This document shows positions 1 to 64,000 of a stretch of 64,000 nucleotides of DNA, piece by piece. The position numbers and the translations under genes were made by a program. Positions within the stretch are counted from its first letter, which is position 1; each line of letters starts with the position of its first letter. The notes below the pieces were generated by a model. That model saw only the letters and a list, made by a program, of their open reading frames with translations. It was not told where the DNA came from and did not search any database. The stretch comes from Pelomyxa schiedti (taxonomy: Eukaryota; Protista; Evosea), in NCBI GenBank assembly GCA_020536535.1, contig JAHLWZ010000721.1, forward strand, positions 111,846-175,845, in the 5' to 3' direction.

Positions 1-937
1 AGACTGTCTTTGTGAATCTAGTCTGTTGGAGAATAATCCCTGTGGTTCTCCTTTCAGAAAACTGTATGGAGTACACACTGCCACGTGGTGGTGGACACAA
101 CACAGCTTTCCCAAGGAAAGACCTGGAGCCATCTCTCTTCACAAGAACTGGAGAACAGAATATTGTGCCTTTGGCAACCTCACAGCTCGTTTCACTCAAC
201 ACACACAATTCCTTGGAACTGAATGACTTCTCAACATCTATCACCAAAAATGCAGTAGATCCTGGTGGGTTGCGCCAAGCTACCACAGCAACGAGCTCGT
301 TTGGTGCCCACTTGTTGAAGGAAAGCATACTTACGTCGTGAGTCACAGCAGAGTAGCCAAGCCTGACAACCACAGAGGTGACAGCAGGCCGCTTGTCCGC
401 CAACCTTCCAATCGAGAGCCCCAACATGTTTCCTTCCCGAAAATCACTTTCATATCCACAAGCCACGAACCACACGTGATTCACTGCGTGCGTAGGAACG
501 CCCCTCCATGGGATCTGTTGTGGCATGACCCTCGGAAAGAGTGACACTGCGTAACCAGTGACCACGTCGTGCAACATATAAGGTGGCTCCAGGCGCCGCC
601 TGCTGTCGACCCACTGGGCGTTGAAGGCACAGTTCCTTCTCACATCCTCGAATGTGAGCACGGGATCGCCTCTGATTCCCAGCACAAGTGGTGACACCTC
701 AAACTTGATCAGCCACGGAATATGGCTGCACAAGGAATCAGACCCAACGGCAAACTTTTTGAGGGTCTCCTGGACCATCTCCCACACCAGCCTGGCTGCA
801 TCTATTACCTCTGGTGCTGCTATTTGCTTATGGGAGGATGACGACGACCACCAACCGCACCTTGGGTGCGACACCAGGCACAGCGCAACAAACTGGTCTA
901 TGGCGCGGAGGGTCCCATAAGCTTGTCCGTTGTTCAT
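1..937 (-). CDS. Lineage-specific hypothetical protein, tandem paralogue of 1310-2593; runs off the left window edge
   Basis: Open minus-strand frame from ATG 937 (MNNGQAYGTLRAIDQFVALCLVSHPRCGWW...EVSPLVLG...AVNHVWFVACG). It aligns colinearly with the 435-aa ORF. It is absent from the ORF track because no stop lies inside the window. Confidence 0.8.
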   Translation of the reverse strand, partial: MNNGQAYGTLRAIDQFVALCLVSHPRCGWWSSSSSHKQIAAPEVIDAARLVWEMVQETLKKFAVGSDSLCSHIPWLIKFEVSPLVLGIRGDPVLTFEDVRRNCAFNAQWVDSRRRLEPPYMLHDVVTGYAVSLFPRVMPQQIPWRGVPTHAVNHVWFVACGYESDFREGNMLGLSIGRLADKRPAVTSVVVRLGYSAVTHDVSMLSFNKWAPNELVAVVAWRNPPGSTAFLVIDVEKSFSSKELCVLSETSCEVAKGTIFCSPVLVKRDGSRSFLGKAVLCPPPRGSVYSIQFSERRTTGIILQQTRFTKTV

Positions 938-1309
938 TACTTAAAGCAAAAATGCCTCGATGGCTGGCACCAAGTTGGGGCAGTTTTAGTTTAGGGGTGT
1001 CGTTTACCATGCAGCATGTGTTGGTGAATGATGGGTTCTGTTGTTGACAAACAGCATGGAATCTGGAGTGCAGTGCATTTGGAGAGTGGTTGCAGCTTGG
1101 TGCATTTGGAGCGGGCGCTGCTGCAGTTATGTTTAGTGGTAGGCACGATGTTGTTGGTGGGCAATTACTGTTGTGGTGTAAATTCCTTTGTTACTTCTGA
1201 TGGTTGGAGTATTTGATCTTTTTACCTCGCCAGTGAACACAGAGGTGGCATGCCGTATGTTCGCAGCTTGAAAGAAACAGACGGAAAAAGCTTTCTCCTC
1301 AGGAGTGAA

Positions 1310-2593
1310 TCAATGAAAACAGAAGGGACGACCGAGATCATAGGGACGATCCAAAGGGAGAGTGGCCTGAAGCACAGTGAACCCTGTGAATGGTTCCGTC
1401 ACTCTCAATTCATTATCATCAAGTGAAAACAACATGCCAGCCTCTGCCTCCACACGACGTTGCACATTTTGGTCTGTGTTAGGAATCCTCAACAGCGGCT
1501 TGGTCAAGTCATTGCAGTCCCAAATGTCCAACAGCCTAGCATAAACAACAACGAACAGATTTGAACTCAATTGCGACACGGTGCTGGCTCTTCCAGTTTG
1601 TTGGAGCAAAACCTTTGTGGGAGTCTTTTCAGAAAACAGGATACAGAAAGCACCACCAGGTGGACGAAACAGCGCCTTCCCAATGAAACATCGGGAGCCA
1701 TCTCTCTTCAAAAGAACTCCAGGATAACACAGGAGTGTCCCTTCAAGAAACTCAGAGCTTGTTTCACTCAACACACACAATGACTGGGAATTGAAGGACC
1801 TCTCAACATCAATCACCAGAAATGCAATGCATCCAGGAGACTTGCGGACATGCACCAAAGCAACAACCTCGTTTGGTGCCGACTTGTTGAAGAAAAGCAT
1901 ATTTACGTCGTGAGTCACAGCAGAGTAAGAAAGCCTTACAACAACAGAAGTGACAGCAGGCTCCTCGTCCGCCAACCTTCCAATCGAGAGCCCCAACATG
2001 TTTCTTTCATCGAAGTCACTTGGAAATCCACAAGCCACGAACCACACGTGATTCACAGCGTACCCCGTACTGCTTCTAAATGGCTCCTGTGGTGGCATAG
2101 CCCTCGGATACAGAGACTCCACAGCGCCAGTGACCAAGTCATGCAACATAAAAGGTGGCTCCAGGCGCCGCCTGCTGTCGACCCACTCCATGTCTAGTTG
2201 GCTCCTTCCTCTCACATCCTCAAACGTGATCGCTGGATCATCGCGGCCAACGAGTCCCAGCACAAGCGGCGACACCTCAAACCTGATCAGCCACGAAACG
2301 TCGCAGGCAAAGCGAGCGGACCCGACGGCAAATCTTTCGCGGGTATCCTGGGCCATCTCCCACACCAGCCGCACTGCGCTCGCTGCCTCTGAAGCGGAAT
2401 TATGGGCAGCGGTTGTGGCCGTGTCGTACTCGAGGGAGCGACGGGGCCACCAACCGCACCTTGGGTGTGAAACAAGACACAGTGCAACAAATTGGTCGAC
2501 TGCACGAAGTGTCCCATAAACTGTTGGTGTTGGCACCCCCTGAATAACCGACTGTACTTGTGGTAGCGTCGTTGCGTAAAACCATTTGTCCAT
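1310..2593 (-). CDS. Intronless lineage-specific hypothetical protein (expanded family, possibly beta-propeller-like)
   Basis: 435-aa ORF whose first ATG (MDKWFY) is at 2593. It has a close paralogue immediately downstream. No known domain recognised. Confidence 0.75.
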   Translation of the reverse strand: MDKWFYATTLPQVQSVIQGVPTPTVYGTLRAVDQFVALCLVSHPRCGWWPRRSLEYDTATTAAHNSASEAASAVRLVWEMAQDTRERFAVGSARFACDVSWLIRFEVSPLVLGLVGRDDPAITFEDVRGRSQLDMEWVDSRRRLEPPFMLHDLVTGAVESLYPRAMPPQEPFRSSTGYAVNHVWFVACGFPSDFDERNMLGLSIGRLADEEPAVTSVVVRLSYSAVTHDVNMLFFNKSAPNEVVALVHVRKSPGCIAFLVIDVERSFNSQSLCVLSETSSEFLEGTLLCYPGVLLKRDGSRCFIGKALFRPPGGAFCILFSEKTPTKVLLQQTGRASTVSQLSSNLFVVVYARLLDIWDCNDLTKPLLRIPNTDQNVQRRVEAEAGMLFSLDDNELRVTEPFTGFTVLQATLPLDRPYDLGRPFCFH

Positions 2594-2625
2594 TATTATT
2601 AATAATGGGACGGCCAATCAGAAGT

Positions 2626-3215
2626 TGGGACTCACACTAAAAAATTCGTTTTGATGAATCAGAGTGTTGTTCTCAGTCGGGGGTGGATGGAAAAATCTGC
2701 TCTTTTGGATTTAGCTGGCCCAAAGGGTGGACCAGAAAATGTGCTTGGTCCTGCAGCAGTCTCTGTGCCCTGAAGGGAGAAAGGAATTTTTTTTGCCCAA
2801 AAGTGCCCTGGTCCAGAAAAAAAAAAATCCGGTCCGGAAAAATAATTCTTTTTTTCTGTGAAATAAACACACATGCAGCAGGCACAGAGGACATTAAATG
2901 TGCATGGCAATGCTGTTGTAGTCACCCATAACAAGTTGTACTGAGATGGCACAGTGTCTCTCTGGAGGTGACTTGTCCTCAGTGTGACGTTGACTCAATA
3001 CCTTGGTTTTAAGTCATTACTGTTGCTGGTTGTGACAATAATATTGAGTTGTCCATGTTACAACAAGCTCTGACAACCACATGCCTCACACCCTGTGACA
3101 AAACCACAGGCCACAGAAATTCACAGAAAAAAAGTATTTTTTTTACGGACCGGCTTTTTTTCCCCTGGACCAGATTTTCGTTTTTTGGACCAAAAACCCC
3201 CTAGTGTGAGTCCCA
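2626..3215. mobile_element. Non-autonomous TIR element (MITE-like), 590 bp
   Basis: Perfect 14-bp TIR TGGGACTCACACTA (2626-2639) / TAGTGTGAGTCCCA (3202-3215). Direct repeat GAAGT flanks both sides (2621-2625, 3216-3220). There is an internal ~55-bp imperfect inverted repeat (2808-2864 vs 3118-3173) and no convincing coding capacity. Confidence 0.75.
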
Positions 3216-4979
3216 GAAGTGTAGTTAACTACAAATTCTGTGAAATGCATTTTCTAAGTCGAGTAAAACCAATCACGACTTGTTTATTGACCAATGAATG
3301 CTCTCCCAAGAATAAGTAGTAGTAAGTTTCGATTTACTAATGGTGGTCTTCCTATTCCCACTTTTTCAACGGGATTACTCACAGAACACACCAAACCAAC
3401 TTGGTGTTGTAGTCAACTACATTGGCCGTCCCAATTCATAATTAATATGAATAATTAATAATTATGATGAGATGGAACTTCTGGGGGTGTATTTTACTAC
3501 TTTTCTCCCACACATGACATCCAGTGCTCCGATTAACGTCACATGTTCTTTCGCGCCCAGTCTTCGTAGTCCTATCGATGTTCGCGACCCAATGGACATC
3601 CAAGTGCAGGTGCACACGAGTATGAATATCACCAACTGGACAGCAGAACACTTGTGGGCTCCCACCACAGGTGTGTTGGTGTTTGTTCTATTATTTTTTT
3701 TGTAACCTCTTCATAAGCCTCTCTCGACTCAGATGTTATTTCTAATCTGCACATGGAACCTTTGAGTGATGTGACCTTTGAATCCATTCCTGGTTGCCTT
3801 GTAATCACAGTTTATAATGCATCCCACAGTACTATGAATAGAACTCGCATCCAGATTCCACTATGTATTTTCAATGTCCCCAGAATTTCTAACTACCCCA
3901 CGTAAAAGATATTTTCTTGAAGAGACTTTATGAGCCGTACAAAACCAGAAACATCATTATTAATTTACTTGTGTTTGGGATGTCAGGAGCAGGGAAGTCT
4001 GAATTCATCAACAGCTGTACAACTGCAATTTCCCAAGTCAAAGTACCTTCAGTATGTTATTTATAGTGAAGTGCAAATATTTCAACTAAATAGCCAAGAT
4101 TGCACTAGCCTCAGGAAGCACATCAATGGTAACAAATACGTTTCGTGGCTATCGCCTGATACCTTTTGAGAGTGAATTTACCCTCTTAGATGATATGAAG
4201 TCTTGTGTTGAAAGGTGAAATGGCGCACGGAACATCTCTGACAGCCAGGGTTTACATTCCCCAAAATTCATTGATAATTATCCACCTCGGACAGAGCGGC
4301 TACAGCAAAAGAAAAGCGCCAATCCACTGTGTTATTTTCTTCCTCCCAGCATCTGAGCTAGACACCTCTCCCCCCAGTACTCTCTGTAAGAGAATCCAGC
4401 CATTTATGGAAATCACAAAAAGGCTTGGTAACTGAGGTCTCGTTCTTTTCGTTCTCATGTTATTTTTTCAGGAATTCCAGCCATTTTGGCTCTTAGTTTG
4501 GCAGATCGGCTTGTTTCAGATTGGGCCAACTTTCCTAGATACTATGTGCAGACAGCAGCAAGTATGTTCAGCCTGCCTGAAACCTGTGTTTTTCCACTGG
4601 TTTCCTACTATGGGGCATCAATAAAGAACAGTGTGACTGACAAGATTATTCTACGAGTATTGTTTGGATCTGAGTTACTGGACTGTTTCTTTCAATTATT
4701 GGGAAACTTGGTACCTGTTCCTTTTCTTTTTTTTTTTCTTTTTGGAAGGATTACCTGTTCATGGGATTCCTGTATCATTGTACTTCTTCCAATATTCCTG
4801 AAGAAACCATCTTCCAACGTATTTTGATGAGGGACTAGTAGAACCGGCACTGTTGTTGCTGAACACATTCCTATGGCTAATTGCACCTATTGCAGAGGAA
4901 TAAGAAGCTCTCTGGAGAAGACGGTGATATAATAAGCATGGAGATGAACCCTTTTGGCAAGTATGGGCAAACAAGAAAC

Positions 4980-5850
4980 TTCTTTTTTGGCACCCTAAGT
5001 ACTGTGTAGTAATGAGCCTATAAAGAGTTCAGCACCCCAACATCCCAAGGTTTTACACAAGTGTTGAAACAGCAAGCGAAATTTACATCCCCATGCAGCT
5101 GTAGGCCAAACTCCCCCATCTCTGTGGTTTAATGGACAATGATTCTGTGCTTAGGATTGATGGCGTTACCTTGCGTTCCTGGCGCGAAAAGCAACATGGA
5201 GTTCAGGAAGAGACCGCAAACACCAAAATCTAGGAGAAAGATGTTTCCCGTCGTGGCTTCAAGGGGCTTGCCCACCAGGACATCAAGGTTGGTGTTACCT
5301 TTGATGTACTAAATAAATACTGCTGTTTGCTAAGTTGCATGGCAATCCAGCCCGACAATATCTTGGTGGAAGCCACGACGGGAAACATCTTTCTCCTAGG
5401 TTTTGGTGTTTGCGGTCATTCTGATTACTTGCGAACCTTCGTTGGTACCCGTGGGTACCAAGGTGTGCAACTCTCTAATGTTACACCATTGACTTGAAGA
5501 ACAGCGGTCCAGTGCAGGCCACTACAGCAATAAAGTGGATATTTGGTCCTTTGGAGCAGTTATCCATTACATGTTTATTGTAAACCATCCTTTTTACCTG
5601 GTGACCAATTAATATAGATTCACGGGGAAATCACCATTTAAGACTTACCATGAGGTGAAGGAAGGACTGAATATTGACGGGCTATCTGCTTCTGATTCTG
5701 GTGTGTGGGTTGCCACTTTTCGCATTCCCTTTCTCACGCAAGTATGAAGCCCGAGTGCTATTAAGAAAGATGCTGTCGTACCATGCAAGAAACAGGCCAT
5801 CAGTAGAAAATCTGTGTGAAAATCCTTGGTTCTTGTTGGCTGCATACACA
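4980..5850 (+). pseudogene. Degenerate Ser/Thr protein kinase domain, probably the 3' part of a decayed multi-exon gene starting near 3465
   Basis: Spliced motifs RVQHPNIPRFY..IYIPMQL, LAHQDIK|PDNILV, FLLGFG (DFG->GFG), TFVGTRGY and YSNKVDIWSFG. In-frame TAG at ~5231. Confidence 0.6.
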
Positions 5851-6073
5851 CCTATTCCTACAGCTACACCCGTGGCTACACCTGCAGCTACTACTGCACC
5901 CAGTCACCAATCCCAAGACAGCGACAGGGTCCATCTTTTTTTTTGGATTTCCTCTGTGGACCTCAATGGACCTCCCGCAGGCTGCAACATCACTGCCCGC
6001 AGTTCGTGGCCTGTCCCGGTTACTCTTATTTGTACACAGTATTAACACGGGGTATTTTTTGTGTTTGCTTTTT

Positions 6074-9000
6074 TCAAAGTGATGGTGAAGGGATGGGTGC
6101 TGGACTTCCAAGCTGTTCTTGACTACTTCCCAAGTACTGGCTGGAATTCTCACTGAACGGCGGTGATGGTGCATTAGGAATGGTGTTTGTGCACATCTGA
6201 GGCGGCTTGATTTGTGCCGGAGGCGGGGCCGCATCGCCCTTCTCCTCATCATCATCCCTACTAGCCCGGGCTTCCTCATCCCGGCTTGACCTCCTGATGG
6301 TTCCGTCGAAGGTGGTGTGCCTGCTGGAAACGTGGTCCTCGCGGACATGTGGAGCCGGTGCTTCGCGCTCCTTCACGCTTACTTCGCGGTTCACCAGATT
6401 GAACATCGGGCGTATGGCCTGGTCGATGTGGTCCGGGAATCCTCGGTGGTGCCCAAAGAGCATGCATACGGTAAGAATTAGTTTGGATGATGTGTGCCAG
6501 GTTCCGCTGAAGCTGAACGGCTTATTGGGGTATCTTGGTGTAGAAATTAAAAATGAGGGCTTGCCAAATTTAGGAGAAAAATATACCCAAGAGATAATCC
6601 GACATTGGCATAGCCGGAAATAACTTCAAAGAGTACCTAATGAACAAATTTGGTCAACTATATGGTACACATATAAATACCTTGAAGTGAGTGAAATTCG
6701 GGTCAGACGTGATTTTATTACCCTCGATGGTACAAATAACGAAGAAAGGAAGCACAACCCAGAGGATATCCGAGATCATTTGTTTCTTGGTGTGATACAG
6801 AGCACCTGCAGATTAATCTTGATAAGTACCTTTCCTTCCAACAACAAGTGGATGCATACGTGAATCGGATCCACCAGGTGTTTGCATGAACGAAGGAGTA
6901 GTGGATGTAGACCTCATCACAATTGTCATGGGGTAGGTTGACATGTACAACATAATAGCAGTCAAGACAAGCATCCCTATTTATTTTAAATGCTTATCCC
7001 AACTGGTAGCAAACAAACCCGGTTGTAGGAGATTCATATCAAAAACATTAAATCCAGTAGTTCTAGAGCATATTGCCTGAAATAGGGTCATCGTAACTTT
7101 TTGGAACCAGTTGCATCCAATTCCAACACTATCAAAGTACATTATCAATGAGGAGATGGAAGTGCAATGTACATGTTCCAGTTTAGACCCATTAAGAAAG
7201 ACCATTCAATGCCCGTAGCAGCCAACAGAATGAATAAAAGGTTTCTGTTTTCATTTTTTGGGAATATTACAGTAGTTACACTCCGGGAGTTGTGCTTGAT
7301 ATAATACAGAGTCCCATAATCTTGGTTAAATTTCTTCTTCAGCTGGTAGATGCCAACAACAATTAAACGTAACAATACAGGAAGCCTATAAACAGGTAAT
7401 CTTTCCAAAAGAAAGGAAAAAGAAGATGTACCAAGTTTGACCCAATAATTGAAACAGTCCGGTAATTATGAGTGCAAGTGGGCTTGTATAAAATGCCATC
7501 ATGCCCTCTGCCAGTAATGAGAGGCCAACATTATTTACAGCACTTATGGACTGAAATACGGCAAACCAGAAAAGAGGGATGTTACGGGACTTGAGGAGAG
7601 TCTGGGTTGGATTAGATTCTCTGTTGACTGTGTAATAGCAGTCTCCATTTTTTTGCTCACCCTATAATCTGTCACGTAGACATAGATGGTAAAGCATATG
7701 ACGGCTAGGATAATGCACGAAGCTACATATAACGGAATGAGAACCACCAAGAAGTCCACTGCATTATCTTCCACAGCTTCAGTGTTCCTCACAAACTTAT
7801 TGTTCAGAGTTTCAAACTCGGCTGAGGTTGTGGTGGTGGAAGTTGCAGGTTGTTTGGTGGAGTCAGACTTGTCTTCTTCCTTAATTGCGTCTGGTGACTT
7901 TCCACCATTCGAACTTGTTTCACTGTCAGTGGTTTTGGCAGTTGTACCAGCTTTATCTCCTTCTCGGTCCTTTGATTGGAGTTCTGCTTTTTCTTTTTTT
8001 GGGTCTTTCGGTTCCTGTGGGCGTTTCCACACAAATTTCCGCAGTAGAAGCGGAATTGTAGAGTCAAAGCCAAGGCCCCCAAATAACATTAGAAAACACG
8101 CCACTGCTTGCGTTGCATGTGTTGATGCAGGGAAATCGAGAGTCGTTAGTCCAGTGACTGTAGCAGCTGACATGCACAAGAACAGGGAGTCGACATAAAA
8201 TGCCCACGTTGATCCTGCATCAGTACCAGTGGGAATGGTTCCAGTATGTTTCTCAACAAAGAAAATAATCAAGGAACAAAACAGTGCTTCTAGTATTACA
8301 TAAGCCACGTGAGCATACATGTAGTTGAAGTTTGCTCGGGAAAAGGCTTTGAAGAAAGCCGTTCTTAGTATACTCTTGAGGCGAGTAATGCAAAGGCACC
8401 GACAGCAACAATTCCTATGCGCAGGAACAGTGTGAACAGTAGTAGACGTGACACAAGTTGCAGTGTTTGAAGTCCGGCCGCTTTCATGATAGGAAGTTCT
8501 CCTATTAGCAGCGAATTCCAAGTCATCCAATTCCAGGGTGGAATCCAGGCTCTGCTCCCTGGCATTCCTTGTGGCCCTTTCCACAAAGCAAAATCTATCA
8601 GGGTCATTTATAGCGGCATTAACGGCCCCAAATGAGCCAATTCCGCCCGTGCTGGACTCAAAATGCAACTGATCACCATCGGGATCCCCCAAGCTCTCGC
8701 GGCTGTGATAGTGACGGGAGGTGACGTCATAGAATCTGGCGCCGTTGTCGTCAAATCCAGGAGACTGGGAGTAATCTGACTTCCTCAATCCCAAACGGCC
8801 ACCACCGTCGCCGACTGGAGCAGCGGCGGCACCAACGGCGAAATCACGGTGGAGTCCCACAATCCCCGCGTCGGGCTCGGCGCCGGCGACGGGGTGGCCG
8901 GAGCCATTCCAAGAAGACGGCGACGACCGCGAAAAGGACGAGGAAGGCGAGGGGTCGTAGGGACTGGGGCCCGAGGGCGAGGTTGATTTCGACGGCGAGG

Positions 9001-9219
9001 TGTCGTGGTTGCGGTGGTGTTGGCGGCGGTGCCTGGGGTGGTGGTGGCGGTGGTGCCGGTGGTGGCGATTATGGGTGTGGCTGTGGTGCGCCGGGGTGCT
9101 GGTGTCTCCGTCCGGGTCGGCGTCTGCGTCAGAGTCAGACTGCACCTCTGAGGACTCCTGCAAAATTTAAGGAAGCAGTAAAAGCGCAAGCGCATCAGGC
9201 ATACACTTCCGGCTCTCAT
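6074..9219 (-). CDS. TRK: Trk/HKT-family potassium transporter, multi-exon, with His-rich N-terminus
   Basis: Pore loops SAATVTGL, SAVNNVGL, CSRTTGF and SGYANVGL. C-terminal SFSGTWHTSSKLIL..MLFGHHRGFP resembles the fungal Trk GRHRGLP motif. First exon is MRAGS (ATG 9219), followed by a GT-AG intron. Confidence 0.9.
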
Positions 9220-10000
9220 TTCACAGGCAGTTCTCTGAAAAAAAGCGAAGAGAAGGGGAAACACAAACGCAGAAAAGGAGTAAAAAAAATAAAATAACAA
9301 AAAGGAAATGACCCAAGCGGTGGTGGGACCACATGGTTGGTAACCGAGGTCCAGTCGGATTGGATAGTCCGTAGATCCCGGTCGAAGCATAAGCCCCCCC
9401 CTGCCTTTTGGTGGTCCCTCGGTGGGGGTGTCGCATTGTCTGCCCTCGCCGTTGAAATTGCCCCCAGCACGCAGAATCACAGAGTACCCGTACCCCCTCG
9501 AGCGGGAGGAGGGGCAGAGAAACTCCTGACGGAGTCTCCTGCGCCCTCCCCCACCCGGGGAGGCCTGATAGGGTCCTGCTGTTTTAGCATGTGGGAACCG
9601 GCGGGGACATGCCCCCTACACTTTACCCCAGAGACCAGACAGAGAGGGGCTCATTTCTTGCGAGTAGTTGAGGCGATGTTTTATCGAAGTAACCATGCCA
9701 GTATTTGAGCACCTTTTTTCTCAAGTCAGTTTCCGAAAAACAAGCCCAACACTGAGCCTAAAGTGCGTAGGAAAAACTGCCTCCTGATCCCTTATGGGAT
9801 AGCCTCTGCTCATTTCGAAATCTCAAAAATCACAGCACTGGTAACTCCTGTCCCTCTTGCACAATGCATCTATTCCTCTCCACGTTCCTCCTTTGCTCTC
9901 AGAACTCCCACACAGCAGGAGTTCTTCTTCCCGGAATTCGTGTTGCTTCAGAACCAAAAAAAAAAAAAAGAAAAAAGAGAAAAAAAAAATCACCAACTGA

Positions 10001-11522
10001 ATGTTCACGTCGCCGTGGAAGAAGGGGCTCGCGGTCGCCGCGGCCGCCGTCGCGGCGACAGCCACGGTGGCGCTGGCCGCCACGAAGCTGTACGAGGTGT
10101 CGGTGGGCGCGGGGGGCGTCCGCGTGCCCGACGACGCGGTGGTCATGACCCGCGAGCAGCGCGAGGACGAGCTGGGCCGCATCCGCGCGCAGGCCGAGGA
10201 CCTCGACGCCCTGCGCTCCAAGGTCGGCGAGCTGGAGCGCCTCCGCGCCCTGGTGCAGGAGATCGACGGGCTGCGGGCGCAGGTGCTGGACACCGACCGC
10301 CTGAGGGCGAGGGTCGCGGAGCTCGAGGCGGAGGGACGCAGGGCCGAGGAGGACGCCCAGGCCGCGGAGACCGAGATGGGCGACCTCAAGGGCAAAATGG
10401 ACGACATGGCCAAGCAAAACGACGAACTCAAGAAGAAGGTTCACTCTTTGTTTTAAATTCGTTGACTAGTTGATAAATTGAGAAATTGGTTCTGATATCG
10501 GTCAAACTAATAAGAAAAGTAACCAGTAACAGTGCATAATGTAATTAACAATTGAACCAAAAAGGGTGAAGCGGCTGAAACGGCTCAGTTAGAACAGACC
10601 CAACTGGTGCACCTCCACTCTAAAAGAAATACTCAGTAACGGAAACAATAGGTTGCAAAGTTACAAGCTGAAAACACTGCCCTCCATAATGAAATCTCGG
10701 CATTCCCGCACCAGTTGACTGATTGTATATGGAAGCACCCTATTCTCTGGAGTCTTACTTTTGGGGATACTCTCAAGAAAATGGCACTCCCACTGGAATG
10801 CACTAATGTTGTCAGTAACAATAGCTGGACTGGTATTGTGACATCACATTCCAACTTCAAACAAACCAAACAAAAAAGTTGAGATGAAGGTTAAGATCAA
10901 TGCCTTCGACGAACGCCAAGACACCTGCCTCCTTGCCAGCCAAGTTGCCGCTCCCGAAAGAAATGGATTTCTCCACCTTGTGCTCCGAACCAAGAAGCCA
11001 TATTTGGGTTTCTGGGATAATGACACATGGGCAAAGGATAGGCCACTCAATGTTGGCCATTGGTTTGTACCACCAAAACTCAACCCCAATCCACAAATAA
11101 AAATGAAATACAATAAAATGCAACAAACAAACAAACAAAAAACAACCCGGCAACATTTACCAACCTTCCAAAACAAAAGGTACCACCTGGTGTTTGCCTA
11201 CGATAAGGTGAAGCAAGGCCAGTACATATACGTGAACGGCAGTGCTTCCTCCACCACCGGCGTGATATTCTCCACCGGTCAGGGTCAGTGCGTGCCCTCC
11301 ACTGTCCACCCTCCACTTGTCATACAGCAGCAGCAGCTTCAGCCCCTGGTGGTCGGAAGCTGTGATGTCCCTATCACAGAAGCTGTGCACTACACACCGC
11401 AGCTCAATGGCGAGATTGAGTATCTGTGCATCTATCCATATGTAGTACCCTCTGCAATTATAAAGGCACACGCCCAGGCCTCTATCCCAACCCTTGCTGC
11501 TGCCAAAACAGCCAAGTCCTAA
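10001..11522 (+). CDS. Protein with N-terminal hydrophobic anchor, coiled coil and C-terminal LamG/concanavalin-like domain (spliced)
   Basis: Heptad-rich 151-aa first exon. After splicing the C-terminus reads VGHW|YHLVFAYD..YIYVNG..LVVGS..LNGEIEYLCIY, typical of Laminin_G_3. Confidence 0.65.
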
Positions 11523-11763
11523 CCCTCCCACTCTTAATACTCAAAAACCAAAAAAAAAAAAAAAGAGTGTTTTGTCTAAACTTCGGATTTTCGACACCCT
11601 CGAGTTGCAAAAATGCTGGCTGAGAACAGGCAGTGCAAAAAGACTGCACAATGCCTGCACCTTTGTTCAGGTAAAACGGAACAAAAACTGGAACGTGAAT
11701 GTGATTTAACAAAATCAAACAAAACCCAATCAACTGCGCAACCAACGAGAAAAAAAAGGGAAG

Positions 11764-12934
11764 ATGTTGCGGCAGGAGGACCCTCTCATAGGTGGCAGCA
11801 GAGAGAGTCGCAGTTCCGGGGGTGACGTAGACGTAGAAGTAGATCTGGCTGCTCGTTCGCCTGATGGCGGGAGAACGACACTGGAGTTTGGCAATGGCAA
11901 TGGAAATGGCAATGGCCCTAGTTCCGCGTTTCAGTCTATTGCAGCAGGAGGAGGCACATCCCATGCGGTCCTTGTTGGATCTTTGGGTGTGTTTGCTGTT
12001 ATGACTGCCGCTGCTGTTTTTACTGCTGTGCTCGTTGTTGTTATTGCGCGTTCTCACCGACGGCGTGACTTTAAAGAAGATCATGTTGACTCGCTGCTGA
12101 CCAACGAAACTGAAAACAGACGAGCACCGGGGTTTACCACAGTCGAGGGAATAGTTGTTGCTGTAGTGGCTGTGACTGGGATCAGCGTTGTTTTTCTGGC
12201 ATTCACTTTCATGCCTGCAAAGGTGCGGTTCTACAAATACACTATTTGCAAGACTCATTATACCACTTAGGTAAACAGTGGGTTTTTATCATTGATGATC
12301 TGGCTTGCTATTATTACAATCCTGTTTGTAGTAGCGCAGATGCTTTTGATCATAATACGGAGACAGCACTTACCTGAACCTGAACTGGTGGTGGACACCG
12401 TGCAAGAAGAGCCCAGAGGGCCACTTGTATTATTAGGACGTACTGGAAGACAGAATCATCTTGTATTTATCAACCCACTAAACTTGCGGCTGTCGCTTGT
12501 TGATAGAGATTTCACGGAGAATGGTTTGTTGTAAGAAAACCATTGACCTTTACTGAACTTAATAACCAGACTTCGATGCTTTGGCAGCACTCGACACTGT
12601 TTCTGATAGGCTAGACCAAATTATAGTGGATCCACGGAGCCTACAACATACCCGAGAGAGGATCGAGCAACTCCCTGTTCACGAATTCAGTGCAAACCCG
12701 AACCACTCTCCGGCACCAAGCGGAACACCGCAGGACAACAACGCTCCACCCACAGTTAACACTAGCAACACCATTGTACTATCTTGCCCCATCTGCCTGG
12801 ATAATCTCCAAGCAGGTGAGAAAGTCAAAGTTTTGCCATGTCTTCACCAGTTCCACGCTGAGTGTGTGGACAGATGGCTTGTAATTAAGCCCCACTGTCC
12901 CATTTGTAAATTTGACGCACTCCACACCACATAA
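11764..12934 (+). CDS. Membrane-anchored RING-H2 E3 ubiquitin ligase, SDIR1-like
   Basis: Three hydrophobic segments, the motif LRLSLVDRDFTEN|DFDALAALD, and CPICLD..LPCLHQFHAECVDRWL..CPICK. Two introns. Confidence 0.85.
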
Positions 12935-12998
12935 GCAACACATTGTACAGTAACACCCAAAGTAAAAAAAAAAGGCTGTAAAATTTTATTTGTTTCCT

Positions 12999-15900
12999 CT
13001 ACAATAGAACACAGCTGTCTGGGACGCCAGTAGAACAACTAGGAGGCATGTCAGTCTCAGTGTTCTTGAATAGTGGGGTTTTGTAGGTACCGAATACAAC
13101 CACACTTACAGGAAGGCAGTAGGAAAGAGAGGAGTCCATGGGGTTTATGATGCGGAATCCCAACTGAGGGATGTCACGTGTAAACGGGCCGCGAAGCAGA
13201 AGGCAAGCCAGCATGAAGTTCCCTCCTTTGCAGTTTGCCTTCGAGGCAGCAGAGCTCAGGTAAAAGTACTCGCCGAGTACTCTGGGGGTCCACCCTTCTT
13301 CGCAAGTGTTCAGAATGGAATCCTCATCAGAGCCGTACCACGCAAAGAATGTGTTGTGCCGGTGCAGCCCTAGGTTCCCGCCAATGGCCTTGAGGAATTT
13401 CTCCATAGCGCGGCAGTTCCTCTCAAGCCCTGGGTTGTGTGCGATTTGTGTGATTGCGGGCATATCCAGAGACCAGTTGGTTCTTATCCAGCAGGTTGCT
13501 TCGGTGAACACTTTTTTGATTTCGGAATCGGTACTTGTAGTGTGTACTTGGGGTAACGCGGGAATTATGTACTTGGCGTTTATCTCGTGTTCGGACATGT
13601 ATTCCTGAAATTGCTGACAGGTCCGGCCCAAATGCAATGCGTTTGATGTGTTACACATACCACAGACATCAACACCACAGCTGTCACAGGGATGATAGCT
13701 TCTGTTCTTATCCACGAAGCCTCTACATCCATTAGGGCAAGTCACAAAGTTGTGCACAAAAAGCTGGAAATCCTCACAGGTTCGGCCAAAGTGACTAGGT
13801 TCTTCAACAGCCCTACAAACAGGGCACACACCTTTGCTGCATCCTTGACACTCTTGGTAAAAAGCATTCGCCGGTAGTATGGATCCACAACCTGTTGGGC
13901 ACTCTATAATACCCGGAATTGGGCGTTCTTTTACGTAAGCTGCCACGCTACTCTCGCAAGCCTTTTTCCATGCTTCTTTTGACAGGGAATCGCGCAAGTC
14001 TCCCAACACAATAGGAGTCGCACATTGGGCACAACAAACTGGAATGTCTCCTGATTGTGTCACTTGCTCCAAGCAGTCTGTGCAATAATAGTGACCACAC
14101 ATGCTTAAGGGTATACCACTCGCAGCGGAACACCCGGGGCCAACACAATGGGTACTACAACCCTCTGCAATGTTACATGTGGAGTGAAGCAAATCGACTG
14201 TCTCTTTCCTGCACGCGGTCATTTGTGTATGACTTTCAGCCAGTATTACAATCAAAGATGGTGATTCATAAAACCGAAGTAAACAATGTGGGTACTTGGA
14301 AGTCATTTGGAGTAAAACATGGGCACCTGCACGGCCTGTGTGAAACGACTTGCAATCAACAGAGTTACATGGTATAACAGTGAATCGGGAAGAAAATTCG
14401 CTTGAATATGCACCAAGTTTGGAGATAAACTCACTTTGTGATGGTACTGGCCCATATACCTTCACAACAGCTTTCTGGTATTTTCCAGGTTTTATTCTGA
14501 TTTCGAGATGAAGGGTTCCAGCAGCCCATTGATGTAGGACTCGACGTTCAGTTAGTTCAGAGAACATTAGAAAGCGCTGAAGCTCTCTTTCACTCACTTG
14601 TAGAGTCATGGGACTTGTTGCAGCACGTAATAGGTTTGAAGCTTTACCACAAGAACTTGGTGATCCTGAGATATTAACAATAGTCTTGGAGGAAAACTCG
14701 TTCAGGTGGAATTTAACTTGTTCATCGCACCGGGAGTTTATTTCGGTCATGAGATTGGGGAGGTTAAACAGACGTGGAAAGGAAATCTCCACCCGAGTTG
14801 AGGCAGAAACAAAGCGAAATAACTTTTTGTGTGCATCTCCTGCTAAAGCATGCTCTGCTTGCCAAGTTGACAAAAAATTGATTATCCAGGTGTATTCTTG
14901 GAGCCAATTAAACTTGGGTACAATTTGTTTGGTTACTGTACCCCCTCTTCTTGTTCGAATGTTTGCAGTAATAGGTACCATAAACTTGGCTAGTGCGTTC
15001 TGCACTGATTCTTTTTGGTGGCTATGCATTTCACTCAAAAAAGCGCAAATCAGATCATCTGAAAATTTTGAAGGTGTTGTGTGGATTCGGATGTTACCCA
15101 CATCACTCAGAATTTCAGATAGAGTTGTCTTAGATACACTTCCAGGCAAATCAAATATCTTCAATGTCAGAGTCTCGTGATTCATGGAACACTGAACACA
15201 TCCAGGAAATGCAGAACTAACTTGCTCTTGAGTGAGTGGCTTATTTGTTATTGCTCGGAGTTGTTTGCCTGAAGAGTCTGATGAACATATAACTGTGAGT
15301 TCATTGTCCACATTGTGTTCCTCTTGTTGACAGTTCAACCAGTGAGAATAAGTAGCTTGAATTTGTTGCGAAGTTTGAGCCAAATTGTCAGAAGAAGAAA
15401 GTAATAAAATTCCAGATTTGCCTCGGCCTTCAAATTTACACCAACTGATTTCGCTTGCTGAAAGATGCAATACAGTCTCCAGCCAGCTGCGGAACTCTTT
15501 GGAGCCGGAAATATTCGGAAGGTAATTAAATTTGAACTGTTGTTCACTTGACACCATGCTGATATTGAGCACCTGCATTCCTTCACCAAAAGTTGCTCGT
15601 GCCAATCCAAAACCAACAATTTCATGTAGGGTCATTGCTTTCAGTCTGGATTGTTCTTTTTTAATACAAGGCTCAACTAGGGATATAATATCCCTTTGAT
15701 TCATGAATGGTACGGATGAAGAGCAATATAGTTTTAGGGAGTTTCGGCTATTGTCATAGTGCAAGCTAAGCCACCTCTCAGAAAGACCCTCACCTTCTAA
15801 GCAGTGTTTGGCACAAAATTTTTCAAATCCAAAACTGAGATTTAACCACTCTTTGACAAGACAAGGCTGAGATGGAATATTATGCGTTGCACACCACGAT

Positions 15901-18900
15901 GGGTTGCACTTCACAAGGGAATGGGGTGTTACAGGGTGCAATTGATCAACGAAGTATTTACCATTTGGTAGTTTCATAATTTTCATGCCTAGATAGTAAC
16001 GTGGTGGGTCTGGAATTCGGCGCTGAACAGGGCAAGATGTACGCTCTATATTTGCTCTTATACCAAGATTGACCAGCCGCACACCCTTTTCTGGCAAAGG
16101 GGGAACTAAGACTTCTACCACCTGATCACAGAAGCCAGAAGCAAGAAGTTCACCAATAGTCAACGTCAGTGCAACAGAGTTATGACTTGGTCTGTTTACA
16201 GTGCTAGTACTCTTCTCACTGGGGGCCAGCTCTGGAAGTTCTGCATACCACTTTTCAATAGTCTGGCCAGCATGCAGCTGTAATCTATTTACAGCTTTCA
16301 AGACTTTGTTGTTGAGGCCATACTCGAGAGAAAAAGAGACGCGGCAGTCATGACATATACCCTTATTAGCTGGTTTGTGGCATGAAGCACAGTCGCCGTT
16401 CTTGGTATTGAACCCAGCCTGACGCCAACCAAGGAATGTATCATGCAAGAAGAGAAGGTCGCTGTCAAACGATGCAGCCCGGAAGCTGATTTTACCTTGA
16501 ACTAAAGCTCGGTCACATTTGTCACCCATAAAAAAAATACTCCCAGGAGCACTTAGGATGGCTGCAATACCAAGAGCAGTGTCAAGGAAATCATGATGCT
16601 TAGAAGCTGCAAGTAACACGAAACTGGCCAATCTGGGTTCAAATTCAAGGTTGCACACAAGACGCCCTCGAGGGGTGATTTTTCCTGTTGAATCCAGGAG
16701 TTGGAGGTGTGTCATTTGGATAAGGGAGTCCTTTATTGTCTGAAGAGGGGGTATGGTCATGTAAGAGAAAATTAAGGGGTCTTGATTCATTCTTTTCAAC
16801 TGAAGAACTACGGAATCCAGAGAGGAACGTAATATCTCTGGCTGGATAGATTGTCGGGTAATGGCTTCTTTTTCATGTAGTCTCACACAATATCCTCTAC
16901 AGACTCTCCCTGCTCTGCCTTTTCGCTGTTCAGAAGATGACTGAGAGATATATCTGAGTTCGAGAACAGTCAATCTCCTCTGAGGGTCGTAAACAGCTTC
17001 TTTTGCAAATCCAGAGTCAAAGACTAGCTGCACACCTGGTACAGTCAATGACGTCTCTGCTACATTAGTGCAAAACACAATCATCCGCTTCCCTGATGTA
17101 GGATTTTTCTCCTCAAAAGACAGAACCTGCTGTTGTTCTTCTGGGGGAAGTGATCCAAAAAGTGGAAGTGCAACCCAGTTTTTCCCAGCTAAAGGACGTT
17201 GCTTCTCAAACTCATGAATGGCTTGTTCCACCTCCCCCTGTCCTGGTAGAAAAACTAGTGCATGTCCATCCCGCTTTTGACACAACTTCTTGATAACTGT
17301 GGGTACAATATGCATCTGGATTAGTTTGAGCATATTTCCAGTCAGGTCGTTGTGTCCATTATCATCTTTTTGCTTTGCAGGGGGCATGTACTCAACATCT
17401 ATCTCGTATGGCCTACCAGGCACTTTAAGCGATGATGTCTTACACCCAAGAAAAGATAAAAACTCAGACTCATCAATAGTTGCTGATGCCACAACAATGA
17501 AAAAGTCATCAGGTCTTTGGATTTTCACTTGTTTGCAGATACCCAGAACAAGATCTGTGTAAAGAGATCGTTCATGCGCTTCGTCTACAATAACTGCTGA
17601 GACTCCTGAATAGAGTTGGTGGAGGCAAAACTGCGACAACACACCAAATTAACCAAAACGGAAGGACAGAAATAACAAACCTTTAAGAAGAGGGTCCTTT
17701 GCAGCTCTTCTCACAAAGGCTGAATCAGTGCAAAACATGATTTCACTGCCCACAGTGATCTTCCCCCCAGCGTCGTATCCAACTGAGAGACCAGGCGGGC
17801 GTCCGTCAAATTCTCTTGCTACTCTCTCTGCAATCGAAAGAGCAGCAATTAAACGAGGTTGAGTGCAAATGACAACTCCGGTATGCTGGTACTCCCGCAA
17901 AACTTCTGCACAGTATTGCGGGAGTTGCGTGGTTTTGCCTGAGCCTGTTTCGGCAACACAGACTAGAACTTTTTCTCTTAGCAGTCGTGAACAAAATACT
18001 GCTCGCGCATTCAGGATTGGCAGGGGATTCTTACTCCTATTTGCCTGCCTTTCAGCGAATGTCAATTTCCTTGGAAGGTTGCTCGGTTGTGCTTGAGGTT
18101 GAGGTCTGTTATCTGAAAAAAAACTGGGTGGTTTGGACAGGGCAGTTGAGTGATTGGTTTGCAGTACCAATTGATCTCGGCTGGTACACTGTGGTGTCTG
18201 TTTGGCAAGAGGGTGTCTGGTAATCTCCACTATTGGTTTGGTAGTCTTAGTGGCCAGGCATTGGTTTTCACCTTGTATGCTTTCATTGACCTGTTTTGGT
18301 GCCTCACGTGCTTTATCACTTTCTGCTGCAGAATCCCGTACATTGGGTATTGGTAATAATGGAGATATATTTGTATCATGAACTTTGGCACTTGGCAGAG
18401 GAGAATGAGTGTCTTTTGAAACTGAGACCTGAGAACATTTTGGCAATGCAGGAACACCACGTTTCTTTCTTCGGTCAAGTTGTTCCACTGAGAAGAATGT
18501 ACCATTGAAATACATTGGATGATTGGCAGCTTTCATATCTTGGAAGTTCGAAAAGAAAACCTTTCCTCTTGCTTGCAGGTTATCTCTCCTTGTTATGGTT
18601 GCAGATACAGGGTGATAAGCTGCAAAGAAATTCGCCAAAATTTCATCAGTCCACATTGGCGGCAGTTTCCTAACAGATACCCCAAATTCCGATTTTGTGG
18701 TAACGGAAACAACATTCTGAATGTTATCCCCACCCTCACTTGAAGGATTCTGCCTTGGTTGTTGTTGGTGCTGTTGTGGCTGTGGCTGTGGCGGAGTTGG
18801 TGTTTGCGTTTGGTTAGGAGAAGCAGATGCGGACCTCGTGATGCTGATGCTAATAGGAGGCCTCTGCGGACTGACATTATGGGGCTCGACTACTGGTGGT

Positions 18901-19227
18901 GTGCCCGTCGACGGGGCAGTCGCCGGCCAAGTCTGAGGCTGAGTCAATGGCAAAGTGCTGCGGGATGTCGTCGGAGGCGGAGGAATCGGGGGAGGGGGCG
19001 TGGGAGTGGGAGCGGGCGGCGCCGGAGGTGCAGAAGTGGACACCACAATTGTGGGACGCGGGTGTGGGCAGGGCGCCGCCGAGGGCGCGCTGTGGGCTTG
19101 TGGTTGTCTCCCCTTATGTTTTCGTGGTTTCGGGTTTTGGTTTTGTCGTATTAGCATTTGTTGTTGCTGTTGGTAAACCTGCTGTTGTTTTTGTTGTTGC
19201 TGCTGCTCTTGCAGCTGTTGTGCCTGC

Positions 19228-19258
<31 letters not shown>

Positions 19259-19400
19259 GCATAAGCAACATTTGTTGTTGCTGTTGCTGTTGCTGTTGCT
19301 GTTGTAGTAGCAGTTGCAGTTGCATGTGCGGCTGCTGTGGCTGTTGTGTGGCGTTTGGTGGCCAGTACATGTATGGCGATCCAACGGACTGTGGCCACAT
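12999..19400 (-). CDS. Multidomain DEAH-box RNA helicase: polyQ/Pro N-terminus, RRM, helicase core/HA2, RING1-IBR-IBR, PARP/ART-like C-terminus
   Basis: AETGSGKTTQ, TQPR, DEAH, SAT, TNVAETSLT and QRKGRAGR motifs. Intron 17606-17680 joins the 830-aa and 1547-aa ORFs in frame (KDPLLK|GVSAVIVDEAH). Cys/His clusters and AWYGS..GW..GEYF follow. The start is placed at MWPQS (19400) because the region upstream belongs to the opposite-strand HD gene. Confidence 0.85.
19160..19345 (-). repeat. CAA/CAG trinucleotide tract encoding polyglutamine
   Basis: (TGT)n/(TGC)n runs on the + strand, in frame in the helicase N-terminus. Confidence 0.9.
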
Positions 19401-19638
19401 TTTCCCAGGAGTGATGGGTACGGTTGCGCTCGGCGCTTTCGGCTGTGCGTGAACTACGCGTAGAAAAAAAAAATCGCAATCCGGAATTTGGGGCTTCTTG
19501 TTCCCCTTGTGGAACCCTGGAGGAAAGAGATTATGATGTGCCGCTTCCCATTTCATGCCCCATGAAGTGGATGGCACTTCAGTGCCCACAAGATCAGAAA
19601 ATCTATGAGTTCTTCCCCGAAATCCGGACTGAGGTGGA

Positions 19639-20246
19639 ATGACAGCGGTGGGTGGCGCCGTGTTGACGGGAGAGGAGTGCCGAAAATTATGGGTGGAGTA
19701 TGACATGTTGCCCAACATACAAGACCACTCTGAAACCGTGTGCCGTGTTGCTACAACCATCGTGTCCAGGCTGAGGGACCCAGCCCTGAGGGCCAAATTG
19801 GGACCCACAACTGAGGCTGGCGCCCTGCTCCACGACATCACAAAGACCCGTAGCCTCAAGACTGGTGAGGACCACCCTCTGACTGCCGGGACTCTTCTCA
19901 GGTTCTTCTTTTTTTTGTTTGGCCGCCGGGATACCACCCGTAATTCACACACAACAGGTCGCGCGGCCTGGAAGAGCTCGCCCACATTGTCGAGCAGCAC
20001 GTCGACATCTTCGACTTTGACCCCAGTGGGCCACTGCTTCCAGCCGAGATTGTCTGTTACAGCGACAAACGCGTAACACACGACAAGGTCGTCACTCTCG
20101 AAGAAAGGCGCTTGGATTTGGTCAAGAGGTACTGCAGGCACCCATCAGATCACGCCCTCATGGCTAAGAGATTCGCTGTGTACGAGGCCATTCAGGCAAA
20201 GATAACCTCTCTTCTTGGTGATGGCCAAAACCTTGATTCCTTTTGA
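19639..20246 (+). CDS. HD-domain (HDIG-type) metal-dependent phosphohydrolase, prokaryote-like, one intron
   Basis: MLPNIQDHS..V..VA, EAGALLHDITK and EDH. Removing the 56-nt intron 19902-19957 gives LLR|SRGLEELAHIVEQHVD..EIVCYSDKRV..VTLEER..DL..RY. Stop TGA at 20244-20246. Confidence 0.85.
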
Positions 20247-20375
20247 CGATGTGGATCTTTCTGCCCTTTTTGATTTGGCACTAAAAGGGTGCACAAGGCA
20301 CTATGAAAACAAAAAATCGAGAGGTTTTTTGTGAACCTCATCCGTTCGTTATGAAAAGGGAAAAAAAGGGGTGTG

Positions 20376-23300
20376 TTAAGAATCTGTGGGTTCGGGTTCG
20401 GGTTCCAGTTCGGGAACTTCAGGTTGTGGTGTGGGGGTCGGTGTGGAGGTTTCTGTGGTTGGGGTGCTGGTGGTTGCTGGGGAAGCAGTAACAGTTGTGG
20501 GTGTTTCTATTTCGCTGGTTGTTGGGCTTGTGGTGAGTGCTGCTTGCCTTTCTTCTGCCTCAAGAGCGGCCATTGCTAGTGCCTCGGCTTCGGCATCCAG
20601 CTCCTCCTCAGTCTTGGTCACTGTGGTTGCATTTGTTTCGGTTGGGGCTGGTGAGGACTCCTCTGGAATCATGAACAGAGCCATGGCATCCTCAGTTGGG
20701 AGTTCGGTAACTGTGGACGCCAGCTGTTTCAATTCTAAATACCTTGAGTAATTTACCAATAGAAAAATGAGCCAACCATTTATGATATTATAGCCTTCAT
20801 TGTATCTCGATATCATTGGAGTGTAAAGCCTAGCTGGCTTTGTTTCAGAATTAAATTTCCGGCATAATTCTTCGGCTTTAAGAGCCTATTTTTACTCTGT
20901 GAGGGAAAAAATGAAAATATTGCTTGTAACTTACCCATTGAAGGTCAGGGAAGAGATTTTCGTATTCAAAAGGATCGGCCAGGGCTTCAGCTGCCTTTTG
21001 ATTAATAGATGCTAACTCTTGCCTCCATCGCTTTACTATATCGGATACACGGCTGATAGTTATGTTAACTGTGGTCATGAGAGGTATGGGGTCAAATACC
21101 TTGGGGCATAAGTCCGGGCCATAAAGGCGGCTTCAGGCACTCGACCAGTGGAGCAAAGTAGTTCAAGGCAATCATCAACCCGATTAAGCAATAGGTAGCA
21201 AACAAATGCGACATTGTTCTCGCCTACACAGTATGAGGCCTTTGTGGGTGAGAGACATCATCAGAAACCTTTTTCTCTAGCATAACCAGCAAGTTTTTGC
21301 ATCCCAGGTGCATTCCCCAGAGACGAATAAAGAAGGAGAAGGCCAGGGATATCCGAGGCATTCCACAAACATGTCTCTGCAAGATCAAGCTGGCTCTGTG
21401 TAAGTACCAAAAGGAATCAGGAATTAGGCGTACCCGGCACTGTGACATTGCCAATTCTCCAAGTTGTTTCCATCGATGATCTTGCTTAAGCTCCTGGGCC
21501 ATTGCATGTGCTACTTCAAGTTCACCAAGTTGAACAGCAAGATCAAACTTGTGATCTGGCTCCGTGGACACCGCAAGCGCTTGTGGGAGGAAGCCACGAG
21601 CTTCGAGAAATTGTGCTATACGGGTATATTGGTCACTGTGTACAGTTAGAAACCAACAAAAAGCATAATTGAGGTAAGCAACATACCGCGGAATTTTGGG
21701 AAGGAGTTGTTCTGCTTGCTCGATGTTCTTTCGCAGGATTGCAATTTGGTAGTTGATTACACTGAGATGAAGTTTATAACTAACAACTGCCAGATTCTGT
21801 ACCCCTTCTTAGAGTACAAGATATGTATCATGAATCTACCTTATCAACAAGGTAAACCCGGTTGTCTCGTGGAACATAGCCAAGTAAATAGAGTGTGCTG
21901 AAACAGTTCAATCAGAAAGAGATTACAGGGGGAAAAAAAGTACCGATCCAAATGGGCTATAGTTACGATTTGCCCACCAATGCAGTAGTTAAGTCGATTT
22001 TGACTGTTTGTGTAGATGAAGCAATCCCCGATCCATTTGCCTGCGCGAACTCTGTACTATCTCAGCTTCCTATTGAGAAGAAGGGTGGTACCTCTCAGAG
22101 ACATCATGAACAACTTCAAAAGCTTGTTCATAACCCTCATCTGGTACAGGTTTACCAAGAGCAAATGCAGCATTCACAGCGGCAGCATTATATGCCAGAA
22201 TGAAGAACGCTGTTTCCGTGGTTACAACTACGAATTCTCCACCCTCACTCCATATGACCTTTTTAGGTGTTAGCAAGCCACCATCTTCGAAGTTGCATAC
22301 TTGTTTTGGGACAACATCGATTTTTCTAACAAGTTGCCCTTCCCAGGAGTAGAAATTAACAAACTTGGAGGTTTTTACACCCAGTAGATGTCCTACAGAA
22401 AATGAATACGGGAATTATTCCCTTTTTGGGTGGTACATACCTCCAAAAATTCCTTCTGGTGTAAAGTCAGGTCTCAGTGCTTTAGATTCTTTGAAGTTCT
22501 TGAAGATTTTAATTTTTCCAGTTCCATCTCTAACTGCATATCTGAAAGAAACAATTTCTTACTTGAAATGAAAGTGTTGAATATAAAATTACCCTCCTGT
22601 AGAATCCCAAACGAACTCCTGGCCAGTTCCAAAGCTCTTATTGCGCCATGCCAACGCAGTGTATATGATAAATTCACCATCTCCACACACTGCTATGAAC
22701 CTGCCATTTGGACTGTGTCGTAGGTATCGGGGATAGACCTAGAATTCATGGTAATAGGGGAAAAAAAAAAAGAAATCAAGTACTTCAGTTGTTCCAAGGT
22801 CCTTAGTTGCAAGGGTAAGCCGTTCACCATCAGGGGTAGAGTCCTCTGAAATAAAAATGTTGGACTCGAAGAAAAAGGGTAAGAAGACCTGCAGCATTTT
22901 TTATATTTACAGAGACTATCTCATTGTGCTTTGCCCACGCTATTTTGCCAGTTGAATCCATGCTGTAGGATGGCTCTTCTCGACCAAACTTATGGAAAAG
23001 TAAACATTGATCTTACTCGAGGTAAGTGTGAGTACCTTGAGTAACACTGCGCCTTGGTCATAACCAGCTGCTAGGCAATGGCTACCTGGGGGAAAAAAAG
23101 TTTAGAGACTGTAAAATGAAATGGCAGATACCTCTCAAATGGCCCAAAGACCAGATTCGCTCCATGGTGTAATTCAGTACTTTCTCAGAGCGATAAGTTG
23201 AGGAGTTCCATATTCTTAGAGATCCATCTTCCGACCCAGAAATGATGAAAGGCAACTCGGGATGGAAACATACAGCAGACACATTGTTGGTATGTCCCTC

Positions 23301-24358
23301 GAGTGTGGCTACACATGTTTTATTCTAGAAGGCAATAAGAAAAGGTTAGAAAGGATAGTTTGCCATGCCTGGTAGTCCCAAACTTTTACAAGTCTGTCAT
23401 CGGCCCCAGAAACAAGGTATGGTTTATCACCATCCACCATGTAATCAACACAGTTCACTCCTTTGTCATGCCCCTCGAGTGTAAAATACGGATTCGAAGA
23501 GTTCAAACCCCAAACCTAGATACCAGTTATGTTTGAAAAGATAAAGTGTGGCACACCTTCACAGTTCTGTCTAACGACGCAGATGCAAAGGTGTTGGGAT
23601 CTTTTGGGTTGAAAACAATCATCATAACGTAATGTGAGTGACCCTCAAAAACCATGAGATTGTGCCAGTTTTTGTCCCAATCCCACAGCTAATGTAAAGA
23701 GGAGGAGCACAAATAAGTTTAGTAAGAACAGAAATATTTGAAAGTAAGGCACCTTGATTGTCATATCATCAGAAGAGCTTAGAACATAAGGTTGCGAGGG
23801 ATGAACGGCCAAAGAGCGTAAATAATCCGTATGCGCTTCAACGACTTTGACCTTCTTCATCGTGTTGTAATTGAAAACTCGGATGTACATGTCATCAGAT
23901 CCTGTGATGACCCATTGTTTTCGTGCAACAAACTTTGCTGTTCTCACGGGGAGCTCCGTAACTTCGAATGTCTTCACGAGGGTCTGTACGCATACAACGT
24001 AGGGTTAGAATTCAAGGGGCAAATGTACCACCTTGCGAAACCTGAGTTTGATAGTTCCAGACATGAACTTGTCCAGAGAAAAGACTCGATAACAACCAGG
24101 GCTCGGTAGGGTGTATGTCTACGGCCTTGACTCGGTCACTTCGAGCGGTGAGTTTCCTCTGTTATTGTTGTTGTTGGTGACAACACCGCATGTTGCTCAG
24201 TGGAATAAAAAAAAAAAATGATTTTTCCTGGGCATACCTTGATCTCGAGACGGGCCTGTCAGGGAAACGATGTCAAAATTTACATTTGTTGCATGTTACG
24301 TGTTGCGTTTGTGGTTGAGGTGTGTTATTGTTGAATTTCGCAAACGACGGCATACCAT
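20376..24358 (-). CDS. COPB2: Coatomer subunit beta' (COPI), many introns
   Basis: M|ARLEIK|[69 protein letters not shown]. Confidence 0.95.
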
Positions 24359-24554
24359 CACCCTATCGTCGTATTTCTTCCTTTTTGTTTTGTATTTTTT
24401 TTGTTTTTTCTGCAAAGAGGATCTGCCAACTGCGAAAAAAAGACTGAAGGAAAAAAAGATGGGTGACGGGGCCTCTGGTACAAGGAAATTGGAGTGCGGC
24501 GTGAGGTGAATCTCTTAGATTCTATTGACACTTGTGGGATTTTTTTCCCCCACA

Positions 24555-25243
24555 TCACAGGATGTGATTTTTGGCCAAGTAGTCTCGCAACTGTTGCTGG
24601 AATAGAACACATTTGATAGTGTCAGCATCAAGCTTGTAGAGTGGGTTTTTGATCACTGTGTAATGGGTTCGTATGAGTGGTGAAACAGGGAAAAACCATA
24701 CCATATTCAATGTATACATCCCTGTAAATTGCGGATAGATGGTCATATAAAGGGGGTACATTGGGGTCAGTGAGTGCAATGAATTTCACCCCCGTTGGTG
24801 ACTCATAGTAATGTAGTTTGTACGTTGTTGTTCTATAGCACCTCAAAGCCAGTCGTTCATCACTGAGTGTAAATTTAGTATGTTATCACATGATTTTGTT
24901 TGGTTTTTGTTCTGTTGTTGGCAATTGCACTAGCATTACCACTCATACATACAATACCACACCAACCCGGCTCCCACAATTACGTTGGCGCACGCTCCTG
25001 CACCCAATTCCCCAAAACCACACAGCCAAAACACACAGTCAACGAAACGGAATATAACAGCCATACACACTGGTTGTTTGACAGCTTGGCGCACAACTGC
25101 CTCATGGTGTGCAGCATTCCCATCATTGTGGCTTGGTAGTGCTGCCGCGTGTCGGACGTGTTCGGAATTCCGCCGGGCGCCATGTCCTCGTGGTACACGC
25201 ACTTGCCTGACTTGTTGAACACCAGCACGCTGTATATCCCCAT
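24555..25243 (-). CDS. TRAPPC1: TRAPP complex subunit 1 (Bet5, sybindin family)
   Basis: MGIYSVLVFNKSGKCVY, GMLHTMRQLCAKLS, YRTTTYKLHYYESPTGVKFIALTDP, YIEY|VIKNPLY. Confidence 0.9.
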
Positions 25244-25366
25244 CCCAGCAACAACTGTTTTCGTTAAGTTGTGATGGAAAAAACGAAGCCAAAGGGGAAA
25301 AAAAAAACAAAGTCAGAAGAACAGAAAGTCTAGAACAGTATAAACGGAGGGTGTTGTGTGCGTGTG

Positions 25367-26465
25367 TTAGTGGTTACCGGTAACAGAGGGATCAGGGTTT
25401 GGCACAGAGGGTGTACCTTTGGTGTCAAGTGGTGGTATGGTGATGGACGGGGGGTCGGCTTTGGCTGGGGATTTGGAGATAGACCTTTTCCTGTCGCTTC
25501 TGCTGTGGTGCCTGGATGAGTGCCTCCTGTGTGACGACCTTGACCTGTGTTTTGACCTTCTGGGAGATGGTGACCTTGAACTGGAGCTTGACGAACGCCG
25601 GGACCTTGAGGAGCGCGAACGGGAGCGGGAATTCGACCGTGACCATGACCGGGATCGTGACCTACTGGAATAGGAGCGACTGCGCGACCTGGAGCAAAAT
25701 AAAAATGGATTGTAAATTCCTCACAGGAAAGAAACCTAGGCCTTCTGTTGTTATCCACTCGACGCCTAACGCCATAGTATTGCATTTTTGTTTGTAAGCC
25801 AATATCCCAGTCAATCCTCAATCGGCGGCCTTCAATATCGTAGCCATTATACCTGCGAAAGGGTCCATATAGTAACAAGGTAACTTGGGAGGTACATACT
25901 TGCTGATGGCATCAGCGGCGTCACGCCTATCCTCAAATTCAACAAAGGCATAACATTTGCTCTGCCCAGTCTGCTTGTTGAACCCCAATGTCACATTTTT
26001 CACGGCACCACACCGTTCAAAAAGATCAGTCAAATCGCGCTCTTTGAAGCTGTAAGGTAGATTTCCCACAAATAGGCAACGGGAGTGCATGCGCTCGCGG
26101 CTGGTGCCACGGATAGGCGATCTGATTTTAAGTTTTAGGGAGAAGTTGGATTTTTTGTTCGGGTAATTGAGTTAGAATAGTCAAAGAGTAATTGAACTGA
26201 GGGAAGGTTGTTGTTTCATTGCATAGTTAAATCGTTTTTATCGTTTTTGTTTCGTTTCAGTCACGAGTTCTAATCCAGTCGTATTTCGAACTTGGGAATG
26301 AGGAGTGTATAACATCACAAGGCGCGAGATGCCAACCAAACCTGCGTCTTTGCGGAGACCCGGAGTAAGATCTGGAACGAGAGCGGGAACGAGATCGCGA
26401 AGACTGTGTTTGTTTTATAAAGTGTTAGTTTTGTCGTCGGTTGTCGCTCGTGGCTCGGTTACCAT
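25367..26465 (-). CDS. RS-RRM-RS splicing factor (Tra2-like)
   Basis: ATG|intron, then an SSRSRSRSRS exon, an RRM (LFVGNL, SKCYAFVEF, YNGYDIEGRRLRIDW) and a long C-terminal RS tract. Confidence 0.85.
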
Positions 26466-26637
26466 CTGTTATTTTTTTTTTTTTTCAGGGTTGTTGGCAG
26501 ACAATCAATCCTTCGGGTCCGCATCGTGGCACCTGGACGTCGAGTAGAACCCCTCAGGGACGGAGATTGTGATTTGGGAGTGTAAAACTTGTTGCTACTT
26601 TGTTGATAAAAGTTGACAAGAGAAGGAGGAAAATAAT

Positions 26638-27800
26638 CTAGCCACAGCAACAACAATGTCCGGATCTCCGTCGCATACACATGGGACATCTTTCACTGGA
26701 ACTAACACGCAAGATCTGCGCGTCTGCGCAACCACAACACCTACGTCTGCTGTTCCTGTTGCCGAATCTGCGACAGCAATACCAAAGCAAAACGAGCCGC
26801 GTGAACCGAGTCATGGTACAACGGCCCTGTGAGCACAAAACTCTGCCCGCCAACGTTGTCTCGGGGTCAACTTGAACAGTGATCTGTTGTACTCCACGTC
26901 CCTCACGTAAATGTGCTGTTGTTGTTGTTGTTGTTGTTGTTACTGTGGTCCCCCACCACCTTCTTCTTTTCTGACATGGCCAGCTGTTTGTCTCCCAGTC
27001 GACACCCTCGAACCCTGTGGTGTCGACTGTCATCAGCACGTCCTCTGGCGTGTTTGCGTCACATATTTCATATCTCCCATCGTATGTGAAGCAGAACTTG
27101 GTTCCATTCCCAATGTGGAACAAGTTCTTGACTTCACACCCCACACTTTGGATGAGGTGTTGATGATTGTGCAATCACAACTGTGTTGTTGCCAAGTGGT
27201 CATCATCAGAGGAACCAGCTCTGACCACAAACACCCTTGAAATACTCTCGCATGGCAGGGCCTCAATCCTGGTCACCAGTGGGTTCCCTCTTGCTCCACA
27301 GGACTACAGATATCACATGACCTTCCAGCAGGCCCAATTCTTCTTGTTGAACCCTCTAGAAGAGGCCAGACCACCCCACTGTTACCTCAACAAAGAGCAA
27401 GAACAAAGTGAATCCCCCAAGTTCCAAAAAAGAGAGAGTAGTTAGAGAGGTGGGGTCACACAAACCACTTCTTGTTACCCCAACCCTCACTGTAACACCT
27501 GCTGAACATTACAATCTCAGAAACTGTGCCAAGCCTCATCCTCTTCTTCAATACTGTCAGAGGATCCAATTAGAACTTGAGAAGTCTTCATAAATATTGA
27601 ACATAAATCCACAGTGCACTCACTCACAACAACAGCAGTTAAGAGACAAAGATTTCTGCTTCCAGAGGAGAGTGACACCAGTCAGTGCCCACAATCACCA
27701 CAGTTCAGGAAAAGCTCCAAAAGGCAAGACCTGTCAAGGAATGTGTATCACAGGAATTTTGAGAACAAATGCCTAGCCTTCACTGAAACTCTTCCCTGGT
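26638..27800 (-). pseudogene. Probable decayed member of a lineage-specific gene family
   Basis: 178-aa remnant ORF loosely like the C-terminus of 1310-2593 (YEICDANTP vs LDIWDCNDL). Upstream frames are broken by stops. Confidence 0.3.
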
Positions 27801-28390
27801 GCTGCCATGTGAGGTGTGACACCACCATAGAAGTTGTGCACTCTCACACCAGGGAAGAGTTCCAATGCACAGGCTGATCATCTGTTCTCTAAGAAAATTC
27901 CTTTGATGCATGTCTTGATGGGCTTTTCCTCTTGGAAGCTTCCACNNNNNNNNNNNNNNNNNNNNNNNNNNNNNNNNNNNNNNNNNNNNNNNNNNNNNNN
28001 NNNNNNNNNNNNNNNNNNNNNNNNNNNNNNNNNNNNNNNNNNNNNCCATAGAAGTTGTGCACTCTCACACCAGGGAAGAGTTCCAATGCACAGGCTGATC
28101 ATCTGTTCTCTAAGAAAATTCCTTTGATGCATGTCTTGATGGGCTTTTCCTCTTGGAAGCTTCCACAAACCTCTGTAGTTGCATGTACTGGTGTCACTCT
28201 TGTGGAAGTGGAAAGCTTCATCTCAGCACTCTTGGTTGCTGTTGTTGTGGGTGAGAGAACCACGGATTTATGTTCATGTTGTTTTTGCTTATGAAGACTT
28301 CTTGAGTTCCAATTGGATCCTCTAACTGTATTGAAGAAGAGGATGTGAGGCTTGGCATGGTTTTTGAGACTGCTGCACGTTCAGCAGGTG
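27497..28390. repeat. Imperfect ~190-bp inverted repeat (27497-27685 vs 28185-28390)
   Basis: Reverse-complement match visible, e.g. GAGGATCCAATTAGAACTTGAGAAGTCTTCATAA vs TTATGAAGACTTCTTGAGTTCCAATTGGATCCTC. Confidence 0.85.
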
Positions 28391-28510
28391 GGGTATGGTG
28401 CATAGTATCAAGGCCAACAGAATGTTCACATTCTGCGAAAACGATAGTGATGAGAGAAAAGAAAAATACCGCCGGGACCAAGAAGACTGACATTTCCAAC
28501 GTGACGAACG

Positions 28511-29130
28511 ATGGCGGGACGCGGCACCAAGCCACACACCCACACCCTACCACCCCTGTCACTACAGCACCTCAACAGGAGGGTACCAACGACTTCCATC
28601 CCCAGCCACGTCGACACCTTCGCGGCCCCCCCAGCAACCACCACCACAACAACAGCAACAACAACGGCCACTTCTGCATCAGGGGTGCCCCCGCCGCTGC
28701 CGTCGTCCAACGCCGCCAGCAACGGCAGGGGGCACAGGAGTAGCGGCAGTCCCCCGCCCCTGCCGCCCATCCACGCAACCGCAACCACCGCAGCCTCGCC
28801 GTCGCACGCGCAGCTCCCCCCCCCTGCGGTTTCTACTACGACGGCCGCTGTTAGGACCACCGGCTCCTCGTCGCCGTCTCCGTCTCCGTCGTCGTCCCCT
28901 TCCCCGGCCGACAGGAACCCACTGGGCGCGTCGACGGGCAGCAACGGCGGCGGCGGAGGTGTGGCAGTTATGGGAGGGGTGGGCGGCCTGCCGCCCCTTG
29001 TAAGTTCTCAGCCCCCCTCCTCGGGCTCGGGCGACAAGCAGGCGCCGCGCCAGCAGCAACAGCCGCTACTTGTGTCCCTGCCCCTGATCCAATCCACCCA
29101 GGTCACGCAGCAGCAGCCGTTGTCGCAATC

Positions 29131-29161
<31 letters not shown>

Positions 29162-29611
29162 GCGCAGGGGAGCGGGCGGCGGAGCCGGCAGAGGCACTCG
29201 CTGGCCAGCGTGGCCGCGACGGCGTCGGCCACGAACAAGCTGATCATGAAGGTCCGGCTGTCCGGCACGGGGCCGACGCCCCTGGCCCAGAGGCTGCCGC
29301 CGCCCGTGGCCCTGTCGCCCGGCGAGTGCCCGCCCATCAAGGGCAGCCCCCGCCCGCGCCACGAGTCGTCCCGCGGCTGGGGCGGCGCCGACCCGCCCGT
29401 TCTGGGGCCCGAGCCGGCCGACGGCGGGGCAGCTGCCTCGGGCGGGGGGGGCGCGGGAGCGGGGAGCGCCTCAGGGACCGCCTGCAGCCTGGGCGCCGCT
29501 GGGTGGAAGCTCCTGCAGGGTGCACTTTTGGTGAAGCGCGAGGACTCCTCTGTGGTCAGGGAAATTGAAGTGGATGATGGCGAAGGGGCTGGAGACACTA
29601 GCGAGGATGAC

Positions 29612-29649
<38 letters not shown>

Positions 29650-32280
29650 CGACGACGACGACGACGAGCAGGACAGTGAAGATGAGTGTTATGACGGAAT
29701 GTCGTGGGGAAAGCTCGCTAGAAGTAAAAAGCGCTTCCATCTCAATGGTGCAGGGATTAGGGGTGGTGGCAATGCTGATGCCGAAGGGAACACCACCTCA
29801 CAGACTGAACTGGAAATCTCCCCTGCCAATAAATTTGTGGAGCTGACTGTATTTGAGCCCACCGCGTCACTTGACTCGATGTTTGGTACTGTGCACATCA
29901 ACTTTTTCTGGGTTTCATTTAAAGCAAAATAGAAGATGAAACTCCATACTTGAAAAAACTGTCACAAGTGATTGGCCACCTGGCATTTACACGGCGACTA
30001 CAAGAGTCACCTCATTATCATGATCAATACGATGCCTCTGGTAAGAATATTAAACACAGGACTACTGAACACTGATTTGGAAAACAGATCACACTCCGGG
30101 TGCTGACATGGCCTCCATCTTTCGTGATATTCAGCAATATCATGTTCAACGTTTTGCAGTACTTGCTGCATCACAAGTGTCTCACTGTATTGAGTGCGCA
30201 GAGTCACTATCACGTCTTGCTAAAGACCTTCAACCTTCAGAATCTTCAATCCTTACTGCTCTAGCTTCTATTGGGAATCTTTCCTCAGAACTGTTTGTTT
30301 TTTTTTTTCTTATTGTCAGCCAACAGTCCTAAAAGGAGTGCACTAGGAAGCACATTTGAGAGATATGTACAATTGACAGGAATCTCCCTTTCCGAGTTAC
30401 CAAACCTCCGTCCTATTCAATCACGCATTGCGCAAACACTGTCACATGGTACTTTACCTTTCTTCTTCTCAACTCTAATTTCTTGGTAGTATTTATCTCA
30501 TTGCGAGTTGCGTTGACCTCGTTATTGAAATCACACCCACAATTCGTGGAGTCCATTAAAGCACTTAGGTATTCACTAACTTGTGGAGAATCGTTTTTTT
30601 TGTTTAACTTTAGACATCTAGATTGATTGAAGTCTTTAACAAAACCATTTACCAATCTGCGCCGGTTTTAAATTTACTTGTCAGTGAGCACTTGGTGTCT
30701 CTATCAGAGTATTTAACTCTCTTAGCCCAAAGCCGAGCAAGCGTTTGCGCACATCAGTATTTCGGGGAGCTCTCATTAGAGGGTATTGCTTTGTAAGATT
30801 TTTCTTTATTGTAAAAAGAAAAAAGACTTGAAACAACTGCTAGTTGCAAGGAGAGAGGAAGAGCTCGAACTTCTTTCCAGTCTATCCTCCAATATTTCGT
30901 CAGCATTTTCTACTGATCACACTATGCATGCACTCTCTTTTACTCTTAACGACTGTGAAATGAAGTCTGCACTACAATATGTGCAACCACGTCCTGTTTG
31001 TTACCCAACTACTCTGCATTGTGCTTATATGGCTGTATTCTTTTTCAAGTACACAATGAAATTCCCACCTGCTTTGAAAACTTTCCTTCAGTTTTGGGAA
31101 ATGCTGGCCACTTTTTGCTCCGAATAGATTACTTCTTCTTGTGCACTATAAAGACTTTTCTTCCATACTTGATATCCTCACATCTAATTCTAATTGTTTT
31201 TGATGTTTATCCTTAACCTAATTTCACATACCTATGGTGCTTTGTCACTGTGGGCTCGGCAGTATTCATTTGTCTACTACCCATTTTTCTACAATGTCAA
31301 GTTGTACCAAATCATGAGTTGATAGTAAGACCTAATATTGTACTGCTAGACACCTTGCTCTATCCGCAACTTTTAGAGAAGACCAACGACTTCGCAATGT
31401 CTCACCAGCACCACCAAAACCACTCTTTACTTTAAGCAAGCAGTATGAGGTTGTATTGGTTCTCCTCTCTCCCCTTGCTCACAGTCTTCAGATGGTAAAG
31501 TGGATTTTCCACCAACTGCATTTGCAATGGGAAGGATGGGTTTTTGCGCAACCTGTATACGAGTTCTGTTTGCAGACTCGGTCGTGTTTGAGCCAGACTC
31601 AACAACAGGCAATGATGCGCAACACCGGCTGTAACGTCAGTCAATCTTCGAAACAGCACTACCTTATCTCTAGGGTACTTCTTCTCTGACCTACAAGTGG
31701 TGGCTAAAATCGCACTGGCAGATATCAGAATATGTAGAGTTTATCCTTGAACAACTACACTCCATGTCAAAATGTGAGATAGCACTAAAGGGACTACTCA
31801 AGCAATCACTTGACCTACTTTCATGCATTACCCAAAATTTACACAACTACTCATGTGAAGTTATAAAGAGTCTCGCAACACCCACATATTTCACACAAAT
31901 GTAAGTTTTGGTTTCCAAACCACCTGACTAAACAGTGCCACAGTACCCAACAGGAAACCGTTGAGGAATTCACCATCTCAACGACAATTGTGTGTAGCAT
32001 AATTTCCACAAAATGCCTTTCTAAACTCTGCTATCAAGATAGAAGAATTCCTAGTGCCTTGTAAAGATGCCGAGGGTGAGACTCTTCTCCCTCATATTAT
32101 ATCTTGGACTTCAAACCAAGTTATTCAATGTCTCCTCGAATTTAAAATGTATGTTGCTCCCTTTCTCTTTTTTTCCGTATCCAACTAACTATTTAGAGCT
32201 TTTTCCAAGCACACAGCCACAAACTTACAAGCCGAATTTAACAAAATACACACGTGGTGTGTGGAATCCAACCTGAGGTA
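28511..32280 (+). CDS. Large multi-exon hypothetical protein with Pro/Ser/Gln-rich N-terminus, poly-Asp tract and helical C-terminal region
   Basis: 473-aa GC-rich first ORF followed by many short exons with GT-AG introns. The 3' end is approximate. Confidence 0.55.
29606..29665 (+). repeat. (GAT/GAC)n microsatellite encoding ~20 Asp
   Basis: Seen directly in the sequence. Confidence 0.95.
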
Positions 32281-32299
32281 TCATTGTTTAAAAAAAACA

Positions 32300-34332
32300 A
32301 AACAAGCAGCAATGCCCACATAAAAAGCATGCAGGGATTCATGTGCTCTTGGACTCCTGGCTCGATGGCACCAAGTACTTGGGGAGATAAGAAACACACA
32401 CCCTCACTTGCAAGACACCTCTATGTGGTCATCCTTGCTTGTGTAAACTATTGTAATTGTGTACAGCAGAAAAATAAAGGAACCATTTCCAACTTGGAAA
32501 GGGGACTGTGTAACCCTTGTTTTTTTATGATCAAATTCCGGCTTGTTTTGCTTTGGATACGGAACTGTTCTTCCATCTTCGGGTATCATCATCGAACCGG
32601 TTTGATTGTGGTCCCTTTCTTTGCATTACTTGTTGTTGCACAATGAGCGACCTACGATTAAGGTGAGTGACATTGATTTATAAAGACGGTGAGGAACCTG
32701 GAAGAGCCGTGTAAAGAAGAAAGCTGGTCAGGTGACCATACATCAGGGTGCTCCAAAGCAAATCCCAATACCATAGACACTGAAGGCTTGGCCCAGAGCA
32801 TCCGCGAAGGCTGTCTCATGGCGCACAAAGCCATCTGCATGCAGGCCATCAACACATCACGTCTGTGGGGAGCTACAGTCACGCCTCCAACAACACAACC
32901 ACAGCAGCCTGCCTTTATTGTGTCAGTGCTATAATTGGCACCCGGTGTTGTGGAACTTGTCTTTAAGTTGGAAGGTGGTGCCGTGTCAGCAGTGTGGGCA
33001 GCATGCTTCCGTTTTGCATCAGCAACAGCATTAGCACAGACCTCAATTGCTGTGCGCAGCTTACCGCATGCCATATTAAAGTTGTGAATATCAGTGCCCA
33101 CAAGCGCTTGTATTGTTGACGCTTCAAGCTGAAGTGAATCCAAAATGGCAAGTGGGTGGGGTACTGCTGGGGGCAGTTGCGTCAGTGGGGAGGGAGGCGG
33201 AGGTGGAGGCGCAGAAATGAATGAGGAAATAGTAGGCTGTGAAGAACTTGTTGTAGAAGATGACTGTGTGGTTAACGAGGTTTGTACGGTCTGAACAGGT
33301 TGCGGAAACAGCTCAGGGGAAGATGCGTGCGCTATAGCTATCAGTGCACGATAAGCTTCTGCAGCACTGGTAGTTGTTTCAGGATAGTTTGGAGAAGTGG
33401 GTGTGAGAAGGGAAGGATAAAAGTGCGTTGACCAACTATGCTTTGCAGCAAGAAGAACTTCAAGGCACTCACTAGCGGTTTCTGAAGTAACGACCCCCTA
33501 GTAATGGGTAAACAATGGCGAAGAAAATGATCCACGCACCCTCAGTATGACTTTCTTGAATGCCATAGAGGCCTTTGTAAATTTGTCTTTCTTGGAAATA
33601 AGAGCCGTCAGTTTCTTTAGAAGAGCAATAACCTATACAATTTAAGTTTGCTTCGCCACACTCCGTAATAACCTCTTCTTTGGTGTGTTGAACCGGGGGT
33701 CGTTCGTCACTTTCCGGAGGTACTTCAGTCTGCTGTTGTTGCTGCTCCGCGTCGGTTACGCCGCTCGTGTTTTCGGGAACGATCTCCTTCTCACTTGTGC
33801 AAACAGCCGCATTACCTCCAGTTATCGTGTGCGGTGCTTCTACACTATCAGAATCCACAGAGATAGCGGTTGTCGCTTTAGGCAGATCTTGCACAGTGCA
33901 CGACGTAGACGCATCGGTTTTTGTGGAGACAACGAGATCTTGATTTTGTGACACAATAGCTACGCTGTCGTTGGCATAATTTTTCACGGCGGAGGCATCA
34001 CTCCCCTGCGTGGTCGTAGTCATTGTAGTTGTCGACGTAGCAGGCGGCGACGATGGGCTCGAGGCAGCAGGAGTCGAAGTTGCAGTTGCAGGTGACGTGT
34101 GTGACGACGCGTCGACTCGCCTCTTTTTGGCGTTNNTCGTAGTCATTGTAGTTGTCGACGTAGCAGGCGGCGACGATGGGCTCGAGGCAGCAGGAGTCGA
34201 AGTTGCAGTTGCAGGTGACGTGTGTGACGACGCGTCGACTCGCCTCTTTTTGGCGTTCGGTGGAGATTCCTTCACGTTCGAGGACTCCGCGGCTCCACCG
34301 CTCATCGTCTCCAATTTCCCTTGCATGTCGTC
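32300..34332 (-). CDS. Multi-exon hypothetical protein (low-complexity N-terminus, helical domain VIALLKKLTALISKKDKFTKAS)
   Basis: ORFs 33472-34335, 32658-33143 and 32404-32592 are linked by GT-AG introns. The 3' end is approximate. It contains an artefactual 121-bp duplication at the NN. Confidence 0.55.
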
Positions 34333-34544
34333 CATTCCTCAAGGTAATTTCGTTCGAATCAATCACAGAACAAATTTGGACTGGATCTCCTCAAGACAGT
34401 GGGCCAGGATCATCACTGGAGCAACTTCTGAATGTTGGGCAGTCGGAGAAGACGCTTCAGAGTCAAACCCCCGCCCTGCAATCTCCAGAGAGAAGGTTTT
34501 TCAGCGAACCATGTAAGTTGACATTCAGGTGATTAGTTCAGTAA

Positions 34545-35630
34545 ATGTCATCACCCCCGGCAGTGCGCAGGAAGAAGTTCCTCATGAAAGCAGTCATTCT
34601 GGGCGACTGCGGGTAATAAAACCAATTCGTTTTATTGCTAACCTACTTTATTCTTTTTATTTTTAGTGTTGGCAAGACATCACTCCTGAGCAGGTTAACA
34701 GTCTCCCCCCCCCTTGTTCTAAAAAACCTCCCTCCTTTTTTTCCTGAAGGTATGTAAAAAGTACCTTTTCTAGTGTTTACAAAGCCACCATTGGTGTGGA
34801 CTTCCTCACCAAGGTGCAGTTGCATTGCTCTTTTTTTTTTCCCCTTTGTTTTCCTTGCCTAAATACAACAAAGGAACTGCAAGTTGGTGAAATGACTGTG
34901 ACATTACAGGTTTGTCCCCTTGTGGGAAAAAAAAAAACGAATTGCTCATTTTACCAGCAAGATTTGGGATACATCGGGCCAAGAACGATTTTCCAGTTTG
35001 GGTCCTGCTTTTTTTAGAGGTAAGGATTTTTTCGAATTGTGGCCCTGAACAGAATATTTTGTTTTAGGAGCTGATTGTTGCGTATTGGTTTATGATGTAA
35101 CATCAGCTAAAACGTTAGCAAGCATTACTTCTTGGCAGCAGGGGTTCCTTGAGCATGCTAATCCTAAATACCCTGAAACATTCCCCTTCATTGTGCTGGG
35201 GAATAAAATTGACCTTGCTAATGAACGTGTGGTATGTGTCTCCTACACTTACTCCACAATTTTTTTTTATTCAATACATTTTCACGGTCAGGTTACCCAA
35301 AGAGAAGCAATGTTATGGTGCCAATCCCACGGAAAAATTCCATATTTTGAGGTATGCATTCCCCTTCAGATAGGCATACCCAGTTTACCTCTTTATGTCA
35401 GACCAGTGCCAAAGAAATTATTAACATTGAACAAGCCTTCTTTGCACTTGTAACTGCTGCCCTTTCACAACCCGATGACAGTGATGACTTCCCGTATGTA
35501 TTTGCTCAAATTTACTCCTCAACTAAAAACCAAAAACCACACAAAAAGCAATATTACACCCGAACCTCTCAGAATACCCAGGGCAGACTTTTCTGGAGAA
35601 ACAAGCACACCAAAGAAATCCTGTTGTTGA
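34545..35630 (+). CDS. RAB7: Rab7-family small GTPase
   Basis: ILGDCG|VGKTSL, YKATIGVDFLTK, IWDTSGQERFSSLGPAFFR|GADCCVLVYDV, FPFIVLGNKIDL, PYFE|TSAK and a C-terminal KKSCC prenylation motif. Confidence 0.92.
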
Positions 35631-35852
35631 TCTGGTCCACATGTGATAGTAGGTTAAGGGCCCTGAATATAAATACACCACCAGCCTGAGAACAAAGCCT
35701 TGTACCAAAAGTTTTCTTTACTAGTTCTTATCTTAGACCTTTGGTCGTGTCACATGCATTCTTTGGGACCTCGTCTTTAGATCCTTCTTATTCTGAAAAA
35801 AAAAAAAAGGAAGAAAACAAAAAATCAAATTGCCAAAGTACAAACAAGAAAA

Positions 35853-38800
35853 ATGAACGCGGCATCAAGGAAACGTGAGGCGACAACAGCAACAACTACA
35901 GCGGCAACATCATCTACGACAACAAAGACGGGTGGCGGTGGCGGTTCTGGTTCTGGTTCCTCAAGATCCCCTGTGTCGACCAAGTTCTCGTCCTCGGTTC
36001 TGACCGTGATTGACGACGCCGGCGTTGTAAGCGACGACGACGACGCCGTGCCCGATCTCGTGCCCGACGACGACGACTACGGCGGCGAGCCTCCCCCGCT
36101 CGTCGAGGACGACTCTGACAACGACGACAAGTTCCCCTACGAAGACAACGACGACGATGATGATGACGGCGGTGACGACGACGATGATAGCAGCAGCAGC
36201 GGCGGCGGGGGCGACAGCGACGTGGGGAGTGGGCAGGGCGCCAGGAGAGGGGCAAAGTCGCCAAAGAGCAAGAGCAGCAGGAGCGACGACGGTTCTGGCG
36301 GGAGCGACTCTGATGAGCGAGATACAAACTCGACCAGTGGGAGCGAGAAGAGGCGCGGGGTTCACTGCTCGATCCCCTTCAAGAACAGGCGACCGCTTCA
36401 GTTCGATCACTCTCCCCCTCCTCCGGGCGAGAAGAGGCCGTCGTCACCAAAACAGTTCGTCTTGGACTTGAATGACGAAAAATTGGTCCGTGAACTGGCT
36501 GGCGACTTCAGGCGCTGTCTAAGTGTTGTTCGTGCAAATCAAGTTCCAGAGGAGTTTGTGAGAGTAATTGAAACTGCAATAGACACATCAAAGCAATCAA
36601 AGCATAAGACCTCAACCCAAGGCACAACTTCTGCCTCACATCACTCTGACACACTCTCCAGAAAAACTTCAAGGAAGCCCCAGGCCCCAACAACCAGTAC
36701 TTCAATGCCTCAAAGGGGGAATTATCAGCAATCTGGACCAAAAAAACCTGACAAATCACACACAGAGAAGAATAACACGAAAGCAAAGCCTGCCGTAGAA
36801 GAGGAACCCATACCACCACCTCCCCCTCCTTCACAGCCGTCTTACAAAGTTGCTACTTGCATGTTTCAGTCTTGTAAACGAGATAAGGTGCCATTCTTAC
36901 ACTCCAAAGATATTAAACATTTAATAAAACTAGTGCATCATGAGTGGAGATACCTATACACAAATAGTTTGCAATGCCAGTCCACCGTGCATAACCTCGT
37001 ACCATAAATCGTGTGGTCGAACCGCATTAGGTACATTCTCTACAACTACCGCAGTCGATTGCATAACCCCCGATTGTCCTGGCAAGCTTGTAGGTGAATT
37101 TGTACCACTCAAGTATACATAAGCTGCACACATATCCGCCAATGTAAATTCTAACTTTAATCCTCCTACAGAAGCTCGCACTCTGACAAACAGTGAGATT
37201 GTGTCTGTGCATCACTTCAAAGTTCCTGAGGAACCGAAAAAGATTCCCTGTGATGATTTAAAAAAGGGTTCCAAGAAGACTGCCGTTTCGGTATGCCCTC
37301 AGCTTTTTCACTCTTTTCTCACAGCAAGGAATTTAGAAAGTGCAAACCAAATTCAAGCCCGACTCCACTCACACTGCACACCCACCTCCAAGTGCACCAG
37401 CAAAGGATCTTGGTACTAAGGCACCTTCTGTTGCTGTCGAAGTACAAAACAAAGAAGGACAAAGATTGGCACAAAAACCACCCCCCAACGCAAACAATCA
37501 AGAGACTCATCCAAAACCTACACCCACATCTGCCCCACCACCAAAGAAACTTCCTCTCAAAACAGAAGTTGTGTGCGTAGTACCCCAGAGTCTAAAAGAG
37601 GCACCAATAGCACACATCCCACAAAATAAAGCTACACCTCTCACTCAAATCAAACCACAAAAAAATCAGGCTGCTAGCACAACACAGACATCACCACCTC
37701 AACCCAAGATAAAAGTGCAAATTACCAAAGTCACTGAAGAAACATCAGCTGGGAGAGGTTCAGAGGTACCACCAACCTCCACAGTTGCTCATACTCCAAG
37801 TACAAGTGCATCTGTAACACAAACCAAGCCCGCATCCCAAAATCCAGGGTTATCCAGCGTTCTAAGGCCAACTTCACCACCACTTAAATCATGGGCAAAA
37901 GAAGTCGTAAAACCTCCTCCAGTCAGGCCTACTCCACCCACAACACCTCCTCTGTCATTGGCACCCTCATTCCACCCGGTCACATCAATTACAATCCGTG
38001 TAAATACTCAAAATTCTGCGCATCCCCAGGGATCCTCTCAAACATCTTCAGCCCAAGAACAGAAACAAAAAAAGAAAAAAGAAGTAGCTGCACCTCCTGC
38101 ACCACAAAAGCAACCACAGTTGCAGCCGAACCATCAACAACACAGGCAACAACAAGAGTCCGCACCCCAGCAACCGAACAAGACCTTGGTTGCCAATCAC
38201 ACCAACCCAGATCAATGTGCACCAAAAATCAAAATCACAGTAAGTCCACAGCCACAGGGGACTTCCAAGCCAGAAAACCCACCACTTCCTGTACCACAGG
38301 CCCCTCCAAATACGTTCACTGTATCCACACCCAAACCTCCGTTATCACAAACAGTCACTGGGCATTTTGCAACACAACAGATTCAGAAGCCCGTGCAGAC
38401 AACACCGATATGGCAGCCTCAAGTTCAACAAGCTCAACAGCAAATTAACCAGCCACGATTCACAGTGCTAACTCCCTTGCAATCGGGCCCGGCCCCTGCA
38501 CCCCCCGTCCCCCAGCAGAAATCCACAGCACCACCAATCCCCATAAACAACGTTCCTCAGGTGCAAGAAGCCCAAGACGCGTCTTCTACACAATACTTCG
38601 GGTTATCTTCGCTGCCATCATCGCAGCAGCAAATGCAGCAACTTCTTCAGTTACAGCAACAAGTTCGTGAAGTGATGCTTGCTCACGAACAGCAGCACCA
38701 ACAAATGCAAAGAGAGCACCAACAAAAAATGCAAATGCTTATGCAGCAGATCAACAGCATTGCTAATTCCACTCAAGACCACACAACTACAGCTCCCTCC

Positions 38801-39652
38801 CTTGTTACTCCCAGTGCAAATGCCTCTCTTTTGCCCTTCACAGCCAATGGTGTCTATCTTGGGGGAAATGAATATAGTGACCTCATGCTCCCTCTGGATT
38901 GTGATACGGGGCCTCTTGATGAAAAAGTAACCGCTCACGACGCTTTCCTCAAGCAGAGTCTTGCACTCTCTCCTACAAGCTACGATGTCTTTGGCAACAA
39001 CAGCCTCACAAACCCAATTCAGCAAGCATCTCACATCAAACCACCTCTTCAAACAATGCACAACAGTCTCCCAACTCCCCCAAACCTGACGTTTACCCAA
39101 CCGGCGTTTTACCATCCCTCATCCACATTTTTCCCAACTAGCTTTGACAGAGGGATACCGGGACCCAATACCAACCCAGCCGCAAACACAGGTCCAATCA
39201 GCAACGCAACCACGCCCACCGCAACCTCATCCACAACCATACCCGCACCCACACCAACAAACCACTTCACCGCACTATCTATTAATATGAACCCCAAACC
39301 GCCTCAAAACCTAATCCAAAACCAAAACCAAAACCACAACCACCACCCACAACTGCAAGCAACTCTCCAACAACAACAACAGCAGCAGCACCCACCGCAA
39401 CCGCAACCACAACAACCTCAACCGCAACCCCAACCACCTCCAGCTCCCCCACATTCACCCTCGACACTGGAGGAATCCTACTTCCTCCCTTCGTGCATCA
39501 CCTCTGCCCTAGGGGCACCCCCACCACACAGTCCGCTCTACGGCAGCGGTAACGAAGAGGATGACAGTAGCGCTTCCAACACAGGCAGCTACACTCTCTT
39601 CCCCGGCTCCCTTCCCCCTCTCAATCAATTCGGCAACAGTTTACTTCTATGA
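35853..39652 (+). CDS. Large, mostly disordered protein with a central Cys/His domain resembling the TTC3/DZIP3-associated zinc-binding domain
   Basis: 384-aa and 770-aa ORFs are bridged by small exons encoding CMFQSC..IVCNASPPCITSYHKSC..DCITPDCPGKL. Confidence 0.6.
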
Positions 39653-39686
39653 TAAAGCGGAAACAAAAAAGCAATTCAAACAAAAC

Positions 39687-42600
39687 TTATCTTCTTTCCC
39701 ACAGACACAACAACACCAACAATGGTGCAACCAGAGTGTAGAGGCAAATGTGGGAAAATGAGGCTGCAGTGCTTACACTGTCACTGCCGATGTTTGTGCC
39801 GGATGAGTCATCTGCTGATCCGGATGGTGATGGTGAAGATATTACAGCGGATTGGAGACACACTCTGGCGTTGTTCATGGCTGTCCATATTTCGTCTTCA
39901 GTCGAGGAGCTGGAAGCAAACTCGAACGGGAAGAGGAAGAACAGGGTGGTGTTGCGGTCGTTACGTTCCACGGTCCACTTGTAGTTGGTTGCTTCTGTGA
40001 TGGTGACATTTGGTTCAAAGTGCCTGTTGAGGATGATCGCGGGGCCTTCTGGTTCCCACAGTTCCATGGAATCCCCCATCCACCTGTTTAGAGTGAAAGT
40101 GTTAATTGGGATGGTTGTTCGGGAGGTAATATCAAACCATGTGCCGAATCCGAAATTCGAGGAGTAGAAATAGAGGCCGGAACCTCGTTGCCAGTAGTTG
40201 GAGTATGGAGCTGGTGGTGTGGCGGAGTGCACCAGTGTATCGGTGCTGTCATATACTACCAAGATATACTCAAAATCCACATCACCAGTCAAGGATGTGA
40301 AATCCAGCATTCGTGTGAGTATGAATGGCGTACCGCAGGACACGTGGGTGGGGATGACGAATTCAAAAGTGGCGTTGAAGACTCCTGGATAATGGGCCAA
40401 GGCACTCACACTGATGGCACTTGAACTGGATGAAATCCGTGTAACGGTTGTGGTGGAAGGCGTCATCCACCATGAATGGTCACTAGAAGAGGGAGTGAAC
40501 ACGACCCTGGCCTGCAGTTCTGTAAGCACTTGTTCAGTAGAGCCTGCAGGTGTATAGGAGATTGTGCAAAAATACGAAGACGAGGCAGAGGATGGGAAGC
40601 AGGCTCGCATTTTGCCAGATTCGGCACAATACGGTAGTGTGAAATTTTGAGATGGTTCTAGGTATGCCAAGTCGAGGTATGGCTGATATGACCAGATAAC
40701 GGGATGCTGTGCACACTCGGAATGGAGGGAACACACAGTGGGGTTTAGGATGGAAGCTGCCTTGGCAATAGGTGGCCAGACATCTTACACACGAGTGAGA
40801 CAGTACGTTGGGGTGGGAACTTGTTACCATCAGTTACATTGACAAAGCCGTAGTTACTATTTTCAGGGAATGTAGAAGAAATCCCAAGTGCAGGCTTGAT
40901 ACCAAGAGAGGAATATATTTAATTGTTGCATTACTGGGTATATTCCTAGCACACCTCATCAACATGCATGAAGAAAGAGTCCCCAACAAGGAAAGGTTGA
41001 CTCATCATCATAGTTTGAAGAAGCGTATAGCATTGTGCTCGCTGAGATTGGTAATCCACACGCATTCCAGCTCCATTGGAGCTTGGTAGCCCTTCAGAAA
41101 GTCAGGCAAGGTAGTAAAGTAATTCCTTCACCAGCATCGAGGCCTGGGTATCCCCATTCCGTGATCATGTAAGGTTTGTCACCACTCAACTGATACCAAC
41201 TCCTCATGACCTCAATGACACTGTCAGGAACCCCAAAGTCGGGCTCAATTGAAGGGTAATAATTGAAGGTGATAACATCGCAATATTGTGCTGAAGAGCA
41301 AATAAGTATGAACCAGGACATTAGTTTTAGAAACTAACCTGCAATGTCTAAAATGTCAGGGGCAGACCCAGGAAATCTTGTGCACAGATACAAATGATTT
41401 GGATCATGCAGAGAAAGAGCTTGCTTTATGCCTTGAAAATATTTCTCGGCCACTAGTCGTATGAAATCCCTTTAGAAAGGTGACTCGAAATAGAGAGTTT
41501 TCTCAAGCTGCCTTGTGACAGATTCTGCCCAATCAGTGAGAGGATCTGTAGGGCTTGTATTGGATAGCAAATCGTCTGCTGAGGAAACTGATACCCCCCA
41601 GCCTTCATAAAACTTGTTTGAGAAATCGATAGGTATCTCCTCTTTTAAAAATTGAACCCAAGCTTGTTTTCCTGTGTGATTTGATGGCTTTGTCCAGACA
41701 GTATTGAACATGCACCAGGTGGCCCAGCAACTCCAGACTGGATGTCCCCACCTGGGAATAACATAAGTTTTTTTCGCTCATTGATTGTAAAAACCATTGT
41801 AGTTCGTTATCGACATAATGCCCTATAACCCATGGATCGTCTTTATATGAGTCGGAATCTGAAAATGTCACTCGCAGATAGGGTTCCCAATTCTTTATTA
41901 GATAAGTGCATTATTACTTGGCATGGATTAGGACACACAGGATCAAACACATTGGGAAATCCTGTCCAGGTTATTGGGGGAGCCAAGTTGGAGACATACT
42001 GGGCAAAGGAAGTTCCTGGATCATGAGAAATCTACATACAGTCATTTCACAAAATGGAGAGAGAATTAATACCCACTGTGTGAGCAAACGAGTTGTGCTC
42101 TAACCAGTCACTGTGCCCACTGGCAAGGGTGTTGAACCCCCATGCAGAAAGTCTATCCATTTGTACTTTCCCCCAAGCTTCAGAGCTGGTTTCAGCATTA
42201 TAAATGCAACTTTTCACAATTTTCATACCTATCGTTGTACTTAATAAAGCAGTTGTCGTGATAGGGTATAGTTCCCAGCGCCTCACAGGCGTGTACCCAG
42301 TAGTTCACATGCTCCATTGCTACCATGAAAAATAGATTTCCGTGAGGATCGATCAACCTTTGTTTAATTTGCATACTGGATGTGCACCAATATAAAGGAA
42401 GGAACATACCACCATTTTCCATCCACTTTCTTAACATGGAAAAATCCTGTACTCTCTTGCTTTGGTAGAGAGGTGCAGGCGATATTGGGAAAAGGTGGAA
42501 ACTGCTTTGTTATGTTAACAGAGTGGGAAATGGAGGCCGTGGCATTGTCCCACTCTACAGATGCAGTCCCAGTGGATAAAGTAGGAGCACCGGAGTTAAC

Positions 42601-43441
42601 GGCCTGGGGCTGATTTATGTGGTTACATGTGAAAACTGAGGAAAAGATTCTCACATTTGTCAAGTTGTAGGAAATGTGTACTAGTTGTTCCCCAAGGGAT
42701 GAAAATACATACGAATGAAGAATACTTGGTGGCTGTATCGTAATGTTGAGGCGGTAGGGTACATCATATTCCCAGTCCAAGGACCCCTTCAAATTTGAAA
42801 TAGCCAGTTTAGTGGAGATTATTGCTGGAAGCTGGATGACATACATTCCACGAGATGACATCTCCGTCATCGCCTTGGTTGTTCCAGTTTGAATCGCGCA
42901 TCTCAGCAAATTCCACAAAGTGATCATAACCATCTGAAGCAGGACTCTCCACCAACTACCGCAAAAGTGTTAATAACAATCACCCACCATCCTTGAAATC
43001 ACGCCAACAACAAAAACTCTAAAATTACTCCCAAAAAAGCCAGGAGTTGGGGGACAAACTTGCAGTGCCCAGAAGTTTTCAGTGTCCCTCATAAATGCGA
43101 TGCCAGCGACCATCCAACTTGAAGTCTTGCCACTTCTGCCACGTATTATCACGTCACACGCGAAACTTCCATGGTCAGTGTTGCCGGCAGTTTCGAATTT
43201 GGAAAAAGCACGCTCGGGCCCCACATAAGTCAGCACTCCCGACTTCACTTCGAATCCCTAGTGCACGTTAACTGCTGGGGATACTCTCCATCAACAACAA
43301 CAAAAAAAAAGTCACATAGTCGAGTGGCATCCATGAAGGGGAACCATCGGACCCATCGGGATATGAAAAAGTGTCCTCGTAATACTGGTCGCAAGAGGCG
43401 ACCACAACAAACAAACCCAACAAAAGAACCCCACCGCACAT
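39687..43441 (-). CDS. Secreted, probably GPI-anchored GH50/beta-agarase-like glycoside hydrolase, many introns
   Basis: Signal peptide MCGGVLLLGLFVVVASC. Motifs TGFFHVKKVDGKWW|LIDPHGNLFF, RLSAWGFNTL, FPNVFDP, DDPWVIGHYVDNELQW, DPNHLYLCTRF, CDVITFNYY, KPYMITEWG and ENSNYGFV. Ends in a Ser-rich linker plus hydrophobic tail. Confidence 0.85.
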
Positions 43442-43777
43442 AATTTTCGTTTTCGCCGACAACGAATTCTTCCACCGAGCACAACGGAACACCACGCGGG
43501 AAAAACCCGCCGAACTTTTTCCGTTTTTCGGTTCGGTGGCTGGGAAGTGCCTTTTTGTCGGCCCTCCATGGAAGGAAAGCCGTGCCTCAGAGTTATCTCG
43601 TGCTTGTACAGCATAAAATTGTTTTTGTGTGTCTTGAGTTACATGGATCATTGGATGTTGAAAACATCTTGCAAACTGGCCCACTGTGTGGGTGTGTAGT
43701 GTGTGCCTCTATTTTTCTCCATTGGGACTTGGATGGTGGAAATACAAGTTCAAATGCCCTCTTGGCAAATTGCAAAG

Positions 43778-45608
43778 TCATACAGTTGTTAGTACACAGG
43801 GATGAGAACGCTCCAGCTGTGTGAGGAAATTCGGTGGGAAGGCTGCTCTCTCAAAGAGGCATATTCCTCTTAGAGGGTAGGCACCATACAACCCAGGTGT
43901 CAGAAGCTCTTCATATTCCAGCATTTGCTGCTGGAACTTCTGTCGTGTTTGTTCTGGTGTGGATGCCCCCACATCCGGAAAATAGGCCAGTTCACCAATG
44001 ACGTGAACGCTGTTGCAGCCACTGCTACGTAGAGCTTCCTTACAATGTGACTGCGCCCATATAAGGCGATCCTTTGCTGGGGAGTCCTGTGTTGTTTTCA
44101 CCAATTAGTTGGCAAGAAGAAGAAAGTAGAACTGACTGTTTGTAGGAAATATACCGCCGTGTATTCATTATTCTCCATCGTTTGAACTCTGCCAGATTCC
44201 AATAGGGTCTTGGTATCCATTCCAAGGTTACTCATAGCCTGAAGTGTGCCGTCTATTCCTTTCCGTGAACGAACCATCAGAAACCCTGCTCCGGCATCCA
44301 GACCTGCTAGTAGCATCTGCAGTGTTACACATATGCCCATTAGCGCATTATCATATGTGAAGCAGGTATGTGTATGCTCCTTCAGTTGGTGCAGTGCCGT
44401 AGCTGGTGATACTATAGGTCTATCAACTGAACCAAGCTCGAAGTGAAGGTACTGCTGTGGTGGGACTGCAACTGTAGGGAGTGCCGATACAGAAAGCATC
44501 CCACCATTGCTCGTTTCAAAGAAAGTACTGACTGGTGCACATGACGAAGGAAGAGGATCACCTGTCTCAGTAAGATAGCCACTTATTGTTGCCGAAAGTA
44601 AAGAAAGAACTGAAGACATTTTTTGACAGGACGGTTCAGTGGAGTCAATCTCTTTTTGGAGTGCAGTTCTTTTCAAAGAAGAAAATTAGATAAATTAAGA
44701 CTGGTAGGGAAGTCGTACCTATCCCCACTGTTATGTAATAAGTTAGATATTAATTGAAGTTGGCTTGCTAAATTAGCTAGTAGTGTGCATGTGTCCGCAA
44801 GAGCTACCCCTATTACTAGTGAGCCATTGGTTAACTCTTTTTGTTAAAAACCTAGACATCTTAGAGGTTTGTCAGAGGACGGGCACAAAGTTCCATCACT
44901 CGTATTTGAATTACCCAGTAAAGTCTGCACACTGGCAAGACCCTATGTACTGGGTGAGGTACTGACTAATAACCACAAAGCATACATCAAGCCAGCCGCG
45001 CATATGTAGAGGCTCACTGAGAGCGACTTTGAAAGTTCTAGCAACGTCGAGGGGTTTGCCAGGTAGAAGTGTATGGCAAGTCATTGTTCCCATCAACATT
45101 TGACCTCTTTGAGGGGGTCTTCGTCTTCCCCCCTTTGGGTTGATAGTCACGTGCACAGGGTAGTCACACCCAGCTGGAAACAGCAGTTAGAGGGCAGCTT
45201 AATCCTGGGGAAAAGTGTAAGGCATACTCAGAGAAGACAGTACTGCTTCTCGATTTTTTATAACACGTCCTTTCACCACCACAGATAAAACAGAGTCAGA
45301 ACAGCCCAGTTCCTGCCCAACATGTCCTGCCAAATGACTGACAGTAGCCTGTATGATTTTTTTTTTTTTTTGTTTTTTGTTGGTAACAAGGAAAAGCCAG
45401 AAATACTTTGTACGATTCTTAGGGTGTTTTTTGGTTTTTTGGGGGAGTTCGGGTTGTTTGTTTTGAGCTTCCAGATGGGCCATACAGTAGGGGGCAAGGA
45501 GACAGAAATATTACGCTCCTTACACTTTACACCTCCGAGGGCGTCAGTGGCATCACTTCTGGGCGACAATACTACAACGCGGTACGTAAGAGTACAGCCA
45601 CCAGCCAT
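43778..45608 (-). CDS. Ubiquitin-like domain + helical region + MEDS-like sensory domain protein
   Basis: Exons 1-3 give ISVSLPPT|ATVSHLAGHVGQELG..LSVVVKGRVIKN.EAVLSSL..PVHVTINPKGG (beta-grasp pattern). The C-terminus has HTCFTYD..GLDAG..LGMDT..LLESGRVQ..ALRSSG..VHVIGELAY..MLEYEELL..GICLFE..F..L.RSHP (MEDS pattern). Confidence 0.7.
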
Positions 45609-45881
45609 TTCGTTCTGACGGGTGGATCTTTGGTTTGTTGTGAAATGTGCTTTGATCACGTCAAGGAGGGGAGTTGGTGCTCAACGATCTAAGGACTTTT
45701 CGGGGAAAGCTCTTTTGGTGATGTGCCCGGATTCTTAGGAATTAAAATTTTTACTCTTTATGGGGAAGTGAAACGCTGGAACCGCGTTATTCCTCCCAGC
45801 GCCTTCCTTAATTTGCGATTACGTGCACAGGCCTCCCCAAGTTGTCTCAAACCTTCATAAATGTACAACAGGCATGATGCC

Positions 45882-48113
45882 ATGTGTGTGTTGCTTTTTT
45901 TGGTTTGCGCGATATCAACAAGTGGTGCCGAGGAGAGGGGTACTCTGTGGGCAGAGACTGAGGAGGTTGGCGTGTGGGGTGATGATCAAGTGCAGCCCCT
46001 GAGGGAGTTTTATATCGGGAGTGATGCACAGGCTGGGGAGGGTGATGGGTCAATTGGCGACCCTTACAACCTCGACTCGGCAGCTGCTAGGGGTATGGAC
46101 ATGTCACACAAACTTTTTTGCGAATTTAATGTACTGTTTGACAAGTAATATCTTTGGATAGGATTTGGGCGGCCAGGCGACACTTATTGGGTTCTTGGAG
46201 GAGATTATTTGCCTACCAAACAGGGCTCTTTTCTTATGAAATGCGATGGAAATGCAACAAATCCATGCATATTCCGTTGTGTTCCTGGTGCAAGATGCAC
46301 ACTTCGGTACAGATACAAGGCTAGGGGTGATGACAAAGGATGGAACATAGGCTTATTATCCTTCCTACAGAGGAATGATTCAGATATATGCTAATTACTT
46401 CTGGCTTTGGGGTATGGAGATTTCAGACCCAAATGCACAATACAGTTCTGATGCTGATACATCCTGCCCGATAGGGGTATGGAAGAAAAAGATTACAATG
46501 TTTTTCAGTTCTGACTGTAGATTTGGGGAGCCCCCAGCATGTACCGAGGATGCCACATCATAAATAATTACATTCACGATGTATCCAGTGACTTTGTCTT
46601 TAGAAATGGGATGTGCAGTTACGGTGATCTCCAAGTATGGGGCCATTTCATTCTTCCCTAATTAATTACTTGTTACCTTCCTAGACAACGATTTACGGAA
46701 ATATCGTTTTTGGTGAAGGTCACAACATTTACGTTCAGAATGATTATGAAGCTGGGGGATATAAATATGTTGTTAATAACATGGTACTAGTTTTCTTCCT
46801 ATTTCATTTCATGATTGCTGTAGTTTATGGATGTGCGTGGAGGATCAGATTACGTTGAAACTCCCAGTGGTGATTCTGTCAAATTTTTCAATGTTCATGC
46901 ATATGTCGAGTCGGCAACTCATGGAATGGGAAAGCTGAGTGGCATGTACTTCGAAAACAATATTATAAAGGATGGACGTTTTCTTGTTGGTGGGCTACCT
47001 TCTATTATTCACTTCCATTGTAATGAAATCTCAGGTAGTGACTATGAACCAGATCACCATCATGTAGTAAATAGAAATTACTTCTCCAATGCACGCTGTC
47101 AAGTTGGTTACAGTGTACCGGCACAAGCAATTGTGTCCAACAATAAACTTGTGTGGTCTCCGTTACAGTTGGAGTTAATACTTCCAATCCAAAGCGGCAT
47201 TACTGAAGAAATACAGGCACACTTGGGGGACTGGGGAAACTCAGTACGCTAGTTGGCAAACTGAACAAACGGCAATAACTGGAAATATGGTAATATGTCC
47301 AGAAAGTATGTTCCCTCTTTCATGTTAACACTGAAGTCATTTTAGATACTACCGATTTGGATTACGCGCAGCACATTCGTTTTGGCACTGATGCTTTTAC
47401 AGGCTCTGGCATTCAACAGTCGACCAGTATCAGGCCTGATGATGACGTAGATGAGAATATGTACTCCTCTGAGTTTTCCATGTATTTCAGTGTCGAAGGT
47501 GACACTGCCAATGGTGGCGAGACTGAGTGGAAAGACCTCTCAGAAAGTCATGGAAACGGATTTGATACCAGTGTGTTCCTTTTCGAAACTGGCATCCCGT
47601 CCCGTATCTCACTAGCCACATAGACGGTATCTTCACCTACGAAGTGGCGGCAATTACTGCAAACGTTATTCCAAATGATTACGATTCCTCAATGTTTTAT
47701 ATAGCCATCTTCCGGCTTTCATTTTCCACACCCTTGGTGCACCTCGATTTGTGCACTTACATGAGCGAAGGTTCGTGGATACCACGCTTTACATCAACTT
47801 ACTTGCAGGCAGAACCCTGGCAAAGTTATGTTGTGTCACACTACCGAGACCTATACGGAGAGGAAACCAGTGGGTCCACAGGTGACTGTAGTGAAGTTGA
47901 AATCAACATGGGAACTTCCAAGTAAGCCGGCATTTCCGCCTCACCCCGTCATCAACCCCAACCAGGTTTGAAGCCTATGTTCTCAAATTGAACGAATCCA
48001 GTTACATTCCACACGGGAGCAGTTCTCCTCAACCCAGTGCCGCACACCCATTATCAATACCCTCATTGTTCCTGGCACTGACATGTTACCTACTCTTTTT
48101 ACTGTGCCTCTAG
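45882..48113 (+). CDS. Secreted, GPI-tailed right-handed parallel beta-helix protein (polysaccharide lyase/hydrolase-like)
   Basis: Signal MCVLLFLVCAISTSGA, then FYIG..GDGSIGDPYNL..PGDTYWVLGGDY, GNATNPCIFR, IYGNIVF..HNIYVQN and YFENNII. Hydrophobic C-terminus SLFLALTCYLLFLLCL. Confidence 0.7.
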
Positions 48114-48171
48114 AGTGTATCCTTAAAAATGAAGTTCACGTTTCAAAAAAAAAAATTTTTTTCTCTTGTTT

Positions 48172-50123
48172 TTATAAACCTGGGTGCACCCAAACATGCT
48201 CCTCAAAGAGGCCAGTAGAGCCACAGTTGTGAGCACAACTAAACACTACAACGAGGCCAAAGTCCATGGATGAGGAGGCTTCTGTGATAGGGTTTTTGCT
48301 GGGGGGTGCTACTGGCTCCGCTTTTACTGGGCTGTCTGCTTCTGCTTCTATTTCAGGAAGGGGCTGTGAGTGTGCTGGGGGTAATGATGGGGATGGCTCG
48401 GATTGGGGTGTAGGTGTTGTTGTCTGTGATGTTGCACTATCAACTACAACGCTTGATGTAGTAGCTGTAGTTGCAGTTGTAGTTGCTGTAGGGGTAGTGG
48501 GTGCTGTGGATGGGGTGGATGATGTTCCCTGCGTTGACTCAGGTGTCCCTACTTTGGTCTTCTTTTTCTTTTTGTTTTTCTTCTTCTTTGGTTTAGGTGC
48601 ACTTGGCTGGGGGGTGGGCACTGTGGGAGGTGGTGCTGGAGGAGTTCTCAGGGTCAAGAATTCCATCATTGAAGGTAGGAGCTGCATTTCAAATACCTGA
48701 GAGTTATAAGTTATATTCTTTGTAGTTAATTCTTTCTGAGAAACTCACCCGGTTTGTTCCACAGGTCGGACACATAGGGAGGGCAGCAGGAGGAGGGTGC
48801 GAATCGGAAAGTGGTAGTACAGGACCTCCGAAGCAATACCTTTGTAATGTCATTGTGAAAAAAGAGTCTTTGAGTAGAACCTCAAGATTTGTTCGGGGCT
48901 CCTCGCTATCCTTTTCTGAAATTGCCGGAAGGATTTGTCTTTGTGGACGCGTTTTGCAAGCATTTTATCGCACTCATTGTCCTCTGTTGTGTCCTCATCC
49001 TCATGGCCAGATGTGCGCTGATATTCTGCAAACAACCTTGTGTTGCACCATTAAGTTGTGAGATTTTAGATTGATGTGTAATGGATACTTTTGGGCATAT
49101 GAATCTGAGTGAGTACTTTTGGCTCCAGGTTCATAATCAACAGAGATGTCACGAATTTCAAAAGATGTACTAGCGGGAGGCTTGTGGGTTTTTGAAGGGG
49201 TCACATGTATTCTCTGGGAGCCTTGATCAGTTCGCTGGACTCCAGAAGTGGGGGAACTCTGAACTCCAGAAGTGGGGGAACTCTTCAGTTTCTGAGTACG
49301 TAATTTAGTGGCAAGACATGGATAAAATGAAGAACCTCCACAATGTTGATTAAATTCAGAGTTTGGTTTGTACAAGAAGTTGCNNNNNNNNNNNNNNNNN
49401 NNNNNNNNNNNNNNNNNNNNNNNNNNNNNNNNNNNNNNNNNNNNNNNNNNNNNNNNNNNNNNNNNNNNNNNNNNNNNNNNNNNACTCCAGAAGTGGGGGA
49501 ACTCTTCAGTTTCTGAGTACGTAATTTAGTGGCAAGACATGGATAAAATGAAGAACCTCCACAATGTTGATTAAATTCAGAGTTTGGTTTGTACAAGAAG
49601 TTGCACTTTGGGGCTCATCATTTGCAGTCCAGTCACCCTCTGACCAAACCGTTTCAGGTGTGACCTCACACTCCTGTTCTTCCGTTTCATCATCAGGTTC
49701 CCACTGCGCTCGAAATGCTCTCCAGCTATAGAATCATTAAGGAGAGGTTTCCACTTGGAAAATATACCTAGAGCCGAGTTTGCATTGCTTCCCACTGGCA
49801 CATACGAATAACAGGAGAGAACGGTACAAATCGTTTCTTATTGCCAGAGGAGCATACGCCTGAACTGCCAGCGACATAAGCTCCCCGCAAGCCCAGCAGT
49901 ACGGCCGAAACGGGGGGACTTCGTTCTCACTCGGAAGGGTCGTTTCGGACGCAGAGTTTAGCATAAGTACGTGGCCAGGCGACGGCAAGGAGTGGTGCAA
50001 CACCGCCTCCCCTCCAATCTTAGTCACAAACGGGTCGCCATGTGGGTCCCAGGCACCGGACGAAGTCTCCTCCAAGTGTGCGTCCCCGGCGTATCCCAGC
50101 ACCGTCGTGTGCACCTCGTCCAT
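48172..50123 (-). CDS. PDCD2L: PDCD2-like / Tsr4 ribosomal protein chaperone
   Basis: TKIGG, CWACGELMSLAVQAYAPL, RSLLLFVC, FQKRIARSPEQILR, CPTCG, FEMQLLPS, MDFGLVVVFSCAHNC. Confidence 0.9.
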
Positions 50124-50348
50124 GCACCGCCTCGTAATATTAATTGATTTGTGATGTTAGACGAAGGCTGGCATCCGCGCAGGGAACTAGTGTCTATTCG
50201 AAACGAAACCGGGGTGGTGCCCCTCGGCATTTGCAGGGGTGCAGAATTCGATCAAAAATCATAAAGCGGTCTTGCTGGCGATGAGTAAGGGTGGGGGTGT
50301 CGGTGGTCGCAAATGCATTTTGGATGACAAGTAAGTACGTTGCGACAC

Positions 50349-51803
50349 ATGGCGAGTGACTCGGAAGAAGAGGTAATGGGAGATCTGAGCAAGGAGGTTG
50401 AGGCGACGCAAGATCCAAAGGCTGCTACTGCTCTGGATGCAATCAAGTCCATCAATATTGTGGTATTTTGCATAAGATCCACTTCAAGCAGTAAAGTACG
50501 GCAGGGGTGTGATACGGCCGAATACGCTGCAGTTGCTCCTTTATATCCTTCTGATGTGTCTACCAATCCGTCGCTCATTCTCCAAGCGTCAAAACAAGAA
50601 GAGTACTCCACTTTTATCAGTAAGTTTGTCTACAATGACTTTTTTGTTTTCCCTGACCGTCTCTTCTAGAGAGTATCGTGGATCATGTCAAAGCTGAAGA
50701 GGGTACCCTAGATGAGAAGGTGGGACCTTCTCCTCTTCCTTTTGGTTAATGCTGAGGTTTTTTTTTTTTAGGTCTGCAAAGCTATGGATAACATCATCAT
50801 CGGATTTGGTATCGAGATGCTCAAAGTTTTGAAAGGCAGAGTTAGTACGGAGTTAGACCCCAGACTGTCATATAATGCAAAAGGCACCCAAAAGAAAGCG
50901 AGGGAAATAATTGCCAAGTATGAAGCGAGGGGAATTCCTAGGAGCAGGTTGCCTCTTGAAGGCCAAGTGTTTCCTCCCTGACTTTCTTCTAGAGTTCTTA
51001 TCAAAATTGCAGCCACTCCAGAAGGATTACGCGTGAGGATTTGCTCTCGTTCCATAAACATTGACATTAACTCCCTATGTAGGCGGCAAAGCAGTTGGAG
51101 AGGGAAGGAATACGTTGCAACATGACTCTCGTTTTTTCCATTTACCAGGTGCTCATTAATATTTGTCAAAGATGCTCGCACCTCACCGTTATGTAGGTTG
51201 CCAAGAGTTGTGAAGTAAAATCAACAGTTATCAGCCCGTTTGTTGGAAGGATTTCTGACTGGCATACATCAAGGGGAAAAGATTGCAAGGAGGATCCAGG
51301 TGAGAGCCAACTTTTGGTTCCGATTTCTGACTCAAAGAAGGTGTTGCTTTCGCCCGTGATGCTTACAATTATGTTCATGGAAACAACTGCCACCCTACCC
51401 CTCAGGTGCAAGCATCGAGTTTCAGGACTACAAAGCAAGTACTTGACCTTGTGGGTTGTGATGTGATTACCATAAGTCCAACGGTAGGTTTCTGTACACC
51501 AAATGCACCACCTAAACTTATTCACAGCTTCTGAGGGAATTACTTAAGATGCCAGCTGTTGAGGTTCAAAGGAAGTTACATCACGGTGCTGCTGCGCCTT
51601 GCCCTAAGATGGAAAAGGTTGGTAGCAAACAGCTCCGCTGGCACTTGGTGAATGACGAAATGGCCAACGACTTGCTCTCTGATGGGTGGGTCCAACAACG
51701 TATATGACTTAAGGAGTACTTACCACACAAATACAGAATAAGGCGTTTCACCAAGGACACAATTGTATTGGAAGACCAAGTGCGCCAAATGCTTCAGACT
51801 TGA
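50349..51803 (+). CDS. TAL1: Transaldolase
   Basis: DTAE, DVSTNPSLI, GRVSTELDPRLS, VLIKIAAT (Schiff-base Lys), CNMTLVFS, ISPFVGRISDW, ASSFR, GCDVITISP. Confidence 0.93.
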
Positions 51804-51937
51804 TCTTTCACCAACAAGTTCCTCTCTGGTGCCTTATCTTACACCCAGATTATTCCGATGTCCACAATCACTGATTAGATCCACCGAATGATAATTGATT
51901 GTTTTTTTTTTACCAGCCAACAACCGAAAAACAATAA

Positions 51938-53116
51938 TGTCTCTTGGTGTGTTCCACATTGTTCTTGCTCTCGTAGTCGGGTCTATTGCCTATCCCACAA
52001 TTCAACCTCGCTGGTGTGGGCAGCCTGACGGGTTGTCTGCTGAACCCCTGCCGTACGAGAGGTGGCACTCCTTGTTAATAATCAGGTAAGTGCCTCTTGA
52101 AGAGACACAAAAAAAACCCCTGTATAGAATGTACTTGTATCCATTGAAAATGTTGGTGTTGTTTGGTGGATCACCTTTGTGAACGATTACACAGTGCACA
52201 TCCAGATGACATAGAGGCGTGCATGGGAGGCCTTGTTTATACCCTGACACAAATGGGTGTGAATGTGCATTACCTCATTTTGACCAATGGAGACAAGGGC
52301 TGTGGTAACCCATCCCTGTGTGGTAACTGGACAATGAGTCAGATTGCTGAAGCCAGGGCCCAGGAAGCTATAGACGCTGCTGCTATTCTGGGGGTGCCTT
52401 CATCTAATGTTCACGTTCTTGACTACGAAGGTATGTAGGAAGAATGACTGGGTAGAAAGTAATTCTTAAGTGACGAGAAAGCTAATAATCCACAAGATGC
52501 GGAACTCTCAACTTACACGGAAGTGGATGTACGTAAGCAAATCGTTGGGTGGATAAGAAGTCTCACGCCAGAGGTTGATATTCCTTTTTGTGCATTGAAT
52601 CTATGATTACCACAAGGTTATTATCACATGGTATCTGTATCCCCGTTTCGAAATTCAACCTGGAGATGTATACATGGATCTTGGCTATCATCCAGACCAT
52701 CAGCAAACAGGAAAATTAGTCTTAGAGTCAACATTTGATGCAGTAAGATTCCAAAGAAAGACCCACGTAAAGAACTCTAATCACTTTCAAGGGCATTTCT
52801 CGATTGTACCCAGAACTAGGTGAAAGTCACAACACACTTGAATTCTATATGTGGGAATTCTGCTACCCGTCGCATTACTTCACCATAACTCGTGTCAGTG
52901 AGATTGTCCTTTCTCCACCCCTTGCTAATTCTTCCAAAAATCCAGCAATTACTATCAAAAGCTAGCGAAGCAGAAGCAGCACACACCACACAGTGGCTTG
53001 GACAGGCCGAAGTTGAACTTGGCCTCGGAAGAGTATACAAAGGAACTGCCAAGTTCGCGAATGTTACAGACGAAATGTCTATCGGCTTCACTCAGTACGC
53101 CAAAATCACCTTCTAG
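51938..53116 (+). CDS. PIG-L/LmbE-family N-deacetylase with signal peptide
   Basis: AHPDDIEACMGG, LTNGDKG, ARAQEAIDAAAILGV and HPDH. Hydrophobic N-terminus MSLGVFHIVLALVVGSIA. Confidence 0.88.
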
Positions 53117-53241
53117 AGAAAGAGAGCTGGTGCAAAAACAATAATAACCATCCAACCACACGAGAAAAAATGCCAATCCCAATCAATGAATGCCATTATT
53201 CAGTACAATAGATACAGTTCGCGTGCCAGCTCCCAGTTGTT

Positions 53242-53587
53242 TTAAGACGAGTGCGCATTATGGGAAGGTATGAGTGCATCACACCAAGCAACGTCGCTCC
53301 CTCTCACAATCGCCTCTGGGTACGTGAACATTGGCGTTTTGAGTGTGGTCATAACCAGCTGATCCTGACTCGAATCTATAGCAACAAGCACTCCACTAGC
53401 CTTGGTCCTGTTTCGTGTTGGCTTTGATACGTCTGGAAACAAAAATGGTGATTCAAAGAAAAAACTTGTCGTAGAGCTGGAGAGACACGTCACGACCAAC
53501 GACAGCCAACCAATAACGCATAAACCGCTCTCGTAATCGACCGATGGCCTCGTCCTGTCTCCCCGTCCCTTCCTCAGCGTCACTCAT
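53242..53587 (-). CDS. GEMIN7: Gemin7 (SMN complex Sm-like subunit)
   Basis: LRERFMRYWLAVVGRDVSLQLYDK|TKASGVLVAID..LKTPMFTYPEAIVRGSDV matches the Gemin7 pattern LRERYLR..LQTP...EA.LR.SD. One intron. Confidence 0.85.
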
Positions 53588-53640
53588 TGCACCAAATTGT
53601 AGTTCGGTGATGAAAAAAAAACGAAACTTTTTTTGATAAT

Positions 53641-55513
53641 TTACAAAGCAGACAAAACAATGGAGAGTAGTAACAACAGCAAGCACACAGGCACTGTGGA
53701 TGACATGCTGGGTGATTGGATTACTTCGCATGATGTGAGGTCAGTTCCGCATGCGGCATCTGATGTGGACACAAATGATTGGTCGGTGTAGGGGCTGTCT
53801 CCTGTTTGTGGAGTTTTAGTGTTTAGCGTGATGTAGTTGGGGTTGGGGAGGATTGGTCTGGGTGCGGGTGCGTACCATAGTAATAGAAAACACGGAATCC
53901 GGTAGAGTCAATGTCATAGGCTGGGTCATTGTCACTGTTGAATAGCTGGATAAAGGATTCAGAGGTTGGGTACATTTCCTAAAGAAAAGCCGTGAGGTTC
54001 ATTGGGCGGCACTGTTTTTAAACTCACGGAGACAAGAGGATTCCCTGCGAATGGTAAGCACCTGTCCTTGCAGGAATTGTAAATTCCGTCGGCTGTCACT
54101 GTGTCAACGTAGACGGTAAGGTTGTAGTACCCGTCGGGGTTTTCATCGTAATGAAGAAAGTCGACGGTGTTGGGGTCACACAACCACCCACAGAACAATT
54201 TCTGGGACAATAATCACCTTCGACTTGAGCGGGAACAAAAGAGTGGTACCTGGATATTCCCAAAGCAACAATCAGATCCAAACAAGTAAGAAACTTTCAT
54301 GTCCATGTTAGATTGTAAGTTTTCTTCCTGAATGGTATTACAGCACGCGTCGTCAGCATACCAAGTGCAAAATGTCAAGTTCCGTGGGCCCTGTTTGATA
54401 ATTGTCACTGGTTTAGCTGCGGAAAGCTTGGTGGCATACAGGAACAGCGCTATTAGCACAAGTAGTTTCTAGACAGCCAACTGTATCTGCACCGCATGCT
54501 GCCTTTTGTTTCCGTAAGTTTTTTGCTTCACTTTGATTAAACTCACATATGCTGGGAAGTCAAACATTGCTGCTGTCTCTGATGTTCCAACTTCATACCA
54601 AACTTGGGGGCTCATAGCTGGGAAAAAATGGTTAAGTGCCATTTAACGACAGACAGTCATACGAGTTGGAACATAGCCAGGATAGCGATTGGTACGCATG
54701 GACTCGATAAAGTCAACAGCGTTACCGTAGTATTCCTGCGGCAAAGCTAAGTGGGATAAACAGCAGAAAGAGAACGCACAGCAACAGTCTTGGCTGGAAT
54801 GTTGTAACTTGTAGAGATGCAAATCTCAGAGCATGATTCGTACACAGCTTGAGCAAGTGCTGGACTAACATACCTGTAGAAGAGAATTAAGCACGGGCGG
54901 GCTAGGGAAAAGAAAGGCACACAAGGTAAGATTGGAAATAGAAGTAGCAGGATCCGTTTCCCATACATCAGCTACAGTGCTGCATGAGGCACAATTCCAA
55001 GCACACGCAAGAAGTCTTATATTTTCGTAACAACAGTCTGTTCCCCAAACTGGTTGTAGCTACCAAAATTGGTGAGAAGACTTCGAGAAAGAGAATTCGT
55101 ACTCTATCTGGAATAGTGTTACCCATGCCATCGTCTACTACTTCAGTGCAACAGGCAGTGCCTGTGAATCTGAGCGTAGTTAGCATTTATGGAAACCCTT
55201 GGTAGTAAATTTGCACACTCATGGCAAAAAGTTAAGTCATAGGAGTTCTGAAATGAATTGTTACAACTAGCACGGGAAACCAAAAGCATACAGGCAGAGC
55301 ATCTGTGCGGAAGCAAACATCGCTGAGAGGATTCACAGTTGCACCAGACCCGTCAATGCACCCAGAATAGTCCTGTCCCTAGATATTGCATGCAAGCACA
55401 TGTTTGTCATGATTCTCAAAAACACACAAGGGGAACAAACAGAAAGAATAGGAAGTGCCAACCACAGTTACTGCGACCAAAACCGCAAGAGAAAGCAACC
55501 AAGACAACAGCAT
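53641..55513 (-). CDS. GPI-tailed protein with two tandem folate-receptor/NPC1-NTD-like Cys-rich domains
   Basis: Signal MLLSWLLSLAVLVAV. Repeat 1 is DLTFCH..TACCT..YVSPALAQAVYESCSE. Repeat 2 is NLTFCTWYADDACCN..CGWLCDP..YVDTVTADGIYNSCKD. An in-frame linking exon joins them, and the tail is VCLLLLLLSIVLSAL*. Confidence 0.75.
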
Positions 55514-55918
55514 CTTGTTCCGCAAAGAAGGCAAAGTGGAGAAGGAATAATGAAGGATAAGAGAAAATTATTCTTAAAAACAACCAAATTTCACCGGATT
55601 GTGATTTGCAACAATCGTGCAAGCTGCAGTCTACCGTGCATAGCTTTCTCCGAAGACCAAAAGAAAGATCCTCCTTGGGTCGGTGAGCCTGCCAGTAGCT
55701 GTCTCACTCAGAGAGGGCATTCCCCAGCAGTTATGGATTGCTTCTCCAGCCGAGGCAGGCCACTCAGACAGGGAATCTGCCTCTGGACAGAAATCTGCAG
55801 TTTTGCCTAAAAGTTTCCTTCCCCGAAGAGGCGAATCCAAAAAACAAAAACAAAAACAGAGCCGGTGCACGACACAGACAACGAAGATCTGCCACCAACA
55901 GAAGAGTAAACAAATAAG

Positions 55919-57565
55919 ATGAGTAGTACAACGCCTACACTGCCGCAGCCATCTACTCCAGCACCCCCTCCGCCTGCATCTTCGTCTGCAAGCATTGATG
56001 TTGTCGTAAATGCCATGAGATCTCATCCCGGAGATCCAAACGTACAACACCAGGGTTGCCAGGCTCTGGCTAAATTGTGCACTGATGGTATGTGTTCTTT
56101 CTGAACGTATAGTACCCCACGAATGATTCCGTGCAACGCACTACATTCACGATGCCATGTTTTGGTACTTACTTTGGCAAAAAAAGCTCGAGTTCGTGCA
56201 GTTATGCTAACAACCGGGTGTGTTGACCTGGTACTATCCGCCATGGGAAACCACGTGGCATGTGCCCCTGTACAATTCCATGCTATGTTCGCTCTGGCCT
56301 TACTTTGCACCCAAAGCGGTTTTTCCTCCTTAATGGTCAACTTTTCTTTTCTTACGGAACAATTAGCGAGTTTCCAGCAAGAGCTTGCCAATAGAGGGTT
56401 TATACAGCTCATCCTCGCTGCAATGAAGCAACACCCAACTGACATTAATGTCGTGCATCAGGGGTGTCAAGCAATAGCCTTTTTGTGCAAGCAGAACGGT
56501 TTGTACAACTACTAGTTCATTCCCGTTCAAGTAGAATCACAATGCATAGAACCCATTGCTAAGCTCCTCGGAGGCCCAGCAGTCGAAGTTGTGCTTGGTG
56601 TGATGAACGCTCACCAGCACGATGTCAATGTTCAAAAGCAGGGATGTGTTGCATTGGCGAATCTATGCTGCAACCAAAGTAAGCAAGTTCTCGTAGAGCT
56701 AGAGCTGCTCATGTTTTATAGGCAGCAACACCGGGGTGTTGGTGGCAAAAGGAGGAATTGAAACGGTTTTGCACGCCATGAAAATCAACAGTGCTGATCC
56801 AAACCTGATTCAGATGGCCTGCTTTGTTTTAACTAACATCTGCTTTATTGATGGTGTGTACAACTGCATTTCTTTTGTGGGTAAGAAACATCAATTCTAG
56901 CTGAGAACACAAAGCTTATTGTCGGGAAGGGGGGTGTTGATGTACTTCTTAGTGCAATGAGAGCCCATCCTTCTGATGTAAGCGTTCAACACCAAGGATG
57001 TCAGACGATCTGCCATTTCTGCAGTAGTGGTATGCGTATTAGTGAAGCCTTCAAACGCACTTATTTAATACTTCCTGCAGGAGATACAAACAAGGTGATT
57101 GGGCAACTTGGTGGTGTTGATGTAGTTTTAAATGCAATGCGAATTCATCCTTCCTCCTACGAACTCCAGACGACGGCATGCGAGGCTCTTGTACAACTAT
57201 GTTTCACCAATCGTATGGCCCACTCTTCTCCATTTTGTCTTATCAAAATGAACAGCTGACACCGGGCGTCTTGTTGGTGAGCGTGGCGGAATTGATGTTA
57301 TTCTTCAAGCCATGCGCGCACACCATGCAAATGAAAATGTACAAAAACACGGGTGTCAAGCACTTCTTCACAGCTGTTCCTATGGTTAATTTGCAAACCA
57401 GTATTTGCAACCTTCCGCTGACTTTACGATATTCCAGGTGAGAACCGCAAAATCCTGGTAGCCAAAGACGCCAAGAACACTGTTATTTCCGCAATGCGGT
57501 CACATCCGTCCAACCCCGATATCCAACAACTCGGCTGTGAACTAGTCACGTTGCTTTCGGACTAA
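55919..57565 (+). CDS. Armadillo-repeat protein (~9 repeats)
   Basis: Repeated GG[VI]D[VL][VI]L.AM..HP....VQ.QGC.A[LI]..LC units. Confidence 0.9.
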
Positions 57566-57879
57566 CAAAGCACTACCAACAAAAAATCAAGCTGTTGGAA
57601 AATAGAGGTTTTGTTTTTCAAATATTTTAAATTGAAGTGGAAATGGGGAGGCCTTTTGTGTTGTCTAGTTATCAGCCCAAAGCCATTCCAAATTTGGGTA
57701 AGTGATGCAGAGGAAGGTTTGTCTGGTGAAGAAAGGCTGGTAACCTCAAGTACATAAACACTTAGCCTACTTGAGGTCGAGGAGCCGATGGAATAAAAGA
57801 AACGAAAGTGCAGATACTGATCACACGTCAAAACGGGATAAAAACCAACTTTTTCTCAGTCTTTCCTCAGGTAAAGATG

Positions 57880-58465
57880 GTTTTAGATGCTGAAGAAATA
57901 GCACGCACAGCGACACCAACTTTGCCATGCTGCTTGGATCAGGAAGCGTTTGTTTGTATGCCTTCCAGCAGGCCACTGGGTGGNNNNNNNNNNNNNNNNN
58001 NNNNNNNNNNNNNNNNNNNNNNNNNNNNNNNNNNNNNNNNNNNNNNNNNNNNNNNNNNNNNNNNNNNNNNNNNNNNNNNNNNNTTCCTCAGGTAAAGATG
58101 GTTTTAGATGCTGAAGAAATAGCACGCACAGCGACACCAACTTTGCCATGCTGCTTGGATCAGGAAGCGTTTGTTTGTATGCCTTCCAGCAGGCCACTGG
58201 GTGGCCAAAGAAGAAGAGCATCTGGAAGTATCCTCATTGACTGGAGCTTGTATATGCAGGATTCTCAAAGGTCCATCTTGGGGGTCTATTCCTGTTCCAG
58301 GCGGTCTTGTGCTTTGGGGATACTGTTATTAGTATTGGGTAGTGGTCGGAAGCACTCACTGGATTCCCATGTAGTCACTTGAGGACTAGTATCGCTGAGA
58401 GTTGTAACCGCTGGCACGGTCGAGTGTGTAGCAGGTTCCATTCTGGATGTGTGTTGGAGATTTCG
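57880..58465 (-). mobile_element. Possible decayed non-LTR retrotransposon APE endonuclease fragment
   Basis: Frameshifted motifs in the expected order: PTHIQNG..TLDR, ASDHYPILITV, RPPRWTF, WKAYKQTL. Confidence 0.4.
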
Positions 58466-58472
58466 AGTCAAC

Positions 58473-58590
58473 TGGTGCTCTGCATCGCACCAATAAATAA
58501 ATGATCTCGGATATCATCTGGGGGTTGTGCTTCCTGTCTTCGTCATTGGCACTGTCGAGGGTACAAATACAATCACGCATGATCCAAGCT
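58473..58590 (+). pseudogene. Short inverted fragment of the Trk gene
   Basis: Reads NDLGYHLGVVLPVFVIGTVEGTNTITHDPSF. It is the reverse complement of 60300-60416 and of 6700-6805. Confidence 0.85.
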
Positions 58591-59435
58591 TCGCTCGCTT
58601 TTTAATTCCTATTTATTACTGGGTGAATACCGAGTCAAGAGGGGAAAACCTACCTTGATGTTTGCTGTGTAACGGTTCCTGTGGGTTGAACAGAAGCGGA
58701 GGTGACATTGGTGAGAGTAAAAAAAAAAAAAAAAAAGTTTGCCCTTTTAGGATGGCGGTGGGAATGCTCTCTCCATAGATTGGCGAAGTAAAAACTACCA
58801 AAAGCCCCTGAGGGGAGGGATGGCATGCAGGAACCAGCAGAGAAACATGAAAGGAAGCTGAACAGCCGAAGCGTTTCCCCCCTCCATCCAAAAATTGAAA
58901 AGAGGGCGTTTCTCGCGGCTGTTCGTGATAAAAAAAAAAAAAACACACACGCACTCCCCAACTTGTTCGTTGGGGAATGGGATGATCAGTAGATCAGTGG
59001 CGCGTTTGCGCATGCACCCAGAACGCCTGCTTGTCCGCACATACTCCCACTCGCACACCTCCTTCGCCTTTTTTTTTTTTTTCTCATCCTTCGCGGAATG
59101 AACACTCGGAGGAAAGACGATGTCTTCTTCAGAAGAAGATCAGTGGGAGAAGGATACCCACCCAACAACCTGTGTGCGCCATCATCCCAGACACAAGACT
59201 GATTGTCTTTCATTTTTGTGTGGAACTTTGTTTTTCACCCACAAGTACGGTTCGGGAAAGAAATCGGCATGGAACACGGGACGAAGATGACTGAAATTCA
59301 TGTGAGGGTGGGAGGGGGGGTGACCAGAATCGGTATCGGAGGTGGAATCCTTTCCCGGTAACCGGTCTCACAAAACACGGGCGCAGACCACGTCGCTCGG
59401 AGGCGAGTTCCCCACGTCCATGCCATCCCCGTGGG

Positions 59436-60965
59436 TCAAATCACCTGGTCGCCCAAAGGCCTCCCCCCTCACCTTTTTTTTTCTTTCTTTTTCGGTTTTC
59501 TTTTTGGGTTTTGCTTGTTATTCTCTATCATTTTCGAATTAATTAAAAAAACAAAAACAAAATGACAACAAGCAATTTTTGTGTGATTGTGCTTGCTTGT
59601 GGGTGTGGGCTGGATGTTTTTTGGATCCTTGATCTTGATTTCTTGGTGCTGTGCAAAGATGGGCTTGCTTACTTACCTTAATGGGAACGAATTTATTATC
59701 CCTGTACTTTGGTGGCAATGATTGGGTATTTGTGTGTGGTTCTGGAATTAGCCTGGTGTTATTGAGTACTCACAGGTTTCGCGGTTTGCTGCCAAGTGGC
59801 CTGGCCTGGCCTGGCTTTGAAGAAGGGGTGTGTGTGGCTGCCAAATTTTGTGGGAAGAAGTTGCTACTCTGAGGAACACTGCAGACACCTATTAGGTTGG
59901 TGGTGATACTTCCTTGAGGAGCATTGACACCCACAAACACAGTGAAACTGCAGGTTGTGGTGTATGCTGGAACTCCAATCTAGACAGACATTGGTCAATG
60001 AGTGGTCCGGGAATCCTTGGGTGGTGCCCAAAGAGCATGCATTCAGAATAGTAGTATATTAAGAAATTAGTTTGGAAGACGTGTGCCAGGTTCCACTGAA
60101 GCCTGAACGCGCTTTGTTGGGGCATCTTGGGAGTAGAAATTATTAATAAGCCAAATTTAGGAGAACGAAAAAAAAAAGACCTCGAAGATAATCCGACGGT
60201 GATTGGCACGGTCGGAAATAACTTCAAGGAGTACCTAAGGTTATCAATAGTGGTCAACTATGTATGGGTACACATATAAATACCTTAAAAGGTGAGTGAA
60301 GTTTGGATCAGACGTGATTGTAGTTGTACCCTCGACGGTACAAATGACGAAGAAAGGAAGCACAACCCCCAGAGGATATCCAAGATCGTTTTGTTTCTTG
60401 GTGAGATCGAGCACACCTGCAGGAAAAAGATTACCTTGATAAGCCCCCACAACAAGTGGATGCACACGTGAATAATCTGATGAATACACCCAGGTGTTTG
60501 CACATCCACACGGTCACCCCTTCCTTCATGCAAGAGTCATCACTACTGTCATGGGGTATGTTGACATTCAGCAATATAATAGCAGTCACGACAAGCATTG
60601 CCAATTTATTTAGTTTAAATGCTAGCAAAACAACCCGGTTGCATCCAGTTCCAACACTGTCAAAGTATATTAGTACGGATGAGGAGTGAACAACGTTGAA
60701 TGGGAAATAGAGGGGGCAAGTACATTGTAGTAGCCCTCTCTGAATCTTTCACCACGCGAGAGCCAGAACAGTGATAGCCAATAAATAGTGTACCATTGAA
60801 GCAGGCTTACCGTATTCTTCCCTCCAGCATTGTAATGCCGGTGGGAAGAATTGTGGAGGGTATTGGGGGCTGAGGTTTTTGAGGGTCACCCCCCCTAGTA
60901 TGCAATCAAATCACCTGGTCGCCCAAAGGCCTCCCCCCTCACCTTTTTTTTTTCTTTCTTTTTTT
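59436..60965 (+). repeat. ~57-bp direct repeat pair (59436-59492 and 60906-60965)
   Basis: TCAAATCACCTGGTCGCCCAAAGGCCTCCCCCCTCACC followed by a T-tract is identical at both sites. Confidence 0.9.
59975..60688 (-). pseudogene. Unprocessed, frameshifted copy of the Trk 3' region
   Basis: Colinear with 6415-7157 including introns. Frameshifts are present (LKLFPTVPITVGLSS, HHPRIPG) and there is an internal deletion. Confidence 0.9.
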
Positions 60966-62769
60966 TTTTTTGGTATTTATTCCAACCATTTTCCTTTCGA
61001 CATCCAAGGTGGTTGAAAGGAGACACGAAACGGGTCAAAACAACCACCTGAAAGGGAGGATAGTTTCTTCGCATACCACCCATGGCTCTTAAAAGATTAA
61101 TAGCTCCATACAGTGTGGCTTGCTTGCCTGGTGTTTTGTGTGTGAGGAGTGATGGGCGAAGGATTAAGGGAATCTTGGTGTGATGATTGGGCGCCAAGTT
61201 GGCCAACTAATTATGGCCATTCACCGGAACCAGCGAGTTCAAGCTAACAGACCCCAGCCAACCGACCCACCTTATAAACCCCTCTGTATTGTGTAAATAG
61301 TTAAGACAAAGTTGTGAGAGAAACAAACACAACACATGAGAACAACAACACTATTCAGCCCACAACGTCCCTCTCCCAGACCACCACTCTTACATGTGCA
61401 ATGTGAGGTTGCTCGTGCCTTCGGCCCAACAGCTTCCCTCCCTGTTCCAGCGGATTCGGGGTAGACTGCCCAGAAATCCATCCGTTATTAGAACCGTTAC
61501 AAACATCGCCCATTTCCACACGGCATGTGTTGTGTGGAGCACCCATAATTCCATTGCAGGTGGCAGCGCGCTCATCTCCCTAGCTAGAATCGACACCGCC
61601 ATCGTCGCGAGAAGCAGCTTGGCCAGCGGTTCCGGTTCCGTTTTTGGAGCAGGCTCCATTCCGAAATTGAGCGGGATTTCTCACTTCGGAGGGAGTGCCG
61701 TCGCCCACACTGGCGCCGCGCGCGCGCCCAACGAGAACGAGAACTATGCCTCTGCCTCGGCACCTCTCTATGAATGGAACCGCCTCTGGTCACTAATGTT
61801 CAACTAAGTGTTCCCCTTTATTCAAGGATCACAGCTGGCTTGTCTGTCGACAAGAAAAACTTTCGTCTTCCTGCTTGCTCTCTGTCCCTCCTCGTGAGGG
61901 ATATCAATCATACCACGGATATAATTGATATATGGTGCCCACTTTTTTTTGATGATCATCTTTCAGCTACTACGTGAAGACTACAACCATCTCAATCTGA
62001 GGGTGTCATCCTAAAGTTGGCCCAGCACAGAGCGTACGACACCTTTATTTCAGCGAAGAATTCCAACAGCTTGGTCATGGTCATGGACTTGTCTACTATT
62101 GCAACCTTGCTAGAACCAGCAATCCGAATATCTTTCAATCCAGCAATTTGCGTGATGCTCGGTTGCGGTTATGCTAACTTACTATCCACTAGTTTAGCTT
62201 TTCGACGCTAAATTAGGTCCAAGCACAGCGTGTCTCTCAGTATGACCAACTCGGGAATCACAGTCTCCTTCACATGTGTTCGACCTCGAAAACAAGTTTT
62301 TCTGAAGCCTTTGTGCTTTGTAAAAACAACAATTGGAACCTTTGTCCACGGCTGGCTGGGCTCATACAACAAGCAAGAATTCGAGTCAAGAACCTTTCGG
62401 CACAGAACCCAAATGTAGTTTTTCCACCTCCGATCTAAAAATATCTTGACTTAAAAAAAAATAGGTGGACTCCACTCCGGTTACGTTGATGAACTGGAGA
62501 CAGCTGTGGACCAGACTAACATAACTGGACCCCAGGAACACACCTGGATATGGTTTAAACTCACCATTATTGTTTCTCTTCTCAACGTTTAGCACTATTT
62601 GTAGATCAAGTTCTTTGTTCCGAAAAGCAATGTGCTCTTTGAGGAGGAGATTCTCAGAGAAAAACTGGAAGAACAATCAGTGCTTAGTTGTTTTTCTTGG
62701 GTTCATAGTTCAGTCCTATGTATGTGTATTGCATCACATAAGTTTTCTCTTATGTAACTTAAGGGACAA

Positions 62770-63030
62770 CGAGAAGAGGTTTGCTGCTGATGATCTTGCT
62801 TTTTCCCCGCAAATGAAAATAATACCCCATATTTATGGCTTGCCTCTTCTGACCAGCTCTCTCGTTTTTCCGCTGCTCTCAGTATTGCCGGGGATATTGT
62901 TCAATGGATCAAGGTGTTTTTCATTATTTTGGCAAACTTAAACCAATCCAATAACGTAAATTGGTAGACCTTCTTCGACTGGTGTCACGAATTCCCAGCA
63001 GAAGTCCGTTCTCTTACATGGGATCACACT
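62770..63030 (+). mobile_element. Possible decayed non-LTR reverse transcriptase fragment
   Basis: FAADDLAF, FGKLKTNP and PFSYMG occur in the order of LINE RT motifs (YADD, GLKIN, FKYLG), across frameshifts. Confidence 0.35.
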
Positions 63031-64000
63031 ATGGGCAGTACCAAAGTTGTTTTTCACTCAAACCCAAAGGGGGAATCACTTGTCACTTGTTCATGGCCTA
63101 TTGGCCCGAGCAGAACGCTGTGCCAAGAGTTTTCATTTTCACGCTCGTATTCCTTATGGACGGACCCCCATCGATATTCATTACGGGTGATGCGCACTGG
63201 TGGGCGTAAGCACTTTTTTTCAACCTTTCATAATTAATTTCAAGACAAAAGAGACCGCACACACAAATGAAGCGGGGTGGAATTTGTACAAATTCTTCAC
63301 TTTGGTGGTGCCGGAGGTAGAGACGTTGCTTGTGTGCTTCTTATATTTTTACATATGAAAGGAAATGCCACTGAATTCGACTGAAATTGGAATACAAAGG
63401 GTATCCAATGAGCATTTCAAGGGATTTCTACCGTACTCAACAAACTTCAAAGTGTACAACTTCTTCTTCCCACACCTTATATTTGCAGGCCACACACCCC
63501 TCCTTCCGTTCTCCCTGTTGCCAAGCTGACCAAGCCAGCTTTTCCTCTTTTGGACAAATACTGAGTGAGCGCAGTGTCCCTCTGTGCAAAGAGATGCTCA
63601 TTTGGCATCAATAGCTGGCCTATTTTCAGACTATGTGTTAACCAATTCTGACAGTGACGTGAAAGTAGGTACCGAGAAGAGTCACGGGAAGTGTCAGTAA
63701 TACTTGCGGAACAATTGAGCTTTTGCAAATCCACCGCCAGCCATCCAATGCACACCCCTTCTTCCCACACCACAGTCACAACCACAAGCACAAGCACAAT
63801 CACAACCACAAACACAAACGCAGTCCCCAGTCCTGTCAATCATCACAAGTTCAACAACCACAACAACCAAAAATCAACCCAATAACACCAGGCTAATTCC
63901 AGAACCACACACAAATACCCAATCATTGCCACCAAAGTACAGGGATAATAAATTCGTTCCCATTAAGGTAAGTAAGCAAGCCCATCTTTGCACAGCACCA

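Follow-up and report, generated by a model that had tools for sequence, protein, structure and literature searches.

A locus in the amoeba Pelomyxa schiedti (Archamoebae) raises the question whether a eukaryotic gene can join a ubiquitin-like (UBL) domain to a MEDS domain, a sensor module that is bacterial or archaeal throughout the literature searched, and, if it does, whether the UBL domain is a fixed part of the protein or a modifier that is cut off. We analysed a window of 64,000 nucleotides containing this locus, for which an initial annotation, made from the sequence alone, had proposed such a fusion. Our reading, to which we assign a probability of roughly 0.8, is that the locus is a nuclear gene for a cytosolic protein of 478 amino acids, in which an integral, uncleaved UBL domain is followed by a helical linker and a MEDS domain, and which would act through docking by its UBL domain.

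Gene model and expression

The gene lies on the minus strand of a 176-kb scaffold, at 45608..43778, and has seven exons separated throughout by GT-AG introns. Its start codon (45608-45606) and stop codon (43780-43778, minus strand) are exactly where the initial annotation placed them. The stretch PVHVTINPKGG, followed by RRRPP, is encoded in exon 3. The predicted product of 478 amino acids (52 kDa at full length) ends in ...HPCVLTTV and consists, in this order, of the N-terminal UBL domain, the helical linker and the C-terminal MEDS domain. Exon borders were obtained by mapping the protein of the public gene model (P0044, GenBank KAH3759008.1) onto the window, with split codons assigned to the exon that holds the codon's first base. 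For Pfam and PDB searches, the joined protein was taken as residues 1-477 of this public record (P0044:1-477).

The first three exons, as mapped from P0044, encode the UBL domain and the beginning of the linker. Exon 1 (45486..45608, minus strand; aa 1-41) holds the start codon, strand beta-1 (LTYRVVVL), a long loop and strand beta-2 (RNISVSLP), and a GTATGG donor directly follows it after 45486. An exon 1 ending earlier, after ALGG at GGT/GTAAAG, was rejected: it would drop beta-2, and the longer exon aligns with the Rad23 UBL. Exon 2 (45228..45348, minus strand; aa 42-82), placed by the mapping and by the family alignment, holds helix alpha-1, strands beta-3 and beta-4 and a family-invariant V..GR, and it matches paralogue loci at E 0.002-0.014 in tblastn. 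Exon 3 (44986..45173, minus strand; aa 82-144) runs from VHVTI through Gly96-Gly97 (codons 45132-45127, minus strand), RRRPP and a conserved Met-Gly-Thr (MGT) motif to the start of a W-x-x-G-L motif. This last motif is completed by exon 4 (44852..44942, minus strand; aa 145-175; 91 nt) to read W-x-x-G-L-x-x-[LV]-Q-x-L-x-G, and in this form it is common to the family members P0002, P0003, P0004, P0005 and P0039. Exon 4 is taken from the public model, which sets it between a 43-nt and a 42-nt intron. Two other links out of exon 3, 44986>44834 and 44931>44815, both from a list of in-frame GT-AG links, were replaced by these two short introns. We prefer the model with two short introns because it restores the W-x-x-G-L...L-x-G motif and aligns with Mastigella cDNA.

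The remaining exons are those with RNA evidence. Exon 5 (44719..44809, minus strand; aa 175-205; 91 nt), covered by RNA over 44719-44788, holds the first conserved helix with a Thr-Cys motif (ALADTCTLL), and its sequence is conserved within the family. Exon 6 (44155..44668, minus strand; aa 205-376) contains the second helix, then a beta segment, and the first half of the MEDS domain, including H-x-H-x-C-F-x-Y at aa 303-310; it is placed by three RNA contigs, Pfam and a family HMM. Exon 7 (43778..44086, minus strand; aa 377-478 and the stop codon), placed by RNA and Pfam, encodes the C-terminal half of the MEDS domain, with the elements GE, EYE, C-L-F, FPP and HP. It is followed by a 3′ UTR at 43590..43777 (minus strand), in which the RNA contigs X1 and X2 stop at 43590 and 43600, respectively, in library adaptor.

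The RNA contigs belong to three libraries of single-cell RNA, all from the same study. The gene is expressed, as seen for exons 5-7, of which spliced contigs occur in all three libraries. These contigs confirm a 50-nt intron at 44718..44669 and a 68-nt intron at 44154..44087; in one library, an alternative donor at the last intron yields an intron of 50 nt and six additional amino acids. A splice of exon 3 from 44915 to 44668 was discarded, as the contigs show the intron at 44718..44669 and, upstream of it, an exon reaching over 44719-44788 or beyond. Prokaryotic contamination is ruled out by the introns, by the paralogues on large eukaryotic scaffolds and by cDNA in the sister genus.

The public record merges two genes

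The public model of the locus, KAH3759008.1, is a protein of 1448 amino acids named 'Beta-galactosidase bgaB'. Its exon 7 covers 44086-43784, then jumps to 43384 and thereby enters a downstream hydrolase-like gene. If this splice from 43784 to 43384 were used, the UBL and MEDS domains would form the N-terminal part of a 1448-amino-acid glycoside-hydrolase-like protein. However, all three RNA contigs are unspliced over 43784-43778 and keep the stop codon (43780-43778) and about 190 nt of 3′ UTR, continuing to 43590-43600 before they run into adaptor. Furthermore, the end position of the 478-residue protein is common to all aligned family members, and the downstream gene opens with an ATG of its own (43441), followed by a hydrophobic, signal-like peptide; the merged model discards the two as intron. 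We consider a giant fusion barely credible. The GenBank record merges two neighbouring genes, and the product of the gene described here has 478 amino acids, because the RNA has an unspliced stop codon and 3′ UTR, the family shares a common end and the gene downstream carries a separate ATG. The misnaming has a practical cost, since domain-based surveys would miss or misread a UBL-MEDS gene that is recorded as a 1448-amino-acid 'beta-galactosidase'.

The C-terminal part is a MEDS domain

The initial annotation had read a MEDS pattern in the last part of the protein, and Pfam corroborates it. The MEDS profile PF14417 matches P0044:1-477 with 49.4 bits (E 6e-13; cut-off 29.8), with profile positions 1-161 aligned to aa 304-472. 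The whole domain occupies 43799..44373 (minus strand) and is split by the last intron; taken singly, the two exons match collinear parts of the profile, positions 1-70 for exon 6 (18.6 bits) and 91-161 for exon 7 (29.3 bits). We also ran a family HMM, from whose build this locus was left out, on each of the 2386 open reading frames in the window. The two MEDS exons ranked at the top (131 bits for exon 6 and 109 bits for the other), the UBL exon (exon 2) came third and a linker exon followed soon after. These four exons lie collinearly on one strand within 1.8 kb.

We aligned the protein with four MEDS proteins of prokaryotes, each of which scores at least 160 bits on PF14417 or carries HisKA/HATPase, and found H305, G331, G354, Y374, Y434, E435, C452 and H471 to be invariant. 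Prokaryotic MEDS proteins such as DcmR, methanogen histidine kinases and EtnR-type regulators share the signature H, G, G, Y, YE, C, FP and HP with the amoebal domain; about 160 bits on PF14417 is typical of them, whereas this copy reaches 49 bits.

The fold of the domain is predicted from a paralogue, P0004, which is 41% identical to this copy within MEDS. Its AlphaFold model has a pLDDT of about 90 over the MEDS domain and matches FlaH and KaiC-CI in Foldseek (E 1.6e-4; TM(target) 0.45-0.48), with RecA-like chains also matched. By this model, the KaiC/RecA-like alpha/beta fold would be common to the amoebal and prokaryotic domains. Inspection of the sequence revealed no Walker A motif (GxxxxGK[ST]). 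Prokaryotic MEDS domains have been labelled inactivated KaiC ('iKaiC'; PMC5847659), with which the P0004 model agrees, and the MEDS domain described here is, as modelled for this paralogue, an inactivated KaiC/RecA-like fold.

The N-terminal part resembles ubiquitin-like domains

The sequence matches of the N-terminal part are weaker, but they point consistently to UBL domains. The ubiquitin profile PF00240 scores 16.1 bits on aa 1-100 (E 0.0096), against a cut-off of 25.4, and 16-18.6 bits on the paralogues. Searched with phmmer against the whole set of PDB sequences, aa 1-105 gave four matches, of which three are the Rad23 UBL (E 0.15; aa 30-78 aligned). The fourth, 2daf, is presumably likewise a UBL-domain protein. 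A profile of the N-terminal part of the family, searched against the PDB, places UBLs on top (best E 0.005), among them ubiquitin-like proteins, ubiquilin-3, Rad23, ISG15 and BAG1.

The evidence for a beta-grasp fold comes from a paralogue, P0003, whereas for this copy it consists of the sequence matches. The model of P0003 aa 1-92 has a pLDDT of 83 and superposes on the UBLs of ubiquitin, ubiquilin-3 and BAG6 with TM 0.73-0.91 and an rmsd of 1.2-1.9 A. Short exon pieces were misplaced when added as rows to protein alignments, and the folding alignment therefore omits them. In the Mastigella homologues, the N-terminus of P0023 gave only weak ubiquilin matches among PDB sequences and aa 1-105 of P0008 gave no match (phmmer in both cases); their UBL domains are assigned because of the family N-terminal profile.

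We regard the N-terminal part, at about aa 5-95, as a real ubiquitin-like beta-grasp according to these matches and models. The ubiquitin-like pattern seen in the initial annotation is borne out by the beta-grasp of P0003 and the Rad23 match, but its exon structure had to be amended, with exon 1 now running to 45486 and two exons of 91 nt placed between the UBL exon and the large MEDS exon. Its assignment of both domains agrees with the MEDS profile match and with the KaiC-like and beta-grasp matches, the folds being those of P0004 and P0003.

One coding sequence or two

A linker of about 200 residues separates the two domains and contains two Cys-containing helices that are conserved across the family. 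In the P0004 model, the stretch between the domains consists of four helices, two of them paired in a long hairpin, and then a small beta segment. The reach of the RNA makes it necessary to ask whether UBL and MEDS belong to one gene. The contigs end upstream at 44738, 44750 and 44788, all within exon 5, and among the contigs of the three libraries we saw none over 44796-45900, where exons 1-4 lie. It could thus be proposed that there are two genes, one for the UBL domain and linker and a separate MEDS gene transcribed from about 44800 and translated from a Met codon at 44619 into a protein of 257 amino acids, P0001, which is the gene call made on one RNA contig. The Mastigella eilhardi ORF P0002, which has no UBL domain, would also fit this proposal.

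Several observations weigh against it. Each of the three contigs ends at a position of its own in exon 5, which is what fading coverage of low-depth, Smart-seq2-type data would produce, and not a transcription start. The contig underlying P0001 is the shortest and has a 1-nt insertion in a homopolymer at 44618, beside the Met codon, which probably breaks the upstream frame; the 257-residue 'MEDS-only' protein is most likely an ORF-calling artefact. Exon 5 is a conserved open frame that contains no ATG, and exons 3 and 4 are conserved as well. Moreover, UBL and linker are physically linked in exon 3, a single open exon that encodes the last UBL strand (beta-5), the Gly-Gly, Met-Gly-Thr and the start of W-x-x-G-L. 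From W-x-x-G-L on, the linker is collinear with P0002 (E 2e-9), which continues into a MEDS domain. We find two separate genes very unlikely.

Since exon 3 bridges UBL and linker, and Mastigella cDNA joins linker to MEDS, the data support a predicted single coding sequence for both domains. That they form one protein follows likewise from the recurrence of the UBL-linker-MEDS arrangement at paralogue loci and in Mastigella cDNA ORFs. At the transcript level, the initial annotation had both domains on one spliced message; exons 5-7 are indeed spliced together, the contigs stop short of the UBL exons, and a single transcript is predicted for the locus. P0002, the closest relative and the Mastigella orthologue of this copy, is called as a complete ORF yet starts just past the UBL position, and some members of the family may truly have no UBL domain.

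The Gly-Gly motif is particular to this copy

Gly96-Gly97 lies four residues past beta-5, which is the position of G75-G76 in ubiquitin; in a hand alignment, HVTINPKGG is set against HLVLRLRGG of ubiquitin. The initial annotation had suggested, as one of two possibilities, a precursor that is cleaved after Gly-Gly. A protease would then release a free modifier and a linker-MEDS protein, as in the ubiquitin-ribosomal fusions and FUBI-S30. Besides the spacing from beta-5, which equals that in ubiquitin, it speaks for such a precursor that the residue after Gly-Gly is Arg and not Pro.

However, Gly-Gly is absent from this position in all ten of the other aligned family members. The aligned residues are KI in P0004, the nearest paralogue within the genome (ungapped), PD in P0003 and TR in P0005; the copy at locus C817 reads SV (ungapped reading), and the Mastigella homologues have Pro-rich continuations. 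An apparent counterpart at the paralogue locus L010, where tblastn set INKPSRR against INPKGGRRR, was dismissed because it is in the wrong frame, the true frame of L010 reading SPRKIT. Ubiquitin-type proteases use a Leu-Arg-Leu-Arg context, which the tail of this copy does not have. Finally, one chance Gly-Gly in a dozen or so copies is unremarkable. We judge a cleaved precursor quite unlikely, and this suggestion of the initial annotation is not upheld. Because Gly-Gly is absent from every relative, the UBL domain is most likely integral and uncleaved, as far as the sequences of the family indicate.

A family in Pelomyxa and Mastigella

The P. schiedti genome contains 6-7 paralogues, this gene included. 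The same architecture is found in at least four of the other paralogues and in three cDNA ORFs of Mastigella eilhardi. At the paralogue loci C666, C869, C817 and C729, UBL, linker and MEDS occur in the same order, on the same strand and with the same spacing; the deposited models at C666 and C869 are single proteins of 467 and 456 amino acids, respectively. The Mastigella ORFs P0008, P0023 and P0039, of 457, 446 and 436 amino acids, respectively, are complete Trinity ORFs in which a UBL-like N-terminus and MEDS share one cDNA frame. At L011, a genomic locus of a third eukaryote, a UBL exon lies about 600 nt upstream of MEDS.

The P. schiedti proteins Pelo_8467 (KAH3759750.1), Pelo_13107 (KAH3745498.1) and Pelo_9288 (KAH3758906.1) have the same three-part architecture, linker motifs and MEDS residues as this copy, and these are also kept in the M. 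eilhardi transcripts DN5117, DN1805, DN2423 and DN1462. Over their full length, the P. schiedti paralogues and Mastigella transcripts are 20-39% identical to this copy, and in the databases they appear as hypothetical proteins or as ORFs without a name.

P0002 was compared exhaustively with 1.84 billion representatives by HMMER, which retrieved only 35 proteins at E <= 0.001. Among those looked up, all named proteins are from Pelomyxa or Mastigella; several unnamed ones are fragments of exons that derive from a single ENA/Logan sample, and another two are spurious repeat proteins. ENA assembly ERZ21831265 (run ERR12015700) contains the family as well. MEDS proteins of prokaryotes appeared in this search only at E about 1e-4, and their identity is 20-26%. 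This great distance means that no donor can be named. A putative lateral origin from prokaryotes is plausible, because all described MEDS proteins are prokaryotic.

In the tree, Pelomyxa and Mastigella sequences form orthologue pairs. One of these pairs consists of this copy and DN5117 (support 96/91), which is its orthologue. The pairs imply that the family had already divided into several lineages by the time Pelomyxa and Mastigella diverged, and thus that it is not a recent gift of present symbionts. P. schiedti, an anaerobic amoeba (genome paper: PMC8887013), lives together with two bacteria and with Ca. Methanoregula pelomyxae, a methanogen that is essential to it (PMC10579272), so the host is of the kind that the initial annotation had supposed, an anaerobic amoeba with a methanogen symbiont.

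Neither of these two Pelomyxa papers mentions MEDS or ubiquitin, and in the literature searched we found no description of a eukaryotic MEDS or UBL-MEDS protein, in line with the initial annotation, which knew of no such architecture. The small amoebal UBL-MEDS family is previously undescribed; its proteins are public but unnamed or hypothetical, and the one studied here is misnamed. It constitutes an expressed, intron-bearing eukaryotic family of a module that has been treated as purely prokaryotic, and it is found in amoebae that depend on a methanogen.

Comparison with known systems and possible function

Apart from the signature residues and the modelled fold, the Pelomyxa protein differs from prokaryotic MEDS proteins in several respects. 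Its MEDS domain is C-terminal, whereas that of the prokaryotic proteins is N-terminal, and its gene is eukaryotic, with introns. In place of a kinase, receiver or DNA-binding output, its partner is a UBL domain; Pfam, searched with 477 residues for the signalling outputs to which prokaryotic MEDS domains are usually fused or adjacent (HisKA/HATPase, REC, HTH), returned matches to MEDS and weak UBL matches only.

In its layout, the protein is closer to Rad23, ubiquilin/Dsk2, BAG6, midnolin, UBLCP1 and parkin, in which an N-terminal beta-grasp is likewise followed by a C-terminal functional module. The UBLs of Rad23, ubiquilin-3, BAG6 and midnolin are the best matches of the family UBL in sequence or fold, and a conserved cleavage site is lacking in the UBL-MEDS family as it is in these integral-UBL proteins. 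In contrast to them, the Pelomyxa protein has no UBA, BAG, phosphatase or RBR domain, and its C-terminal module is a sensor domain of prokaryotic type.

These parallels suggest how the protein might work. The His, Glu, Cys and His of the MEDS signature, which are kept in this copy, are candidate ligand or metal residues, and the domain may hold a small ligand, a metal or a protein partner, which is what has been proposed for sensors of the prokaryotic family. To our knowledge, ligand binding by MEDS is a predicted property even there (Anantharaman and Aravind 2005, cited in PMC5847659). The UBL domain would take the place of the histidine-kinase or DNA-binding output, and might dock the protein, or its cargo, on UBL receptors such as those of the proteasome, much as Rad23, ubiquilin, BAG6 and midnolin do. 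The helical hairpin could serve as a spacer or as a dimerisation element.

A bolder version of this scheme, which by analogy is conceivable but which we think improbable, is that Pelomyxidae turned the prokaryotic sensor into a eukaryotic signalling device. UBL docking to the proteasome or another receptor would then be controlled by a ligand, maybe a metabolite exchanged with the methanogenic and syntrophic endosymbionts, the 6-7 paralogues would respond to several ligands, and in this copy alone a newly gained Gly-Gly might also release the UBL domain. Should the MEDS domain have kept its ligand binding, the family would illustrate in compact form how a eukaryote rewires an acquired prokaryotic sensor into the ubiquitin-proteasome world.

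Within the family, this copy alone combines the Gly-Gly after its UBL domain with an unusually long loop between beta-1 and beta-2 and a mis-merged public gene model, and none of the three is seen in any other member.

Gene structure and transcripts

The GenBank model KAH3759008.1 ('Beta-galactosidase bgaB', 1448 aa), which spans window positions 39690-45608 on the minus strand, merges two genes into one: the gene encoding the ubiquitin-like (UBL) and MEDS domains, and a hydrolase-like gene downstream of it. The two are joined inside the model by a modelled intron (43783..43385). The stop codon of the UBL-MEDS gene, at 43780-43778, is retained in RNA contigs, and the downstream gene has a separate ATG at 43441, followed by a hydrophobic, signal-like peptide.

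In the public model, the downstream part corresponds to residues 478-1448 (971 aa; window 39690-43384, minus strand), for which no Pfam family was matched at E <= 1. Two candidate identities, the deposited name 'beta-galactosidase' and a 'GH50 agarase-like' reading, are without Pfam support at this threshold.

The last intron of the UBL-MEDS gene occurs in two forms. In one RNA library, represented by the RNA contig X1, an alternative donor (window 44137-44154, minus strand) lies 18 nt further downstream and shortens the intron to 50 nt; the other two libraries contain the 68-nt form. The alternative donor adds six residues (VYFLQT), which are placed in a loop of the MEDS domain.

Another RNA contig, X3, carries one surplus base in an A-run at window position 44618, immediately upstream of an internal Met codon. 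At such low depth, this base probably arose through slippage of the polymerase or in assembly, and its presence would explain why the automatic ORF call on X3 starts at the internal Met.

Further members of the family

The P. schiedti genome contains six more loci of the UBL-MEDS family, on contigs C729, C666, C869, C817, C1071 and C891. The C1071 copy is interrupted by the contig end, C891 gives a weak match of 27.6 bits, and for the C817 copy there was no deposited protein among the search matches obtained.

The family also occurs in a eukaryote of about 38-40% GC present in another sample (ENA ERZ21831265, run ERR12015700), with at least two loci, L011 (3391-4863) and L013 (3536-4531). In one of these two, a UBL exon is clearly recognisable upstream of MEDS.
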